Assembly (NCBI GenBank): GCA_028291945.1
Contig: JAQGNH010000247.1
Location: forward strand, 392-64,391
Length of the DNA stretch: 64,000 bases
Origin: Betaproteobacteria bacterium
GTDB lineage: Bacteria > Pseudomonadota > Gammaproteobacteria > Burkholderiales > SG8-41
Reading direction: 5' to 3'
The stretch's first letter is position 1. Every line of letters starts with the position of its first letter. This document shows positions 1 through 64,000 of the stretch, piece by piece. The notes below the pieces were generated by a model. That model was not told where the DNA came from. It ran no database searches and was given only the letters and a program-made list of their open reading frames with translations. The translations under genes and the position numbers were made by a program.

Positions 1-549
1 CTTGCCGCCTGCATCGAGCACGCAATCCACCACGAATGTCTTGACGGCATCGATACCATCGGCAGGCACCGCCATCTTGAGCCACGAGTTGTTCTCCGAC
101 CCGGACCCTTTCGGAATCATTTCGATCGACAGGGTTTCACTATCCTCGACGAAATCCAGATTGATAACCGGCACCCGCCTGCCCGAGGACGTATGCTGAT
201 TCTTCCGTGTTACGGGGTGCACGACAGATGAGCGCAGCGGATGCTCCTTGGTCGCTCGCTCACACCCCTTGATGATCGCCTGCTTGAGCTTGTAGCCATC
301 CACCTCGACACCACTGCCGATGGTGACGTTATAAATGGGGATCCCCGTGTCCTGACACAGCAGGTTCTGGTTCTCCTCGGCCACTTTGATGTTGCGGATC
401 ATCGTGCCGAGGATCGCTTTGCCGGTCGCGTCAGTCTCGGTTGCATCCAGGCGCTTGAATCCGTCCTTGATGTCCGGCGGCAACAGCTTCAGCGCGCGGA
501 TATAGAGCTCCTTGCATGCTTCTTCCACTTCTTTAAGATCGACTTTCAT
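1..549 (-). CDS. Fe-S hydro-lyase alpha-type subunit (class I fumarate hydratase / L-tartrate dehydratase family); 5' part only, runs off the window edge
   Basis: Absent from the ORF track because there is no stop in the window. Manual translation from ATG at 549: MKVDLKEVEEACKELYIRALKLLPPDIKDGFKRLDATETDATGKAILGTMIRNIKVAEENQNLLCQDTGIPIYNV...MIPKGSGSENNS. The CQDTG and KGxGSEN motifs are typical of this family. Confidence 0.8.
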   Translation of the reverse strand, partial: MKVDLKEVEEACKELYIRALKLLPPDIKDGFKRLDATETDATGKAILGTMIRNIKVAEENQNLLCQDTGIPIYNVTIGSGVEVDGYKLKQAIIKGCERATKEHPLRSSVVHPVTRKNQHTSSGRRVPVINLDFVEDSETLSIEMIPKGSGSENNSWLKMAVPADGIDAVKTFVVDCVLDAGGK

Positions 550-613
550 GGACCTGTCCTTGATCGCTGCATCACTGCGCACTGCGTCACCACATTCACC
601 TCATTGTTCCTGA

Positions 614-1483
614 CTACGATTGCATCCCCCATCTCCTCACGGTACGTTTTTCCACCGTTTGAAAAACGAGGTTTTCCACGATGAGGCCGATGATGATCAC
701 GGAAAACAGTCCCGCGAATACGTTGGCGATTTCCAGCTGGTTCTTGTTCTCGTAAATAAACCAGCCCAGTCCCCCTGTGCCCGAGGAGACGCCGAAAACG
801 AGCTCGGCTGCAATCAGCGTGCGCCACGCGAACGCCCACCCGATTTTCATTCCGGTCAGTATCGACGGAAACGCTGCAGGCATCAGGATTTGCGCGACGT
901 AGCGCGGGCCGGAGAGGCCATAGTTGCGGCCTACCATGCGCATGGTTTGGGAGACCGACAGGAATCCCGAGTGCGTGTTGAGCGCGACAGCCCATAGGAC
1001 CGAGTGAACAAGCACGAAGACGAGACTTGCGTTGCCCAGCCCGAACCAGATCAGCGCGAGCGGAAGCAGCGCAATCGCCGGCAGAGGGTTGAACATCGAC
1101 GTGAGCGTCTCGAGCAGATCGTTGCCAATACGCGAGGTAATCGCCAGGGCCGTGAGCAGCGCGGCCAGTGCCAGGCCGATCACATAGCCCTGCAGCAGCA
1201 CTTTGATCGAGAATCCTGCGCGCGTCAGGAGCACACCGTCCACAATTCCGGCGTAGAACGCAGCAAACGTCTCGCTGAATTTCGGAAAAAGCAACGGATT
1301 GTTCAGCGCCGTCGCGTAAATCTGCCAAGCAGCGGCCAACAACGCGAGCAGCACCGCTTTGCGCAGCGCGCCGTTGTGATAGAGCTTTTCCCACCGCGTA
1401 AGCGGCTTCTCCACGACGCCGTACGCATCCGCTACCACTTCGCGCACGAATTCCGGACGTGAGAGGACGACGTTTTCAGCCAT
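614..1483 (-). CDS. ABC transporter permease, NitT/TauT (TauC/SsuC-like) family
   Basis: 300-aa ORF with multiple TM segments and a BPD-type permease core (…FNPLPAIALLPLALIWFGLG…GWAFAWRTLIAAELV…). The ATG at 1483 (MAENVV) overlaps the upstream ATPase stop by 8 nt; the longest ORF starts at 1516. Confidence 0.85.
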   Translation of the reverse strand: MAENVVLSRPEFVREVVADAYGVVEKPLTRWEKLYHNGALRKAVLLALLAAAWQIYATALNNPLLFPKFSETFAAFYAGIVDGVLLTRAGFSIKVLLQGYVIGLALAALLTALAITSRIGNDLLETLTSMFNPLPAIALLPLALIWFGLGNASLVFVLVHSVLWAVALNTHSGFLSVSQTMRMVGRNYGLSGPRYVAQILMPAAFPSILTGMKIGWAFAWRTLIAAELVFGVSSGTGGLGWFIYENKNQLEIANVFAGLFSVIIIGLIVENLVFQTVEKRTVRRWGMQS

Positions 1484-2267
1484 GGGCGACGGTCTCATGT
1501 TCGATCTCATCGGCAAAAAGCATGTGGTGTATGCGCTCTGAAAGCTTACGCCCGTCAGGCCCGGTTCTGTCCGTGCCGTCGCTGTTCATTTCGGCTTTGA
1601 CCTGGCCCGGATGAGGGCTCATCAGCAGAATGCGATTACCGACGAGCACCGCCTCCGGAATAGAATGGGTCACGAAGAGCACAGTGAAGCGCGTGTCCTC
1701 CCACAACTGCAGCAACTCTTCCTGCATCTTCTGGCGCGTCAGCGCATCGAGCGCCGCGAAGGGCTCGTCCATCAGCAGAATTGCAGGCTCCATCGCCATG
1801 CCGCGCGCGATGGCGACGCGCTGTTTCATGCCGCCCGAAAGCGTGTGAGGATAGCTGTCGGAGAACTTTGTCAGATTCACTTTGCCGATGTAGTGCATCG
1901 CGCGCTCTTCCGCCTCGCGGCCGTTCAACTTGCCGCTCGCCTTGAGTGCGAACATCACGTTCTGCTTCACCGTCTTCCAGGCTAGTAGTTGATCGAACTC
2001 CTGAAACACCATCACGCGGTCCGATCCCGGCTTGCGAATCTCGACACCGTTGAGCCGCATCGACCCCTCAACTGGAGGGAGGTAGCCGCCGACTGCTTTG
2101 AGCAGGGTCGACTTGCCACAGCCCGAAGGGCCGAGTATCACGAAGCGATCGGACCGGTAGACGTCGAAGTCCACGCGGTACGTCGCCGTCACGAGATGAT
2201 CCTTCGTTTTGTACTGCAGCGTAACGCGGCGCACCTCGAGGAGCGGCTGCGATGCAGTGATGTTCAT
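1476..2267 (-). CDS. ABC transporter ATP-binding protein, NitT/TauT (TauB/SsuB-like) family
   Basis: Walker A GPSGCGKST, signature LSGGMKQRVAIARG, Walker B LLMDEPFAALD, H-loop VTHS. Confidence 0.92.
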   Translation of the reverse strand: MNITASQPLLEVRRVTLQYKTKDHLVTATYRVDFDVYRSDRFVILGPSGCGKSTLLKAVGGYLPPVEGSMRLNGVEIRKPGSDRVMVFQEFDQLLAWKTVKQNVMFALKASGKLNGREAEERAMHYIGKVNLTKFSDSYPHTLSGGMKQRVAIARGMAMEPAILLMDEPFAALDALTRQKMQEELLQLWEDTRFTVLFVTHSIPEAVLVGNRILLMSPHPGQVKAEMNSDGTDRTGPDGRKLSERIHHMLFADEIEHETVAHG

Positions 2268-2287
2268 CGGTAGGCTGCGCGCCGGTT

Positions 2288-3250
2288 CTACTCGACTTGC
2301 AATTTGCGCTCACGCACGATCTTCGCCCAGCGCACCGACTCTTCCTTGATTGCACGCGCAAAAACATCGGGCTCATTGCCGACCGGGACCATCCCGATCT
2401 GCGCGAAACGCGTGCGGATGTCCGGCGCGTTCAGCGCCCTTGCAGTGTCCTGATAAAGCTTGCTGATGATGTTTTTCGGTGTACCCGCAGGCACCATGAA
2501 TCCGAACCAGCCGATGTTCTCGAACCCTGGCAGTGTTTCGGCAGCGGCCGGTACGTCCGGCAGTTGCTGAACGCGCTCTTTGCTCGTCACGGCGAGGGCC
2601 CGAAGTTTTCCCTGCTGCACGAAGCCGATCGCCGCAGCGAGGTTGGGCGTCACCATATTGATCTGACCGCCAACGAGATCGGTAAGCGCGGGGGCTTCAC
2701 CTTTATACGGTACATGCACGACTTCTATTCCGGCGGTGTAAAGAAAGTTTTCCGCGGCCAGGTGCGTTTGCGTTGCTACACCTGCGGATCCGTACGTGTA
2801 GCCTTTCGGCTTCGCTTTGGCGGCTGCTATGAAATCCTTCAGGGTCTTCGCCGGAAAGCTCGGATGCACGACGATCGCCTGCGGTCCGCTTGCAACGTTC
2901 GTCACCGCGACGAGATCTTTCTCGGGATTGAAAGGCATTGTCCTGAAGATGTACGGATTCGCAGCGACGATCGAGCCGGAGGTCATAAAAAGCGTGTATC
3001 CATCGGAGGTCGATTTGGCGGCGATATCGCCGCCGATGTTTCCGCCAGCCCCCGCCCGATTGTCTACGACCACGGTCTGGCCCCAGATTTCCGTGAGCTT
3101 CTGTGCGACGAGGCGCGTCACGATATCGGTCGCGCCGCCGGGCGAGAACGGAACGATCACGCGAACGGGATGCGCTGGGTACGCCTGCGCCGACGCAAAC
3201 TCAGCGCTAATCAACGCGCCGATCAGCAGTAGCCACTTCAACGATTTCAT
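2288..3250 (-). CDS. Bug-family (TctC-like, tripartite tricarboxylate transporter) periplasmic substrate-binding protein
   Basis: Start at MKSLKWLLLIGALISAEFASAQAYPAHPVRVIVPFSPGGATD, with GGAGG 5 nt upstream. Signal peptide plus the canonical Bug N-terminus. The track ORF runs on to 3472, which is a spurious 5' extension. Confidence 0.9.
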   Translation of the reverse strand: MKSLKWLLLIGALISAEFASAQAYPAHPVRVIVPFSPGGATDIVTRLVAQKLTEIWGQTVVVDNRAGAGGNIGGDIAAKSTSDGYTLFMTSGSIVAANPYIFRTMPFNPEKDLVAVTNVASGPQAIVVHPSFPAKTLKDFIAAAKAKPKGYTYGSAGVATQTHLAAENFLYTAGIEVVHVPYKGEAPALTDLVGGQINMVTPNLAAAIGFVQQGKLRALAVTSKERVQQLPDVPAAAETLPGFENIGWFGFMVPAGTPKNIISKLYQDTARALNAPDIRTRFAQIGMVPVGNEPDVFARAIKEESVRWAKIVRERKLQVE

Positions 3251-3341
3251 ACTTCCTCCGGTTTTTATGTATTTGATACCGCGCGGCGTGATCAACATAC
3301 AGCAATCACCCGGCACCATCAACGCGCCCGGGCGGCAACCC

Positions 3342-4718
3342 TTACAATCCGAGCGCGTCCGCAGTGAGCTTCCGCAGCTCGCGCTGCAATCGTGCCCGCA
3401 CTGCACGATACGCAGGCCGCTTGTTAACGTTGGTGATCTCGTATGGATCTTTGTCGAGATCGTAGAGCTCATCCAGCTCGCCGTTGCGACTGCGGTTGAC
3501 CCAATGTATGTACTTATGCCGCTCCGTGCGTACTGACTTGTACGTCATGCCCACGAGCCACGGATACGCGTTCTCGGCCCAGTATTCGAGAAGTATCGAC
3601 TTGCGCCAGCCGCCGCGCTTTCCCGAAAAGAGCGGCAGTAACGAGCGGCCCTGTACGTGTTGCCCGGGCTTGCCACCGGCGAGCTGGATCAGCGTCGGCG
3701 CAATATCCTGGCACAGCACCAGATTTTTCGAGCGCGACCCGGCCTTGATGCGTCTGGGATAGCGCACTGTAAACGGCGCGCGTATCCCTTCTTCATACGC
3801 AAACCGACGCTCGGGTCCCAATCCGTGCTCTCCGAAAAAATAGCCGTTGTCGCCAAGAAAGAAGATGATCGTGTTGTCCAACTCCCCTTTGGCTTCGAGC
3901 GCGTCGAACAACATGCCCACGCCTTCATCGACGGACGCCATCATGGCGGCGCGCAGTCTGATTTCCTCCTGCTCGCCAGCGTGAATCGCGTCCAGGAGTG
4001 CGCGAGACTCTTTGGACTTCTTGAGCTCGAGCGCTTCCGCCCACGCCGGTTTCTGCTTCACGATCTCGGCCTCCGGCAGCATGTTCGGCTTCTTCGGGAA
4101 CACACAGTTCCGGTAGAGGTCCTTATGGCGCTCCGCGACGACATACCCGTCCATCTTGAATGTGCCATCGGCCGCCTGCTCCGCGTCCGGATGAACCGCC
4201 TTGTGTGCAAAAAAGAGTGACCACGGCTTGGCGTGCTTGCGGTTCAAGAACTCGACCGCCATCTCGTTCATGATGTCCGTGATATAGCCCTGCCGCTGCA
4301 CGTAGGTACCGTTCTCGTTCAATCGTGGATCGTTGAGCCGGCCGTGCCCATCGTACGCGACCCAGTAGTCGTAGCCGGGTCGCGGCTTACCGTCATTGCC
4401 CATGTGCCACTTGCCGATGTGCGCCGTTTCATAGCCGAGACGCTGCAGCTCGAGGTGATAGTTGGGAAGCCTGTGACTCGCCTGATCGCGCGCGACGTTA
4501 TCGATGATCCCGTGGCGGCTCGCGTATTGCCCTGTCAGGATCGACGCGCGGTTAGGCGAGCATATCGGCGTCGTGTGAAACGCGCGCTCGAACAGCATGC
4601 CTTCGTTTGCAATGCGGTCGATGTTCGGCGTTTTCATATACGGATGACCGCCCGCGCCGAACTCGTCGTAGCGCAGATCGTCGATGAGAATGACCAGAAT
4701 GTTGGGCTTCGTTGCCAA
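3342..4718 (-). CDS. Sulfatase (S1 formylglycine type); no recognisable signal peptide
   Basis: MATKPNILVILIDDLRYD…TPICSPNRASILTG contains the C-x-P-x-R formylglycine motif. The family core GKWH… and …FLGDNGYFFGEHG are also present. Confidence 0.9.
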   Translation of the reverse strand: MATKPNILVILIDDLRYDEFGAGGHPYMKTPNIDRIANEGMLFERAFHTTPICSPNRASILTGQYASRHGIIDNVARDQASHRLPNYHLELQRLGYETAHIGKWHMGNDGKPRPGYDYWVAYDGHGRLNDPRLNENGTYVQRQGYITDIMNEMAVEFLNRKHAKPWSLFFAHKAVHPDAEQAADGTFKMDGYVVAERHKDLYRNCVFPKKPNMLPEAEIVKQKPAWAEALELKKSKESRALLDAIHAGEQEEIRLRAAMMASVDEGVGMLFDALEAKGELDNTIIFFLGDNGYFFGEHGLGPERRFAYEEGIRAPFTVRYPRRIKAGSRSKNLVLCQDIAPTLIQLAGGKPGQHVQGRSLLPLFSGKRGGWRKSILLEYWAENAYPWLVGMTYKSVRTERHKYIHWVNRSRNGELDELYDLDKDPYEITNVNKRPAYRAVRARLQRELRKLTADALGL

Positions 4719-4806
4719 AGCGTTGCTCCCTTTTGTTTTACATGCGGCGCACGCGCAGTTCGAGCTCGGGTCTCACCACGCTGAAGACTTTGGCCCTGAC
4801 AACGTG

Positions 4807-5166
4807 CTACAAAAGATTCAGGAGAAACGCGAGGCCAAACGCTAGACTCAACGCAGTGGCTACCGCGATCAGAGTCTTCTGCCACTCGCGCCAGGCAAGG
4901 AACTCCAGCATGAGGAGCCGCACGCCGCCGGCCATGTGGGCCGCGAGCAATACTACCAGGCCCACCTCCGCGATTTTGACCAGAGGCTGATCGGTCCAGC
5001 GCAAAAACGATTCGAGGCGCGCTTCACCTTGAAGCGCTTGCGCCAACGCCCAGAAGTGCAGAGGCAGGAAGACCGTGAGGAGTACGCCCGAAACGCGGTG
5101 AACGGCGAACGCCCAGTACGCAGGATGATTGCGGGCGCGAAAGTCGTTACGCACGCATCGCCTCAA
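4807..5166 (-). CDS. Succinate dehydrogenase/fumarate reductase membrane anchor, SdhC (cytochrome b)-like
   Basis: …AFAVHRVSGVLLTVFLPLHFW… (HRxSG motif), three TM helices. Start uncertain: TTG at 5166 overlaps the upstream TGA, and GTG at 5154 is the alternative. The 5' part of the track ORF up to 5259 overlaps the previous gene. Confidence 0.6.
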   Translation of the reverse strand: MRRCVRNDFRARNHPAYWAFAVHRVSGVLLTVFLPLHFWALAQALQGEARLESFLRWTDQPLVKIAEVGLVVLLAAHMAGGVRLLMLEFLAWREWQKTLIAVATALSLAFGLAFLLNLL

Positions 5167-5504
5167 GCTGCGGTGATCGCATACACCGCACGCCAGCCCC
5201 AGAGGGCCAGCGTCAAGGCGAGAATCAGCATCGCGAGATCGAGCCCGCGTCCGCGCCACTGAAACGTCTCGGCAAGCACATTACGCAAGCCGATGGGTGC
5301 GTGCACAGCAATCGCGACGACGAATACCGTATAGAACAGCGTCCACGCAACGCTGCCGCTTGTACGAGCCAGGATTTCCGCCGCGGTGAGCCCGTTGCGC
5401 ACGGCGTAGATGATGGTGACGAGGTGAACGAGGACGCAGAAGGCAAGGACCGCAGCCGAGGCGCGTTGCGCGCCCCACAACAGCACCTGAGTGCGCAAAT
5501 TCAT
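5163..5504 (-). CDS. Succinate dehydrogenase/fumarate reductase membrane anchor, SdhD-like
   Basis: 113 aa, three TM helices. QRASAAVLAFCVL… and …AIAVHAPIGLRNVL resemble the SdhD pattern (QRxTA … HxxxG). Confidence 0.6.
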   Translation of the reverse strand: MNLRTQVLLWGAQRASAAVLAFCVLVHLVTIIYAVRNGLTAAEILARTSGSVAWTLFYTVFVVAIAVHAPIGLRNVLAETFQWRGRGLDLAMLILALTLALWGWRAVYAITAA

Positions 5505-5568
5505 GCGCCCGCACCTGATGATGACCGCAAAATGCGCGACCGCAGGGCGGCTGACTCCTTGATCATTT

Positions 5569-6294
5569 CTAAATTTCGCCTTTCAGGGCGGCGCTTAGAA
5601 CCGCTCGCTTGAGGCCCGCGATGCCTGCAGTAGGCGAGAGTTTCTTGGGGCAGCGCTCGGTGCAGGTCATCTGTGTATGGCACGCATGACAACCCGCATC
5701 GCCAGCAACGGCCGTGAGACGCTCGCGCTGATCGACGTCTCTTACGTCGTTCACAAGCGTCCAGGCACGTGTCAGAGCGGCAGGGCCCAGATAATCCGGT
5801 TTCCAGGTGACGACGTCGCACGAGCTGTAGCAGACCCCGCAGCCGATGCATTCGATCGACTCATCGACGAGCCTGCGCTGGCGCGACTCCGGGGACACGC
5901 GCGCGAAATCGTCGTTACGGGTGGCGCTTCCGCGAAACTGCCCTTTGGCGGCCGCCCACTTGTCGAAGAACGGCGCCATGTCCGTGACAAGATCCTTGAT
6001 GACGGGCAGGTTGCGAAGCGGTCCGATCTCAAGTCGTTCTTCGTCAGAGACGCTCGCCACGTGCGTGCGGCAGGTCCAGCGCGCTTTGCCGTTGACGGTC
6101 ATTGCGCACGAGCCGCACATGCCGACGCGGCACGCAAAACGATATGAGAGCGTCGGATCGAGCTTGCGCTGAATGTGGGTGACCACATCGAGCACCGTCT
6201 GGCTTTCCAGCCGCGGAACCTGGAACTCTTGATATTCGCCGGACTCGGTGCCGCGCCAGACTCGGACGTGGAGCACGCTCAATGCCGTGCCCAT
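5569..6294 (-). CDS. Succinate dehydrogenase/fumarate reductase iron-sulfur subunit (SdhB/FrdB family)
   Basis: 2Fe-2S motif CRVGMCGSC plus two Cys clusters, CIGCGVCYSSC and CHACHTQMTCTERCP. 241 aa. Confidence 0.85.
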   Translation of the reverse strand: MGTALSVLHVRVWRGTESGEYQEFQVPRLESQTVLDVVTHIQRKLDPTLSYRFACRVGMCGSCAMTVNGKARWTCRTHVASVSDEERLEIGPLRNLPVIKDLVTDMAPFFDKWAAAKGQFRGSATRNDDFARVSPESRQRRLVDESIECIGCGVCYSSCDVVTWKPDYLGPAALTRAWTLVNDVRDVDQRERLTAVAGDAGCHACHTQMTCTERCPKKLSPTAGIAGLKRAVLSAALKGEI

Positions 6295-6305
6295 CGTGCT
6301 GAAAT

Positions 6306-6341
6306 GATGAATGCGGCATGCTGAATGCGGAATGAAAAGCG
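6306..6341 (-). repeat. GAATG-rich repeat element, copy A, 11 nt upstream of the frdB-like ATG
   Basis: Forward gatgaatgcggcatgctgaatgcggaatgaaaagcg. Matches 41273-41301 at 27/29 positions apart from a 7-nt indel. Confidence 0.6.
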
Positions 6342-6382
6342 AAAGGTTGGTTTGCCCCTCAATTCATCATTCATCATTGGGC

Positions 6383-6580
6383 GAGTCTCAGCGTTCGCTG
6401 GACACTTTTTTGACATCGACGTGACATGCAATCGCGGTTTGGAAACGGGAATCAGGCATGGTGACGCAGCCCTGTTTAGCAGGGAAAACGAACATGTATA
6501 GACATCTGTTCAGTTATTGCGGGTCACTCGTTCTGTCCGGCGAACGCTGATACACAGGTGTCCGGCGAACGCTGAGACTT
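6383..6580. mobile_element. MITE-like non-autonomous element (198 bp)
   Basis: Terminal inverted repeats: gagtctcagcgttcgctggacac (6383-6405) and gtgtccggcgaacgctgagactt (6558-6580), 21/23 complementary. Flanked by the perfect 15-bp direct repeat tcatcattcatcatt (6364-6378 and 6584-6598). An internal 17-bp subterminal direct repeat tgtccggcgaacgctga lies at 6534 and 6559. No ORF, and lower GC than its surroundings. Confidence 0.5.
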
Positions 6581-6609
6581 ACCTCATCATTCATCATTCC
6601 GCATTGCCG

Positions 6610-7788
6610 TTACGCCGACTCGTACAACCGCGTCAGCACGAACTCACGGTGCCCCAGGGCCTCGGCCGCGGTCAGACGCCCGTTGCACGTGCGCAGCATG
6701 ATTTGAATCAGCTCATCTCCAGTCTGCTCCAGATTCTTCTGACGCTGCAGAAGCCCGGAACAATCGTAGTCGACGTGCTCGGACATCGTGCGGACCGTGC
6801 GTGGGTTCGCGCACAGCTTGATGACCGGGAGTATCGGGTTGCCGATCACGTTGCCTTGTCCCGTCGGGAAGAAATGCACGACGTAACCCGACGCTGCACA
6901 GAGCGTGACCATCTCAGCGGCGGCGGACGAGGAATCCATGAACCACAACCCCGGACGCGTCGGCATTTCCGCTTTGTCGAGAACGCCGATCACCTTGCAC
7001 TTCTTGCCGATTTTCTGAATGTTGCCGAGCGCTTTCTCTTCGATGGTCGTCAGGCCGCCTGCAATATTGCCTTTAGTCGGCTGCGATTCGGACAGGTCGT
7101 TCGTCTTGTTGCGCTCGACGATTTCCTGATAGCGGTTGAACATTTTCATGAACTGCTCGCGCACTTCAGGGGTCGCGCACCGGTCGGCCACTATATTCTC
7201 GCCGCCGGTGATTTCGGTCGTCTCGCCGAAGCACATCGTCACGCCGAGTGGCTCGAGCTTGTCGAAGGCGCTGCCCACCGTTGGGTTCGAGCCGCAACCC
7301 GATGTCGTGTCCGATTCACCGCACTTGGTGGATACCCATAGATCGCTGATCGGACAATCTTCCGTGCGAAGCTCCGACGCCCACTGCAGGTACTCTTTCG
7401 CCACTTTGGACGCACGCATGATGGTGTCGTGATCGCCGTGGAGCTCGATCCCGAAACCCGTCACGGGCTTCCCTGTCTTTGCTATCGCGTCGACGATGCG
7501 CTTGGTCCAGCCTTCCTCGATGCCGATGACGATCACGGCAGCCACGTTGGGATTGGACCCAGCGCCGATCAGCGTGCGAAAGTGAAGATCGAGATCGGCT
7601 CCGAACTGCAGGCGTCCGTACGGGTGAGGAATCGCCATCGCGCCTTTGATGTTATGCGCGACCGCTTCGCACGCTGAGTTCGACAGATCATCGACCGGCA
7701 GAACAATCACGTGATTGCGTATACCCACCCGCCCGTTTTCTCGCCGGTAACCACGGAAAGTCGTATTGCTGTTGATCATGGGATTCAT
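6610..7788 (-). CDS. UxaA-family dehydratase large subunit (altronate dehydratase C-terminal type; SuyB-like)
   Basis: 392 aa, with …[23 protein letters not shown]…[21 protein letters not shown]…TEITGGE… typical of UxaA/GarD C-terminal domains. Encoded separately from the SAF domain. Confidence 0.85.
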
Positions 7789-7796
7789 CCTTTCGC

Positions 7797-8078
7797 TTAC
7801 CAGCGCTTGGTCTTGATGTTGTGGACGTGCGCGTGCTCGCCCGTCTTGATATCGGAAACGGCTTTGCCGATGTCAAAGCCGTATTTGATGATGGTGTCGC
7901 CCTTCTTGATTTCCCTGGTGGCAACTTTGTGTCCAATGGGCACATCGTTCATCGCTTTCACCTTGATCGTGGAGTCGTCCTCCATGACCCAGCCGATCAG
8001 TTCCTGACCGGCCTTGATGCCTTCGATCACGGCCACGCCGACCGTGTCTTTCTTGTCGTGCACGAGTATGTGAATCAT
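7797..8078 (-). CDS. UxaA-family small subunit (SAF domain; SuyA-like)
   Basis: 93 aa, …[15 protein letters not shown]…[22 protein letters not shown]… is a SAF-domain pattern. Lies 8 nt upstream of the large subunit. Confidence 0.8.
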
Positions 8079-8152
8079 CTTGCGTCTCCTTGGACGTACG
8101 CCGTTTGCGTACCGGGAAGATGGGACGGTGTTGTTCTTTTTGTGTGGGCGAC

Positions 8153-8181
8153 ATCGTATCGGCAGTTGGTAGTCAAGTCAA
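8153..8181 (-). promoter_or_regulatory. Putative sigma70 promoter of the SAF/UxaA operon, overlapping a repeat that may be the GntR operator
   Basis: Minus-sense TTGACT, 17 nt, TACGAT. The -35 lies in a TTGACTTGACT direct repeat and in the inverted repeat AGTTG…CAACT (8163-8184). Confidence 0.35.
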
Positions 8182-8252
8182 CTATATGACCTATATGAAT
8201 CGGTTGGGCGGTGCTACAATCGATCGTTGCATTTACGGAACGGCGCCGCCAG

Positions 8253-9011
8253 ATGGCTGACACGCTTGCCGCGGGGAGCCTCACTTTCAACCCGCTCTAT
8301 AAGGAAGTCAAGATACGCCTCACGCGCGGGCTCGCCGGCGGCGAGTGGAAGCCCGGCGACGCGATTCCCAGCGAAACGCGGCTGGCAGAGCGGTTCAATG
8401 TGTCGATCGGCACGATACGCAAAGCGATAGACGAGCTCGTCGCTGAACGCATTCTTCTGCGCCAGCAGGGTCGCGGGACGTTCGTAGCGACTCACACTGA
8501 AGACCGCACGCTCTTCTACTTCTTTCATATCGTCGGCAAGGACGGAAGCAGAGAGCTGCCCGTCACCGAACTGCTCTCCTTTCGGAAGGCGCGTGCGAGC
8601 GCCGTTGAAGAAGAACGTCTGCGACTCGCTCGGGGCGCACCGACTTTTCGCATCCAGAACGTGCTGAAGCTCGGAGGCAAGCCCGTGGTCTTCGACGAAA
8701 TCACGTTGCCAGCAGAGCTTTTCCCAGATCTCGATGAGCTGGTGTTCGGCGGCCGGGAAGGCACGATCTACGGCCTCTACCAAGCTCGCTACGCCATCAG
8801 CGTGCTGCGCATCAGCGAGCGCTTGTCTGCTGCGCATCCGTCAGCGCGCGCTGCTTCGTTGCTCGAGCTCGCGCCCGACACGTGCGCACTCGTGATCAAC
8901 CGTGTCGCATATACCTATGACGACACGCCCGTCGAATATCGGCTGAGTTGGGTGAACACCGAGCGCCACGAGTATTTGAGCGATCTCTGGAAGAACGATG
9001 GACCGAAATGA
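8253..9011 (+). CDS. GntR-family transcriptional regulator (HutC/UTRA subfamily)
   Basis: wHTH …LPSETRLAERFNVSIGTIRKAIDELVAERILLRQQGRGTFV, followed by a UTRA-like C-terminal domain. ATG at 8253; the track ORF starts at 8211. Confidence 0.85.
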   Translation: MADTLAAGSLTFNPLYKEVKIRLTRGLAGGEWKPGDAIPSETRLAERFNVSIGTIRKAIDELVAERILLRQQGRGTFVATHTEDRTLFYFFHIVGKDGSRELPVTELLSFRKARASAVEEERLRLARGAPTFRIQNVLKLGGKPVVFDEITLPAELFPDLDELVFGGREGTIYGLYQARYAISVLRISERLSAAHPSARAASLLELAPDTCALVINRVAYTYDDTPVEYRLSWVNTERHEYLSDLWKNDGPK

Positions 9012-9147
9012 TCGTGTCGAATGCGTGATACTCAAAGACTACACATGCCGCCAGTAATGGCACGATCAGTTGTTCGCTCGAACATTCCGGCGCAACCTTT
9101 CAAGCTGCAGTGACCTTCCGGCCTGAGTCGAAGCGCTGAGCCGCGGC

Positions 9148-10848
9148 TCATAAGCGACGCAACCCGCGGCGTGCAGCCTCGACGAGAGCGGGATCTTTCG
9201 CGTTTTTTAGGAGCCACTCGAATTGAGCGCGCGCGTCGTTTTTGAGGCCGGCGCGCGTCAGATTGACGCCCGCAAGCAGGCGCCCCTGCGATGCTAGCGG
9301 ATCGGAGGCGCCGCTTTGCGCGAGCAGCGCTGACCTGAGGTAGGAGTCCGCAGCCGCTAGCGAATCGCCTTTGAGCTCCTGCGTACGAGCAAGGCCAAAG
9401 AGCGCTTCACGCGCGCGGTTTTCGGGCGCAGTCGGAATCAGAAGCGCAAAAACCGTTTGCGCAGCGTCGAGCGCACGCAGATCGAGCATTTCCTGCGCAA
9501 CGTCCAGTATGCTTTGTGCAAGCTCCGCCGATGTAGCTGTGCGACCGGCGAGCAGCCGCTCGATCGTGCTTGCGCTGGCTTCGGCTTTTCCAGCTTGAAG
9601 GGCCGTCCGGGCAAGCGTCAGTTCCCACTCTGCAGCGTTTACCGTCGCAGGCGCCGCGAGCCCGTCCCACAGCTTCAGCGCCAATGCCGACTCATTGCGT
9701 TTCGCCGCCATCGTGCCCAGCACGTAGCGCGTTTGCGCGTCGAGCGCTTCAGCTTCGAATCCCGGACGTTGCACAAGCCGCAACGCGGTGTAATCCAGTC
9801 CCGTTGTCGACAGCGAAGCCGCGAGTTGCAGCTGGGCGTTGTGGCGGGTATCTGCATTTTGCGCACGTTGTGCGAGGAAGCCATAGAACGCGCGCGACAG
9901 AAAGGGATCCGACCCCAGCCGTCGCGCCGCGTAATCCGCCCAGGCACCGTCGTCGCCCATCAGCAACTGCTCGCGATTGCCGATCTCGCTTGCGGTGTCG
10001 AGGTACCCCTGCCACAAACGCTGGGCGCCAGCCGAGACCGCCGCTTCGTTTCGTGCATCCGCGCTTTGCAACAGGCGTTCGAGCGCTTCGACGTGCAGTG
10101 AGCCATTGCCGCTTCGAACTGCTGCTTCGTCTATTGCCCGCCAATAAGCGGGATCCGGATTGCGTGCCAGTGCCGCGCGCGCCTGCTTGATTACCGCTTC
10201 GGGCGATAACACTCCACCGCGCAGATTCAGTCTCAGCCGGGTTGCAGTGACCTCGTCAGTTCGCCCAAGCCAATTCACCGCGTCCCGCTCCTGGGCGAGG
10301 TCGAGCAGCGCATCGGCAAAACGGTCAGCCACAGCGCGATCAAGCGGCTGATAGTCCTGCTGATAGCGCAGCATGCTGCGAAAAGCATCTTCACCGCGGC
10401 GCTCAGCGATAAAGCTTTCGATGGCGATGACGCGCACCGCCTTCACTTCGGCGGGCGTAGCGCTCGTTTGCCACAGGACACGGGCCGCATGCTTACGTGC
10501 GATTTGGGGGCTGTTCTGAACGATGGCCGCCCGGGCCGCTTCGATGAAGCAGGCAGTAAGCGGGGCGGCCGTTGCCGGTAGCGCCTCCACGCGCTGCAGC
10601 AAGTCAGCCGGCCGCTTCAAATGCGCCAGCACTTCGCAGCGCAAACCTTCCCATTCTGCCCACGCGGCGGTAGCCCCATCGGAGGGCTGCAGCGCTTCGA
10701 TGCGGGTCAGCGCCAATTCGGGCGCACCGGCATCCATCAGCCGCCGCGCGGCAGCAGTATCCTCGAGCGCTGCGGCTCGTGCGTCTGCTGCTAAAGTAAA
10801 AACGGCCGCGAATATTAGAAGAAACACTACGTGACTCAATCTCGTCAT
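9148..10848 (-). CDS. Hypothetical secreted Ala/Leu-rich helical-repeat (TPR-like) protein
   Basis: MTRLSHVVFLLIFAAVFTLAADARAAA looks like a signal peptide. The ~565-aa ORF has an Ala/Leu/Arg-rich helical composition. I recognise no catalytic motif. Confidence 0.55.
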   Translation of the reverse strand: MTRLSHVVFLLIFAAVFTLAADARAAALEDTAAARRLMDAGAPELALTRIEALQPSDGATAAWAEWEGLRCEVLAHLKRPADLLQRVEALPATAAPLTACFIEAARAAIVQNSPQIARKHAARVLWQTSATPAEVKAVRVIAIESFIAERRGEDAFRSMLRYQQDYQPLDRAVADRFADALLDLAQERDAVNWLGRTDEVTATRLRLNLRGGVLSPEAVIKQARAALARNPDPAYWRAIDEAAVRSGNGSLHVEALERLLQSADARNEAAVSAGAQRLWQGYLDTASEIGNREQLLMGDDGAWADYAARRLGSDPFLSRAFYGFLAQRAQNADTRHNAQLQLAASLSTTGLDYTALRLVQRPGFEAEALDAQTRYVLGTMAAKRNESALALKLWDGLAAPATVNAAEWELTLARTALQAGKAEASASTIERLLAGRTATSAELAQSILDVAQEMLDLRALDAAQTVFALLIPTAPENRAREALFGLARTQELKGDSLAAADSYLRSALLAQSGASDPLASQGRLLAGVNLTRAGLKNDARAQFEWLLKNAKDPALVEAARRGLRRL

Positions 10849-10957
10849 GTTTTGCCGACTCCTTTGAGTTTTCACTTGCTGCACCACATCCCAGCTACGC
10901 GTTTACTTTGTGACGGCGTCACCGCATCAACTTCAACATTTCATCGCTCATCGTGTC

Positions 10958-10988
10958 AAAAAAAAAGCGGCGCTCGGCCGCTTTTTTT
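10958..10988. terminator. Bidirectional rho-independent terminator downstream of rplS
   Basis: A9-GCGGC-gctcg-GCCGC-T7. The stem is flanked by an A-run and a T-run. Confidence 0.7.
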
Positions 10989-11007
10989 GCGCTGTGCGGG
11001 GCGGTCC

Positions 11008-11397
11008 CTACTGCGGAGCGACCTCAGGCGAAGTGTCCACATGCACTTCGAGCTTTTCCTTGATGCGTGCCGCCTTGCCGGAGCGCTGGCGCAGGTAATA
11101 CAGCTTCGCACGCCCGACGTCGCCGCGGCGCTTCACCTCGACACTGGCGATCAGGGGAGAATACGTCTGGAAGGTACGCTCCACGCCTTCGCCCGACGAG
11201 ATCTTGCGCACGATGAACGAGGAGTTCAGGCCACGGTTGCGCTTGGCGATCACGACGCCTTCGTACGCCTGTACGCGTTTGCGATCGCCTTCGACAACGT
11301 TTACGTTAACCACGACGGTATCACCGGGCGCAAAGTCGGGGATGGTCTTTCCGAGGCGCTGTATTTCTTCCTGCTCGAGCTGTTTGATGATGTCCAT
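11008..11397 (-). CDS. rplS: 50S ribosomal protein L19
   Basis: [11 protein letters not shown]…[46 protein letters not shown]. Confidence 0.97.
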
Positions 11398-11402
11398 TTT
11401 CG

Positions 11403-12155
11403 TTACTCCGCTTCCCTCTTGAATTCTTCGAGCAGCGAGCTTTCAGCTGCGCTGAGATTACGTTTCGCCAGCAAGTCGGGGCGACGGCACCAGGTCCGTC
11501 CGAGCGACTGCTTCAAGCGCCACCTTGCCACGTCCGCGTGATTGCCGGAAAGCAACACCGACGGTACCGCTGCGCCGTCATACAACTCGGGGCGCGTGTA
11601 GTGCGGATGATCCAGCAGCCCATTCGCAAACGAATCCTGAACCGCCGATTCGGCATCACCGAGCGCACCGGGCAGCTGGCGCACCACGCAGTCGATCACG
11701 ACCATCGCCGCCAGCTCACCACCAGATAACACGTAGTCGCCGATCGAAACTTCGTCATCGACGACGCGACCGACGAGGCGCTCATCAATGCCTTCGTAGC
11801 GCCCGGCCAGCATGACCAACCCCTGTTCCCCCGCAAGCTCTCTCACGAGCTGGTTGTCGAGCAGGCGGCCCTGCGGCGTCAAATGCAGCACGCGTGGCTT
11901 GCTTACGCCGCTGCTCTTCTGTCGCTGACGCGCTGCACCGAGCGCCTTCTCCAGCGGCTCCGGCATCATCACCATGCCAGGTCCACCGCCGTAGGGACGA
12001 TCATCGATCGTCCGGTAACTGTTCGTCGCGAAATCGCGCGGATTCCACAACACCAACTCGTACAACCTGCGCTCTCTCGCCCGGCCGGTTACACCCGATC
12101 CGGTAACCGCATCGAACATCGCGGGGAACAGCGTCACGACGTCGAACTGCAACAT
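11403..12155 (-). CDS. trmD: tRNA (guanine37-N1)-methyltransferase
   Basis: [18 protein letters not shown]…[14 protein letters not shown]…[16 protein letters not shown]. Confidence 0.95.
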
Positions 12156-12712
12156 CAGTAATCACTGCCCCAGTCCACCCGGATCACACGACCAGCCACG
12201 TCGACCCGCTTTACGACCTGCTCGGTGAACGGAATCAGACGCTCGCGATCACCTTCAACGACCAACACATCGTTCGCGCCGGTTTCGACGACCTGGGACA
12301 CCACACCAAGGTCTTCGCCATCCATATTTACCACGTTAAGACCGATCAGATCGGCCCAGTAAAATTCATTTTCCGCGGGAGCGGGAAGCGCTTCGCGCGG
12401 CACTGCAACTTCACGTCCCCGAAACAAGGCTGCCGCATCGCGCTCTTCGCACCCGGCGAGCTTCGCGACCACCGAGCCGCTCTGCTCCTTGGCGAGCTCA
12501 ATACAATGTTCCTGCCAACCTACTGCATTTCCAACCCACCACCGCGGATACGCAAGCAGATTTCCGGGCTCGCCCGTAAAGGGCTGAATCTTTATCCAGC
12601 CGCGAATGCCAAACGCGCCGGTGATCCGCCCCATCACCACCAGATCTGCTGGTGGATTCGTGCTCTTACTGTCAGGCGGCTTGCTGCTTACCAAGCTCTT
12701 GCTGCTTACCAA
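12155..12712 (-). CDS. rimM: Ribosome maturation factor RimM
   Basis: …[19 protein letters not shown]…, PRC-barrel C-terminus. Start uncertain: TTG at 12712 or 12694 (both inside the rpsP repeat), or ATG at 12634. Confidence 0.88.
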
Positions 12713-12944
12713 GCTGTTTCACAAGACGAGCCGCGGTAGCGGAAAGTATTGCACCCTGACCCTGCCAGTGCGCGAGACGCTCGCGATTGATGCGCAACGA
12801 TTCGTTACCCGCAGGCGCTTTGGGATTATAAAAACCGAGGCGCTCGATGAAACGCCCGTCTCGCGCGCGGCGCGAATCCGCTACAACGAGATTGAAGAAT
12901 GGCCGCTTCTTGGCGCCACCGCGAGCTAGGCGAATTACAACCAT
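12672..12944 (-). CDS. rpsP: 30S ribosomal protein S16
   Basis: [41 protein letters not shown]. Confidence 0.96.
12680..12715. repeat. Perfect 18-bp tandem duplication (x2) in the rpsP 3' end and rimM 5' overlap
   Basis: cttgctgcttaccaagct occurs at 12680-12697 and again at 12698-12715. It encodes [12 protein letters not shown] in rpsP. Confidence 0.9.
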
Positions 12945-13124
12945 GGGGGATCTGCCGTTTGGAAATCGAAAGGCCGTGATTTTACGATGATTTTCGCCTG
13001 CCGCGCAATCTAAAAAGGGGGCGGGGTGAAGTTCAAACGGCTGGAACAGGGTCGCATTTCAACCCGGGTGCCCAGGCGCGAGGCCCGGGGGGCACAATCC
13101 GAGGTTTTCAGGAGTTGAGTTCGC

Positions 13125-13979
13125 ATGACTACGAGCGACGCAGACGTACCAGCAGAACGTGTCCGAGCCGCGGTTTCCGAACGGTTCGGCACGCAGTTAG
13201 CCTTTCCTGCCGAAACCCATGGACTCGAGAAGCTCGTCGAGATCGTCGAGCATCGTTCCCACCGCAGCTATACCAATGCGCCCATCGCTCCCGAACTGCT
13301 TCGTCTGCTGTTCGCATGTGCGTTGTCGGCGCCCTCGAAATCGGATCTCCAGCAAGCCGACATCGTGCACGTCGCCGACCGCGACAAAGTTGAGGCGATC
13401 ACGAAACTGATCCCGGATATGCCTTGGATAAGCAAGGCGCCGGTCCTGCTCATCTTCTGCGGAAATAACCGTCGCATCCGCCAGATTGGTGAATGGCGCG
13501 GAAAGCCTTTCGCGAATGACCACCTCGACCACTTCATGAACTCAGCGGTGGACGCCGGCATCGTGATGACGACGTTCATACGTGCGGCTGAAGCCGTGGG
13601 GCTCGGCGCGTGTCCGATCAGCGCCATACGCAACTGCCCTCATGAAGTGAGCCGTCTTCTGGAGCTGCCCGACTGGGTATTTCCTGTAGCCGCTTTGACT
13701 GTGGGCTTTCCGGATCACTCCGGGCATATTACGCTGCGGCTCCCGCTCGACGTCACGGTACACGAGAACCGCTACGACGAATCACGCGCCAAGGAAAACA
13801 TCGAGCGCTATGACCGCCGACGTCACGAAACACAACCCTATCGCAAGCAGCGCCATGTAAAGCGTTACGGCCAATCGGAGTTCTACGGTTGGTCCGAAGA
13901 CAAAGCGCGGCAGTATTCGGTACCGGAGCGCGCGGACTTTGGTGCGTTCATACAGGCGAAGGGGTTCAGGTTGGATTGA
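13125..13979 (+). CDS. Nitroreductase-family NAD(P)H oxidoreductase (NfsA-like)
   Basis: …HRSHRSYTNAPI…LSAPSKSDLQQADIVHV… and the later …GLGACPISAIRN. Confidence 0.8.
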   Translation: MTTSDADVPAERVRAAVSERFGTQLAFPAETHGLEKLVEIVEHRSHRSYTNAPIAPELLRLLFACALSAPSKSDLQQADIVHVADRDKVEAITKLIPDMPWISKAPVLLIFCGNNRRIRQIGEWRGKPFANDHLDHFMNSAVDAGIVMTTFIRAAEAVGLGACPISAIRNCPHEVSRLLELPDWVFPVAALTVGFPDHSGHITLRLPLDVTVHENRYDESRAKENIERYDRRRHETQPYRKQRHVKRYGQSEFYGWSEDKARQYSVPERADFGAFIQAKGFRLD

Positions 13980-14119
13980 ATCAGTCAGCCGTGCTCATGC
14001 CGTGAGCGATGGGAAGCCCGGTGCATGCGTGGTGCGTGGAGTCCCACAGAAGCTTGAAATAACGCGACCGCTTTTTGCGCTGACACGGCTGAGCGGTGCC
14101 GACTGAGGCTGATGTATCT

Positions 14120-15472
14120 TCAGCGCATCCCCGGAAACATGCCTTTCATGGACCGCATCATCTTCTGCAGGCCGCCTTTGGCAACCATTTTCATCATCTT
14201 CTGTGTCTGCTCGAACTGATTGAGCAGGCGATTGACTTCCTGCACGGACACGCCCGCGCCCGTCGCAATTCGCCGTTTGCGCGAGGCCTTGATCAGCTCC
14301 GGCTTCGCGCGCTCTTTGCGCGTCATCGAATTGATGATGCCTTCGATGCGGCGTATCGACTTATCGTCGACCTGTTGCGCGCCTTGTGCCATTTGTGCAA
14401 GATTTCCCGGCAGCTTGTCCATGAGCGCAGACACTCCGCCCATTTTTTTCATCTGCACGATCTGCTGCTTGAAATCCTCCAGATCGAAGCCTTTGCCCGT
14501 TTTGACTTTGTGCGCGAGCTTTTCCGCTTCCTTGCGATCGACGTTTTTTTGCACATCCTCGATCAGCGTCAGCACATCCCCCATCCCGAGGATGCGTGAG
14601 GCCATGCGGTCGGGGTGAAACGCTTCGAGACCGCTCAACTTCTCTCCAACGCCAGCGAACTTAATCGGTTTGCCGGTGACGTGGCGGACCGAGAGCGCCG
14701 CACCGCCTCGTGCATCTCCATCAAGCTTCGTCAGCACTACGCCGGTGAGCGGCAGTGCCTCAGAGAAAGCGCGTGCGACGTTTACCGCATCCTGACCCTG
14801 CATCGCGTCGACCACGAAGAGCGTTTCAATCGGCTTCAACGCGTCGTGCAGATCGCGGATTTCCCGCATCATCACTTCATCGATTGCGAGGCGGCCCGCA
14901 GTATCGACAATGAGCACGTCGTTGTAGTGACGACGCGCGTGATCGAGCGCGCGCGTGGCGATGTCCACAGGCTTTTCCCCCGCCGACGAAGGAAAGAAAT
15001 CGACCTGCACCTGGGCTGCGAGCGTCTCCAATTGCTTGATGGCAGCCGGACGATAGACGTCGGCACTGACCAGCAGCACCTTTTTCTTATGTTGCTCCTT
15101 GAGCCATTTGGCAAGCTTGCCGCTGGTAGTGGTTTTTCCGCTGCCTTGCAGTCCCGCCATGAGGACGACGGCCGGGGGGGTGGTCGCGAGATTCAGCGCA
15201 TCGTTGTGCTCACCCATCAGCGCAGCGAGCTCACGATGCACGACGCCGACAACTGCCTGACCCGGCGTGAGGCTGCCTATTACGTCGGCTCCCAGCGCTT
15301 TCTCGCGTACGGCTGCGATAAAGTCGCGCACGACCGGAAGAGCGACGTCGGCTTCGAGCAACGCCATGCGCACTTCGCGCAGCGCATCTTTGATATTGTC
15401 TTCGGTGATTCGGGCTTCGCCGCGCAGCGTTTTTAGCACGTGCGTGAGGCGGGTCGTGAGACTGTCGAACAT
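14120..15472 (-). CDS. ffh: Signal recognition particle protein Ffh
   Basis: True start MFDSLTTRLTHVLKTLRG at 15472. GTPase motifs GLQGSGKTTT, DTAGR, TKLDGD. M-domain near the C-terminus. The track ORF carries an 80-aa spurious extension. Confidence 0.97.
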   Translation of the reverse strand: MFDSLTTRLTHVLKTLRGEARITEDNIKDALREVRMALLEADVALPVVRDFIAAVREKALGADVIGSLTPGQAVVGVVHRELAALMGEHNDALNLATTPPAVVLMAGLQGSGKTTTSGKLAKWLKEQHKKKVLLVSADVYRPAAIKQLETLAAQVQVDFFPSSAGEKPVDIATRALDHARRHYNDVLIVDTAGRLAIDEVMMREIRDLHDALKPIETLFVVDAMQGQDAVNVARAFSEALPLTGVVLTKLDGDARGGAALSVRHVTGKPIKFAGVGEKLSGLEAFHPDRMASRILGMGDVLTLIEDVQKNVDRKEAEKLAHKVKTGKGFDLEDFKQQIVQMKKMGGVSALMDKLPGNLAQMAQGAQQVDDKSIRRIEGIINSMTRKERAKPELIKASRKRRIATGAGVSVQEVNRLLNQFEQTQKMMKMVAKGGLQKMMRSMKGMFPGMR

Positions 15473-15495
15473 GGGGGAATGGTATGCTTTGAAGG

Positions 15496-16320
15496 ATGGA
15501 AATTGTAGCGTATCTGGTGAACGCGCTCCTGTATGCCGCGCTCGCGGTCTACTTCTGGCGGACACGCTGGATCGCCGCCTCACCGAATACAATTCAGACC
15601 GCGATCTCACCTGCGGCCGAGCACTATGCCGTCCTTGTGCCGCTTGCACTGCACGCGCTGTTGCTCGGGCGCTCGCTTTTTGCGCCGGACGGCTTGCATC
15701 TCGGCCTTGCAAACGCGCTGTCAGCTATTCTGTGGCTCACCGTGCTCATTTACTGGGTGGGTAACTTCTTTCACCGGCTCGACGGACTGCAGGCGCTCGT
15801 CCTGCCGCTTGCAGCAGCGGCCGTACTCCTGCCGGCTGTCATGCCGTCCCCACGTGCACTGCCGAACACTGACCTGACGGCCTTCAAAGTACACCTGCTC
15901 ATTGCGCTGCTGGCATACAGCCTGTTCACCATTGCTTCGTTGCACGTGCTCCTGATGGCGCTGCTCGAAAGGCGCTTGCACGACGGGGCGCTCACGAAAA
16001 TTCTGCAGAAGCTTCCGCCGCTCCTTACGATGGAAGCACTGCTGTTCCGAATCATCTGGGCCGGTTTCATACTGCTTACGTTGACGCTCGGCAGCGGTGT
16101 GATTTTTTCGGAGGAGCTATTCGGGAAAGCCGCCGCGTTCAGTCACAAAACCGTATTTGGCGTCACTTCGTGGTTCATATTTGCGGCGCTGCTGATGGGA
16201 CGACACGTTTACGGCTGGCGGGGACGCATTGCAGTGCGTTGGACCCTCGCCGGTTTCCTGACGCTCGTATTGGCCTACATCGGGACGCGGTTCGTCGTGG
16301 AAGTGATACTCGGGCGGTAG
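15496..16320 (+). CDS. Cytochrome c assembly (CcsA-like) family inner membrane protein, YpjD-like
   Basis: Polytopic membrane ORF divergent from ffh, as ypjD is in E. coli. Confidence 0.75.
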   Translation: MEIVAYLVNALLYAALAVYFWRTRWIAASPNTIQTAISPAAEHYAVLVPLALHALLLGRSLFAPDGLHLGLANALSAILWLTVLIYWVGNFFHRLDGLQALVLPLAAAAVLLPAVMPSPRALPNTDLTAFKVHLLIALLAYSLFTIASLHVLLMALLERRLHDGALTKILQKLPPLLTMEALLFRIIWAGFILLTLTLGSGVIFSEELFGKAAAFSHKTVFGVTSWFIFAALLMGRHVYGWRGRIAVRWTLAGFLTLVLAYIGTRFVVEVILGR

Positions 16321-16626
16321 GCAGCACTCGGCTCATTTCGTGCGCTACATCTCTCCTGCTTACGCCCCGGCCGGTGATTTTGGCCGTTTGCGAAACGAGC
16401 ACGTGCGTTCGACCTGTCGCTGAATCTCGCGACCAAAGCCCGAATCGTGGTGGCCTAGCAGTCGCAACACACGCAGTGCGCATTTTTCCCGGTTCTCCCA
16501 CCCCCACGCATGCATGCTGATGCGTACTTAGCCAAACCTTAACTTTACAAAGGCTTCTCTCACGTGCATGATTCGTTTAAGTTCATGAGCTAAGCTCTTG
16601 GTTAGTAAGACTTAAGGGGGATTTCA

Positions 16627-17856
16627 ATGGCGACCGCGGTGGCTGCAGCCGGCAAGACCGGCGTAAAGGAGTTCAATTTCAACTGGGTCGGCCAGGACCG
16701 GGCCGGTAAAACCGTGCGCGGCGAAGTGCGTGCCGCCGGCCAAGCTCAGGTGAACGCGATGTTGCGCCGCCAAGGCATCAAAGTCGTAGAGATCAAAAAA
16801 CAAAAAAGGCTCCGCGGTGGCAGAGTCACCGAAAAAGACGTCACGCTGTTCACGCGGCAACTCGCCACGATGCTCAAGTCAGGGGTGCCCCTCCTGCAGG
16901 CATTCGACATCGTAGCAAAGGGTCACGGCAATCCGGCGATGGCTAAGCTGATTTACGCGGTGCGCACGGACGTTGAGACAGGTTCGAGCCTCAAGCAGTC
17001 GTTTGAAAAACATCCACTCTATTTCGAAGCGCTCTTTACGAATTTGATCGGCGCAGGCGAGGCGGCCGGGATACTCGATACCGTGCTGGACCGTCTCGCT
17101 CAGTACAAAGAAAAGATTCTCGCGATCAAGAGCAAGATCAAGGCGGCGTTGTTCTACCCAATCGCAATTCTCGTGGTGGCGTTCGCGATCACGGCGGTCA
17201 TCATGATTTTCGTAATACCGGCTTTCAAACAGGTATTCGCAAACTTCGGGGGCGAGTTGCCCGCGCTCACGCTCGTCGTGATTGCTGTTTCCGATTTCTT
17301 CGTCGAATATTGGTGGGCTATTTTTGGCATTACCGGCGGCAGCGTTTACGCGTTCTTCTATTTCTGGAAGCGGTCGAAGCCGATGCAGATCGTGATGGAC
17401 CGAGTGATGTTGCGAGTGCCGATATTCGGCGACCTGCTCCGGAAATCCGCGATCGCGCGGTGGACGCGCACGCTTTCAACGACCTTTGCTGCGGGTGTTC
17501 CGCTCGTCGAGGCGCTCGATTCCGTTGCGGGTGCCGCTGGCAATTACGTGTACTTCATTGCAACCAAGAAAATCCAGAGTGAAGTGGCCACCGGCGCGAG
17601 CCTCAACTCGTCGATGCAAGGGACCGACGTTTTTCCGAACATGGTCATTCAGATGGTCTCCATCGGCGAAGAGTCCGGTTCGCTCGACACAATGCTCTCT
17701 AAAGTAGCCGACTATTTCGAGCAGGAAGTCGACGACGCAGTGGAGGCACTCTCGAGCCTTATGGAACCGATGATCATGGTTGTGCTCGGCACGCTTATCG
17801 GCGGTCTTGTGATAGCCATGTACCTGCCCATCTTCAAGCTCGGTGGCGTCGTCTGA
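16627..17856 (+). CDS. pilC: Type IV pilus assembly platform protein PilC (GspF family)
   Basis: Two GspF repeats (…FTRQLATMLKSGVPLLQAFDI… and …WTRTLSTTFAAGVPLVEALD…). C-terminus …PIFKLGGVV. Confidence 0.93.
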   Translation: MATAVAAAGKTGVKEFNFNWVGQDRAGKTVRGEVRAAGQAQVNAMLRRQGIKVVEIKKQKRLRGGRVTEKDVTLFTRQLATMLKSGVPLLQAFDIVAKGHGNPAMAKLIYAVRTDVETGSSLKQSFEKHPLYFEALFTNLIGAGEAAGILDTVLDRLAQYKEKILAIKSKIKAALFYPIAILVVAFAITAVIMIFVIPAFKQVFANFGGELPALTLVVIAVSDFFVEYWWAIFGITGGSVYAFFYFWKRSKPMQIVMDRVMLRVPIFGDLLRKSAIARWTRTLSTTFAAGVPLVEALDSVAGAAGNYVYFIATKKIQSEVATGASLNSSMQGTDVFPNMVIQMVSIGEESGSLDTMLSKVADYFEQEVDDAVEALSSLMEPMIMVVLGTLIGGLVIAMYLPIFKLGGVV

Positions 17857-17905
17857 TGCAAAGGCACGAAAGAGGGCCGCACTTCCAAGCGCGGCCTGAA
17901 GTCTG

Positions 17906-18769
17906 ATGTCCGTGGCAGCAATGCTCCAAAGTTCTCCTGGGCTATTCATTGCGACGTGCGTGCTGCTTGGGCTTTGCACGGGCAGCTTTCTGAATGTCGT
18001 CATCCACCGCATTCCGCGCATCATGGAAAGCCGTTGGCGCGCGGAATGCGCCGAGTTGAACGCTCAGGAGCCAGCACCAGCGGGCGAGCGCTACAACCTT
18101 ATGGTGCCGCGCTCAAGTTGCCCATCTTGTGGCCACCGCATAGGCGCATTGCAAAATATCCCGATCCTGAGCTATCTCGCCCTGCGCGGGAAATGCTCGG
18201 CTTGCCGCACTTGGATTTCCCCGCGATATCCTCTCGTCGAGGCACTTACCGGGCTTCTGTCGGGCTACGCCGCCTGGCAGATGGGTTTCAGCATAGCGGC
18301 TGCCGGCGCGCTCGTCTTTACATGGGCCATGATCGCCCTTGCATTCATCGACTTCGATACATTCTATCTCCCCGATGACATTACGTTACCCTTGCTGTGG
18401 GCAGGGCTGCTTTTCAACCTGGTCGGTGGATACACGGATCTCGCTTCCGCGGTGATCGGCGCGGCAGCGGGCTATCTCGCCCTATGGCTCGTGTTCTGGC
18501 TCTTTAAACTCGCGACCGGTAAGGAAGGCATGGGCTACGGCGACTTCAAACTGCTCGCCGCGATCGGTGCCTGGCTCGGGTGGAAAATGCTTCCACTTGT
18601 AATTCTGCTGTCTTCATTCGTGGGTGCGTCGGTGGGGATACTCCTCATCGTTATCGCGCGGCGGGGCCGCAACGTTCCGATACCGTTCGGACCCTATCTT
18701 GCAATCGCAGGTATCATCGCCCTTTTTCACGGCGAGACGCTGACACGTCACTATCTCGATCTGTTCTAA
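17906..18769 (+). CDS. pilD: Prepilin peptidase / N-methyltransferase (A24 family)
   Basis: CPSCGHRI…CSAC zinc motif and the catalytic GxGDFK motif (GMGYGDFKLLAAIG). Confidence 0.93.
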   Translation: MSVAAMLQSSPGLFIATCVLLGLCTGSFLNVVIHRIPRIMESRWRAECAELNAQEPAPAGERYNLMVPRSSCPSCGHRIGALQNIPILSYLALRGKCSACRTWISPRYPLVEALTGLLSGYAAWQMGFSIAAAGALVFTWAMIALAFIDFDTFYLPDDITLPLLWAGLLFNLVGGYTDLASAVIGAAAGYLALWLVFWLFKLATGKEGMGYGDFKLLAAIGAWLGWKMLPLVILLSSFVGASVGILLIVIARRGRNVPIPFGPYLAIAGIIALFHGETLTRHYLDLF

Positions 18770-18859
18770 GCTGCCCGCTATTGGCGGCTTGTGTAATCGG
18801 GCAGTGACAGCGCCGAACTCCAGCTACAAACAACCGGTACTTGTTCTCGGGACTACGAT

Positions 18860-19468
18860 ATGCCGTTCTGCGTCGGCCTCACAGGGGGCATCGGATGCGG
18901 AAAATCCAAAGCGACCGACATTTTCGCTGAGCTTGGCGCGGGCGTGGTGGATACCGACGTGATTTCACGCGAGTTGACGGGGCCAGGAGGGGGCGCCATG
19001 CGAGCGATCTCTGCCGAATTCGGACAATCCTACGTCCTTTCCGATGGCAGCCTCGACAGGCCACGCATGCGCGCGCTTGTGTTCAGCGACCCTGGGGCTA
19101 AGCAGAGGCTTGAGCAAATTCTGCATCCGCAAATTCGGGCAGCTTCACGGGAACACATTGCCGCCGCTCCGGAAACTTACGTGATAGTCGTGGTGCCTTT
19201 GCTGCTGGAGACGGGCGCGTACCGCGATTTACTGGATCGAGTACTTGTCATCGATTGCGATGAGGCGCAACAGGTCGCGCGAACGATGGCGCGTAGCGGT
19301 CTCAAGGAGGACGAAGTGCGCAGGATCATGCGAGCGCAAGTGCCGCGTGCCACCAGATTAAAGGGGGCCGACGACGTGCTCCGCAATGACGCTGACATAC
19401 CCGACCTGCGTGCGCAGATCGAAGCATTGCACGCGAAATATTCAGCCGCAGCCCGCAACGCCGTCTGA
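18860..19468 (+). CDS. coaE: Dephospho-CoA kinase
   Basis: VGLTGGIGCGKS P-loop, ~200 aa, in the conserved pilD-coaE-zapD context. Confidence 0.92.
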   Translation: MPFCVGLTGGIGCGKSKATDIFAELGAGVVDTDVISRELTGPGGGAMRAISAEFGQSYVLSDGSLDRPRMRALVFSDPGAKQRLEQILHPQIRAASREHIAAAPETYVIVVVPLLLETGAYRDLLDRVLVIDCDEAQQVARTMARSGLKEDEVRRIMRAQVPRATRLKGADDVLRNDADIPDLRAQIEALHAKYSAAARNAV

Positions 19469-19495
19469 GCGGCTTCTCGAACAAAACCTTTATTT

Positions 19496-20302
19496 TTGCC
19501 CACTTTTGGTGAATACTTGCCGCAATCTTTACCGGCCGGACAGAGCGTGATCAGTTATGAGTACCCGCTGAGCGAGCGCATCCGCACGCTGCTGCGACTT
19601 GAAGACCTGTACGAGCGGCTTGATTACTTTCTTGCCAAGCGCGAAGCGCCTGAGCATCACGTCGCCCTGCTCCTGATTTTCGAGATATACGAAGTCGCGA
19701 GCCGCGCCGACCTCAAATCAGATTTAATGCAGGAGCTGGAGCGGCAGAAACAGTCGCTCGAGGCGCTGCGCGGCAACCCTGAGATTTCTGAGGACGCGCT
19801 CGCCGGGGTGCTGCGGCAGATCGACCACTCCGCGTCCCGGCTTTACCAGGCATCCGGAAAGATCGGCCAGGAGCTGCGGGATAATGAATGGCTAATGAGC
19901 ATCAAGCAGCGCACGAACATTCCCGGCGGAATTTGCGAGTTCGATCTGCCTGCATATCATTATTGGCTGCACCAGCCGCCCGAGCAGCAGCGGCACGATC
20001 TCGACGCCTGGCTCGCGCCGTTCATGCCGATCCGAGACGGAGTGGATATCGTGATGAAGCTCTTGCGGGCCAGCGGGAAAAGCAGCCAGCAGGTCGCCCA
20101 GCAGGGCATGTATCAACAGATGATGACCGGGCGCGTCGCTCAGATGATACGGGTGCGACTCGCCCGCAGCTATCCATGCGTGCCCGAGATCAGTGCAAAC
20201 AAGTATGCGTTGAACATCCGGTTTACGACGCAGGAAAGCGGGCAGCGGCCCAAGGTCGCTGAGACTGATGTCGAATTCGAGCTCACGTTCTGCAACCTCT
20301 AA
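19496..20302 (+). CDS. zapD: Cell division protein ZapD
   Basis: …[24 protein letters not shown]… is typical of ZapD. The true start may be GTG at 19547; the track start is TTG. Confidence 0.88.
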
Positions 20303-20513
20303 CTCCGGGCCGGCGAAAAAGGTCGTCAACTGCCCCCAATGCGGTAAAGGTGTGGTGTGGGATACAAGCAACCGCTTCAGGCCGTTCTGCTCGGAACGCT
20401 GCAAGATGATCGACCTGGGTGCTTGGGCAACCGAGTCCTACCGTATTCCAGTCGAGGAAGACAACGATAACCTCGACGAGGACGAAAGCGGTGATCGCCC
20501 ACCGCAAAACTGA
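20268..20513 (+). CDS. yacG: DNA gyrase inhibitor YacG (zinc finger)
   Basis: CPQCGK…[17 protein letters not shown]. Overlaps the zapD end by 35 nt if ATG 20268 is used. Confidence 0.85.
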
Positions 20514-20530
20514 GATACGGCCGCAACCCT

Positions 20531-21481
20531 TTAAAGTTCCGACCACGCTCCCCGGATCGCAGCGACGCCGTGTGCGCCGGCTTGCCAAGCTGCCTGTAGA
20601 TCTCCTTTCGTCAGCCCCCCGATTGCGTATACCGGCAACGGGTAATCGGCGACCAGCGCTTCGAAGTGATTCCATCCGAGTGTGCCACCGCCTGGATGAG
20701 TTGGCGTTTCCTGTAGCGGCCCCAACAATACGAAATCGAGGCCGAGTTCTGCAGCACGGGTAAGCTCCCGTGCGTCGTGGCATGAGGCACCGACGAAGCT
20801 AACATTAGGGCGACTATCAAGGCGCATGAGACGCGCGGCACTGAGGTGCACGCCATCCATCCCGAAAGTCGCCGCGACTGATTCGTCTCCATTGAGGAGA
20901 ACCGACGCCCCGTAAGGCCGCGCAAGCGCAAGTGCTTCGGTAATCAGCTGTGCGAGCTCACCGGGTGCTAATGTCTTCTCGCGTAGTTGCACGAGCCGCA
21001 ATCCAGCCTGAAGCGCAAGCTTGAAGTTGCGCAGAAAGGTATGCGTCCCGACTTGACCGGCGTTGCTGATCCCATAAAACGTGGGCAGCGCGATCGCCCG
21101 CAATATCGGCCCGTTCGCGGGCAACACTGGCGAGACCGTCAGTGCATTCGTACGCTGCCACGCGAACCGTTGGCCTTCGCGCCCATGGAGAGCGCCGGAC
21201 CAACCTGTCACTCGGTAGAACCGGAGTCTGACTGCTGCGTGCTCGTAGTCGTAATCGCGAGTAATCCACGGGTAGTAGCGTGTGACTTGGACACCGAGTT
21301 CTTCGTGCAGCTCGCGCGCGAGAGCATCCGGAGCGGTTTCGCCGTGCTCGATCTTCCCGCCAGGAAATTCCCAATACCCGGCATACACTTTGTCTGCAGG
21401 CCGCTGTGCCAGTAAAAAACTACCGTCCTCGCGCTGCAGGACAGCCGCAGCGACTTCGATGCGCCGCCTGGACTCAGGCAT
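20531..21481 (-). CDS. Nudix (MutT-like) hydrolase fused to a ThiE-like thiamine-phosphate synthase domain
   Basis: Nudix box GGKIEHGETAPDALARELHEELGV at the N-terminus. TIM-barrel ThiE-like C-terminal half (…VYAIGGLT…). Confidence 0.85.
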   Translation of the reverse strand: MPESRRRIEVAAAVLQREDGSFLLAQRPADKVYAGYWEFPGGKIEHGETAPDALARELHEELGVQVTRYYPWITRDYDYEHAAVRLRFYRVTGWSGALHGREGQRFAWQRTNALTVSPVLPANGPILRAIALPTFYGISNAGQVGTHTFLRNFKLALQAGLRLVQLREKTLAPGELAQLITEALALARPYGASVLLNGDESVAATFGMDGVHLSAARLMRLDSRPNVSFVGASCHDARELTRAAELGLDFVLLGPLQETPTHPGGGTLGWNHFEALVADYPLPVYAIGGLTKGDLQAAWQAGAHGVAAIRGAWSEL

Positions 21482-21544
21482 AAGGGATGAGAGAAGATTT
21501 AATAGCGGCGCGCACTGTGTTGAGCGTGAGCAAAACCCGGAGAG

Positions 21545-22453
21545 CTATGCTTTTTGCTTCTTACCCTGTGCTTTCAACTCTCGGTTTTGCATTCCCTGTT
21601 TGCCGGCCCAGTCCCGCGCGAATTGCCAGGCGACGCGACCGCTGCGCGAGCCTCGAGCGAGCGACCATTGCAGAGCCGCCTTGTGAGCGGCTTCGGTGCC
21701 AGCACCATCGACCTTGAAGTGTTGGATCCAGACGTCCACGATCTTCAGATATTCGTCCTGATCGAACGGATAAAAGGACGCCCAAACACCGAAACGCTCC
21801 GACAGCGAAATCTTTTCCTCTGAGGTTTCCCCGGGGTGAATTTCCTCGCCCACGTGCCGGTATTCGAGGTTCTCGTTCATGTACTCCGGCATCAGATGCC
21901 GCCGGTTGGACGTCGCGTAGATGAGGCAATTATCCGAGGCGGCGGCGATCGAGCCATCGAGCACGACCTTGAGCGCTTTGTAGCCCGGATCGTCTGCTTC
22001 GAACGAAAGATCGTCACAGTAGATCAGAAAGCGTTCGGGCCGTTTCGCGATGATGTCAACGATGTCGGTGAGGTCTACCAGATCCTGCTTTTCGACTTCG
22101 ATCAGTCTCAGACCGCGCGGCGCATACTTGTTCAGCAGCGCCTTGATCAATGAAGACTTGCCTGTGCCTCTCGCGCCGGTCAGCAACACGTTGTTCGCTG
22201 GGTACCCTTCCACGAATTGAACTGTGTTCTGCTCGACCAGACGCTTCTGATCGTCGATGCCTTGAAGCTCCCGCAGATCGATGCGGTGCACGTGTGCGAC
22301 AGGCTCGATGGCGGTGCGGCCGCCTTTCCTTCGCCAGCGGAAGCCGACCGAAGCTTTCCAGTCGATCGGCGCGGGCTCTGCAGGCAGCACTTTCTCCAGG
22401 CGCTCGAGCAGTGCATCTGCGCGCGCTATCAGTTTGATCGCATCCTGTTTCAT
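21545..22453 (-). CDS. DUF815-type AAA ATPase
   Basis: Walker A GARGTGKSS, Walker B …FLIYCDDLSF. Confidence 0.75.
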   Translation of the reverse strand: MKQDAIKLIARADALLERLEKVLPAEPAPIDWKASVGFRWRRKGGRTAIEPVAHVHRIDLRELQGIDDQKRLVEQNTVQFVEGYPANNVLLTGARGTGKSSLIKALLNKYAPRGLRLIEVEKQDLVDLTDIVDIIAKRPERFLIYCDDLSFEADDPGYKALKVVLDGSIAAASDNCLIYATSNRRHLMPEYMNENLEYRHVGEEIHPGETSEEKISLSERFGVWASFYPFDQDEYLKIVDVWIQHFKVDGAGTEAAHKAALQWSLARGSRSGRVAWQFARDWAGKQGMQNRELKAQGKKQKA

Positions 22454-22501
22454 TGTGTGGTCTGCGCGATGACCCCCGCGCCCGCCTACGTGTGCTGCTT
22501 T

Positions 22502-23740
22502 TCAGCTGCGGTAATCGGCGTTGATGCTGACGTAATCATGCGAGAGGTCGCAAGTCCACACTCGCGCTGCAGACAGACCGCGACCCAAGTTAACGCGCAC
22601 AGTGATTTCGCTTTGTTTCATCACGCGCTGGCCGTCAGCTTCTTGATACTCGAGGTAACGGCCCCCGTTCTTGGCGACGAGCACATCGTCGAGGTAGAGA
22701 TCCACTGTGCCGACATCGAGATCAGCTATCCCCGCGTTGCCGACCGCGGCAAGTATACGGCCGAGGTTGGGATCGGACGCGAAAAAGGCTGTCTTGACCA
22801 GAGGCGAGTGCGCGATGGCATAAGCGACTTTTCGGCACTCGGGCTCATCGCGACCGGCCTCGACGCGCACGGTGATGAACTTGGTCGCGCCTTCACCGTC
22901 TCGGACGATCGCTTGCGCAAGCCGCGCCGAAATATCGGTAACGGCATCGCGGAACGCATAGTATTCGTCGCTGTTCGCGTCGCGGAGCTCAGGCATGTCT
23001 GTGCGGCCGGTCGCAATCAGTACAAAAGAATCGTTGGTGGAAGTATCGCCGTCGACAGTAATGCAATTGAAAGAGCGCTCGGCAGCGTAACGCACCGCTT
23101 CTTGAAGCACAGCAGCGCTCACACGCGCGTCGGTCGCGACGTAGCCGAGCATCGTCGCCATATTGGGCTCGATCATGCCCGCGCCTTTAGCGATGCCAGT
23201 GACCGTGATTTGCTTTTCCCCTACCTTGTACTTCCGAGATGCGGCTTTGGGCACGGTGTCCGTCGTCATGATCGTCCGTGCCGCGCTCGCCCACGCAGAC
23301 GCATCGAGAGTGTCGATACAGCGCGGCAAAGCTGCAACAATGCGCTCGACAGGCAGGGGTTCCATGATAACGCCAGTCGAAAAGGGCAGCACCTGAGCAG
23401 GTGCACACTTGAGCAGCCTCGCAACCGCCTCACACGTCGCGCGTGCGTCAGAAAGTCCCCTGCTGCCGGTGCCGGCGTTTGCGTTGCCGGTATTCACCAC
23501 GAGCGCCCTTATGGAGCCAGACACATGAACTTGTGCAAGATGCTCCCGCGCGACGGTGACCGGCGCCGCACAGAATCGATTCTGCGTGAAAACCGCCGCG
23601 ACCTGCGCGCACTCGTCGAGCCGCATCAGCAGCAGATCCTTGCGATTAGCCTTACGTATAGCGGCTTCGGCAACGCCGAGTTCAAGGCCAGGAACGGCGA
23701 GCAGGTCGCGTGGATTCGGCGCGCTCAGGTTAACCGGCAT
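22502..23740 (-). CDS. argJ: Bifunctional glutamate N-acetyltransferase / amino-acid acetyltransferase
   Basis: …NTGNANAGTG… and the autoproteolytic site …[14 protein letters not shown]…. Confidence 0.95.
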
Positions 23741-23752
23741 CGTGCGGACGGA

Positions 23753-26590
23753 TTACGTCAGTTTGCCGTGGCAATGCTTGTATTTCTTGCCGGAACCGCA
23801 CGGACAGGGATCATTCCGGCCCACTTTCTGACCACCACGCACGAAAGGCTGCGGCCTTTCCTCCATGACGGCCACGTCACCGTCTTCCTCCATGTCCGCG
23901 TCCGGAACGCCAGCGCCGCCGTCGCCGTATTCAGGATGCTGATACTGCATGTTGGTCGGCAGTTCGGGCTCTTCCACCTGCTGCAGCTCCTCGGCGCTGC
24001 GGATCTGGACCATCATAAGGAGCTTGGTGACGTCCGTCTTGATCGCCTCGAGCAGTAGCGAGAACAGCTCGAAAGCCTCACGCTTGTATTCCTGCGTGGG
24101 ATTCTTTTGCGCATACCCGCGTAAATGGATGCCTTGCCGCAAATGATCGAGCGCTGCCAGGTGTTCGCGCCAGTGGGTGTCCAGGCTTTGCAGCATGATG
24201 GCGCGCTCGTAACCGCGCATCGCTTTTGCGTCTACCGCCGCGATCTTGTCGGTGTAGTGTTTGTGCGCCGCTTCAATGATGCGTGAGCGCAGCTCGCTTT
24301 CCTCGAGATCGGATTCCGCCTCCAGCCATGCCTTGACCGGGAGCTTGACAGAAAGCTCGACCTCCAGCGTACGTTCGAGCCCGTCTATATCCCACTGCTC
24401 GTCCAGACTGCCGGGGGGCATGTGCTGATCGATATAACCAGTGACGACGTCCGTTCTCATTGCGGTGATCGTCGCAGAAATGTCTTCGACCTGCAGAAGC
24501 TCGTTGCGCTGTTGGTAGATGACCTTGCGTTGATCGTTCGCAACATCGTCGTATTCGAGCAGGTGCTTGCGCATATCAAAATTGCGCGCTTCCACTTTGC
24601 GCTGGGCGTTCTCGATGGAGCGCGTCACCCACGGATGCTCGATCGCTTCGCCATCAGGCATCTTGAGCCGCTCCATGATCGCGGCCACGCGATCGGACGC
24701 GAAAATGCGCAGCAGCTGATCCTCGAGCGAGAGATAGAAGCGGCTCGACCCCGGATCACCCTGGCGACCCGAACGTCCGCGCAATTGATTATCGATGCGG
24801 CGTGATTCGTGACGTTCGGTTCCGACGATGTGCAGCCCCCCCGCCGCAACGACATCGTTGTGCAGTTTCTGCCAGTCGCGCCGTATTTCTTCGACGCGCT
24901 TTGCCTTGTCGGCATCGCTGAGACTCTCGTCCGCCATCACCGCATTGATCTCAGGCTGCGGATTGCCGCCGAGCACGATATCGGTTCCTCGACCCGCCAT
25001 GTTCGTCGCGATGGTGACCATTTTCGGACGACCCGCTTGCACGACTATCTCTGCCTCGCGCGCGTGCTGCTTTGCATTCAGCACGTTGTGCGGCAGGTCC
25101 TCTTTATTAAGCATTCCCGAGATCAACTCGGAATTCTCGATTGAAGTTGTACCGACGAGTGCCGGTTGGCCCCGCTGGTAGCAGTCGCGGATGTCATTGA
25201 TGATCGCCTGGTATTTTTCGCGCCCAGTGCGGAAGACTTGATCCATGCGGTCTGCGCGAACCATGTTCTGGTGCGTTGGAATGACGACGGTTTCCAGTCC
25301 ATAAATCTGCTGAAACTCGTACGCCTCCGTGTCGGCGGTGCCGGTCATGCCGGCGAGCTTCTTGTACATCCGGAAGTAGTTCTGAAACGTGATCGTCGCG
25401 AGCGTCTGATTTTCCTTCTGAATATCGACGCCCTCTTTCGCTTCGACCGCCTGATGCAGGCCTTCGGACCAGCGGCGGCCCGGCATCAGCCTTCCGGTGA
25501 ACTCATCGACAATGATGATCTCGCCGTTCTGCACCACGTACTGCTGATCGCGCAGGAACAGCGTATGAGCGCGCAAGGCTGCGTTCAGGTGATGCATGAG
25601 GTTGATGTTGGCCGCGTCGTAAAGGCTGCTGTTTTCGGGCAGCAAACCCGCCTGTTCCATCAACTGCTCGGCGTGCTCATGTCCCTGTTCCGAGAGTATG
25701 ACCTGGTGCGCTTTCTCGTCGACCCAGTAATCACCCGGGGCTTTCTCGTCCTTCTGGCGCTGCAGCTTGGGCGCGATCACGTTGATGCGGATGTAAAGAT
25801 CAGTCGTATCCTCTGCCTGCCCGGAAATGATGAGCGGGGTGCGCGCCTCATCGATCAGAATTGAATCCACTTCGTCGACAATCGCGTAATAAAGCGGCCG
25901 CTGCACTTTCTCCGAGGTGTGATACACCATGTTGTCGCGCAGATAATCAAAGCCAAATTCGTTGTTCGTGCCGTACGTGATGTCGGCGGCGTAGGCCTGC
26001 TGTTTGAGATCGTGCTCCATTTGGGAGAGGTTCACGCCGACACTCATGCCGAGAAAACGATATAGCTGTCCCATCCAGTCGGCGTCGCGCTGGGCGAGAT
26101 AATCGTTGACGGTCACGATGTGCACGCCGAGGCCCGCCAGAGCATTCAGATACGCCGGCAACGTCGCGACCAGCGTCTTGCCCTCGCCGGTGCGCATTTC
26201 GCCAATCTTTCCGTTGTGAAGCGCAATACCGCCAATCAGCTGGACGTCGAAATGACGCATGCTCAACACGCGTTTCCCGGCTTCCCTGACCACCGCGAAC
26301 GCTTCGGGAAGAATCTCTTCGAGGGCCTCGCGGCGAACGCGGTCAACAGCGACGTCGTGGGTTTCGTCCGCAGGTTTCGCTTCGTCTTGCTGCACGGGCG
26401 GTGGAGCGACCTTGTCGACGCGTTCCTGGATACGCTTGCGAAACTCATCGGTTTTCGCGCGAAGCTCGGCGTCGGTCAAGCGCGCGGTCTGCGGCTCCAG
26501 CGCATTGATTTCGCGCACAGCGCGGCCGTACTGCTTCAACAACCGCTCGTTGCGGCTGCCGAAGATTTTTTTGAGCACTCCTTGGATCAT
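23753..26590 (-). CDS. secA: Preprotein translocase ATPase SecA
   Basis: …[12 protein letters not shown]…MRTGEGKTL…[19 protein letters not shown]…, C-terminal zinc motif [14 protein letters not shown]. Confidence 0.98.
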
Positions 26591-26631
26591 GAGCGTGGGC
26601 TTGGACCCCCGCTGCCGGGGGCCAAGTTCAT

Positions 26632-26659
26632 AAAAAAAGGGTGGGGAACCGCCCCACCC
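26632..26659 (-). terminator. Rho-independent terminator after the M23 peptidase gene
   Basis: Minus-sense GGGTGGGG-cggtt-CCCCACCC followed by T7. Confidence 0.7.
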
Positions 26660-26683
26660 TGTGTTCCTTGAGATCTCCGGACT

Positions 26684-27595
26684 TTAGCCGGGCTGTCGCA
26701 GAAACTGAGTCGGATTCTGCGGCACGCCCTGCTGCCGGACCTCGAAATGCAGATGTGTTCCCGTTGCGCGCCCGGTTCTGCCGACTTCGGCAATTTTGGC
26801 GCCACTCAACACCACGTCCCCTGCCCTGACCAGCCGCTTCGAAGCATGCGCATAGCGGGTGACGAGACCGTTGCCGTGGTCTATCTCAACCATATTACCA
26901 TATTGGGGGTGCAAGTCCGAGTACACAACTACCCCGCCTGCGGCAGCGTGAATCGGAGTACCGGACTCGGCCATGAAATCGATGCCTTCGTGAAACGCGC
27001 GCTGTCCCGTGAAAGGGTCGATCCGCCAGCCGTAGCTCGACGAGTGCCATGCCGCCTGAACGGGGGGCATCGATGGGACCAGTTTCTTGCGCGCGCTCTC
27101 GAGCGTCAGCAGGGACTCCAGCACGCCAAGCGTGTCGCCGCGGTCTTCGACCCTGCGGGTGAGCGCGTCAAGCTGCTGATTGATGTCGCCGAGGGAGAGA
27201 TCCTGGCTCGCAACGGAGGACTCGGCGCCGCCCCGCCCGGGTGTCTGCCCAAACATCAGTTCCTGCGGTTTGAACCCGGCAAGTTTGGCAAGCCGCTCGC
27301 CCAGGGTATCGAGCCGCAGCAACTCGGCCTGCATTTGGCCCAACCGCACCGCCATCGCGTTCAGGTTCTCACGCATGTACGATTCGGCTCTCTGGGTATC
27401 GTCCCGACGGGCCGAGCCCAGCATGCTTTGCATGTAGGGCAGATCAGCGGCATAGCGCAGCACTGCGTAGTTGAGCGCGGTCGTGAATGCGATGACCGAC
27501 CCAATACCCGCAAAGGCGAGCACTGCGAGTTGAGACAGACTGACCGTTATCGTTCTGGCTTTTGCGAGTCTGTCAGAGACTAGGATAATATCCAT
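26684..27595 (-). CDS. M23-family metallopeptidase (membrane-anchored)
   Basis: Start MDIILVSDRLAKARTITVSL at 27595, N-terminal TM segment. M23 motifs HEGIDF… and …THLHFEV. The track ORF has a 47-aa extension that would overlap the divergent gene. Confidence 0.88.
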   Translation of the reverse strand: MDIILVSDRLAKARTITVSLSQLAVLAFAGIGSVIAFTTALNYAVLRYAADLPYMQSMLGSARRDDTQRAESYMRENLNAMAVRLGQMQAELLRLDTLGERLAKLAGFKPQELMFGQTPGRGGAESSVASQDLSLGDINQQLDALTRRVEDRGDTLGVLESLLTLESARKKLVPSMPPVQAAWHSSSYGWRIDPFTGQRAFHEGIDFMAESGTPIHAAAGGVVVYSDLHPQYGNMVEIDHGNGLVTRYAHASKRLVRAGDVVLSGAKIAEVGRTGRATGTHLHFEVRQQGVPQNPTQFLRQPG

Positions 27596-27646
27596 CGGCT
27601 CGCTCCCTTGGATTACAGAGCCTATACCACGAGGCTCTAGATTCCC

Positions 27647-28087
27647 ATGCCGCTTCACACGATCGGCAAGTTGCTGAGTGCTACCGACGAGCTTAAAGCT
27701 CTGCAGGCGCGCACTCGCCAGCTTCTGGAACTGCAAACGCTATATCTTGGATCCGCCCCCCGGGAACTCGCTAGCTCGAGCCGGGTGAAAGGCTATCGGG
27801 CGGGAACGCTTTTTGTCTCTGCTGACAATGCAGCGATAGCTGCGAAGTTGAAGCAACTGGCGCCGCGTTTATTGGCGTCCGTTCAAAAATTCGAAATGCA
27901 GGTTACTTCAATACGTATAGAGGTGCAAGTGACGGGGTCGCAGCGCACTTGCAAGTCCATTAAAACCTCATTAACCCCTGAAGCAGTTGAGGAATTTGAC
28001 GCACTTTCCAAGCGCGTTACCAACCTGGATCTGAAGTCGGCGCTTTCCAATCTGGTCAACCGCCACGGCAAACCTGGGCCACGCTAG
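27647..28087 (+). CDS. DUF721 (DciA-like) protein
   Basis: 146 aa, …YRAGTLFVSADNAAIAAKLKQLAPRLL…, in the conserved position between lpxC and secA in betaproteobacteria. Confidence 0.6.
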   Translation: MPLHTIGKLLSATDELKALQARTRQLLELQTLYLGSAPRELASSSRVKGYRAGTLFVSADNAAIAAKLKQLAPRLLASVQKFEMQVTSIRIEVQVTGSQRTCKSIKTSLTPEAVEEFDALSKRVTNLDLKSALSNLVNRHGKPGPR

Positions 28088-28269
28088 ATGACGAGCACGA
28101 GGCGTTCGAGCACGTACAGCACCATGACTGCGATGACGAATACCAGCGCGAACTGCAGAATGCGCCACGTCCATGTGAGATACCGCCGGTTCCTGGTGTA
28201 AAGGAAGAGCCCGAAGGCAATCGCGATCGCGAGCAACGCCAGCACCGCGACGAGCCGTAGGACGAACAC
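28084..28269 (-). CDS. Possible small two-TM membrane protein downstream of lpxC
   Basis: GTG 28269: VFVLRLVAVLALLAIAIAFGLFLYTRNRRYLTWTWRILQFALVFVIAVMVLYVLERLVLVI. Start not certain. The longer track ORF overlaps lpxC. Confidence 0.35.
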   Translation of the reverse strand: MFVLRLVAVLALLAIAIAFGLFLYTRNRRYLTWTWRILQFALVFVIAVMVLYVLERLVLVI

Positions 28270-28303
28270 CGTTAATCCGAGAGGACCGCCGGCAGCTGCA
28301 AAC

Positions 28304-29215
28304 TCAAGCCGGTTGAGGTTGCCAGGCGAGGAAAGCGGGAGCGTCCTCGATGCGCTCGAAGCGCACATACTCCCACGCGGACAGCTGTTCGAGCAGACGT
28401 CGCAACAGCAGGTTATTGAGAGCATGGCCCGACTTGTAGCCACTGAACGCGCCGATCAGCGGATGTCCCAAAAGGTAGAGATCACCGATCGCGTCCAGCA
28501 CTTTGTGCTTCACGAACTCGTCTTCGTAACGCAGGCCGTCCATGTTCAGGACGCGATACTCATCCATCACGATCGCGTTATCGAGACTCCCGCCGAGGGC
28601 GAGCCCCTGTTCCCGCATCGCTTCCACATCCTGCATAAAACCGAACGTGCGGGCGCGGCTCACTTCCCTAATATAGGAAGTCGACGAGAAATCGACGCGG
28701 ACCGATTGGCTTGATCGCTCCATGACCGGATGATCGAAATCAATCGAAAGGTCGAGCTTGAAGCCGTTATGGGGATCGAAACGTACCCACTTGCCGCCGT
28801 CGTGCACTTCCACGGTCTCGAGCACGCGAATGAACGTCTTGGCTTTTTTCTGCTCTTTGAGTCCCGCCGATTGCAGTAAAAATACGAACGGGCCCGCACT
28901 TCCGTCCATGATCGGCACTTCGCCCGCAGTGAGGTCGACGTATGCGTTGTCGACACCGAGGCCCGCAAAAGCAGACATCAGATGCTCTACAGTGGATACC
29001 CGCACGCCGTCCTTCTCGAGGCACGAGGACAGGCGCGTATCGCCGACGGCATAGGGGCTTGCCCTGATCTCGACAGGCTGCGGCAAATCGACACGGCGGA
29101 ACACGATTCCGGTATCGGGCGGGGCCGGACGCAAGGTGAGGTACACCTTTTCTCCGGTGTGCAGCCCGACGCCTGTGGCACGGATCATGTTCTTCAGCGT
29201 GCGCTGATGGATCAC
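28304..29215 (-). CDS. lpxC: UDP-3-O-acyl-N-acetylglucosamine deacetylase
   Basis: MIHQRTLKN…[10 protein letters not shown]…TVEHLMSA… GTG start. Confidence 0.97.
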
Positions 29216-29428
29216 CTAGTCTCTCTAATACCTTATAAATCAGCGCTGCAGTCTATCATGCAGCCTCGATGTTGCACAGTAAAAAGCCATTGCCACTCAT
29301 AGGGATATGTCGCTGTCGTGCGACAATCTCGGCTACTCCATCAGCACAAGCCATGCGAGCGGCATACCGACGCCGCCCGCGTGTGAGAGGCAACTGCCCT
29401 TGTCGCTGGACGCCAGGACCATGGCGAC

Positions 29429-30595
29429 TCAGTCCGCCTGTTTGCGCAGAAAAGCCGGGATATCCAGCATTTCGACGCCAGACTGCCGCATTGCTTCGAC
29501 TGTCGCATCACGGTTCCGCCGGCGAATGACGGCCGGCTGCTCAAGCGCCGTGTAATCGACAGCGAGCGAATGGTTGTCGGTCCCAGTCTTCTGGGAGACC
29601 ACAGTCAAAGGTTGCGATTTCGCTTGCTGACGTGCTGCCGGCTTGCCAAGCCCGGTCGCCACGATCGTCACGCGCAACTGATCTTCCAGCGTTTCGTCGT
29701 ACACGGTGCCGACGATGACCGTGGCGGAGTCGGCCGCGAACGCCTTGATGGTTTCCATGACATCGTACATCTCCTGGAGTTGAAAGCTCCCGCGGTTCGC
29801 AGAAATATTGACCAGGACGCCGCGGGCGTCGGAAATGTTGATGTCTTCGAGAAGTGGGCACGCAACCGCTTGTTCGGCAGCAACGCGCGCACGATCCGGC
29901 CCGGCCGCTTTCGCTGAGCCCATCATCGCCATGCCCATCTCGGCCATCACCGTACGCACGTCCGCGAAGTCCACGTTGATCATGCCTGGGCAGCTGATGA
30001 TCTCGGCAATTCCTGCGACGGCGCCGTGCAGCACGTCGTTCGCAGCTTTGAAGGCTTCGTCTAGCGTAACCTGCGTACCGAGCACGTGCATGAGTTTGTC
30101 ATTGGGAATGACGATCAGCGAATCGACGTGCTGCGAGAGTGCGTCCAACCCTTCCTGCGCGATGCGCTGCCGCTTGCCTTCGAACGCGAAAGGTTTCGTC
30201 ACGACCGCTACGGTGAGGATCCCAAGTTCCTTTGCCACTTCCGCAACGACCGGAGCAGCGCCCGTTCCCGTACCCCCGCCCATACCTGCGGTAAGGAACA
30301 GCATGTCCGCACCCGTGATCACTTCCGCGATGCGCTCCCGATCTTCGATCGCCGCTTGTCGGCCGACTTCGGGATTGGCGCCTGCGCCCAGCCCTTTGGT
30401 GACGTTGCCTCCAAGCTGAATTTGCGTCTTTGCCTGATTGCGCTTCAACGCCTGCGCATCAGTGTTGGCGACCACGAACTCGACGCCCTGTACACCCTGC
30501 GAAATCATGTGGTCGACTGCGTTGCCGCCGCATCCGCCTACTCCGACGACTTTGATGACGGCTTCCTGCGACTGTGCATCAATAAGCTCGATCAT
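29429..30595 (-). CDS. ftsZ: Cell division protein FtsZ
   Basis: GVGGCGGNAV…, GGGTGTGAAPV (tubulin signature), C-terminal DIPAFLRKQAD. Confidence 0.98.
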   Translation of the reverse strand: MIELIDAQSQEAVIKVVGVGGCGGNAVDHMISQGVQGVEFVVANTDAQALKRNQAKTQIQLGGNVTKGLGAGANPEVGRQAAIEDRERIAEVITGADMLFLTAGMGGGTGTGAAPVVAEVAKELGILTVAVVTKPFAFEGKRQRIAQEGLDALSQHVDSLIVIPNDKLMHVLGTQVTLDEAFKAANDVLHGAVAGIAEIISCPGMINVDFADVRTVMAEMGMAMMGSAKAAGPDRARVAAEQAVACPLLEDINISDARGVLVNISANRGSFQLQEMYDVMETIKAFAADSATVIVGTVYDETLEDQLRVTIVATGLGKPAARQQAKSQPLTVVSQKTGTDNHSLAVDYTALEQPAVIRRRNRDATVEAMRQSGVEMLDIPAFLRKQAD

Positions 30596-30687
30596 TTACT
30601 TCTCCTTTACTTTCTTAATGGACTTTCTTAAACGGCTGCTGCTTTTCTGGCTGCTTCTACGACGAATTCGAACCGCGCTCTCCTTAT

Positions 30688-31926
30688 TCAGAAGTTGCCG
30701 GTAAACCAGGACTTCATCCTATCCATCAGCTGCTGAAACGAGCTAATGTGCAAGTGGGCGAGCTCGCGCTGGCGGTGCTGCTGCATGCCGGCGATGAGCA
30801 GGCCTACCGCGGTCGAATAGCGCGGATGCTTGACGACCTCCGCAAGAGCGCCGTTGTAATGAGGGACGCCTACCCGCACCGGCATGTGGAAAATCTCTTC
30901 TCCGAGCTCCACCATGCCTTGCATCAGACTGGACCCGCCGGTGATGACGATTCCCGATGACAACAACTCTTCGTAACCGCTGCGGCGAAGCTCCGCCTGC
31001 ACCAGTGAATACAATTCTTCAACCCGAGGCTCAATCACCTCGGCCAACGTTTTGCGCGAGAGTTCCCGCGGCCCGCGCTCTCCAATCCCGGGTACTTCGA
31101 TCATCTGCTGAGGATCCGCGAGCTGGGATAGCGCGCACCCATAACGCTGCTTCAGATCCTCGGCATCCTTGGTCGGCGTGCGCAGCGCCATGGCGATATC
31201 GTTGGTAATCTGGTCGCCCGCGATTGGAATAACCGCGGTGTGGCGAATTGCGCCGTGAGTGAAAATCGCGAGATCGGTCGTGCCTCCACCGATGTCGACG
31301 AGGGCCACGCCGAGATCCTTCTCATCGTCAGACACGACCGCCATCGCCGAGGCGAGCGGCTGCAGTATGAGATCGCTCACTTCGAGTCCGCAGCGGCGAA
31401 CGCATTTGATGATGTTCTGGGCCGCTGATACAGCGCCGGTCACGATGTGCACTTTGACTTCGAGACGTACGCCGGACATACCGAGCGGCTCGCGCACGTC
31501 CTCCTGGCCGTCGATGATGAATTCCTGATTGAGGATGTGCAGGATCTGCTGGTCGTTAGGGATCTGCACCGCTTTGGCCGTCTCGATCACGCGATCGATA
31601 TCCATCTGCCCGACTTCCTTGTCCTTGATAGCGACCATGCCCTGCGAGTTGAAGCTCTTGATGTGGCTACCCGCGATGCCGGTGTACACGTCGCGGATCT
31701 TGCAGTCGGCCATGAGCTCCGCTTCTTCGAGCGCGCGCTGAATGGCGGTCACCGTCGTCTCGATATTCACGACGACGCCTTTTTTCAGACCGCGTGCAGG
31801 GCAGTTGCCCATGCCGATGATCTCGAAACCACCTTCAGGTTTGATGTCCGCCACGATGGCTGCGATTTTCGAAGTCCCTATATCCAGGCCCACGACCAGT
31901 TTCTTATTATCCCGGCTCTTGCTCAT
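30688..31926 (-). CDS. ftsA: Cell division protein FtsA
   Basis: …VGLDIGTSKIAAIV…DIGGGTTDLAIF…, actin-fold motifs. Confidence 0.98.
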   Translation of the reverse strand: MSKSRDNKKLVVGLDIGTSKIAAIVADIKPEGGFEIIGMGNCPARGLKKGVVVNIETTVTAIQRALEEAELMADCKIRDVYTGIAGSHIKSFNSQGMVAIKDKEVGQMDIDRVIETAKAVQIPNDQQILHILNQEFIIDGQEDVREPLGMSGVRLEVKVHIVTGAVSAAQNIIKCVRRCGLEVSDLILQPLASAMAVVSDDEKDLGVALVDIGGGTTDLAIFTHGAIRHTAVIPIAGDQITNDIAMALRTPTKDAEDLKQRYGCALSQLADPQQMIEVPGIGERGPRELSRKTLAEVIEPRVEELYSLVQAELRRSGYEELLSSGIVITGGSSLMQGMVELGEEIFHMPVRVGVPHYNGALAEVVKHPRYSTAVGLLIAGMQQHRQRELAHLHISSFQQLMDRMKSWFTGNF

Positions 31927-32681
31927 ATCCCCTTAGCCCTGCGCTTCGCGCCTGCGGCATCGTGGACGCGCCCGCTGTGCTCTTCCTTGAGCTCCGCTAT
32001 GCGCACGGCGAATCCGTTCGCATAGCGCAGATCAACGTAATCGATGCGTCGCTTCAACGCGACGACCGTACGTTCGTGCACCTGGATGTATCGGCCGAGG
32101 CGCCCTTCTATATCTTCACGTCCGAGCTCGAGCGTAGGACCACCCTCCAGTCTGACCTGCCATGCGCGTCTCGGCGTGAGTTGCACAAGCACCGGTGTCC
32201 CGAGTGTGCTGAGATTCCGGCGAAAGAATTCGTACTGAATTGCGATCTCTTTTGCCGTCCCTGCAGGTCCCGCAAACGTCGGCAGTTTGCCGTCAAAAGC
32301 AGCCTGGAACACTTCCCCATGCGTGTTGACGAGCGCCTGGTTGCCCCATCGCGCGAGCGGCACGTGTTCGCTTACGCTGACTTCCAGCCGTGCGGGCCAG
32401 CGCCGGCGCAGGTTCACTTCACGCACCCACGGCAGTTTTTCGAAGGCGCGCCGCAGCTGCGGCAAGTTGAGCGTGAAAAAAGTGCCTTTCAATTCGTTGT
32501 TCACAATCGCCTGAACCTGATCGCGCGTCACGTGGTGCGCTTCCCCAGTAATGTGCACTTCGCGCAGCGCAAACATGGGAAGCCTCACGATCCACCATAC
32601 CGAGCCATAGGCCAACAGCAAGGCGGTGAGGGCCAAGAGCACATTGGCGAAGCGGTTGAGAATGTCAGGCCTATCCCACAT
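31923..32681 (-). CDS. ftsQ: Cell division protein FtsQ
   Basis: N-terminal TM segment plus POTRA (…[12 protein letters not shown]…). ATGA overlap with ftsA. Confidence 0.92.
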
Positions 32682-33660
32682 GCGCCGATTCCAGTACTCG
32701 AACGCACAGGTCGTCGAATTCGATACCGCGCGCCCGTGCCGCCATGGGAACCAGGCTGTGGTCCGTCATGCCCGGGATGGTATTCACTTCGAGCAGATAC
32801 GGCTCACCTGCGCGATCGACCATCACGTCCACGCGTCCCCATCCACTGCAGCCGATCAGCTTGAAAGCGCGTAACGCCTGCTCCTGAATGCGGCGTTCCT
32901 GGTCCGCCGGCAGTCCCGATGGACAGATATAGCGGGTATCGTCGGAAAAATATTTAGCCTGGTAGTCGTAAAACGTTCGTGGCGTTTCGAGGCGAATCAG
33001 CGGCAGTGGCTCGTCGTCCACGATCGCCGCGGTGACTTCGACTCCTTCGATGAAACGCTCAGCAATGATCACATCGTCGTACTCTGTGGCGAGCTCATAC
33101 GCTGCCTCGATCTTCTCCAGCGACGTGACCTTGCTCATACCGATGCTGGAGCCTTCGCGCGCAGGTTTCACCATGAGAGGCACCCCGAGGCGTTCCCCAA
33201 CGCTCAGAAAATCCGTCTCCTTGTTCAGCACTTCATAAGGCGGCGTTGGCACGCCCGCGGCCTGCCAGAGCAACTTCGTACGCCATTTGTCCATGGCAAT
33301 GGCGCTCGCCATGACACCGCTTCCTGTATATGGAAGGCCGAGATACTCGAGAGCGCCCTGCACCGTGCCGTCTTCGCCGAAACGCCCGTGGAGCGCAATG
33401 AACACGCGGTCGAAATGCTGCGCAATCAGCTGTTCGAGCCCCTGGTCCTGGGGATCGAAGGCGTGCGCATCAATGCCTTTACGCTTCAGAGCGCCCAGCA
33501 CCATGTTCCCGCTTCTGAGCGATATCTCGCGCTCTGCGCTGCGTCCACCGAAGAGGACGGCGACTTTTCCGAATCCACCAGGGGAGGCCCGAGAGGCGGC
33601 CGGCTTTGCAAGCGGCTCCTTCGCGCCTTTGGATTTTTTTGCGCCGATCTTCTGTTTCAT
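32671..33660 (-). CDS. ddl: D-alanine--D-alanine ligase
   Basis: …[16 protein letters not shown]…, ATP-grasp core …EVNTIPGMT… ATG overlaps the murB stop (ATGA). Confidence 0.95.
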
Positions 33661-34646
33661 TGCCGCTCTCCGACTATCCTGACCTCGCGCTCGAGCTCGA
33701 CGCCGAATTTGTGTTTTACTGATGCTTGGGCCATCTCGATCAGCGCTTCAATCTCCGCCGCGCGTGCCGTCCCCGTGTTCACGATGAAATTCGCGTGTTT
33801 CTGCGAAATGACGGCGCCACCGATCGTTCGTCCTTTGAGTCCGCAGTCTTCAATGAGCTTCGCCGCGTATGTGCCAGGGGGGTTCCTGAAAACAGAGCCG
33901 GCGTTGGGCTCACCGAGCGGCTGGCTTGCTATCCGCCGCGACAAAAGCGCTTTCACCTTGCCGCGCGATTGCACGCCATCGCCTCGCGGCAACGCCAGCA
34001 CGGCAGATACGAACCATTCCTCGAGACCCGCGCGTGGGTTGAGTGCGGCAGCAGGAGGAATGCTCGCGATCTGATGACACCGCTTCGCGACGCTTCGATA
34101 TTCGATGCGATAGTGTGCCGGCGTGCGCTCGCGCAATTCGCCTGCATGGTCGAGGGTCACCACCTTGCGCACGATGTTCCACATCTCTCCGCCATAGCAG
34201 CCCGCATTCATTGCGAGCGCGCCGCCGATCGTCCCGGGGATACCCGCGAGGAATTCGGCGTTCACCAGATCCTGCAATGCGGCGAAGCGGGCGACTTTGG
34301 GGCTCGCAACGCCAGCGTCGACGTAAATCTCGCCTTCCGCGTCCCTCACCGCACCGAGCGCGATGTTGCGTAGTGCCCAGTGAGTGAAAACGACCGTGCC
34401 GCGCAATCCGCCGTCGCGCACCAGCAGATTGCTGCCGAGCCCCACGAAATGCACCGGCTCTTCAGGATCGGTTGAGCGCAGGAACACACAAAGATCGTCG
34501 AGATCGGCCGGCAGGTAGGCGCGTTCAGCAACGCCGCCCGCGCGCCAGCTGACGTGGCGAGACATGGGCTCCGCGAGCCTCAATTCCCCGCGCAGACCAC
34601 CTGAACCTGCACGCCGATCAATCATCGCTACGACACTCGCACTCAC
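33657..34646 (-). CDS. murB: UDP-N-acetylenolpyruvoylglucosamine reductase
   Basis: …[12 protein letters not shown]…, …AGSVFRNP… GTG start at 34646 (ATG at 34625 is the alternative). Confidence 0.94.
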
Positions 34647-34652
34647 AGTTTC

Positions 34653-34687
34653 TCGTCACCCGTCACTCATCACTCATCACTCTTCAG
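34653..34687. repeat. Heptanucleotide tandem repeat (5 units) across the murC stop and the murC-murB spacer
   Basis: Forward tcgtcac ccgtcac tcatcac tcatcac tcttcag. In mRNA sense the GTGATGA units put a TGA in all three frames. Confidence 0.8.
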
Positions 34688-36067
34688 TAATGCCGGCACG
34701 CTTCCTATGGAGCCTGCTCCCATCGTCAGCACCACATCGCCATCACGCGCTGCAGCGCGTATCGCTTCAGGCATTTCAGCTACGGTGTCGACAAAAATAG
34801 GCTCGACTTTGCCGTGCACACGGATCGCCCGCGCGAGCGCGCGACCGTCAGCTGCGACGATCGGCTGCTCGCCCGCCGGATAAACTTCGGTGAGCACGAG
34901 TACGTCCGTAGTCGAAAGCACTTTGACGAAGTCCTCGAAGCAATCGCGGGTGCGCGTATAGCGGTGAGGCTGGAAAGCGAGCACCAGACGCCGCCCGGGG
35001 AAAGCGCCACGCGCTGCCGCGAGGGTCGCGGCCATCTCCGCCGGGTGGTGGCCGTAATCGTCGACCAGCAGTAACCGACCGCCGTCTGCAAGCCGGATTT
35101 CCCCACACTGCTGAAACCGCCGACCGACACCTTTAAAGCTCGCGAGCGCTGAGACTATTTTTTCCGGCGCGACGCCGACTTCGAGACCTGCAGCGATCGC
35201 GGCGAGCGCGTTCTGCACGTTGTGCACTCCGGGGAGGTTCAGCGTGACGTCGAACTCGATCGCAGGCGAACCATTTGCCGCACAAACTGCACGGAACGCC
35301 ATCTTTCCGCCTTGCGCTTCGATGTTCACCGCTCGCACTTGCGCTTCGGGCGCGAGACCGTACGTGACGAGCGTCTTGGGCACGCGGGGCGCGATCTCGC
35401 GCACCCCCGCATCATCGATACAGATGATTGCCACGCCATAGAACGGCAGTCGCTGCAGGAAATAGATGAATGACTGTCTCAGTTTGTCGATGGAGTGGTC
35501 GTACGTCGCCATGTGATCGGCGTCGATATTGGTAACGATCGCGAGACACGGCTGCAGATACAGAAACGATGCGTCGGATTCGTCGGCTTCGACGACGATG
35601 AACTCGCCTTTACCGAGCCGCGCGTTCGAGCCGACAGCTTCGACGCGTCCGCCGATGACGAATGTCGGATCGAGCCCCCCTTCCGCGAGCACACTGGCGG
35701 TCAGGCTCGTCGTCGTGGTCTTACCGTGAGTGCCGGCCACCGCAATGCCCTGCTTCAGCCGCATCAACTCAGCGAGCATCAGTGCCCGCGGCACGACGGG
35801 AATCTTCTTTGCGCGAGCCGCCTGTACCTCGGGGTTGTCCTCAGCCACCGCGCTTGAGATTACGACCGCATTCGCACCGGCGATGTTGTCTTCGGAGTGG
35901 CCCTTCGAAATTCTTGCACCAAGCCGCTGAAGATGGCGGGTCACGGGGCTTTCAGAGAGATCGGATCCGCTCACGCGATATTCGAGATTCAGCAGTACTT
36001 CGGCGATGCCGCTCATGCCGACGCCGCCTATGCCAACGAAATGGATGTGCTTGACTTTGTGTCTCAT
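34670..36067 (-). CDS. murC: UDP-N-acetylmuramate--L-alanine ligase
   Basis: [25 protein letters not shown] from ATG 36067. The track ORF starts 16 codons earlier, at 36115. Confidence 0.95.
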
Positions 36068-36167
36068 CGCATCCGCCTGGATCGAGATGAGCGCAAACGG
36101 GAGGCCAGCGTCCAACGCGCGGGCAACGCTGCTGTTGATCCGTTCTCCGCTTTCATCGCCAGGATCT

Positions 36168-37280
36168 TCATGCGGCGAGTCTCATGCAGACTTCCGCGAC
36201 CGTACGCGTTGCGTCCGGCTTGCCCGCAGCTCTCGCCTGTTTCGCCATCGCGAGCAACTTGTCACGCGTGAATTCAGCGAGCAGATCTGCAAGACGCTGC
36301 GGCGTAAGCTCGCTTTGCGGTATGAGCAGCGCGGCGCCGCGCTCTGCGAGGAAGCGCGCGTTTTGCGTCTGATGATCGTCGACTGCTTGCGGAAACGGTA
36401 TCAGGACAGCAGGCACACCCGCGGCTGCCAGCTCGGCAATGGTTGAAGCGCCAGCGCGGCAGATCATCAGGTCGGCCGCAGCGTAGCTTGCCGCCATATC
36501 TTCGATGAACCCAATAATGCTCGCCTCAACGGCTGCCGAAGCGTAGTTCGCGCGCACCGCATCGAGATGAGCGGCGCCCGCCTGGTGTATCACTTCAGGA
36601 CGGACACTCTGTGACAATCGTGCGATCGCTTGCGGAACGACATCGTTCAGCGCTTTCGCACCCTGACTTCCGCCGAGTACGAGCACGCGCAATCGCCCGT
36701 GACGTCCCGCAAAGCGCTGTTCCGGCGGCGCGATCGCTGCGATGTCTGCCCGAACCGGGTTGCCGCTCCACTCGGCCTTGGCCCGCTTGCCGAAAGCCCC
36801 TGGAAAACCGAGGAGCACCTTGTCTGCAACATGACCGAGCACCCGGTTCGTGAGCCCTGCGACTGAATTCTGCTCGTGAATGACCAGCGGCCGATTGAAG
36901 AGACTCGCCATCATGCCGCCGGGGAAAGCAACGTAACCGCCCATACCGAGCACGACGTCCGGACGATGCGCGAAGAGCGCACGCGCGCTCTGCACGAACG
37001 CAATGAGCAGATTGAGCGGCAGCAGCGCAGCACGGACCAGACCTTTGCCGCGCAGGCCGGACATTCGGATCCACGCCATCGTGTAACCCTTAGCCGGCAC
37101 GATGCGGGCCTCCATGCCCGCACGCGAGCCGAGCCATACGACGTTCCAGCCCGCGGCGCGCACGTGCTCTGCTACGGAAAGTGCCGGAAAAATATGGCCA
37201 CCGGTGCCGCCGGCCATGACCATCAGAGTTCGCCGCCCCTGGGCGCTCGGCGTTGGGTCGCGTTGAACAGTATTGATCAT
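36168..37280 (-). CDS. murG: UDP-N-acetylglucosamine--N-acetylmuramyl-(pentapeptide) pyrophosphoryl-undecaprenol GlcNAc transferase
   Basis: …[16 protein letters not shown]…, glycosyltransferase 28 family. Confidence 0.95.
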
Positions 37281-37315
37281 ACTGTCAGGCCCTTCGCGAG
37301 CCTGCCGTTTTGGCT
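37277..37315 (-). other. Orphan duplicate of the ftsW 3' tail, whose TGA overlaps the murG ATG
   Basis: Reads [15 protein letters not shown] against the in-use [14 protein letters not shown] at 37372. 30/35 ungapped nt identity, offset 95 bp. Confidence 0.8.
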
Positions 37316-37371
37316 ACGCCGAAACAGGCAGCCATCAGTTCCAAATTCGCCATGTGCCAACGCTCGCCTAG

Positions 37372-38532
37372 TCATACTGTCAGGCCTTTCGCGAGCTGCC
37401 TGTTTTCCCAATCGACACGCAGAAGTATTGCGAGGGCGGCACACGTTGCCGCGAGGGCGCTGCCGCCGAACGACAGCAGCGGCAGCGTCAGGCCCTTTGT
37501 GGGCAATACGCCCATGTTCACGCCCATATTGATGATCGCCTGCACGCCGATCCACAGGCCGACGCCTTGCGCGACAAGCGATGCGAAATAGCGCTCGAGC
37601 ATGGCCGCGCGGCGCCCTATTGCAAATGCCCGCGCCACGACCCACCCAAACATGAGCACGATCAAAGCGACGCCCACGAAGCCAAGCTCTTCGGCGATGA
37701 CAGCGAGGAGGAAATCCGTGTGCGCCTCCGGAAGGTAAAACAGTTTCTCGACGCTTCCGCCCAGGCCGACACCGAACCATTCTCCACGGCCGAATGCGAT
37801 CAATGCATGCGAGAGCTGATAGCCTTTCCCATACGGATCGGCCCAGGGGTCCATGAAACCGACCACCCGCTGCATGCGATAAGGCGAGATCCAGATCAGC
37901 AGCAGGAAGCCGATGATCAGCATGACGATCAAGCCAGCGAACAGACGCCAGTTCATGCCGCCGAGGAAGAGGATGCCCATCGCAATGACCGTGATGACGG
38001 CGAACGCGCCGAAATCCGGCTCACGCAACAACAGGCCGCCGGTGAGCAGCATCACGAAAAACATCGGCATGAAGCCGCGACGCAGGCTGTGCATGAACGC
38101 GGCCTTGCGTACGGTGTAGTCGGCGGCGTAAAGAACGCAGCACACCTTCATGAGCTCGGAAGGCTGGAAGTTCGCGACATACAGCGAGATCCAGCGCCGA
38201 CTGCCGTTCACTTCGCGTCCGATGCCGGGCACGAGCACGAGCATGAGGAACGCGAGCGCAACGACGAAAAGGTAAGGCGCAGCTTGTTGCCACAGCCGGG
38301 TCGGCACCTGGAACGCGACGACCGCGAACACGAGGGCGATAGCAACAAAAAACGTGTGACGCACGAGATAGTACGTCGGCTGATAGCCCGTGCTGCGCCC
38401 GGCTTCGGCAATAGCGATCGACGAGGAATAGACCATCACCACACCCAGCGCGAGCAGCAGGATCGTGCACCACACGAGAGGGACGTCGTACTCGGCGACC
38501 GACGCGCGCTTCTTGCTCTCGCGGTAATACAT
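37372..38532 (-). CDS. ftsW: Cell division protein FtsW (SEDS family)
   Basis: Start [21 protein letters not shown] at 38532. Polytopic, …[21 protein letters not shown]… The track ORF adds 37 spurious aa overlapping murD. Confidence 0.93.
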
Positions 38533-38540
38533 GGCCTGGC

Positions 38541-39941
38541 TCACGGCAGGCGTCCTTCCTCTGTCGCTGCGAGAGCCTTCACGGCGGCAACAAAGACCTG
38601 AGCGCGGTGCACGTAACTCGTGAACATGTCGTAGCTCGCACACGCGGGAGACAACAGCACGGCATCTCCCGTACGGCTCTCGCTGTAGGCGGCTTGCACC
38701 GCCTCTTCCAACGTCGAAGCGTGCAGCACGCGAACGCCTGAACCGGTCAGCACGTGCTCGATCTGCGGTGCATCGCGCCCGATCAACACCACTGCGCGCG
38801 CATGAGTAGATATTGCTCGGGTGAGAGGCGAAAAGTTCTGCCCTTTGCCGTCTCCCCCGGCGATGAGCACGACGGGTACGGTCATGCCGTTCAGCGCGGC
38901 AACCGTCGCACCGACATTGGTGCCCTTGGAATCATCGTAGAACGTGATGCCGCGCACCTCTGCAACTTTTTCGAGCCGGTGCGGTAAGCCCCGAAAGCGC
39001 CGCAGGCCTTCGAGCATAGTGCTCTCAGGCATTCCGATCGCATCGCAGAGCGCCAGTGCCGCGAGCGCGTTTGCAGCGTTGTGCAAGCCGGCGACCGGCA
39101 GCTCGTCGATGGGCATCAACGTGTCGCCACCGCGGAGGAGCATCGAATGGCCCGAGACGCCCCAGTCGTGATCGTTTGCCGGCGCGTCAAGACCAAAGGT
39201 GGTGGCGTGCTTCCCGGGACGGGCCATGCGCATGCTCCACGCATCCTGTCGGTTCAACACCTGCACACCGGCGCCTGCGAACACGCGTGCTTTCGCATCG
39301 GCGTATTCGTCCATGCCGTCGTATCGATCGAGGTGATCTTCAGTCACGTTGAGCACGGTGGCTGCGTCTGCGCGCAGGCTGGACGTGCTTTCAAGCTGAA
39401 AGCTAGAGAGCTCCAGCACGAATACATCCGGCATCGCTTTGCCGTTTTCGATTTCGGTCAGGGCATCCAGTACCGGCAATCCGATGTTTCCGGCCACAAT
39501 CGTCGCTCGTCCGCTAACGCGCGAAACTTCACCTGCCATTGCGGTCACGGTGCTCTTACCGTTCGAGCCCGTGATCGCAACGACCTGCGGCCTTGCCCTC
39601 GATTGTCGGGCGGCAACATCGTCGAGGGTGCCCGCGAACATCTCGACATCGCCCACGACAGGGACACCGCGTCGAGTCGCTCCCGCTATTGATGCTTCGC
39701 GACGATCGACTCCAGGACTGATTGCGATGACATCAGCGCGCGCGAAATCACGCTCGCTGAAGGGGCCGGTCGAAATCGGCACGTCCGGCGACTCCGTTTC
39801 GAGCGTGCGTTTGTGTGGTGGATGCGCGCGGCTGTCAGCGACCCTAACTCGCGCACCGTGACGCACGAGCCACCGGGTCATCGACAGACCTGTGTCACCG
39901 AGTCCGAGCACCAGCACGTTCCTGTCTTTCCAATCCAGCAT
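38541..39941 (-). CDS. murD: UDP-N-acetylmuramoylalanine--D-glutamate ligase
   Basis: …[12 protein letters not shown]…, …[10 protein letters not shown]… (Mur ligase P-loop). Confidence 0.95.
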
Positions 39942-40002
39942 CCTTAAACCACGTCATAAGCGGTAAGCCGTTTCATGCGTCCGACGGCTCATGGTTCACG
40001 AC

Positions 40003-40083
40003 TCACCGCAGCTTCAGCGTCGACAAGCCGATTAGCACCAACATCATCGAAATGATCCAGAAGCGCACGGGCTGGTTTTGGCT
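40003..40083 (-). other. Orphan duplicate of the mraY 3' tail in the mraY-murD spacer
   Basis: Translates to [25 protein letters not shown]. The last 21 aa are identical to those of MraY, which ends at 40163. 11 codons differ and all are synonymous. Offset 160 bp. Confidence 0.85.
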
Positions 40084-40162
40084 CCGGCCGGCCGACACAC
40101 CACGCTCGACCTTAACTTGCTTCGCAAGTTAGCCTTCACCGAAACCAAGTTGTCGTGCACTA

Positions 40163-41248
40163 TCATCTGAGCTTCAGTGTAGAAAGACCTATCAGCACTA
40201 ACATCATTGAGATGATCCAGAAGCGCACGACAACTTGGTTTTCCTTCCATCCTTTGAGCTCATAGTGGTGATGCAGCGGCGCCATTCGGAAAATGCGTTT
40301 GCCCGTGAGCTTGAAGGACGCGACCTGCAGCATCACCGACAAAGTCTCCACGACAAACACGCCACCCATCACCAGCAGCACGATTTCCTGCCTCACGATC
40401 ACGGCCATGGTCCCAAGCGCTGCGCCAAGCGCGAGCGCACCGACGTCACCCATGAAGACTTCCGCTGGATAGGCGTTGAACCATAGGAACGCGAGACCCG
40501 CGCCTGCCAATGCACCGCAGATCACTGCAAGCTCGCTCGCGCCAGGGATATAGGGGAAATTGAGATATTTCGAGAAGACGGCGTGACCGGCGACGTACGC
40601 AAATACGCCGAGCGCGCTGCCGATCATGACGGTCGGCATGATCGCAAGGCCATCGAGCCCATCCGTGAGGTTGACGGCATTGCTCGTGCCGACTATGACG
40701 AAATAGGTCATCACGATGAAACCTATCCAGCCGAGCGGATACGCCACCTGTTTGAAGAAGGGGACGATGAATGCCGTCTGAGCGGGCAGGTTCGTGGAAA
40801 ACGCGATATACCACGCCGCAGTGACGCCGAATACCGACTGCCAGAAGAACTTGGTGCGCGCGGAAAGTCCTTTGGGATTGCGGTGTACGACTTTTCGGTA
40901 ATCGTCGATCCAGCCGATCGCGCCGAAAGCCACTGTCACCCACAGAACGACCCATACGAATCGGTTACTCAGGTCCGCCCACAGTAGCGTGGTCACCACC
41001 ACGGAAACGAGGATCAGTGCGCCACCCATCGTCGGCGTACCGGCTTTCGTGAGGTGGCTCTGGGGACCATCGCTGCGCACGGCCTGCCCTATTTTGTATG
41101 CCGTGAGCTTGCGGATCATCGCCGGGCCGACGACGAATGAAAGCACGAGCGCAGTCAGGCACGCGAGCACTGCGCGCAACGTGATGTAGTTGAACACGTT
41201 GAAAGCGCGGATATCCTTCCCCAACAGCTGCGCGAGCTCTAAGAGCAT
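40163..41248 (-). CDS. mraY: Phospho-N-acetylmuramoyl-pentapeptide transferase
   Basis: …NVFNYITLR…, …[10 protein letters not shown]…, …[12 protein letters not shown]…. Confidence 0.97.
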
Positions 41249-41272
41249 CGTGAACTCCCGACGGGAATACGG

Positions 41273-41301
41273 GATGAATGCGGAATACGGAATGAAAACC
41301 G
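41273..41301 (-). repeat. GAATG-rich repeat element, copy B, 24 nt upstream of the mraY ATG
   Basis: Forward gatgaatgcggaatacggaatgaaaaccg. See copy A at 6306-6341. Confidence 0.6.
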
Positions 41302-41333
41302 CATGGCACGTGTCACGTGAGTGGTTTTACTCA

Positions 41334-42716
41334 TCATTCGCCGTTTGTCATTTCCAACGCGTTTACCACGCGTTCCATCTTCATGAAGCGTGAACCTTTC
41401 ACGAGCACTGTCACGTCAGGCGCGAGCGCATCCTGAAGATCTTCAAGCAGATCTTCGATGCGCGTGAAATGCTTGGCGTCAGCGCCAAACGCCTTGGTGG
41501 CCTCGGCCGAGTTCGCACCCAGCGCCAGCATGCGGTCGAGACGCGCTTCTTTAGCGACGGCACCCACTTCTGCGTGCAGGCGCGGCGCGTCAGGACCGAG
41601 CTCGCCCATATCACCGAACACGAGAATTTTGCGCCCGGGCGCCTGCGCCAGTACCGAGATCGCTGCACGTACGGACTCGGGGTTGGCGTTATACGTGTCG
41701 TCGATCAGTACAGCCCCCTTGCGGCCACGCTTTCTCTGAAGGCGGCCTTTGATTCCTGAAAACCGCCCGAGCCCTGCTGCAATCACGTTCAGCGGGATAT
41801 CGAGCGCCGTTGCAGCTGCAGCGGCAGCTAGCGCATTGCGAACGTTGTGTACCCCGGGCGCACCGAGCTGCACGTTTGCTTCACCGCTGGAATGTCGCAA
41901 TACGATATCGCTGTCGAGCTCACGTAGCCTGAAGCTGCCTGTTACGGCAGCAGCGTGCTCTAGGCCAAAGTCAACGCACGGCCGCGATTTCGTGAGCTCG
42001 CGCCACAGCGGAGCGTAACGATCGTCGGCGTTGAAGACGGCGGTCGCTTCGGGCCGTAGAGATTCAAAAATTTCGCCTTTGGCGCGTGCGATCGCTTCCT
42101 CCGATCCGAGGAATTCAATGTGGGCACGCCCGGCGTTCGTCACGAGTGCTACGTCCGGATCGGCGAGATCGGCAAGGTAACGAATCTCGCCCGCGTGATT
42201 CATCCCCATCTCGATAACGGCATAACGGTGCACCGGGGTGAGCTCGAGCAGCATCAACGGCAGGCCGATGTCATTGTTGAGATTTCCGCGCGTCGCAAGC
42301 ACCGGGTCTTCAGCCGCTCCCCCTGCATCGCGCGACGCGTGACGAAGAATCGCAGCAAGCATCTCCTTGACCGTCGTTTTGCCGCTGCTGCCCGTAAGCG
42401 CGACGAGCGGCATTCTGAAACGGCTGCGCCAGTGTGCCGCAAGGCGGCCCAGCCCAAGGCGAGTATCGTCGACGACGATCAGCGGCAGGCGCTCTGCGGC
42501 CTGCAGCGAAAAGGCGGTGTCGACCATCGCGGCCGCCGCGCCTGCACCTGCTGCGGCCCGGAGAAAGCCGTGGCCGTCATAGCGCTCGCCGCGCAGCGCC
42601 ACGAAAAGATTTCCTCGTTTGAGGGTGCGCGTATCCGTGCTCACCCCGGAAAAATCGACGTCGCCGCCAACGAGTCTGGCGTCTACGGCGTTCGCGGCCT
42701 CACTGAGCCGCATCAT
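41334..42716 (-). CDS. murF: UDP-N-acetylmuramoyl-tripeptide--D-alanyl-D-alanine ligase
   Basis: …LTGSSGKTTVKEM…, Mur ligase family. Overlaps the murE stop. Confidence 0.95.
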   Translation of the reverse strand: MMRLSEAANAVDARLVGGDVDFSGVSTDTRTLKRGNLFVALRGERYDGHGFLRAAAGAGAAAAMVDTAFSLQAAERLPLIVVDDTRLGLGRLAAHWRSRFRMPLVALTGSSGKTTVKEMLAAILRHASRDAGGAAEDPVLATRGNLNNDIGLPLMLLELTPVHRYAVIEMGMNHAGEIRYLADLADPDVALVTNAGRAHIEFLGSEEAIARAKGEIFESLRPEATAVFNADDRYAPLWRELTKSRPCVDFGLEHAAAVTGSFRLRELDSDIVLRHSSGEANVQLGAPGVHNVRNALAAAAAATALDIPLNVIAAGLGRFSGIKGRLQRKRGRKGAVLIDDTYNANPESVRAAISVLAQAPGRKILVFGDMGELGPDAPRLHAEVGAVAKEARLDRMLALGANSAEATKAFGADAKHFTRIEDLLEDLQDALAPDVTVLVKGSRFMKMERVVNALEMTNGE

Positions 42717-44272
42717 CGTGCACGCTCCTTGAGCATCGCCCGAACCACCGCTGCGTCGCTGTACGGATGCTTGATGCCGGCTATCTCCTGATACGGCTCG
42801 TGTCCTTTGCCTGCTATGAGCACGACGTCGCCTGCGCCAGCATGCGCTAATGCATCACGGATGGCGTTCGTACGGTCTTCGACGACCTTGGCGCCCCCTG
42901 AAATGCCTGCGAGGACGTCATCGATGATGCTGCAAGGATCTTCGCTGCGCGGATTGTCACTCGTCACGATCACTTCGTCGGCCAGCGTGCTCGCGATGCG
43001 TCCCATGAGAGGGCGCTTTCCGCGGTCGCGATCTCCTCCACACCCAAACACGCACACGAGCTTCCCGCCGCGTAAGCCGACGCTCATCAACTCGCGCAGC
43101 GCACGCAGCACGTTCTCCAGTGCGTCCGGTGTATGCGCGTAGTCGACCACCACCAGCGGCCGGCGACCACCTCCAAAGCCCTCTGTGCGGCCGGGAACCG
43201 GCGTCACCTTCTGCAACGCCTCGACTGCATCATCAAGACCGCTGTCACTCGCAAGCAGCACGGCCAGAGTGCCCAGCAGATTGGCCGCATTGAATCGCCC
43301 GATCAGCCGGCTTTCGATCGCACTGCGACCCCACGGTGTGGTCACCTCGAAAGCAATGCCCTTCGAGCTCATGCGCAGGTTACGACCCACGAGACGCGAC
43401 ATCCGCCGACCGCGAAGCGTCGATGGCAAGGCACGCCCAAACCCGTAACCCAGCACCTGTATTCCGCGCTGCTGTGTCGGTCTTACGAGCTGCGCACCAA
43501 ACCGGTCGTCGAGATTGAGCACCGCGCTCTTCAGTGTAGGGAACCGGAACAGACGCGCTTTCGCGCTTCCGTAATTGCGCATCGTGCGGTGATAGTCCAG
43601 ATGATCGCGCGTGAGATTCGTGAAGAGCGCAACGTCGAACTCGACGCCTGACACCCGGTCCTGGGCGAGGCCATGTGATGACACTTCCATGCTGACGGCG
43701 CGCGCTCGCTGGCGCACGAAGTCGCGCAGCCGCGCTTGCAGCCAGAGGGCGTCAGGCGTGGTGTTGACGAGCGGCTCCAGTTTACCGGGCCATCCACTGC
43801 CAAGCGTGCCCACGACCCCGCACTTCCTGTGCATGCGCGTGAGCGCCTGTGCCACCCAATGGCTGCAGGAGGTCTTCCCGTTGGTGCCAGTCACGCCGAC
43901 CGTCCACAAGTGCGAGCTCGGGCGCCCATAGGCTTCGCTTGCGATTTCGCCCGCGCGCCGCCGCAAGTTTTCGATCGGAGCGTTTTTGACCCGCCATGTC
44001 CGGCGCCAGGTGAAATCATCGCGCTCCCATAACACTGACGCCGCACCGCGCTCGATCGCGCGCGGAATGAAATCCCGGCCATCGAGTGCTTCCCCGGGAT
44101 AAGCGACGAACGTGTCACCCGCGACAACCTGTCTGCTGTCGCTGACCAGGCGAGTGAGACCCAGCTCGTCGATCGCGCGCCAGTCTATCCCCGGTGCGGG
44201 GACACGAACGAGCGAGCGTCGTTGCTGAATTCCTCGCGTCGGCACCTCTGCCCTCCCGGCTCCGGCGCTCAC
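42713..44272 (-). CDS. murE: UDP-N-acetylmuramoyl-L-alanyl-D-glutamate--2,6-diaminopimelate ligase
   Basis: …VGVTGTNGKTS…, …DNPRSEDP… GTG start overlapping the ftsI TGA. Confidence 0.94.
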   Translation of the reverse strand: MSAGAGRAEVPTRGIQQRRSLVRVPAPGIDWRAIDELGLTRLVSDSRQVVAGDTFVAYPGEALDGRDFIPRAIERGAASVLWERDDFTWRRTWRVKNAPIENLRRRAGEIASEAYGRPSSHLWTVGVTGTNGKTSCSHWVAQALTRMHRKCGVVGTLGSGWPGKLEPLVNTTPDALWLQARLRDFVRQRARAVSMEVSSHGLAQDRVSGVEFDVALFTNLTRDHLDYHRTMRNYGSAKARLFRFPTLKSAVLNLDDRFGAQLVRPTQQRGIQVLGYGFGRALPSTLRGRRMSRLVGRNLRMSSKGIAFEVTTPWGRSAIESRLIGRFNAANLLGTLAVLLASDSGLDDAVEALQKVTPVPGRTEGFGGGRRPLVVVDYAHTPDALENVLRALRELMSVGLRGGKLVCVFGCGGDRDRGKRPLMGRIASTLADEVIVTSDNPRSEDPCSIIDDVLAGISGGAKVVEDRTNAIRDALAHAGAGDVVLIAGKGHEPYQEIAGIKHPYSDAAVVRAMLKERAR

Positions 44273-45999
44273 ACTTCTTCCTTCACTTCAGGCGCGCTCG
44301 GTGGCGGCAGGACAACGTTATTCGTCGGTGCATCGGGCGGAATGGCGAGCAGACGCAACGTGCCCGCCATAACCTGGCTGAATACGGGCGCCGCTACGGT
44401 GCCGCCGTAGTACTGACCTGCAGAAGGCTCGTCGATCATCACCGCGACGATCAGACGCGGGTTCGACGCAGGCGCGAGTCCGATGAATGACGACACATAT
44501 TTGTTGGCGTAAGTCCGCCCTTCGAGCTTGTGTGCTGTGCCTGTTTTTCCTCCGACGCGATACCCCGAAATCTGAGCCTTCGGCGCTGTCCCGCCCGGGA
44601 GCACTGCAAGCTCGAGCATCGCGCGTACGGCTTGCGCGGTTTGCGGCTTCAGTACGCGCACCCTCTCCACAGGCGCTTCGCGCTTGATGAGCGTGAGCGG
44701 CACAACCTCTCCGTCGTTCGCGAAAACGGTGTACGCACGGGCAAGCTGCAGCAGCGAGACCGAAATGCCATGGCCGTACGACATCGTGGCCTGCTCGATC
44801 GGTTTCCAGGTGGCGTAAGCGCGCAGCTTTCCCGCCACTTCGCCGGGGAAACCGGACGCGGGGACGGCACCGAAGCCGACCTGCCGGAACAACGTCCACA
44901 TGTTCTCCGCAGGCAATGACAAGGCCATCTTCGCTGCACCGACATTGGATGATTTCTGGATGACTTGTGAGACCGTCAGCGCACCCTGGGGATGCGCGTC
45001 ATGAATAGTGCGGTTGCCGATGGTGAGATACCCCGGCGCCGTTTGTATGACCGTTTCCGGTTTGAAAAGTCCAGCCTCGAGCGCCGCGGATGCAGTGAAC
45101 GGCTTCAAAGTGGAGCCCGGCTCGAAAAGATCCGTTACGGCGCGGTTGCGCGTGCGCTTCGGGTCGAGCTTGCCGCGATTGTTCGGGTTGTAGGAAGGCA
45201 GGTTCGCCATTGCGAGCACTTCGCCCGTGCGCGCATCCAGCACAACGATACCGCCCGCTTTCGCGCGATGTTCGAGGACTGCATTTCTCAACTCGCGAAA
45301 CGCGAGATACTGGATTCGTGCATCGATCGAGAGCGTGATTTTCGCGCCGTCCTGCGGCTTGCGAATGCTGTCGACGTCTTCGATGATGCGCCCGCGGCGG
45401 TCCTTGATCACGCGGCGGGTGCCTGCCTTCCCCGTCAAGTCGGGATCGAATGCAAGCTCAAGCGCCTCCTGCCCTTTGTCATCGACGTCAGTGAAGCCGA
45501 TCAGGTGCGCCATCACGTCGCCCGCGGGATAGTAGCGGCGATACTCGCGCTGCAGGAACACGCCGGGGACGCCAAGCTCGACGATCTTCTCCGCCTGATC
45601 GGGAGGCAGCTGGCGCTTGAGGTACACGAACTCGCGCTTCGAATCGGCGAGTCTCCGCCGCACCTCGGCAGTGTCCATTTCAAGTAAATGGGCAAGCTTC
45701 GCCAACTGAGAAGGCGTGGTCTCCATGTCCGCAGGGCTGGCTGCAACAGACTCGACCGGCGTGGAGATCGCAAGAGGCTCATTATTGCGATCCACGATCA
45801 TGCCCCGCGTTGCACCGAGCGACAGCACTCTCGAATATCGCGACTCGCCTTTCGCCTGCAGGAAATCGTTGTGCAATCCCTGGAGGTAGACAGCGCGAAT
45901 AACAAGCGCGATGAACCACCCGACGATCCCGACCAGCAGCAAGCGTGAGCGCCACGGTGAAAATTTGAGCGCCAGAGCAGGCGACGCGCTGATGTTCAT
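44269..45999 (-). CDS. ftsI: Peptidoglycan D,D-transpeptidase FtsI (PBP3)
   Basis: Start [13 protein letters not shown] at 45999, overlapping the ftsL stop (ATGA). Motifs STLKP, SSN, KTGT. The 727-aa track ORF is a 5' over-extension. Confidence 0.95.
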   Translation of the reverse strand: MNISASPALALKFSPWRSRLLLVGIVGWFIALVIRAVYLQGLHNDFLQAKGESRYSRVLSLGATRGMIVDRNNEPLAISTPVESVAASPADMETTPSQLAKLAHLLEMDTAEVRRRLADSKREFVYLKRQLPPDQAEKIVELGVPGVFLQREYRRYYPAGDVMAHLIGFTDVDDKGQEALELAFDPDLTGKAGTRRVIKDRRGRIIEDVDSIRKPQDGAKITLSIDARIQYLAFRELRNAVLEHRAKAGGIVVLDARTGEVLAMANLPSYNPNNRGKLDPKRTRNRAVTDLFEPGSTLKPFTASAALEAGLFKPETVIQTAPGYLTIGNRTIHDAHPQGALTVSQVIQKSSNVGAAKMALSLPAENMWTLFRQVGFGAVPASGFPGEVAGKLRAYATWKPIEQATMSYGHGISVSLLQLARAYTVFANDGEVVPLTLIKREAPVERVRVLKPQTAQAVRAMLELAVLPGGTAPKAQISGYRVGGKTGTAHKLEGRTYANKYVSSFIGLAPASNPRLIVAVMIDEPSAGQYYGGTVAAPVFSQVMAGTLRLLAIPPDAPTNNVVLPPPSAPEVKEEV

Positions 46000-46277
46000 C
46001 GCGCATCCTCTGCGGCCAGGGGCGGGACGACCTGAATTCGGGACGCGGGCGGCACACGCATGCCCAGGTTGCGCGCCGCGATTTTTTCGATGCGTGAGTG
46101 CATCGCCCAGGTGCTTTGCTCGAGCTGTAGCTGCCCCCATTCGATCTCGAGCCGCTTTGCGAGCTCCTGCTCTTTCTGCAGCTCGACGTAGAGCTTGCGC
46201 GCCTGATGCTGCGAGGTCACCAGCATGAGCCCGCACGCGATGAGAATGCCAAGCAGCACGAGATTGAGGCGCGTCAT
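45996..46277 (-). CDS. ftsL: Cell division protein FtsL
   Basis: 93 aa, single TM ([15 protein letters not shown]) followed by a coiled coil, in the conserved position. Confidence 0.9.
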
Positions 46278-47317
46278 ACCTGAAGCGACGCCTCGAAGCG
46301 GCCCTTCGAAGTTCCACCCGGATTGCGCGGGCGTCTCCCAGCGAGTCCTTTGGACGAATCGCTCCAGGCACCCGCCGGCCTTGCATCCCGGCTTGCACTG
46401 GTTCGTTCAGCCGCGCGCATGATCGCGCTTCTTGCGCGCGGATTGATCGCAATCTCGGAATCGGAGGGACGGCGAGCTTTGCCGATGAGACGCAGCCGTG
46501 GCTGAGGCAGATCGCGTGCGCGCACCGCGAGTCGCGCCGGGAGCGTATCGGCCCGCGATTGCTCGCGCAGAAAACGCTTGACGATACGGTCCTCGAGCGA
46601 ATGAAAACTGATAACGACGAGCCTGCCGCCGGCCTCCAGCAGCTCGACGCACTGCGGCAGCACTAGCGAGAGTTCTTCAAGCTCCTGATTGACATGAATC
46701 CGTAGAGCTTGAAACGTGCGCGTCGCCGGGTCCTGATGTGACTCGCGCGTGGGAACGGCTTCTGCCACGAGCGCGGCCAGCTGTCGTGTGGTGCCCAGAG
46801 ATCCCCTCGCTCGAGCCGCAACAATCGCTGCTGCAATCGATTTAGCAAACCGTTCTTCACCATAGTTTTTTATAACCTCCCGGATCTCTGATTCAGTGGC
46901 GAAAGCGAGCCACTCCGCTGCCGTGGTGCCGCGCGTCGTATCCATGCGCATGTCGAGCGGCGCCTCGCGTCTGAAGCTGAAGCCGCGCTCGTCCGCCTCG
47001 AGCTGCGGCGAAGACATACCCAGGTCGAGCAAAATGCCGTGCACGCGTGTCACACCTGCGCCTTCGAGTAACTGCGCGAGCCGGCCGAAGGCCCCGTGCA
47101 GGATGGTGAACCGCGGATCGGTTATTCCCGCGGCGGCTTCCACCGCCGCAGGGTCTCGGTCAAGCGCGATCAGGCGACCGTCGGCGCCGAGCCGCGACAG
47201 TACGAGACGACTATGCCCTCCGCGCCCGAACGTGCAGTCGACATACACGCCGGCTTCGTTGACGTTGAGGCCGTCGACGGCTTCATGCAGCAGGACCGGG
47301 GTATGCGAGCCGCTCAC
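46274..47317 (-). CDS. rsmH: 16S rRNA (cytosine1402-N4)-methyltransferase
   Basis: …[10 protein letters not shown]…[10 protein letters not shown]…DLGMSSPQL… Carries an additional ~39-aa basic C-terminal extension. Confidence 0.94.
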
Positions 47318-47760
47318 AGCGAAAATCCCTCGAGCTCAGGGGGCAGGCCGCCTGCGCCGAAACTGCCCGCCTTGGAAACCATCTGCTCCCAGTTGTCCTT
47401 GTTCCAGAGCTCGAATTTCTTGCCCTGTCCCACCAGCACCACGGCTTTGTCGAGTTGCGCGTACTCACGCAAGGCCGGCGAAATGAGCACGCGGCCAGCG
47501 CCGTCCATGTCCACGTCGACTGCGAACCCGATCAGTCGGCGCTGCAATTCGCGCACACGAGGGTCAAGATTGGAGAGCCCTTCGAGCTTCTGCTGGATCA
47601 ATTCCCAGTCCGGAAGGGGATAGACGAGCAAGCATCGGTCAGCATCGGCGGTGATCACCAGGTGCCCTGCGCAACGCTCGAGAAGCGCGTCCCGATGCCG
47701 CGCCGGCACGGCAAGTCGCCCTTTAACGTCCAGATTTAATTGTGAAATACCGCGGAACAC
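47314..47760 (-). CDS. mraZ: Transcriptional regulator MraZ
   Basis: [24 protein letters not shown]… GTG 47760 lies 6 nt downstream of AGGGAG. The track start GTG 47772 is 4 codons upstream. Confidence 0.93.
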
Positions 47761-47807
47761 GAGCTCCCTCACTCATGGGGCTCCGGCGGCGCCTCCCCCA
47801 CCGGTTT

Positions 47808-47844
47808 GTGGCACTTTCTCCCACTTTCTACCACTTCGTCCCAC
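47808..47844 (-). promoter_or_regulatory. MraZ operator: four direct repeats with an exact 10-bp period
   Basis: Minus-sense AGTGGGA cga AGTGGTA gaa AGTGGGA gaa AGTGCCA. This matches the TGGGN, 5-nt-spacer architecture known for E. coli MraZ sites. Confidence 0.7.
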
Positions 47845-47871
47845 TATATTGAAACCGGAGAGAGGGGTCAA
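47843..47871 (-). promoter_or_regulatory. Pmra sigma70 promoter
   Basis: Minus-sense TTGACC, 17 nt, TATAGT, immediately upstream of and overlapping the MraZ boxes. Confidence 0.65.
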
Positions 47872-48033
47872 GCGTTACGGTGGGTTTTTTTGTTGTTCCG
47901 ACAAAGACTTACCCAAAACTGTTCAGCACGTTTTTATGTTTGCGCAGATGCAGCAGCGCGCTAAAGACCGTACTTAAAGTGGAACCTTAAGTACAGGGCG
48001 GTGGGAAATTCTTGTAGAAGGGGTCGTGCGGGG

Positions 48034-48428
48034 AAAACGAAGCTGGCCGGTAAGCCGGGTTCTGTCGTGGACAGCCATTCCTCTGGGCCCTGGATTACTC
48101 CAAGGCTCAAGCCACCTACCCGCGAGCTCGGCGGGTCGCGTCATCGCTCGCCTATTTGGTGTTGCTCCGGGTGGAGGTTGCCGCGTTTCACCCCTGAAAA
48201 GCCAGCGTTAGTAAGCCGCTAACAATTCAGGACTCGTCTCTGTGGCCCTATTCCTCGCCTTCGTCACACGGTTAATTGCCCGTGATGGCGCAAGCTCGTA
48301 CGACTTATAGCGGACGGGTATTACCCGCCACCCTACCCTGCGGAGCCCGGACTTTCCTCTACACACGGCTTCGACGAAAAACTACACGTCGCTTCGATCC
48401 CGCATGCAGCGGCTGTCTGGCCAGCTTC
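48034..48428 (-). ncRNA. rnpB: RNase P RNA (bacterial type A)
   Basis: Minus-sense GAAGCTGGCCAGACAGCCGC…GAGGAAAGTCCGGGCTCC…ACCTCCACCCGGAGCAACACCAAATAGG…GGCTGTCCACGACAGAACCCGGCTTACCGGCCAGCTTC is collinear with E. coli M1 RNA conserved regions. P1 pairing occurs between the two ends. Confidence 0.93.
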
Positions 48429-48596
48429 GCCTTCTATTTTACAGTGCAAACAGCGAATCGTTCCCCGCATGCTCGCGGCTACAAACCCGGAGGCACGCTC
48501 CATCCTTTCCCGCGGCCGATTCCTGTTTCCGCCCGCAAGGAGAAGGACTACAGTGTTACTCGAGGCCGCATCCAGTCCGGCCTGAAGGAGGGTTCC

Positions 48597-49115
48597 ATGC
48601 TCATGCGGCGTCGGCTCTACTTCGTTCTGCCTGATATCCAATGTGCGCGCGCCATGCTCGATGACATTCTGCTCGCGCGCATCGAGTGTCGGCATATCCA
48701 CTTCTTGTCACGACGCGATACGTTGCCCGCTGATCTGCCCGAGGCCAACGTACTGCAGAAAACCGACATCGTGCACGGAGCACAGGTCGGGATTGCGATA
48801 GGAGGTGTCGTCGGTGCAATCGCCGGCGGCTTGCTCGTCTTTTTTCCACCCGAAGGCGTCACGCTCAAACTCATCACGGTACTCATCGTCGCGATCGGTG
48901 GCGCTTTGTTCGGCGCGTGGGCGTCGAGCATGGTGGCTAGCTCGGTGCCGAATTCACGGCTCAAGGCATTTCAGACTGAAATGGACGCGGGGAAAGTACT
49001 CATGATGGTCGACGTGCCGATGGGTCGCGTGGTGGAAATCGGTGAGCTCGTCGCGCGCCGTCATCCAGAGGCGCTGTCGGGCGGCGTGGAGCCGATGATC
49101 CCGGCTTTCCCATAA
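48597..49115 (+). CDS. DUF1269-like small membrane protein
   Basis: ATG 48597 is preceded by AAGGAGG. MLMRRRLYFVLPD…, Gly-rich TM pair (GIAIGGVVGAIAGGLLVF…IVAIGGALFGAWAS). The upstream part of the track ORF overlaps rnpB. Confidence 0.7.
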   Translation: MLMRRRLYFVLPDIQCARAMLDDILLARIECRHIHFLSRRDTLPADLPEANVLQKTDIVHGAQVGIAIGGVVGAIAGGLLVFFPPEGVTLKLITVLIVAIGGALFGAWASSMVASSVPNSRLKAFQTEMDAGKVLMMVDVPMGRVVEIGELVARRHPEALSGGVEPMIPAFP

Positions 49116-49145
49116 ACAAACTTACGGGATTCCGTAAGTTTGTTT
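49114..49145. terminator. Perfect 14-bp stem / 4-nt loop hairpin at the stop codon of the DUF1269-like gene
   Basis: aaacaaacttacgg-gatt-ccgtaagtttgttt. Confidence 0.6.
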
Positions 49146-49160
49146 ACCGGCCGCCGGGCG

Positions 49161-49264
49161 CGGTGAACGAACAGAGGGAAACGCAGGTTTCCCTCCGTAA
49201 CCTCGCTCCGCGAGGCGGGCCGGTGAACGAACAGAGGGAAACCCAGGTTTCCCTCCGTAACCTC
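49161..49264. repeat. Two copies of a 44-bp hairpin-containing (REP-like) unit, 60-bp period
   Basis: cggtgaacgaacagagggaaac[g/c]caggtttccctccgtaacctc at 49161-49204 and 49221-49264 (43/44 identical). Each copy has a 9-bp stem, gagggaaac/gtttccctc. Confidence 0.85.
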
Positions 49265-49356
49265 CCATCCTTATAGTGAGTGCCGCACGCCGCCTTTGTC
49301 CGCGGATCGTTACGCCCGAAGCGCCGCGGCAATCGCAGCGCCTAGAGGCGTAGGTT

Positions 49357-49950
49357 TTAACGCCGCGGCCGCTGCAGGTGCTGCACCGCGTAGCGTACTT
49401 CCTCGAGGCGGCGCTCTCGTATGCCGAGCACCTCGAGATGGCGCAGCGTGTTGAACAAATAGTCGGCGTTGGCGCCGCGAGCCCCACTGCAATCGGTTAC
49501 GGTTCGCGCAATCGTCTTGAGCTCAAGTCGGCTTGCATAACTTTCGTGCTCGCGATTCGCCACGAACGTCAGGGCGTTGACTTTCTCGGTGTCGATGTCG
49601 ATTGGCACCAGTCGAGGGCGATACACAAGGGCGCGTCATTTCCCGCGCTTACAGATTTTCGAGGACCCCCTCGACGTGCGCATCTCCGAGGAACGCGATG
49701 CCCTGCCGCATCCGCCGCGATCAAGGCCGAGCACGAGACCCGGGCGCTCGGGCGTTCCGCGATAGCGGTGCGAGTACACGCAGAAAGAGCGATGATAGCC
49801 GCGCAGCATGGCAGGACCGCAGCGCAGATATTCGAAACCGGGGTCCCACATGAGAGAACCGTAAGCGAAGACCCACAAGTCGCCGGCGGGCAAAGGGGGG
49901 CAACAGGGATGCTGTATATCGCGTAACTGCTGATCGAAAGAGCTGTCCAT
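49357..49950 (-). pseudogene. chaC: ChaC-family gamma-glutamylcyclotransferase, disrupted
   Basis: N-terminal ORF (…[15 protein letters not shown]…[30 protein letters not shown]) and C-terminal ORF (…VNALTFVANREHESYA…DYLFNTLRHL) are in the same frame. The ~25 central codons make family sense only in another frame ([26 protein letters not shown]). In-frame TGA at 49636 and TAA at 49649. Confidence 0.7.
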
Positions 49951-49982
49951 GAGTTCGATAACGCGCAGTGCGGTGTCGACGC

Positions 49983-51014
49983 TTACACGAGCCGCCAGGC
50001 AAGCGCCTCCCCGGCTCTGAATGGCACGAGCGTGTCACCCCCGAACGGCAATTCTTCCGGTACGGCGACGTCCGTTCTTTCCAGGGTGATGCGCGCGTCG
50101 TTGTACGGCAAGCCGTAGAAGTCGGCGCCGTAACGGCTGGCGAAGCTCTCGAGGCGCTCCAATGCGCCGGCCTTTTCAAACGCCTCCGCATAAAGCTCGA
50201 TGCCCGCATGTGCCGTATATACGCCGGCGCACCCGCAAGCTGTTTCCTTCGTGTGCTTCGCGTGCGGTGCGCTGTCTGTTCCCAGAAAAAACTTCGGGCT
50301 GCCGCTCACTGCGGCCTCGACGAGCGCCTCACGGTGCATTTCTCGTTTGATCACCGGTAAACAGTAATGATGCGGCCGGATACCACCAGCAAAAAGTGCG
50401 TTGCGATTGAGCAGCAGATGATGCGCCGTGATGGTGGCCGCGATGTTGGCCGAGGCCTGCCGGACGAACTGTGCCGCCTCGCGCGTGGTGATGTGCTCGA
50501 CCACGATCTTAAGCTGTGGGAAACGGAGCGTGAGCGGAGACAGAACACGCTCGAGAAACACCTGCTCGCGATCGAATATGTCCACCGTCGGATCCGTTAC
50601 CTCGCCGTGCACGAGCAACGGCATACCATGCGCGGACATGGCCTCCAATACGGCGTAACAGCCCGCAAGATCGCTGACACCGGAGTCCGAGTTGGTCGTC
50701 GCACCCGCGGGGTAATACTTGACCGCGTGCACGCTGCCGCTTGCTTTTGCCCGCGCGATTTCTTCGAGTCGCGTGTTGTCGGTCAGGTACAGCGTCATCA
50801 GCGGTTCGAATTTTGCGCCCGCGGGCAGCGCTGCCAGGATGCGATCCTTGTAGGCGATGGCGGCTGCTGTGGTCGTAACCGGTGGCCGCAGATTGGGCAT
50901 AACGATCGCGCGCCCAAATCGCCGCGCGGTGTCGCGCAACACCGCCCGCATCTGGTCGCCATCGCGCAGGTGCAGGTGCCAGTCGTCCGGCCGGATCAGC
51001 GTGATCTGTTTCAT
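49983..51014 (-). CDS. pyrC: Dihydroorotase (homodimeric type)
   Basis: [19 protein letters not shown]… from ATG 51014. Confidence 0.93.
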
Positions 51015-51129
51015 ATAGCGGAGCCGTAAACGCTCGCAGAACAAGGGGTGCGAAAGGACGTCATAAATAGTAATCGGTATGCGCTCATGAGTGGAGAAAA
51101 CGGCACTGCTATCGGCGTATGGCCTCGGC

Positions 51130-52011
51130 TTATGCGTCGCGCTTCAACTGAAGCGCCCGAGCGTAGAGCTCATTCTTCCGGGCGCCGGTAATGCGCGCCG
51201 CCAAGGCCGCAGCTTGCTTCACGGGCAAGTCCTCGAGCAGTAACGTCAACACGCGCTCAGCGTCAACCCGCTGAGCGTCGTCGCCGCGCGATGCACCTTC
51301 GATGATCAAGACGAACTCGCCTTTCTGGCGATTCGCATCTGCTTTGAGCCACCCCTCCGCCTCGTCGAGGCGGCAGGTGTGTATCGTTTCGAAAAGCTTG
51401 GTCAACTCGCGCGCGATCACGATCTGGCGAGCGCCGCCCAGTCCGACATTCAGGTCGGAGATCGTTTCGAGCACGCGATGAGGCGCTTCGTAAAAGAGCA
51501 GTTGGTATGGAAGCAGCGCGATCTCCTGGATCGTGCTGCGCCTTTCACCGGATTTCGCCGGAAGGAAGCCATAGAACAGAAACTGCGGACCCGCGAGCCC
51601 GCTTGCCGACAGTGCAGCGGCCGCTGCATTCGGCCCGGGAATCGGCACGACCGGGTAACCCGCCTCGCGCACTGCAGCCACCAGCCGCGCACCAGGATCC
51701 GAGAACGCCGGCGTGCCTGCGTCGCTTGCAAGCGCCACGGACCGCCGCGCCGCGAGATGTCCGATCACGTGAGGCGCAGCGCGCTGTTCGTTGTGCTGGT
51801 GGAGCGATACGAGCTTTTTGGATGTTATTCCGTAGTGGTTGAGAAGCTTCGCGGTCACACGCGTATCTTCCGCTGCGATGACATCGACAGCCTTCAACAC
51901 TTCGATCGCGCGGTAAGTAATGTCCTTCAGATTTCCAATGGGTGTGGCCACTACATATAATGCTGCCTTCCCTTTTTGCCCGCTTTCCTCATGTCCCGCC
52001 GCGCACTCCAT
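51130..52011 (-). CDS. rsmI: 16S rRNA (cytidine1402-2'-O)-methyltransferase
   Basis: …[23 protein letters not shown]…, tetrapyrrole-methylase fold. Confidence 0.92.
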
Positions 52012-53087
52012 CTTTGGTCACTGCTGCTGTCGATCACTTGTCTACTATACGGGGGCATACCGGCAGGCGCCAGCGAGTCACTTCCAACCGGCGCGGATCA
52101 GACGAGCGCTGAACCCACCGTTCCGCCGCATATCGCGCTGCTGCTTCCCACGGGTTCGGAAGCTTTTGCAAAACCCGCTGACGCGGTGCGCACGGGCTTC
52201 CTCGATGCGTCCAAAAAGCAGGGCGGTACCGTCTTGCCTATCCGTTTGTATCCGGTCTCCGACGATCCACAAAGCGTCATCACAGCCTATCGGCAGGCGG
52301 TCGCTGCTGGGGCCCGCATGGTTGTCGGTCCTCTCACTCGCAACGGCGTCACAGCGCTTGCCACCCAGGGGGATCCGCTTTCAGTGCCGACACTTGCGCT
52401 CAACGTTCCGGAAGGTGTTAGCGCCTATGGTCCGAATTTTTATACGCTGAGTCTGCAGGTGGAAGCGGAAGCCCGTCAGGCGGCACAGCTCGCGCTGCGG
52501 GAAGGCCGCCGCAACGCGCTGACGATTACCGAGCAGACTCCACTCGGCAGACGCATGCGCGATGCATTCGTAGAAGAATTCCAGAACGGCGGCGGTACGC
52601 ATGTGGGAGATCATGCGTACGAAACTGACAGCGCTGCGCTCGAGCGAATAAGGCAGTCGGCGGCCGCGGCTGAAATCGTCTTTCTAGCGGTCGATGCGCC
52701 GCGCGCACGTATCATCCGGCCCCACGTTTCATCGCTGCAGGCGTATGGCACGTCACAGCTCAATCCCGGGTTCAAGGCAACAGCCGGCCTGATCGACCTG
52801 AATGAAGTCCGCTTCGTCGACATGCCATGGATGCTGCAGCCGGACCATCCGGCCGTGATGACATACCTGCATGACACGCCGCGGGAATCCGAAGATCTGG
52901 AACGGCTGTACGCGTTGGGAATCGACGCCTTCCGGGTCGCGCAGGAACTGCTCGGCGGCAAGCGGGATTTCGAGATCGACGGCGTCACCGGACGTCTGAC
53001 GCTCGGGGCAGAGGGTCAGGTCAAGCGCGGACTGCTGGTGGCGCTAATTGCGGACGGAAAGCTCACCATCGTCGGTGAAACGCGTCC

Positions 53088-53091
<4 letters not shown>
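51991..53091 (+). CDS. Penicillin-binding protein activator LpoA/LppC-like
   Basis: [19 protein letters not shown]…IALLLPTGSEAFAKPADAVRTGF… resembles a type-I PBP fold. Divergent from rsmI as in other proteobacteria. The start overlaps the rsmI 5' end. Confidence 0.75.
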
Positions 53092-54046
<955 letters not shown>

Positions 54047-54616
54047 ATGCGCTATGTCCTGACGTTGGTTATCCTCGCACTGCTCCCCCTCGTGCACGGC
54101 TGTGCGCTAGTAGCCGTAGGCGGAGCTGCCGCCGCGGGCGGATACCTCGTCGGTGAAGACCGGCGGCCCGTCAACATCATGACGGAAGACCAGGCGGTCG
54201 AGCTGCGAGTTGCCAACCGTATCGAAGAGAAGTACCGCGAAGTGCACATCAATGCCACGGCGTATAACAAGCTGCTGCTGCTCACTGGCGAGGCGCCCAC
54301 TGAAGCTGCGAAAAGCGACATGGAAACGATCGCGCGCGGCGTCCCGAACGTGCGCTCTATAGTGAATGAGCTGCAAGTGGGCAACATCACGTCCTTCTCC
54401 GCGCGCGCGAATGACTCGTACATCACCTCGAAAGTAAAAGCACGTTTCCTGGATGCGCGTCAGTTCAATCCAATCCATGTGAAGGTCGTAACTGAAGCGG
54501 GCACCGTCTATTTAATGGGCATCGTAACGCGCAAGGAAGCCGATGACGCCACGGAGATCGCTCGCACGACCAGTGGTGTGCAGAAAGTAGTACGTGTTTT
54601 CGAGTATCAGAACTGA
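54047..54616 (+). CDS. BON-domain outer-membrane lipoprotein (DolP/YraP-like)
   Basis: Lipobox LVHGC, two BON domains. Confidence 0.82.
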   Translation: MRYVLTLVILALLPLVHGCALVAVGGAAAAGGYLVGEDRRPVNIMTEDQAVELRVANRIEEKYREVHINATAYNKLLLLTGEAPTEAAKSDMETIARGVPNVRSIVNELQVGNITSFSARANDSYITSKVKARFLDARQFNPIHVKVVTEAGTVYLMGIVTRKEADDATEIARTTSGVQKVVRVFEYQN

Positions 54617-54622
54617 CTATCC

Positions 54623-55126
54623 GTGACGCGCGACCGCGTTACCCTGGGCGCGCCCGGTTTCGAGCTCAAGATCTGCGCGCCTGCCGAGCTGGGAGCGCAA
54701 GTCAGCGCACTCGCCCGACCGCTCGTCTTTACGAATGGCGTCTTCGACATTCTGCATCGCGGACACGTAACTTATCTGGCGCAGGCGCGCGCGCTCGGTG
54801 CGAGCCTGCTCATCGGTCTCAATACTGACGAATCGGTGCAGCGCCTGGGCAAAGGCGATGATCGTCCACTCAACCCGCTGCCGGATCGTGCGGCGGTGAT
54901 CGCAGCACTCGAAGCTTCGAGCCTCGTGACGTGGTTCGACGAGGACACGCCGCTCGAGCTCATCCTGAAGGTGCGCCCGGACGTGCTCGTAAAGGGCGGC
55001 GACTGGCGCCTGCAAGACATCGTCGGCGCAACGCAAGTCCAGAGCTGGGGCGGCGCGGTTCACTCGATCCCGTTCGTGCATGAGCAGTCGACGACTTCCC
55101 TGCTCGCAAAGATCCGTAAGCGCTAG
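54623..55126 (+). CDS. D-glycero-beta-D-manno-heptose 1-phosphate adenylyltransferase (RfaE domain II)
   Basis: …FTNGVFDILHRGHVTYL… (cytidylyltransferase HxGH motif). Confidence 0.88.
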   Translation: MTRDRVTLGAPGFELKICAPAELGAQVSALARPLVFTNGVFDILHRGHVTYLAQARALGASLLIGLNTDESVQRLGKGDDRPLNPLPDRAAVIAALEASSLVTWFDEDTPLELILKVRPDVLVKGGDWRLQDIVGATQVQSWGGAVHSIPFVHEQSTTSLLAKIRKR

Positions 55127-55153
55127 ACGCTCAGCGCTGAGGCGCTGACGGGC

Positions 55154-55594
55154 TCAGCTTGGGCACGGGCCCGCCTTGATCGACGTCTCCGGAAAGCTGC
55201 GCTGGAGATCCGCGATGCGCGCTACGAGTGCCGGATCCGGCTCCCGGACAAAGTACGCCACGCGTTTCATGCCGCCTGCTTCGCCCACCGTGCGCTGTAG
55301 CGGCGGCTGCTTCATGCCCAGACCCGCCAGCGTGGCATCGACGTTAGGGATGTCCCTCGCCGCGAACGGGCCCCACTCCAGACACGCGGCTTTCGGCGTC
55401 TGCCCGCCAGGACCGCGGCTCGCCGTGCCCATCAGCTTGATTCTTCCCGGATTGATCTGCAGTTCCTGAATGCGCGACGCCGCAGCAGCGCGGCTGTCGG
55501 GGTTGAAGCGTCCGTAGATGAAGAATGCGCAGTTCACGATCAACAGCACCAGAAAGACCAGTCTTAAATTTCCGTTCTTGCGTTCAAACATCAC
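55154..55594 (-). CDS. Hypothetical membrane-anchored protein downstream of coaX
   Basis: N-terminal TM (LRLVFLVLLIVNCAFFIYG). 146 aa. No motif I can name with confidence. Confidence 0.55.
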   Translation of the reverse strand: MMFERKNGNLRLVFLVLLIVNCAFFIYGRFNPDSRAAAASRIQELQINPGRIKLMGTASRGPGGQTPKAACLEWGPFAARDIPNVDATLAGLGMKQPPLQRTVGEAGGMKRVAYFVREPDPALVARIADLQRSFPETSIKAGPCPS

Positions 55595-56312
55595 TCGCCC
55601 CGATGCGCGCTAATCCTTCGAGGACGAGATTATCCACGAGTTGCGGCGTGACCAGCAGCGGCTCGAGCAGCGGCGCATCACCGCCCGAGAGCAGAACGAT
55701 CGCGTCTTCCTGTCCCGTCTCACTCAGATAGCGCAGCATGCGATCGACTGCACCGGACAGCGCGTTGAGCGCTCCGCTGCTAATCCCATTGGCGGTATTG
55801 TCCGGAAAGTAACTGAATTGACCGTCCTGCACCTTGAGGCGTGCCGTGTTGCGCGCGAGCGCGGCGCGCATCAGCGCGTAGCCCGGGACGATGAAACCGC
55901 CGACGAAAATCCCTTGCGCGGTCAACGCGTCGACGGTCATTGTGGTGCCGACGTTCACGACCACACACGCGCGTTCATGCAGATGCCGGGCCCCGATGAG
56001 CGCTGCCCAGCGATCAGGCCCCAGCAGAGCGGGATCGGCGTAACTGCTGCGAACACCGCATTGTTCAGCGCGGCTCACGATCCAGTTCGCGCGCACGCCA
56101 AAGTGGGCCACGGCGTCTTCGATGCGTTGCTCGGCCAGCGCGCCCGCGACGTTCGCTGCAACGATCCGTTCGGGACTGGCAAGCCGCGAAAAAACCTCCT
56201 GCAATTGTTCCACTTCCGCAGTCAGCACCGCGCCGCGCTCGAGCCATTGCCCATGGGCGTGCAAGCCCCATTTGACGCGGCTGTTTCCGGCATCGATCAC
56301 AAGGAGTTTCAT
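55584..56312 (-). CDS. coaX: Type III pantothenate kinase
   Basis: MKLLVIDAGNSRVKWG…, …NVGTTMTVD…. Confidence 0.92.
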   Translation of the reverse strand: MKLLVIDAGNSRVKWGLHAHGQWLERGAVLTAEVEQLQEVFSRLASPERIVAANVAGALAEQRIEDAVAHFGVRANWIVSRAEQCGVRSSYADPALLGPDRWAALIGARHLHERACVVVNVGTTMTVDALTAQGIFVGGFIVPGYALMRAALARNTARLKVQDGQFSYFPDNTANGISSGALNALSGAVDRMLRYLSETGQEDAIVLLSGGDAPLLEPLLVTPQLVDNLVLEGLARIGASDV

Positions 56313-57337
56313 GCGCGGCTCCGCACGCGGCGGGCTTTTTGCGCGCGCGGAGTTTTGGCCGGGTCCGATCCGCGTAAGCTGATTTCCCCACTATGCAGGC
56401 GCCGAACGGCCTCGCCGGTCTGAAAGAGCAGCGCACCGTCGTCGCCCACACCGAGCGCGAGTCCGCGTTCGACGCGGCCAGTCGGAAGCTTCACAGCGAC
56501 GCTCCGCCCCTGATGGACGTGATAGCGTTGCCACTCCTCACGCATCGGAGCAAATCCGTCTTCGGCAAAGCGGTCAAGCACGATTGCCAGTTGGGCAAGC
56601 ACTGTTCCGAGCACTGCGCTTCGATCGAGCGTTCGCCCGCACGCTGCTTCGAGATCGGCGGCTGGCTGATCGATGCGGCTTTTCACTGCGTTCGACAAGC
56701 GTACGTTGACTCCGATTCCAATGACGACCGTGCTCGGGCCCAAGGCGTCGCCCTGCATTTCTATAAGCATTCCGGCGAGCTTCTGACCACGCCACACCAC
56801 ATCATTCGGCCATTTCAGACGCGCTTCATCGGTACCGAGCTTCTTTAGCGCGCGGATGAGCGCGACGCCAGCGGCGAGGCTCAACCCGCCCAGCGCACCG
56901 GCCCCGAGATCGAACCGCCACAGGGCGGAAAACGTCAACGCCCCGCCCACCCCTGCGTGCCACGGTCGGCCCATGCGCCCCCTGCCGTCGCGCTGACACT
57001 CGGCCGCGATCACCGTGCCACTCGGAGCCCCATGTGCAGCACGCTGCATGAGCAGCGTATTGGTCGAATCCACCGCATCGAGGAGCTCGATCGCCCAGCG
57101 TTGTGAGTAGGCCCCGGCGTGAGCCGCGACGGTTGCGTGATCGAGCAACGAGATCGGCTCGGCCAGTCGGTACCCGCGGCCCCTCACTTTGTAGACGCTG
57201 AGGCCGGCAGCATCGATCGCACGTACTGCGTTCCAGACCGTGCCGCGAGAAACGCCGAGCGTGCGCGCAAGCGTTGCGCCCGAGTGGAACTCGCCATCAG
57301 CCAGGCGCCGCAAAACGTCGAAAGAGAGATCCGTCAT
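56309..57337 (-). CDS. birA: Bifunctional biotin--[acetyl-CoA-carboxylase] ligase / repressor BirA
   Basis: Start MTDLSFDVLRRLADGEFHSG (wHTH) at 57337. …GRGRMGRPW… ligase motif. The track ORF has a 57-aa spurious extension. Confidence 0.92.
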   Translation of the reverse strand: MTDLSFDVLRRLADGEFHSGATLARTLGVSRGTVWNAVRAIDAAGLSVYKVRGRGYRLAEPISLLDHATVAAHAGAYSQRWAIELLDAVDSTNTLLMQRAAHGAPSGTVIAAECQRDGRGRMGRPWHAGVGGALTFSALWRFDLGAGALGGLSLAAGVALIRALKKLGTDEARLKWPNDVVWRGQKLAGMLIEMQGDALGPSTVVIGIGVNVRLSNAVKSRIDQPAADLEAACGRTLDRSAVLGTVLAQLAIVLDRFAEDGFAPMREEWQRYHVHQGRSVAVKLPTGRVERGLALGVGDDGALLFQTGEAVRRLHSGEISLRGSDPAKTPRAQKARRVRSRA

Positions 57338-57387
57338 CGGGATATAGAATAGCCGATAGCGCATACGCACAGCACGGAGGACAACCG

Positions 57388-58362
57388 ATGAGCAGGCATG
57401 CCCTGTTCGCGCTCGCTTTGGGCGCAACATTGGCGACGACATCATTCGGAGTCGCCGCGCAGGCGAAGTATCCGTCGAGGCCTCTTCGAGTGATCGTCCC
57501 GTACACACCCGGTGGAATCACCGACGTCGCGACGCGCATGGTCACACAGGAGCTTACGAAGAGCCTGAGGCAGAACGTGATCGTCGACAACCGGCCCGGC
57601 GCCAACAGCATCGTAGGCGTGGAAACGGTAGCGAAAGCAACGCCGGATGGGTATACAGTCGCTTCCGTTATCGCGGCGCATGCCGCCAATCAGACGCTGT
57701 ACGCGAAGCTGCCTTACGACTCGATCAAAAGTTTCGCGCCCGTGTCGCTGCTGGTTACGGCGCCACTCATCGTCTGCGTGACCAATTCGCTGCCCGTCAA
57801 ATCCGCAAAAGAGCTCGTCGAGCTTGCCAGAGCGAAACCCGGCCAGCTCACTTTCGCATCGAGCGGCGTGGGCGCAGCCGCTCATCTCACCACCGAGCTT
57901 CTGATGCTCACGACGGGAATAAAAATGGTTCATGTCCCGTACAAAGGCACGGCACCCGCATTGCTCGACCTCACGGGCGGCCAGGTCTCGGTAATGATGG
58001 ACACGCCTGGATCCATGCTGCCTCACTCCAGGGCCGGCAAGATCAGGGCACTCGCTATGGCATCGGAAAAGCGGGTCGCGGTCGCGCCGGAGCTTCCGAC
58101 ACTCGTCGAGTCCGGCTTACCGGTCGTCGGCGGCACCTGGGTGGGCATACTTGCACCCGCCGGAACGCCAAGAGAAATCGTGAATTTCCTGAGCGCGCAG
58201 ATGCAGGCCGCAGTACGCAAACAGGATCTGCGCGAGCGCTTCCTGCAGCTCGGCATCGACCCGGCGGGGACCAGCGCTGACGAATTCGCTAAATTCCTGA
58301 AGCAAGAAGTCGACAAGTGGGGGAAAGTGATACGGGCGGCGAATGTGAAAGTCGAGGGGTGA
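57388..58362 (+). CDS. Bug-family (TctC-like) periplasmic substrate-binding protein
   Basis: MSRHALFALALGATLATTSFGVAAQAKYPSRPLRVIVPYTPGG. GGAGGA lies 6 nt upstream. Confidence 0.9.
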   Translation: MSRHALFALALGATLATTSFGVAAQAKYPSRPLRVIVPYTPGGITDVATRMVTQELTKSLRQNVIVDNRPGANSIVGVETVAKATPDGYTVASVIAAHAANQTLYAKLPYDSIKSFAPVSLLVTAPLIVCVTNSLPVKSAKELVELARAKPGQLTFASSGVGAAAHLTTELLMLTTGIKMVHVPYKGTAPALLDLTGGQVSVMMDTPGSMLPHSRAGKIRALAMASEKRVAVAPELPTLVESGLPVVGGTWVGILAPAGTPREIVNFLSAQMQAAVRKQDLRERFLQLGIDPAGTSADEFAKFLKQEVDKWGKVIRAANVKVEG

Positions 58363-58491
58363 ACTTCTCGTATGCGGTAAGCCGAAAGCCAAGTCTTCTG
58401 AAAACCTCATCCATCTGCGCGTTCGGGCCCTAAGCATGTATGTGCGCTCCACGGGTCCAATCCTCATAGCAACCGATGCAACGATCAATAT

Positions 58492-59232
58492 GTGCAGTCA
58501 CAGCGGCTTACATTGAAAAGACAAATTATCGCGATCGGCGGCATGGCGCTGCCGCCGGAGCTCGACAACCTGTTGCTGGTCAAGTATTTCCTCGAGCAGA
58601 CACAGCGCCGCAAGCCGAAAGTGGCGTTTATCGGCACTGCAGGCGGCGATGCCGAGACCGCGCGGCTGCGCTTCTACGCGGGCTTCAGCCAGTTCGAGTG
58701 CAAGCCGACCCATCTGCCATTCTTCGCCCGTACGCCGCACGACCTGGAGTCGTTCGTGCTGGAGCAGGACGCGATCTTCGTGGGCGGCGGCAATACTCGG
58801 AGCATGCTCGCGGTCTGGCGCGATTGGGGCCTTGACGGCTACTTACGCACAGCATGGGAGAAAGGCGTCGTACTGGGCGGTGGCAGCGCAGGGTCCATCT
58901 GCTGGTTCGAGCATGGCGTAACAGATTCGATCGCCGGCCCGCTGACAGCGCTGCCTTGCCTCGGGTTTCTTGCAGGCAGCAACTGCCCGCATTACGACAG
59001 CGAACCGATGCGTCGGCCAACCTTTCGAAGACTGGTCGCAAGCGGCCGCATACCCGATGGCATAGCGGCGGACGATGGCGTCGCGTTGCACTACATCGAC
59101 AATCGCCTGGCGCATGCGGTGTCGAGCCGCCCACGCGCGAAAGCCTATCGCATTGCGCGCTCCGGCAGGCGCGCGGTCGAGCGCGCGCTTCCGACACGTT
59201 ATCTCGCCCATGGATTGAAACCGGCAAAGTAA
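58492..59232 (+). CDS. Peptidase S51 (dipeptidase E-like) family protein
   Basis: …VAFIGTAGGD…IFVGGGNTRSML…LGGGSAGSICWFE… (Ser nucleophile context). Confidence 0.75.
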   Translation: MQSQRLTLKRQIIAIGGMALPPELDNLLLVKYFLEQTQRRKPKVAFIGTAGGDAETARLRFYAGFSQFECKPTHLPFFARTPHDLESFVLEQDAIFVGGGNTRSMLAVWRDWGLDGYLRTAWEKGVVLGGGSAGSICWFEHGVTDSIAGPLTALPCLGFLAGSNCPHYDSEPMRRPTFRRLVASGRIPDGIAADDGVALHYIDNRLAHAVSSRPRAKAYRIARSGRRAVERALPTRYLAHGLKPAK

Positions 59233-59309
59233 CGCCTGCGTGTAACGTAACTCAGATCTCGTGCGATGCCAGCGACAAGGCAGCGTAATGTGAGCGCCAA
59301 TCCGATCGG

Positions 59310-60002
59310 TTATATTGGCTCGAGGCCTTTGCGCCTGATGACCGGAGCAGTGTCCGGGGCGGTAAAGAACTTGATGAGCGCCCGCGCTGCATCAGGCGCC
59401 TTCGATGCGACAGGCACACCCGCCGAAAAAACGGTGATCTCCTGAACGTCCGGCGGTAGCGGTCCGACCAGATCGATCCCGGGGACCGGAAGCAGCTCAC
59501 TGATTTGCTGGAAGCCGATTTCGGCTTCGCCGCGCGCCACGACTGCCCCCGCCGGCTCACCCTGAACCTGCTTCACCTTGGTCTTGATCTCCTCGGCAAT
59601 GCCCATCCGGCTGAACAGTCCCGCGAGATAAATACCGCTGGGTCCGGTGGAGTACACGATGGACTTCGCGGCAACCACTGCACGCCTCAGGGCTTCCCCT
59701 GAGCTCAAGTCCGGCTTGGGCGCGCCGGTCCGAACGGCAGCGCCAATCCCCGATCTCGCGAGGTCGTAGCGCCCCTTCTTCGCGACGAGCCCGAGCCTGA
59801 TCAGCTCATCGAGCGACGCTGCAGACAGGATCACGATATCGACGGTCTCGCCGTCCTGGAGCCGGTTCATGATCTTGACGCTGGGCACCCATAGCGATGT
59901 CACCTTGTTGCCAGTGGTGCGTTCGAATTCGGGCACGAGCTCCAGATAAGCCTCTTTGAAGGCCGCGGACAACATCACTTTGATTTCAGTCGGATCTAAC
60001 AT
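59310..60002 (-). CDS. ModA-like type-II periplasmic-binding-fold protein lacking a signal peptide
   Basis: MLDPTEIKVMLSAAFKEAYLELVPEFERTTGNKV… An in-frame TAG 14 codons upstream of the ATG excludes a longer N-terminus. Confidence 0.7.
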   Translation of the reverse strand: MLDPTEIKVMLSAAFKEAYLELVPEFERTTGNKVTSLWVPSVKIMNRLQDGETVDIVILSAASLDELIRLGLVAKKGRYDLARSGIGAAVRTGAPKPDLSSGEALRRAVVAAKSIVYSTGPSGIYLAGLFSRMGIAEEIKTKVKQVQGEPAGAVVARGEAEIGFQQISELLPVPGIDLVGPLPPDVQEITVFSAGVPVASKAPDAARALIKFFTAPDTAPVIRRKGLEPI

Positions 60003-60056
60003 TTGTTTGTCCGTCAGGGTGAGCCTCCGGTAGCAGCACTGCTACTCCGCAAAGCC

Positions 60057-61040
60057 TCACTCCGCGCTCATGCCGGTCGCGGCGACGACCTTCGCCCATT
60101 TCTCGACTTCGCTTTTGACGAACGGCGCGAATGCGTCCGTAGCGAGCGGCGAGGGTTCAGCGCCCTGAGCTTGGAAACGTGCGGCCACGTCCGGCTGACG
60201 TACGATGCGCAACGATTCGCTGTTCAGCTTCTCCACTATCGCGCGCGGTGTACCGGCCGGTGCAAAAAGCCCCAGCCAATTCAACATTTCGTATCCAGGC
60301 AATCCGCTTTCCGCAATCGTCGGGAGGTTCGGCAGCACCGCGGAGCGCTTCCCGGCCGTGACAGCCAACGCCCTCAGCTTGCCCGCTTTCGTCTGTGGCG
60401 AAACGGAAGCCGCCGTGCCGAACGTGACGGGAACCTCTCCTGCAAGTAACGCGACGATTGCCGGACCGCCGCCTTTGAAAGGCACGTGCACCAGCTTCAC
60501 ACGCGCGAGGTGCTCGAAGAGTACCGCAGCCAGATGTGTCGACGTTCCGGATCCTGCAGATGCGTAATTGATCTGGCCGGGCCTGGCGCGGGCGAGCGCG
60601 ATCAGCTCCTTCACCGAACGCACCGGAAGGGACGGATGCACGGCAAGTATGCTCGGCGCATCCGCAAGCCGCGCTATCGGCTGGAAATCCCGCAGGACGT
60701 TGTAGGGCAGCTTTGGATAGAGGCTCTGATTGACACCGTGCGTGCCTGCGCTGCCGACGGTAAGTGTGTACCCGTCGGGCGCCGCACGTGCCACGATTTC
60801 AGTGCCGACGATGCCACCCGCGCCGCCACGGTTTTCCACGACCACCTGCTGGCCGATCGCGGTGCTGAGCGGCGCCGATACGACGCGAGCGGTGAAGTCG
60901 ACGAATCCCCCGGGGGGAAATCCCACGACCATGCGTATCGGCTTCGCCGGATAGCTTTCGGCCGCACTGATATGGCCGCACATTGCGCATCCGGCGAGAA
61001 CCGCAACCAACCTCCACACACGACCGACCGTCTCCTGCAT
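60057..61040 (-). CDS. Bug-family (TctC-like) periplasmic substrate-binding protein
   Basis: MQETVGRVWRLVAVLAGCAMCGHISAAESYPAKPIRMVVGFPPGG. Confidence 0.9.
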   Translation of the reverse strand: MQETVGRVWRLVAVLAGCAMCGHISAAESYPAKPIRMVVGFPPGGFVDFTARVVSAPLSTAIGQQVVVENRGGAGGIVGTEIVARAAPDGYTLTVGSAGTHGVNQSLYPKLPYNVLRDFQPIARLADAPSILAVHPSLPVRSVKELIALARARPGQINYASAGSGTSTHLAAVLFEHLARVKLVHVPFKGGGPAIVALLAGEVPVTFGTAASVSPQTKAGKLRALAVTAGKRSAVLPNLPTIAESGLPGYEMLNWLGLFAPAGTPRAIVEKLNSESLRIVRQPDVAARFQAQGAEPSPLATDAFAPFVKSEVEKWAKVVAATGMSAE

Positions 61041-61221
61041 TTTGATCTCCGAGTCCTTTTCCTGCGTAATCACCGAACGCGGAATTCAAACCTAACACGG
61101 CAGTTCGCTGACTTGCAATCGACACCACACGCGCGCAATCATCAGGGCCGATGACACGCAGAATGCACTACACTTGCTCTGAGCAAGGGCACCTGCGCAG
61201 TCCCGGTTATCAGGAGGTCGA

Positions 61222-62202
61222 GTGAGCAAGACGCATGTGGCGTTCGAAAGGCTCGCAGTGACGCTACTCGCGTTCGTGCCAGTCTTCGCGTCGGACGTTT
61301 CAGCTCAGAACTATCCGAGCAGAGCCGGCCGTATCATCGTACCGTTTCAGCCGGGCGGTGGCGCCGATATCCAGGCGCGCATATTGGGCAAAAAGTTTTA
61401 CGAAAGCATGGGACAGACTTTCGTCGTGGATAATCGTAGCGGCGCCGGCGGAACAATAGGTGCGGAGATCGTGGCGAAAGCACAGCCGGATGGCTACACC
61501 TTACTGTTCTCGACCGCCTCTCTCGCTGTCAACGCAACGCTGCAGAAGAAACCGGGCTTCGATCCTCTGAAGGATCTCGCGCCGGTGAGCTGGTTTAGTT
61601 CGGCCCCTCTGGTTCTCGTCGTGCATCCGAGCGTGCCGGCGAGAACCGTCAAGGACCTTGTCGCCCTCGCCCGTCAGAACCGCGGCAAGCTGAACGCGGG
61701 CTCCAACGGCAGCGGCACGACGAGCCATCTCGCGATAGAAATGTTCAAGCAGTACGCAGGCGTATCGGTCACGCACGTGCCCTACAAGGGCGGGGGTCCG
61801 GCGGCTCAGGCGATCATGGCCGGAGAAGTCGACATGCGATTCACAGGACAGCTTGCAGTTCTGCCGCACCTCAAAGCGGGTCGCGTGAGACCGCTTGCGA
61901 TCGCATCGACGCGCAAGTCATCGATCATGCCTGAGCTGCCGACGCTGGATTCGATGTATCCGGGTTTCGACGCCGACAACTGGTACGCGATGTTCATTAC
62001 GGCCGGGACGCCGAAGGATGTGATTGCGAAACTGAGCACCGAGATCGTGAAGGTACTTCAGGTACCGGACATGCGCGAGGCCATCACCAAGGATGGCGCG
62101 GAGCCTGTCGGCAGCACACCCGCAGAGCTTGGCGCCTATTTCAGACGCGAAGTCGAAAAGTACGCGAAAGTCATACGCGCCGCCAACGTGCAAGTCGAGT
62201 AG
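61222..62202 (+). CDS. Bug-family (TctC-like) periplasmic substrate-binding protein
   Basis: GTG start downstream of AGGAGG. …SAQNYPSRAGRIIVPFQPGGGAD…. Confidence 0.9.
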   Translation: MSKTHVAFERLAVTLLAFVPVFASDVSAQNYPSRAGRIIVPFQPGGGADIQARILGKKFYESMGQTFVVDNRSGAGGTIGAEIVAKAQPDGYTLLFSTASLAVNATLQKKPGFDPLKDLAPVSWFSSAPLVLVVHPSVPARTVKDLVALARQNRGKLNAGSNGSGTTSHLAIEMFKQYAGVSVTHVPYKGGGPAAQAIMAGEVDMRFTGQLAVLPHLKAGRVRPLAIASTRKSSIMPELPTLDSMYPGFDADNWYAMFITAGTPKDVIAKLSTEIVKVLQVPDMREAITKDGAEPVGSTPAELGAYFRREVEKYAKVIRAANVQVE

Positions 62203-62266
62203 GCGCACGCTCGGCGAGGCCGGCCTCACTGCTGGTTTAGAATATGCTTTTGCTACGCCCCCTACG

Positions 62267-64000
<1,734 letters not shown>

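Follow-up and report, generated by a model that had tools for sequence, protein, structure and literature searches.

Two gene junctions of the dcw operon, mraY-murD and ftsW-murG, carry unusual spacers in the window, by which we mean the whole 64,000-nucleotide stretch of DNA analyzed here; all features described at these junctions lie on the minus strand. At mraY-murD, the target motif GAAAAC (G-AAAA-Y; 40238-40243) forms Glu-Asn codons of mraY and marks the start of an upstream copy (N) of the gene end. Overlapping it is arm A of a long stem (AAACCAAGTTGTCGTGC, 40225-40241), native mraY coding sequence that is the exact complement of 40142-40158 and has the same sequence in the empty-site allele of L202/L216. 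The upstream copy of the next segment, B (40163-40224), holds the last 20 mraY codons and TGA of the ORF at 40163-41248 and forms the loop of the long stem; this copy is the functional end of the gene. A short spacer, t (TAGT, 40159-40162), leads to arm A' (GCACGACAACTTGGTTT, 40142-40158), the inverted copy of arm A, whose TTT doubles as the first 3 nt of a palindromic core. This core has the long form of 70 nt, TTTCGG ... GCCAAAAC (40075-40144), and was hit by our covariance model at 40065-40154 with 62.5 bits (E = 8e-19). Its hairpin 1 (TAACTTGC-GAA-GCAAGTTA; 8 bp, 40113-40131) is made of pairs that covary in the family, and is the hairpin taacttgc-ttc-gcaagtta that a sequence-only reading of this DNA had correctly placed there. 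Directly 3' of the core's AAAAC, a divergent patch, CAGCCC (40069-40074), stands in place of the native CAAGTTGTC; the same patch type recurs in other mraY-type copies. The downstream copy (O) of segment B follows (40003-40068), a displaced, native-like mraY end with its TGA at 40003-40005, and after it comes the native murD spacer. The sequence-only reading had described the long stem as 17 bp and perfect, which it is, with the second arm at 40225-40241, 2 nt away from the 40227-40243 first given; the loop, thought to be about 68 nt, measures 66 nt (40159-40224), and contains, as described, the final 20 codons and the TGA (40163-40165) together with 4 spacer bases.

The ftsW-murG junction shares this layout. 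There, GAAAAC (37402-37407) again forms Glu-Asn codons, arm A (AAACAGGCAGC, 37395-37405) lies in ftsW coding sequence, and the upstream copy N of segment B (37372-37394) holds the last 7 ftsW codons and TGA. A 39-nt spacer t (37333-37371) separates it from arm A' (GCTGCCTGTTT, 37322-37332), which in relatives tracks the target variants CCGGCAGC, CCGTCAAG, GTCGGCAGCT, and CAGGCAAC. The stem reported earlier between 37322-37332 and 37395-37405 is exact, with 11 bp and a 62-nt loop. The core is a short form (TTTCGGCGTAGCCAAAAC, 37307-37324), equivalent to the long form minus 33 internal nt, and was hit by the covariance model at 37297-37334 (24.2 bits, E = 1e-5); relative L191 has a long-form core at the same place. 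A patch, GGCAGG (37301-37306), lies 3' of AAAAC, and the TGA (37277-37279) of downstream copy O (37277-37300) overlaps the ATG of murG (37278-37280). The mraY-murD junction carries a full copy, and the ftsW-murG junction an internally deleted copy, of the same repeat family.

The gene-end duplications to which the sequence-only reading had alluded are real. At mraY, 40163-40229 matches 40003-40069 with 81% identity, and at ftsW, 37372-37406 matches 37277-37311 with 86% identity. The two mraY copies differ at 15 positions spread over all base classes, amounting to 11 synonymous codons and a single nonsynonymous one, the patch codon, which lies outside segment B. Compared with the empty allele, mraY copy O shows 4 differences in 66 nt and a collinear downstream flank, and copy N shows 11 differences in its last 49 nt where 2.8 would be expected. 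The GC3 values of copies N and O are 0.64 and 0.91, respectively; because the value for N is inside the genome's normal range, GC3 was indecisive as proof that the upstream copy is foreign.

Chance expectation and folding of the two stems

The window has one perfect inverted repeat of at least 17 bp with a loop of 30 to 120 nt, and none of 30 dinucleotide shuffles has any. Those of at least 11 bp numbered 7 in the window, with a shuffle mean of 2.7 and a maximum of 7, so the ftsW stem alone is not significant; its credibility comes solely from its membership in the repeat family (E = 1e-5) and its conservation in relatives. Both regions had been proposed to form functional RNA structures, and comparison with dinucleotide shuffles set only one of them apart. 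RNA from 40000-40260 of the minus strand folded with a minimum free energy (MFE) of -98.2 kcal/mol, more stable than its shuffles (z = -3.0), and the long stem was part of the MFE structure. RNA from 37270-37420 of the minus strand was no more stable than shuffled sequence (z = -0.57), and its stem appeared in the centroid structure only. No terminator-like or promoter-like sites were found on the gene strand of either spacer.

The core is a covarying two-hairpin unit

Our covariance model, R1, gave exactly 2 matches in the 64-kb window, the two dcw junctions. Two other candidate matches in the window, at 33370 and 47350, are coding sequence (Ddl, HGRFGEDG; 3' part of mraZ) and were not reported by the model. 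Across 80 GTDB dcw loci there were 15 matches, every one at mraY-murD or ftsW-murG, and 117 were found in 100 metagenome loci, among the matches listed. These metagenome contigs were scanned by pattern, with at least 120 contigs matched, and because the retrieval pattern fixed TTTCGG, AG, and GCCAAAAY, the invariance of these strings in the sample is built in.

The core, from TTTCGG to GCCAAAAY, is a covarying two-hairpin unit. In an alignment of 82 copies, 97.9% of cells were paired compared to 91.1% in shuffles and 25 to 53% in slid controls, and double-change cells numbered 92 against 27.5 in shuffles, none of 500 of which reached 92. Pair types in hairpin 1 among the 82 copies included AU 56/CG 13/GC 9 and UA 34/GC 23/CG 11/AU 10. 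On the AAAAY strand G.U pairs are common and A.C pairs rare, and this strand is therefore the folded one. The conserved terminal repeat of the core is only 7 nt (TTTNGGC/GCCNAAA), and the element forms tandem arrays in L049, L098, L179, and L218. Both inverted repeats in the window are very probably the A/A' arm pairs of one family of small, non-autonomous palindromic insertion elements. This family is widespread in uncultured Burkholderiales-type Betaproteobacteria and has apparently not been described before.

Target genes and presence among relatives

At least 20 different genes carry the element. Many are targeted at their ends (FtsW, MraY, OTC, MetK, Acs, TrpE, SerRS, FolE2, PCD, DnaB, and RecA); others are targeted in antisense at their 5' ends (NuoD, RuvC, and murG), in the anticodon loop of tRNA-Phe, or in frame inside ORFs (an AcrB-type pump, PurL, and a Cas9-like ORF). 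The pump of L125 uses 231 aa to span 200 Pfam ACR_tran positions, giving a 31-aa insert, and by reading, the frame is kept across the element in L119, L143, and L151. Approximately 90% of gene-associated copies, as assigned by eye, lie in gene sense. A gene in L128, an IS256-type transposase by eye, is itself an interrupted target.

Presence of the element is patchy in relatives, most of which are without it at both dcw junctions. Of the mraY sites, 6 of 6 that are filled have a GAAAAY motif, compared with 14 of 61 that are empty (Fisher p = 4e-4). One empty mraY site, in L216, has the GAAAAY motif, a native arm A, and a native-like copy O; since a related lineage has this empty site, arm A and the downstream copy can be taken as native. 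We consider it highly likely that the family is a small mobile DNA repeat that lands at GAAAAY near gene ends in Betaproteobacteria.

Target duplication, inverted arm, and patch

The layout shared by the copies begins with the host sequence G-AAAA-Y-X and continues through segment B, a spacer, X'TTT, the core, AAAAY, a divergent patch, and a second B. X'TTT is an inverted copy of the target (AAAY-X) that occupies the 10 to 20 nt 5' of the core, and the patch is the divergent 5 to 10 nt after the core's own AAAAY. Segment B, of 0 to 100 nt, follows the motif and flanks the element on both sides; because it holds the last codons and the stop, mraY and ftsW stay intact. A flanking direct duplication was found in 81 of 112 copies, among the matches listed, and begins exactly at the core's AAAAY in 53 of those 81. 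Where present, duplications are 29 to 98 nt long with 71 to 100% identity; over all copies the range is 0 to 98 nt, with L143, L119, and L125 representing minimal insertions without duplication. Of 41 non-tandem copies, 38 have a G immediately before AAAA.

The inverted arm is closely tied to the local target. A' complements the upstream target better than it does the downstream copy in 29 cases; the two match equally well in 11, and the downstream copy matches better in 1. Against the upstream target, perfect prefixes reach 17 nt. Stems are still perfect in copies whose duplications reach just 71 to 80% identity. In relatives, the arms track lineage-specific variants of the target, which templating at each insertion could also produce. 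The young copy L095 has a perfect 68-nt duplication and a perfect 13-nt A', and in young copies the patch falls inside the stretch mirrored by A'; a comparison of patch end with A' length across all copies was useful for young copies only, older ones being blurred by divergence. Other copies depart from this picture: A' pairs with the downstream arm, A*, and not with the upstream target in L015 and L020, is a mosaic in the young copy L038, and has decayed to 6 to 7 matching nt in the OTC subfamily.

Bridging ORFs and later constraint

In most cases a small ORF spans the interval between the two stop codons, and for this reason an essential operon tolerates the insertion. At ftsW-murG, a 32-aa ORF (37277-37375) starts at an ATGA overlap with the ftsW stop, crosses the element, and runs in frame into copy O and to the ATGA at the murG start; the same arrangement was found in L006, L029, L030, L038, and L049. 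At mraY-murD, the ATGA in which the mraY stop overlaps a start codon opens a 40-aa ORF (40044-40166). It corresponds, with a frameshift, to a 54-aa ORF of strain variant L212, where the frame continues into copy O. The mraY bridging ORF carries a frameshift in the window, as it does in 8 of 9 sister contigs, and is broken in L002.

Codon differences between N and O at 10 loci comprise 78 synonymous and 7 nonsynonymous changes. Between the window and L216, the 3' 27 nt of the ftsW spacer together with A', a 38-nt block (37322-37361, with the core TTT), are invariant, while 4-fold sites differ by 21% and the neighboring ftsW spacer, patch, and murG start vary. The chance of such an invariant block is P ~1e-4 at a neutral divergence of 0.21. 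This orthologous pair hints that the stem was later kept under constraint.

Origin of the long stem

The long stem is best read as an insertion footprint, because the empty mraY site establishes both arm A and the downstream copy as native. Of the two meanings offered by the sequence-only reading, a mechanistic trace of the event that created the duplications is the one that survives: A' is an inverted copy of the local target, tracks its lineage-specific variants, and is part of a mobile repeat. The other, a regulatory mRNA device specific to dcw, does not hold, since unrelated genes share the layout, including antisense copies and those in ORFs and a tRNA gene, and most relatives have dcw junctions without the stem. 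Two observations do speak against a pure footprint, as the synonymous excess between N and O and the invariant ftsW A' block both point to constraint.

Our tentative account of how such a footprint could arise is that insertion is replicative and proceeds by target-primed copying with template jumps. A nick would be made in the strand complementary to the element sense strand, a few nucleotides 3' of AAAA, and the nicked end would prime on an element template of RNA or single-stranded DNA (ssDNA). If the 3' tail of that template consists of AAAAY and a few bases from the previous site, the latter would become the patch. Once the core was copied, the polymerase may jump, through AAA/TTT microhomology, to the other side of the nicked strand, where run-off at the nick would yield A', the inverted target copy. 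A second, staggered nick 0 to 100 nt downstream could then give the duplication. In the filled sites, the upstream copy completes mraY or ftsW, and the native-like downstream copy keeps the murD or murG junction. Homologous recombination may later carry established copies from one orthologous site to another, and copies may multiply into tandem arrays; a stem born as a footprint may afterwards be held by selection or by hairpin-templated correction. Several findings run against this model. It calls for a native, unaltered upstream mraY copy, yet it is the downstream copy that is native-like, and the pairing of A' with A* in L015 and L020 and the mosaic A' of L038 also speak against it. The recoding of the upstream mraY copy needs an extra step, either recombinational import or Campbell-type integration of a surrogate gene end.

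The stems could instead be selected dcw mRNA structures, such as RNase III or RNase E sites, 3' stabilizers, or devices coupling murD and murG translation, with the element as their carrier. We think this unlikely. The mraY region folds more stably than its shuffles (z = -3.0, with its stem in the MFE structure), the window and L216 agree at every position of the ftsW A' and the preceding 27 nt (P ~1e-4), and perfect stems sit beside duplications of only 71 to 80% identity. The mRNA-sense strand is also the folded strand, judging by the G.U and A.C counts, some 90% of gene-associated copies lie in gene sense by eye, and bridging ORFs preserve the stop/start overlaps. Yet the same layout occurs at more than 20 unrelated genes, in antisense, in a tRNA gene, and inside ORFs; both junctions are bare in most relatives; and in the OTC subfamily A' has fallen to 6 to 7 matching nt. 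The ftsW region has shuffle-like stability (z = -0.57), the gene strand of either spacer offers no terminator-like or promoter-like site, and ribosomes translating arm A would melt the stem.

It is similarly doubtful that a unit of the form B-t-A'-core-A*, bearing a surrogate gene end, integrates as a whole by a single Campbell-type crossover, site-specific or homologous, using AAAAY-proximal homology. The inverted arm would then belong to the unit and not be made at insertion. Much of what is difficult for target-primed copying is expected here: set against the empty allele, the upstream copy keeps native sequence as far as ...GGATCATCTC, beyond which it is heavily recoded, the patch is foreign, and the downstream copy is native, exactly as a single crossover with a circular or tandem unit would leave them. 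The differences between N and O are synonymous at 10 loci, different lineages have homologous spacers, A' arms, and patches in their mraY-type copies, and the tandem arrays and an extra unit in L218 indicate that units recombine. Such a crossover, however, cannot make the first insertions at new, non-homologous genes, nor the duplication-free insertions of L143, L119, and L125. In addition, A' complements the arm A of its recipient at 17/17 positions, even though the imported stretch next to it has diverged by about 24%; residues peculiar to a lineage recur in both N and O (Cys in L113; Ile/Phe in L189); and a double-stranded DNA circle of 95 to 160 bp is physically implausible.

A third possibility is an ssDNA transposon derivative of the IS200/IS605 PATE or REP/REPIN type, mobilized in trans by a Y1 HUH transposase (TnpA/RAYT). 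The absence of any target duplication or inverted target copy in those families makes this quite unlikely, despite a hairpin at either end (A/A' on one side, the core on the other), a short and strict target, G-AAAA-Y, with the same pentanucleotide at the element end, and GNA triloops and GCGAAGC-type mini-hairpins of the sort that stable ssDNA hairpins typically have. A strand bias with respect to genes and head-to-tail arrays would fit as well. Against them, the REP hallmark GTAG is unconserved, reading G-N-A-G, the G.U wobble suits RNA at least as well as ssDNA, and no TnpA/RAYT was found in the window or beside the arrays.

The downstream copy might alternatively be kept as a micro-protein that mimics the last transmembrane helix of MraY, making the element a domesticated gene-birth module. 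An intact ORF of 46 to 57 aa with a common ending is present in 8 of 10 mraY-type copies, and gene callers annotate a hypothetical protein of 54 or 51 aa. Synonymous codons dominate both between N and O (78 to 7) and among changes in O of the close relatives L015 and L020 (8 synonymous, 3 nonsynonymous), but recombinational refreshment from functional alleles could mimic this excess. Given also that a frameshift affects the ORF of the window and of 8 of 9 sister contigs and that the ORF is broken in L002, that mraY-type and ftsW-type copies use different reading frames of the core, leaving the N-terminal part unconserved as protein, and that no Pfam family matches it, we regard this role as very unlikely. 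Slippage duplication of the gene ends plus inverted repeats arising by chance or from quasi-palindromes, with no mobile element, is hardly credible: direct repeats of 35 to 67 nt do surround both spacers and the 11-bp ftsW stem is within chance expectation, but the core covaries in more than 110 copies at many genes and a 17-bp stem never appeared in shuffles.

Comparison with known systems

An insertion footprint of a mobile repeat can be set beside several known kinds of repeat. Like REP/REPIN/BIME sequences, the element is a short, GC-rich, imperfect palindrome conserved in structure more than in sequence, multi-copy, in tandem arrays, often in operons, and non-autonomous; palindromes with structure-conserving variation were found in more than 110 copies, 2 of them in the 64-kb window. 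REP/REPIN sequences are extragenic, whereas the element starts in coding sequence at GAAAAY and in some cases lies in ORFs or a tRNA gene. It differs further in having G-N-A-G, with any base at N, where they conserve GTAG, and in its strict G-AAAA-Y target, long variable target duplication, and inverted target copy; no RAYT is present in the 64-kb window. From the IS200/IS605 PATEs, whose subterminal hairpins and fixed target it shares, it departs in that 81 of 112 copies have duplicated the target. Bacterial MITEs (Correia/NEMIS, ERIC, RUP, and Nezha) are likewise small, non-autonomous, long-hairpin insertions that are co-transcribed with the host and polymorphic for presence. Their terminal inverted repeats come from a parent IS, whereas the element has only TTTNGGC/GCCNAAA, and no parent IS was found; their target duplications are short and of fixed length, whereas those of the element are 0 to 98 nt with an outer arm copied from the target.

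Rickettsia palindromic elements (RPEs) are reportedly palindromic repeats that lie in frame inside protein-coding genes and are translated. The element resembles them where it lies in frame in the AcrB-type pump, PurL, the Cas9-like ORF, and the bridging ORFs at gene ends, but host clade and sequence are unrelated, and we know of no report that RPEs duplicate their target or preserve gene ends by duplication. Integrative islands at tRNA, tmRNA, or guaA-type sites also complete a gene with the element-proximal copy and leave the displaced native end downstream as a direct repeat, with copy differences that are those between two functional alleles, as seen here. In contrast to such islands, our unit is 95 to 160 nt, has no integrase, uses many targets that share GAAAAY only, and has an inverted arm. 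Integron attC sites are structure-defined imperfect palindromes of 50 to 140 nt that are active as a folded single strand, and GTTAAGC in the inner hairpin fits GTTRRRY; the ends of the element are TTTCGG/GCCAAAAY and not RYYYAAC/GTTRRRY, the window has no integrase, the context is the dcw operon, and the target is duplicated, so we set attC aside.

Several other candidates were rejected. The differences between copies are not adenine-specific and the window has no reverse transcriptase (RT), as a TR/VR pair of a diversity-generating retroelement would require; synthetic recoding of overlapping genes does not account for the same module in many environmental metagenome-assembled genomes (MAGs) and metagenomes; and a phage origin finds no support, viral contigs having yielded 0 matches. 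In an Rfam scan of 36000-42000 (E <= 1), the sole match was a chance one to a snoRNA elsewhere. A literature text search for core strings and a keyword search found no matching paper, and a protein-database search with translated cores returned only four matches, all "hypothetical protein."

A further parallel lies outside bacteria. Target-primed reverse transcription (TPRT) of non-LTR retrotransposons and SINEs, including twin priming, uses an A/T-run target and gives variable duplications, 3' transduction, and 5' inversions. The element has an A/T-run motif matching its A-rich 3' end, a few carried bases 3', an inversion at the 5' junction, and a non-autonomous makeup, and in 53 copies a variable duplication (29 to 98 nt) begins at the motif that matches its 3' end. 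It differs from TPRT products in its bacterial host, in having no poly-A tail and no internal promoter, and in that the inverted segment is target and not element; the RNA intermediate is putative. We therefore offer as a speculation, possible but not probable, that the family is a bacterial SINE-like non-autonomous element that uses a nick beside G-AAAA-Y, priming by its AAAAY tail, and target-primed copying of RNA or ssDNA with template jumps. We know of no earlier account of such an integration mode among repeats of bacteria. No RT, transposase, integrase, or HUH protein was found in the 64-kb window (Pfam, 40 non-dcw ORFs), and nothing convincing as a partner enzyme was seen beside the tandem arrays.

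Implications for the host genomes

The GAAAAY target, long variable duplication, inverted copy, and patch together fit no bacterial transposition pathway known to us, which points to an unknown enzyme or to an unrecognized activity of a known one. In the most conserved cell-division operon, the element accounts for odd spacers, small hypothetical ORFs, and gene ends that look "recoded," and the same explanation extends to many housekeeping genes of environmental Betaproteobacteria. As practical uses, the covariance model can flag misannotated gene ends and pseudo-ORFs in MAGs, and the filled/empty polymorphism is a fine-scale strain marker. Because the gene end is duplicated and the bridging frame stays open, selfish DNA can colonize essential, translationally coupled genes; if SINE-like integration is indeed at work, it would be what lets such DNA enter essential genes without inactivating them.

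Inverted repeats at the ends of mraY and ftsW

The minus strand of the window carries a betaproteobacterial dcw cluster that includes mraY (40163-41248), murD (38541-39941), ftsW (37372-38643), and murG (36168-37280). The 40 further ORFs scanned in the window were ordinary housekeeping genes, with no RT, transposase, integrase, or HUH protein among them. The sequence-only reading had reported long-range inverted repeats around the ends of mraY and ftsW, and suggested either RNA processing, stabilizing, or regulatory structures or the footprint of a duplicating event. The mraY stem is indeed a perfect 17 bp with one arm at 40142-40158, but its second arm lies at 40225-40241, 2 nt from where it had been placed, and its 66-nt loop contains 20 codons and the stop. 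The 11-bp ftsW stem (37322-37332 with 37395-37405) and an 8-bp hairpin at 40113-40131 are present as described, and each spacer holds a second, diverged version of the gene end that precedes it. The window contains one perfect stem of 17 bp or longer whose loop falls within 30-120 nt, and none of 30 shuffles contains any. Stems of 11 bp or longer numbered seven against a shuffle mean of 2.7, but shuffles also reached 7, so the ftsW stem by itself is not significant. Folded as RNA, the mraY region had a z of -3.0 and its MFE structure includes the stem; z for the ftsW region was -0.57. Neither spacer had a terminator-like or promoter-like site on the gene strand.

An element family at the two junctions

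The closest relatives in a species-level genome collection were uncultured Burkholderiales/Betaproteobacteria MAGs with MurD identity of at most 69%, and the identical MraY protein was encoded by 13 metagenome or MAG contigs, including NCBI GCA_034668005.1. Across 80 dcw loci from relatives, the mraY-murD and ftsW-murG spacers ranged from 0 to nearly 300 nt. The layout seen in the window recurs in the long mraY spacers of L002, L015, L016, L020, L029, and L038 and the long ftsW spacers of L004, L006, L018, L029, L030, L038, L049, and L050 (L-numbers denote relatives' dcw loci and metagenome or MAG contigs). In the mRNA sense, the gene runs into GAAAAY-X, followed by the gene end with its stop and a spacer; then come X'TTT (the element-side arm, A'), CGG, a hairpin core, GCC, AAAAY, a short divergent patch, and a second gene-end copy. 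The 8-bp hairpin is the first hairpin of this core and shows compensatory substitutions between loci. The ftsW copy in the window is a short form, lacking exactly 33 internal nucleotides of the long form found at the same place in its closest relative, L191 (79% nucleotide identity). At the ftsW-murG junction of L031 (6067-6149, minus strand) the element is in the opposite orientation, inserted at GTTTTT of the MurG GGHVF motif, with the murG 5' end duplicated.

A degenerate pattern for both core ends matched at least 120 metagenome contigs and had no match in viral contigs. The consensus of an 82-copy MAFFT alignment comprises a hairpin closed by three short helices and a second GC-rich hairpin of variable length. 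Cells were paired in 97.9% of cases, compared with 91.1% in shuffles and 25-53% in slid controls, and 92 cells had changes on both sides, compared with 27.5 in shuffles (equalled by 0 of 500). The search pattern itself made the positions it fixes invariant, so the evidence for covariation comes from hairpin 1. On the AAAAY strand G.U pairs are frequent and A.C pairs rare, which marks it as the folded strand. In the 64-kb window, a covariance model built from this alignment found exactly two copies, one at each of the junctions in question (62.5 and 24.2 bits); it found 15 in the 80 genome loci, all at mraY-murD or ftsW-murG junctions and one inverted, and 117 in 100 metagenome loci. Rfam held no matching family, and a literature text search with core strings and related concepts found nothing on the element.

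Other repeats were observed as well. At 49116-49270 (plus strand), after an ORF ending at 49115, a terminator-like hairpin, AAACAAACTTACGG-GATT-CCGTAAGTTTGTTT, precedes two tandem 60-nt units (44 nt, 98% identical), each with a hairpin GAGGGAAAC-N-CAGGTTTCCCTC; these belong to a different repeat family. A pair of 34-nt direct repeats with 71% identity, separated by 83 nt, lies at 53579-53695 (plus strand). In other relatives, the same dcw junctions carry a second, unrelated palindromic repeat of GTGAGG...CCTCAC-type units, e.g., tgaggagtgaggcgtgagg ... cctcacgcctcacgcctcac (L003 at 2410-2545 and 5117-5190; L191 downstream of the ftsW element; L008, L021, L033, L160, and L165).

Targets of the element

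Targets were recognized by reading frame and partly confirmed with Pfam. Those at 3' ends comprised ftsW, mraY, argF (OTC), metK, acs, trpE, serS, folE2, phhB, dnaB, and recA, and those hit in antisense at 5' ends were nuoD, ruvC, and murG. Another target is the anticodon loop (CTGA|AAAT) of one of two tandem tRNA-Phe genes (L152 1290-1560; L104 4440-4587), with an intact tRNA-Phe 64 nt downstream of the interrupted one. The 5' hairpin of these two copies is not target-derived and shows a compensatory change between the loci (GCCGC/GCGGC versus GCTGC/GCAGC). In-frame intragenic copies of 66-93 nt lengthen conserved proteins by 22-31 residues, such as ...VSAQANLAEGQVKGASAPGRSQN...: an AcrB-type pump (L125 and L094; 231 aa aligned to 200 Pfam profile positions), PurL (L119), a UvrD-like protein (L151), and a Cas9-like N terminus (L143). 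The insertions in L143, L119, and L125 are minimal and lack a duplication. Head-to-tail arrays, whose units comprise the element plus the duplicated host segment, occur in L179 (four units, period 104), L098 (three units, period 85), L106, L049 (two identical units), and L218, a sister contig of the window with one extra tandem unit.

Insertion signature and possible mechanism

A direct duplication of 29-98 nt (71-100% identity) flanks the element in 81 of 112 evaluable copies. The downstream copy begins exactly at the core's terminal AAAAY in 53 of these 81, and in most others 5-15 nt later, past the patch. Of 41 non-tandem cases, 38 have G immediately before the upstream AAAA, and the upstream AAAAY lies 36-111 nt (median 80) from the core. 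GAAAAY was present at the mraY site of all six filled genome loci versus 14 of 61 empty ones (p = 4e-4); the same contrast at the ftsW site was not significant. When complemented, the 10-20 nt on the 5' side of the core match the upstream target, in perfect prefixes as long as 17 nt; compared with the downstream copy, the upstream target is the better match in 29 cases, an equal one in 11, and the poorer one in a single case. In a young copy, L095, the duplication is perfect over 68 nt, starting at AAAAC and ending 3 nt beyond the OTC stop; between the duplicates lie a spacer of 11 nt, 13 nt of inverted target sequence, and the core. The sole block of differences in young copies is the 5-10-nt patch, inside the stretch mirrored by A'.

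A' follows the local target whatever its sequence, tracking the ftsW variants CAGGCAGC, CCGGCAGC, CCGTCAAG, GTCGGCAGCT, and CAGGCAAC. In L038, the first element's downstream copy harbors a second element, of a different subfamily, which carries the complement of that copy's variant. Because of this tracking, which supports the footprint alternative, we take the long-range stem to be an inverted copy templated on the target, probably made at insertion. Regulation is not supported as the main explanation. The stem is not a dcw-specific device: unrelated genes have it, as does a tRNA gene, some copies lie antisense to genes, it is absent from most relatives, and it has decayed to 6-7 matching bases in the OTC subfamily.

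We tentatively favor target-primed copy-in with template jumps, with somewhat less than even confidence. Such a process would account for a short A-run target equal to the element's own 3' end, a variable-length duplication starting at that target, the few bases carried over 3' of the element, the inverted target copy at the 5' junction, and occasional blunt insertions. By itself it does not explain the upstream mraY copy of the window. A relative with the identical MraY protein, L216 (= L202; mraY nucleotide identity 93.6%, 4-fold-site divergence 21%), is empty at the mraY site, where 47 nt separate mraY from murD. By this comparison the target-side arm is native, including its unusual CAA GTT GTC codons, and the downstream copy with the spacer to murD is a native-like gene end (4 differences in 66 nt). 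The functional copy upstream has 11 differences in its last 49 nt, all synonymous, whereas the remainder of the gene predicts 2.8 (P = 1.6e-4). One crossover with a unit that bears a surrogate gene end fits this recoding, although we consider such a crossover unlikely overall; under target-primed copy-in, recombinational import after insertion could have supplied the recoded end. A single-stranded DNA mechanism of the IS200/IS605 or REP/RAYT type is less probable still, for these share hairpins and a fixed target with our element but make neither a duplication nor an inverted target copy. No enzyme for the insertion turned up, either in the window or beside the arrays.

Fate of the gene-end copies

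The upstream copy completes the gene, and the downstream copy retains the original stop/start junction with the next gene. The short ftsW element is present and orthologous in L216 and thus predates its split from the window lineage; each of the element's two gene-end copies carries the same pair of lineage-specific substitutions, indicating concerted evolution. A 40-nt block at 37322-37361 (minus strand; GTTGGCACATGGCGAATTTGGAACTGATGGCTGCCTGTTT), comprising the 3' part of the ftsW spacer and A', is unchanged in L216 and near-identical in L191. Between the window and L216, A' and the 27 nt preceding it are invariant (P about 1e-4), and variation falls in the first 12 spacer nucleotides, the core, the patch, and the murG start, a pattern suggesting later constraint. 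Perfect arms of 12-16 nt also persist in several old copies.

The two MraY-end copies differ at 10-12 of 20 codons (window, L015, L016, L020, L113, L141, and L189). Over 10 loci, differences between copies were 78 synonymous versus 7 non-synonymous, with lineage-specific residues in common, which is not how a decaying relic would behave. When the close relatives L015 and L020 are compared, divergence across the locus peaks in the downstream copy, and the core is identical. Purifying selection on a translated micro-protein, recombination with functional alleles, and selection against repeat identity could each contribute to the synonymous excess.

At ftsW, a 32-aa bridging ORF (37375 down to 37277) begins at an ATGA overlap with the ftsW stop, passes through the element, continues in the ftsW frame into the downstream copy, and terminates at an ATGA overlap with the murG start. 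This arrangement is common to most relatives, and the 33-nt deletion behind the short form preserves the frame. In 8 of 10 cases, mraY-type copies keep an intact ORF of 46-57 aa whose end is the last MraY transmembrane helix. In the window and 8 of 9 sister contigs it is frameshifted; in the sister strain L212 (5083-5247, equivalent to window 40003-40166), one extra C (GTGTGCTCGG versus GTGTGTCGG) restores a 54-aa ORF from the mraY stop overlap to the downstream copy's stop. Because the core's reading frame differs between mraY-type and ftsW-type copies, the core is conserved as nucleic acid and not as protein. The element is a palindromic mobile repeat, apparently undescribed, with an unusual insertion signature that spares the genes it enters.
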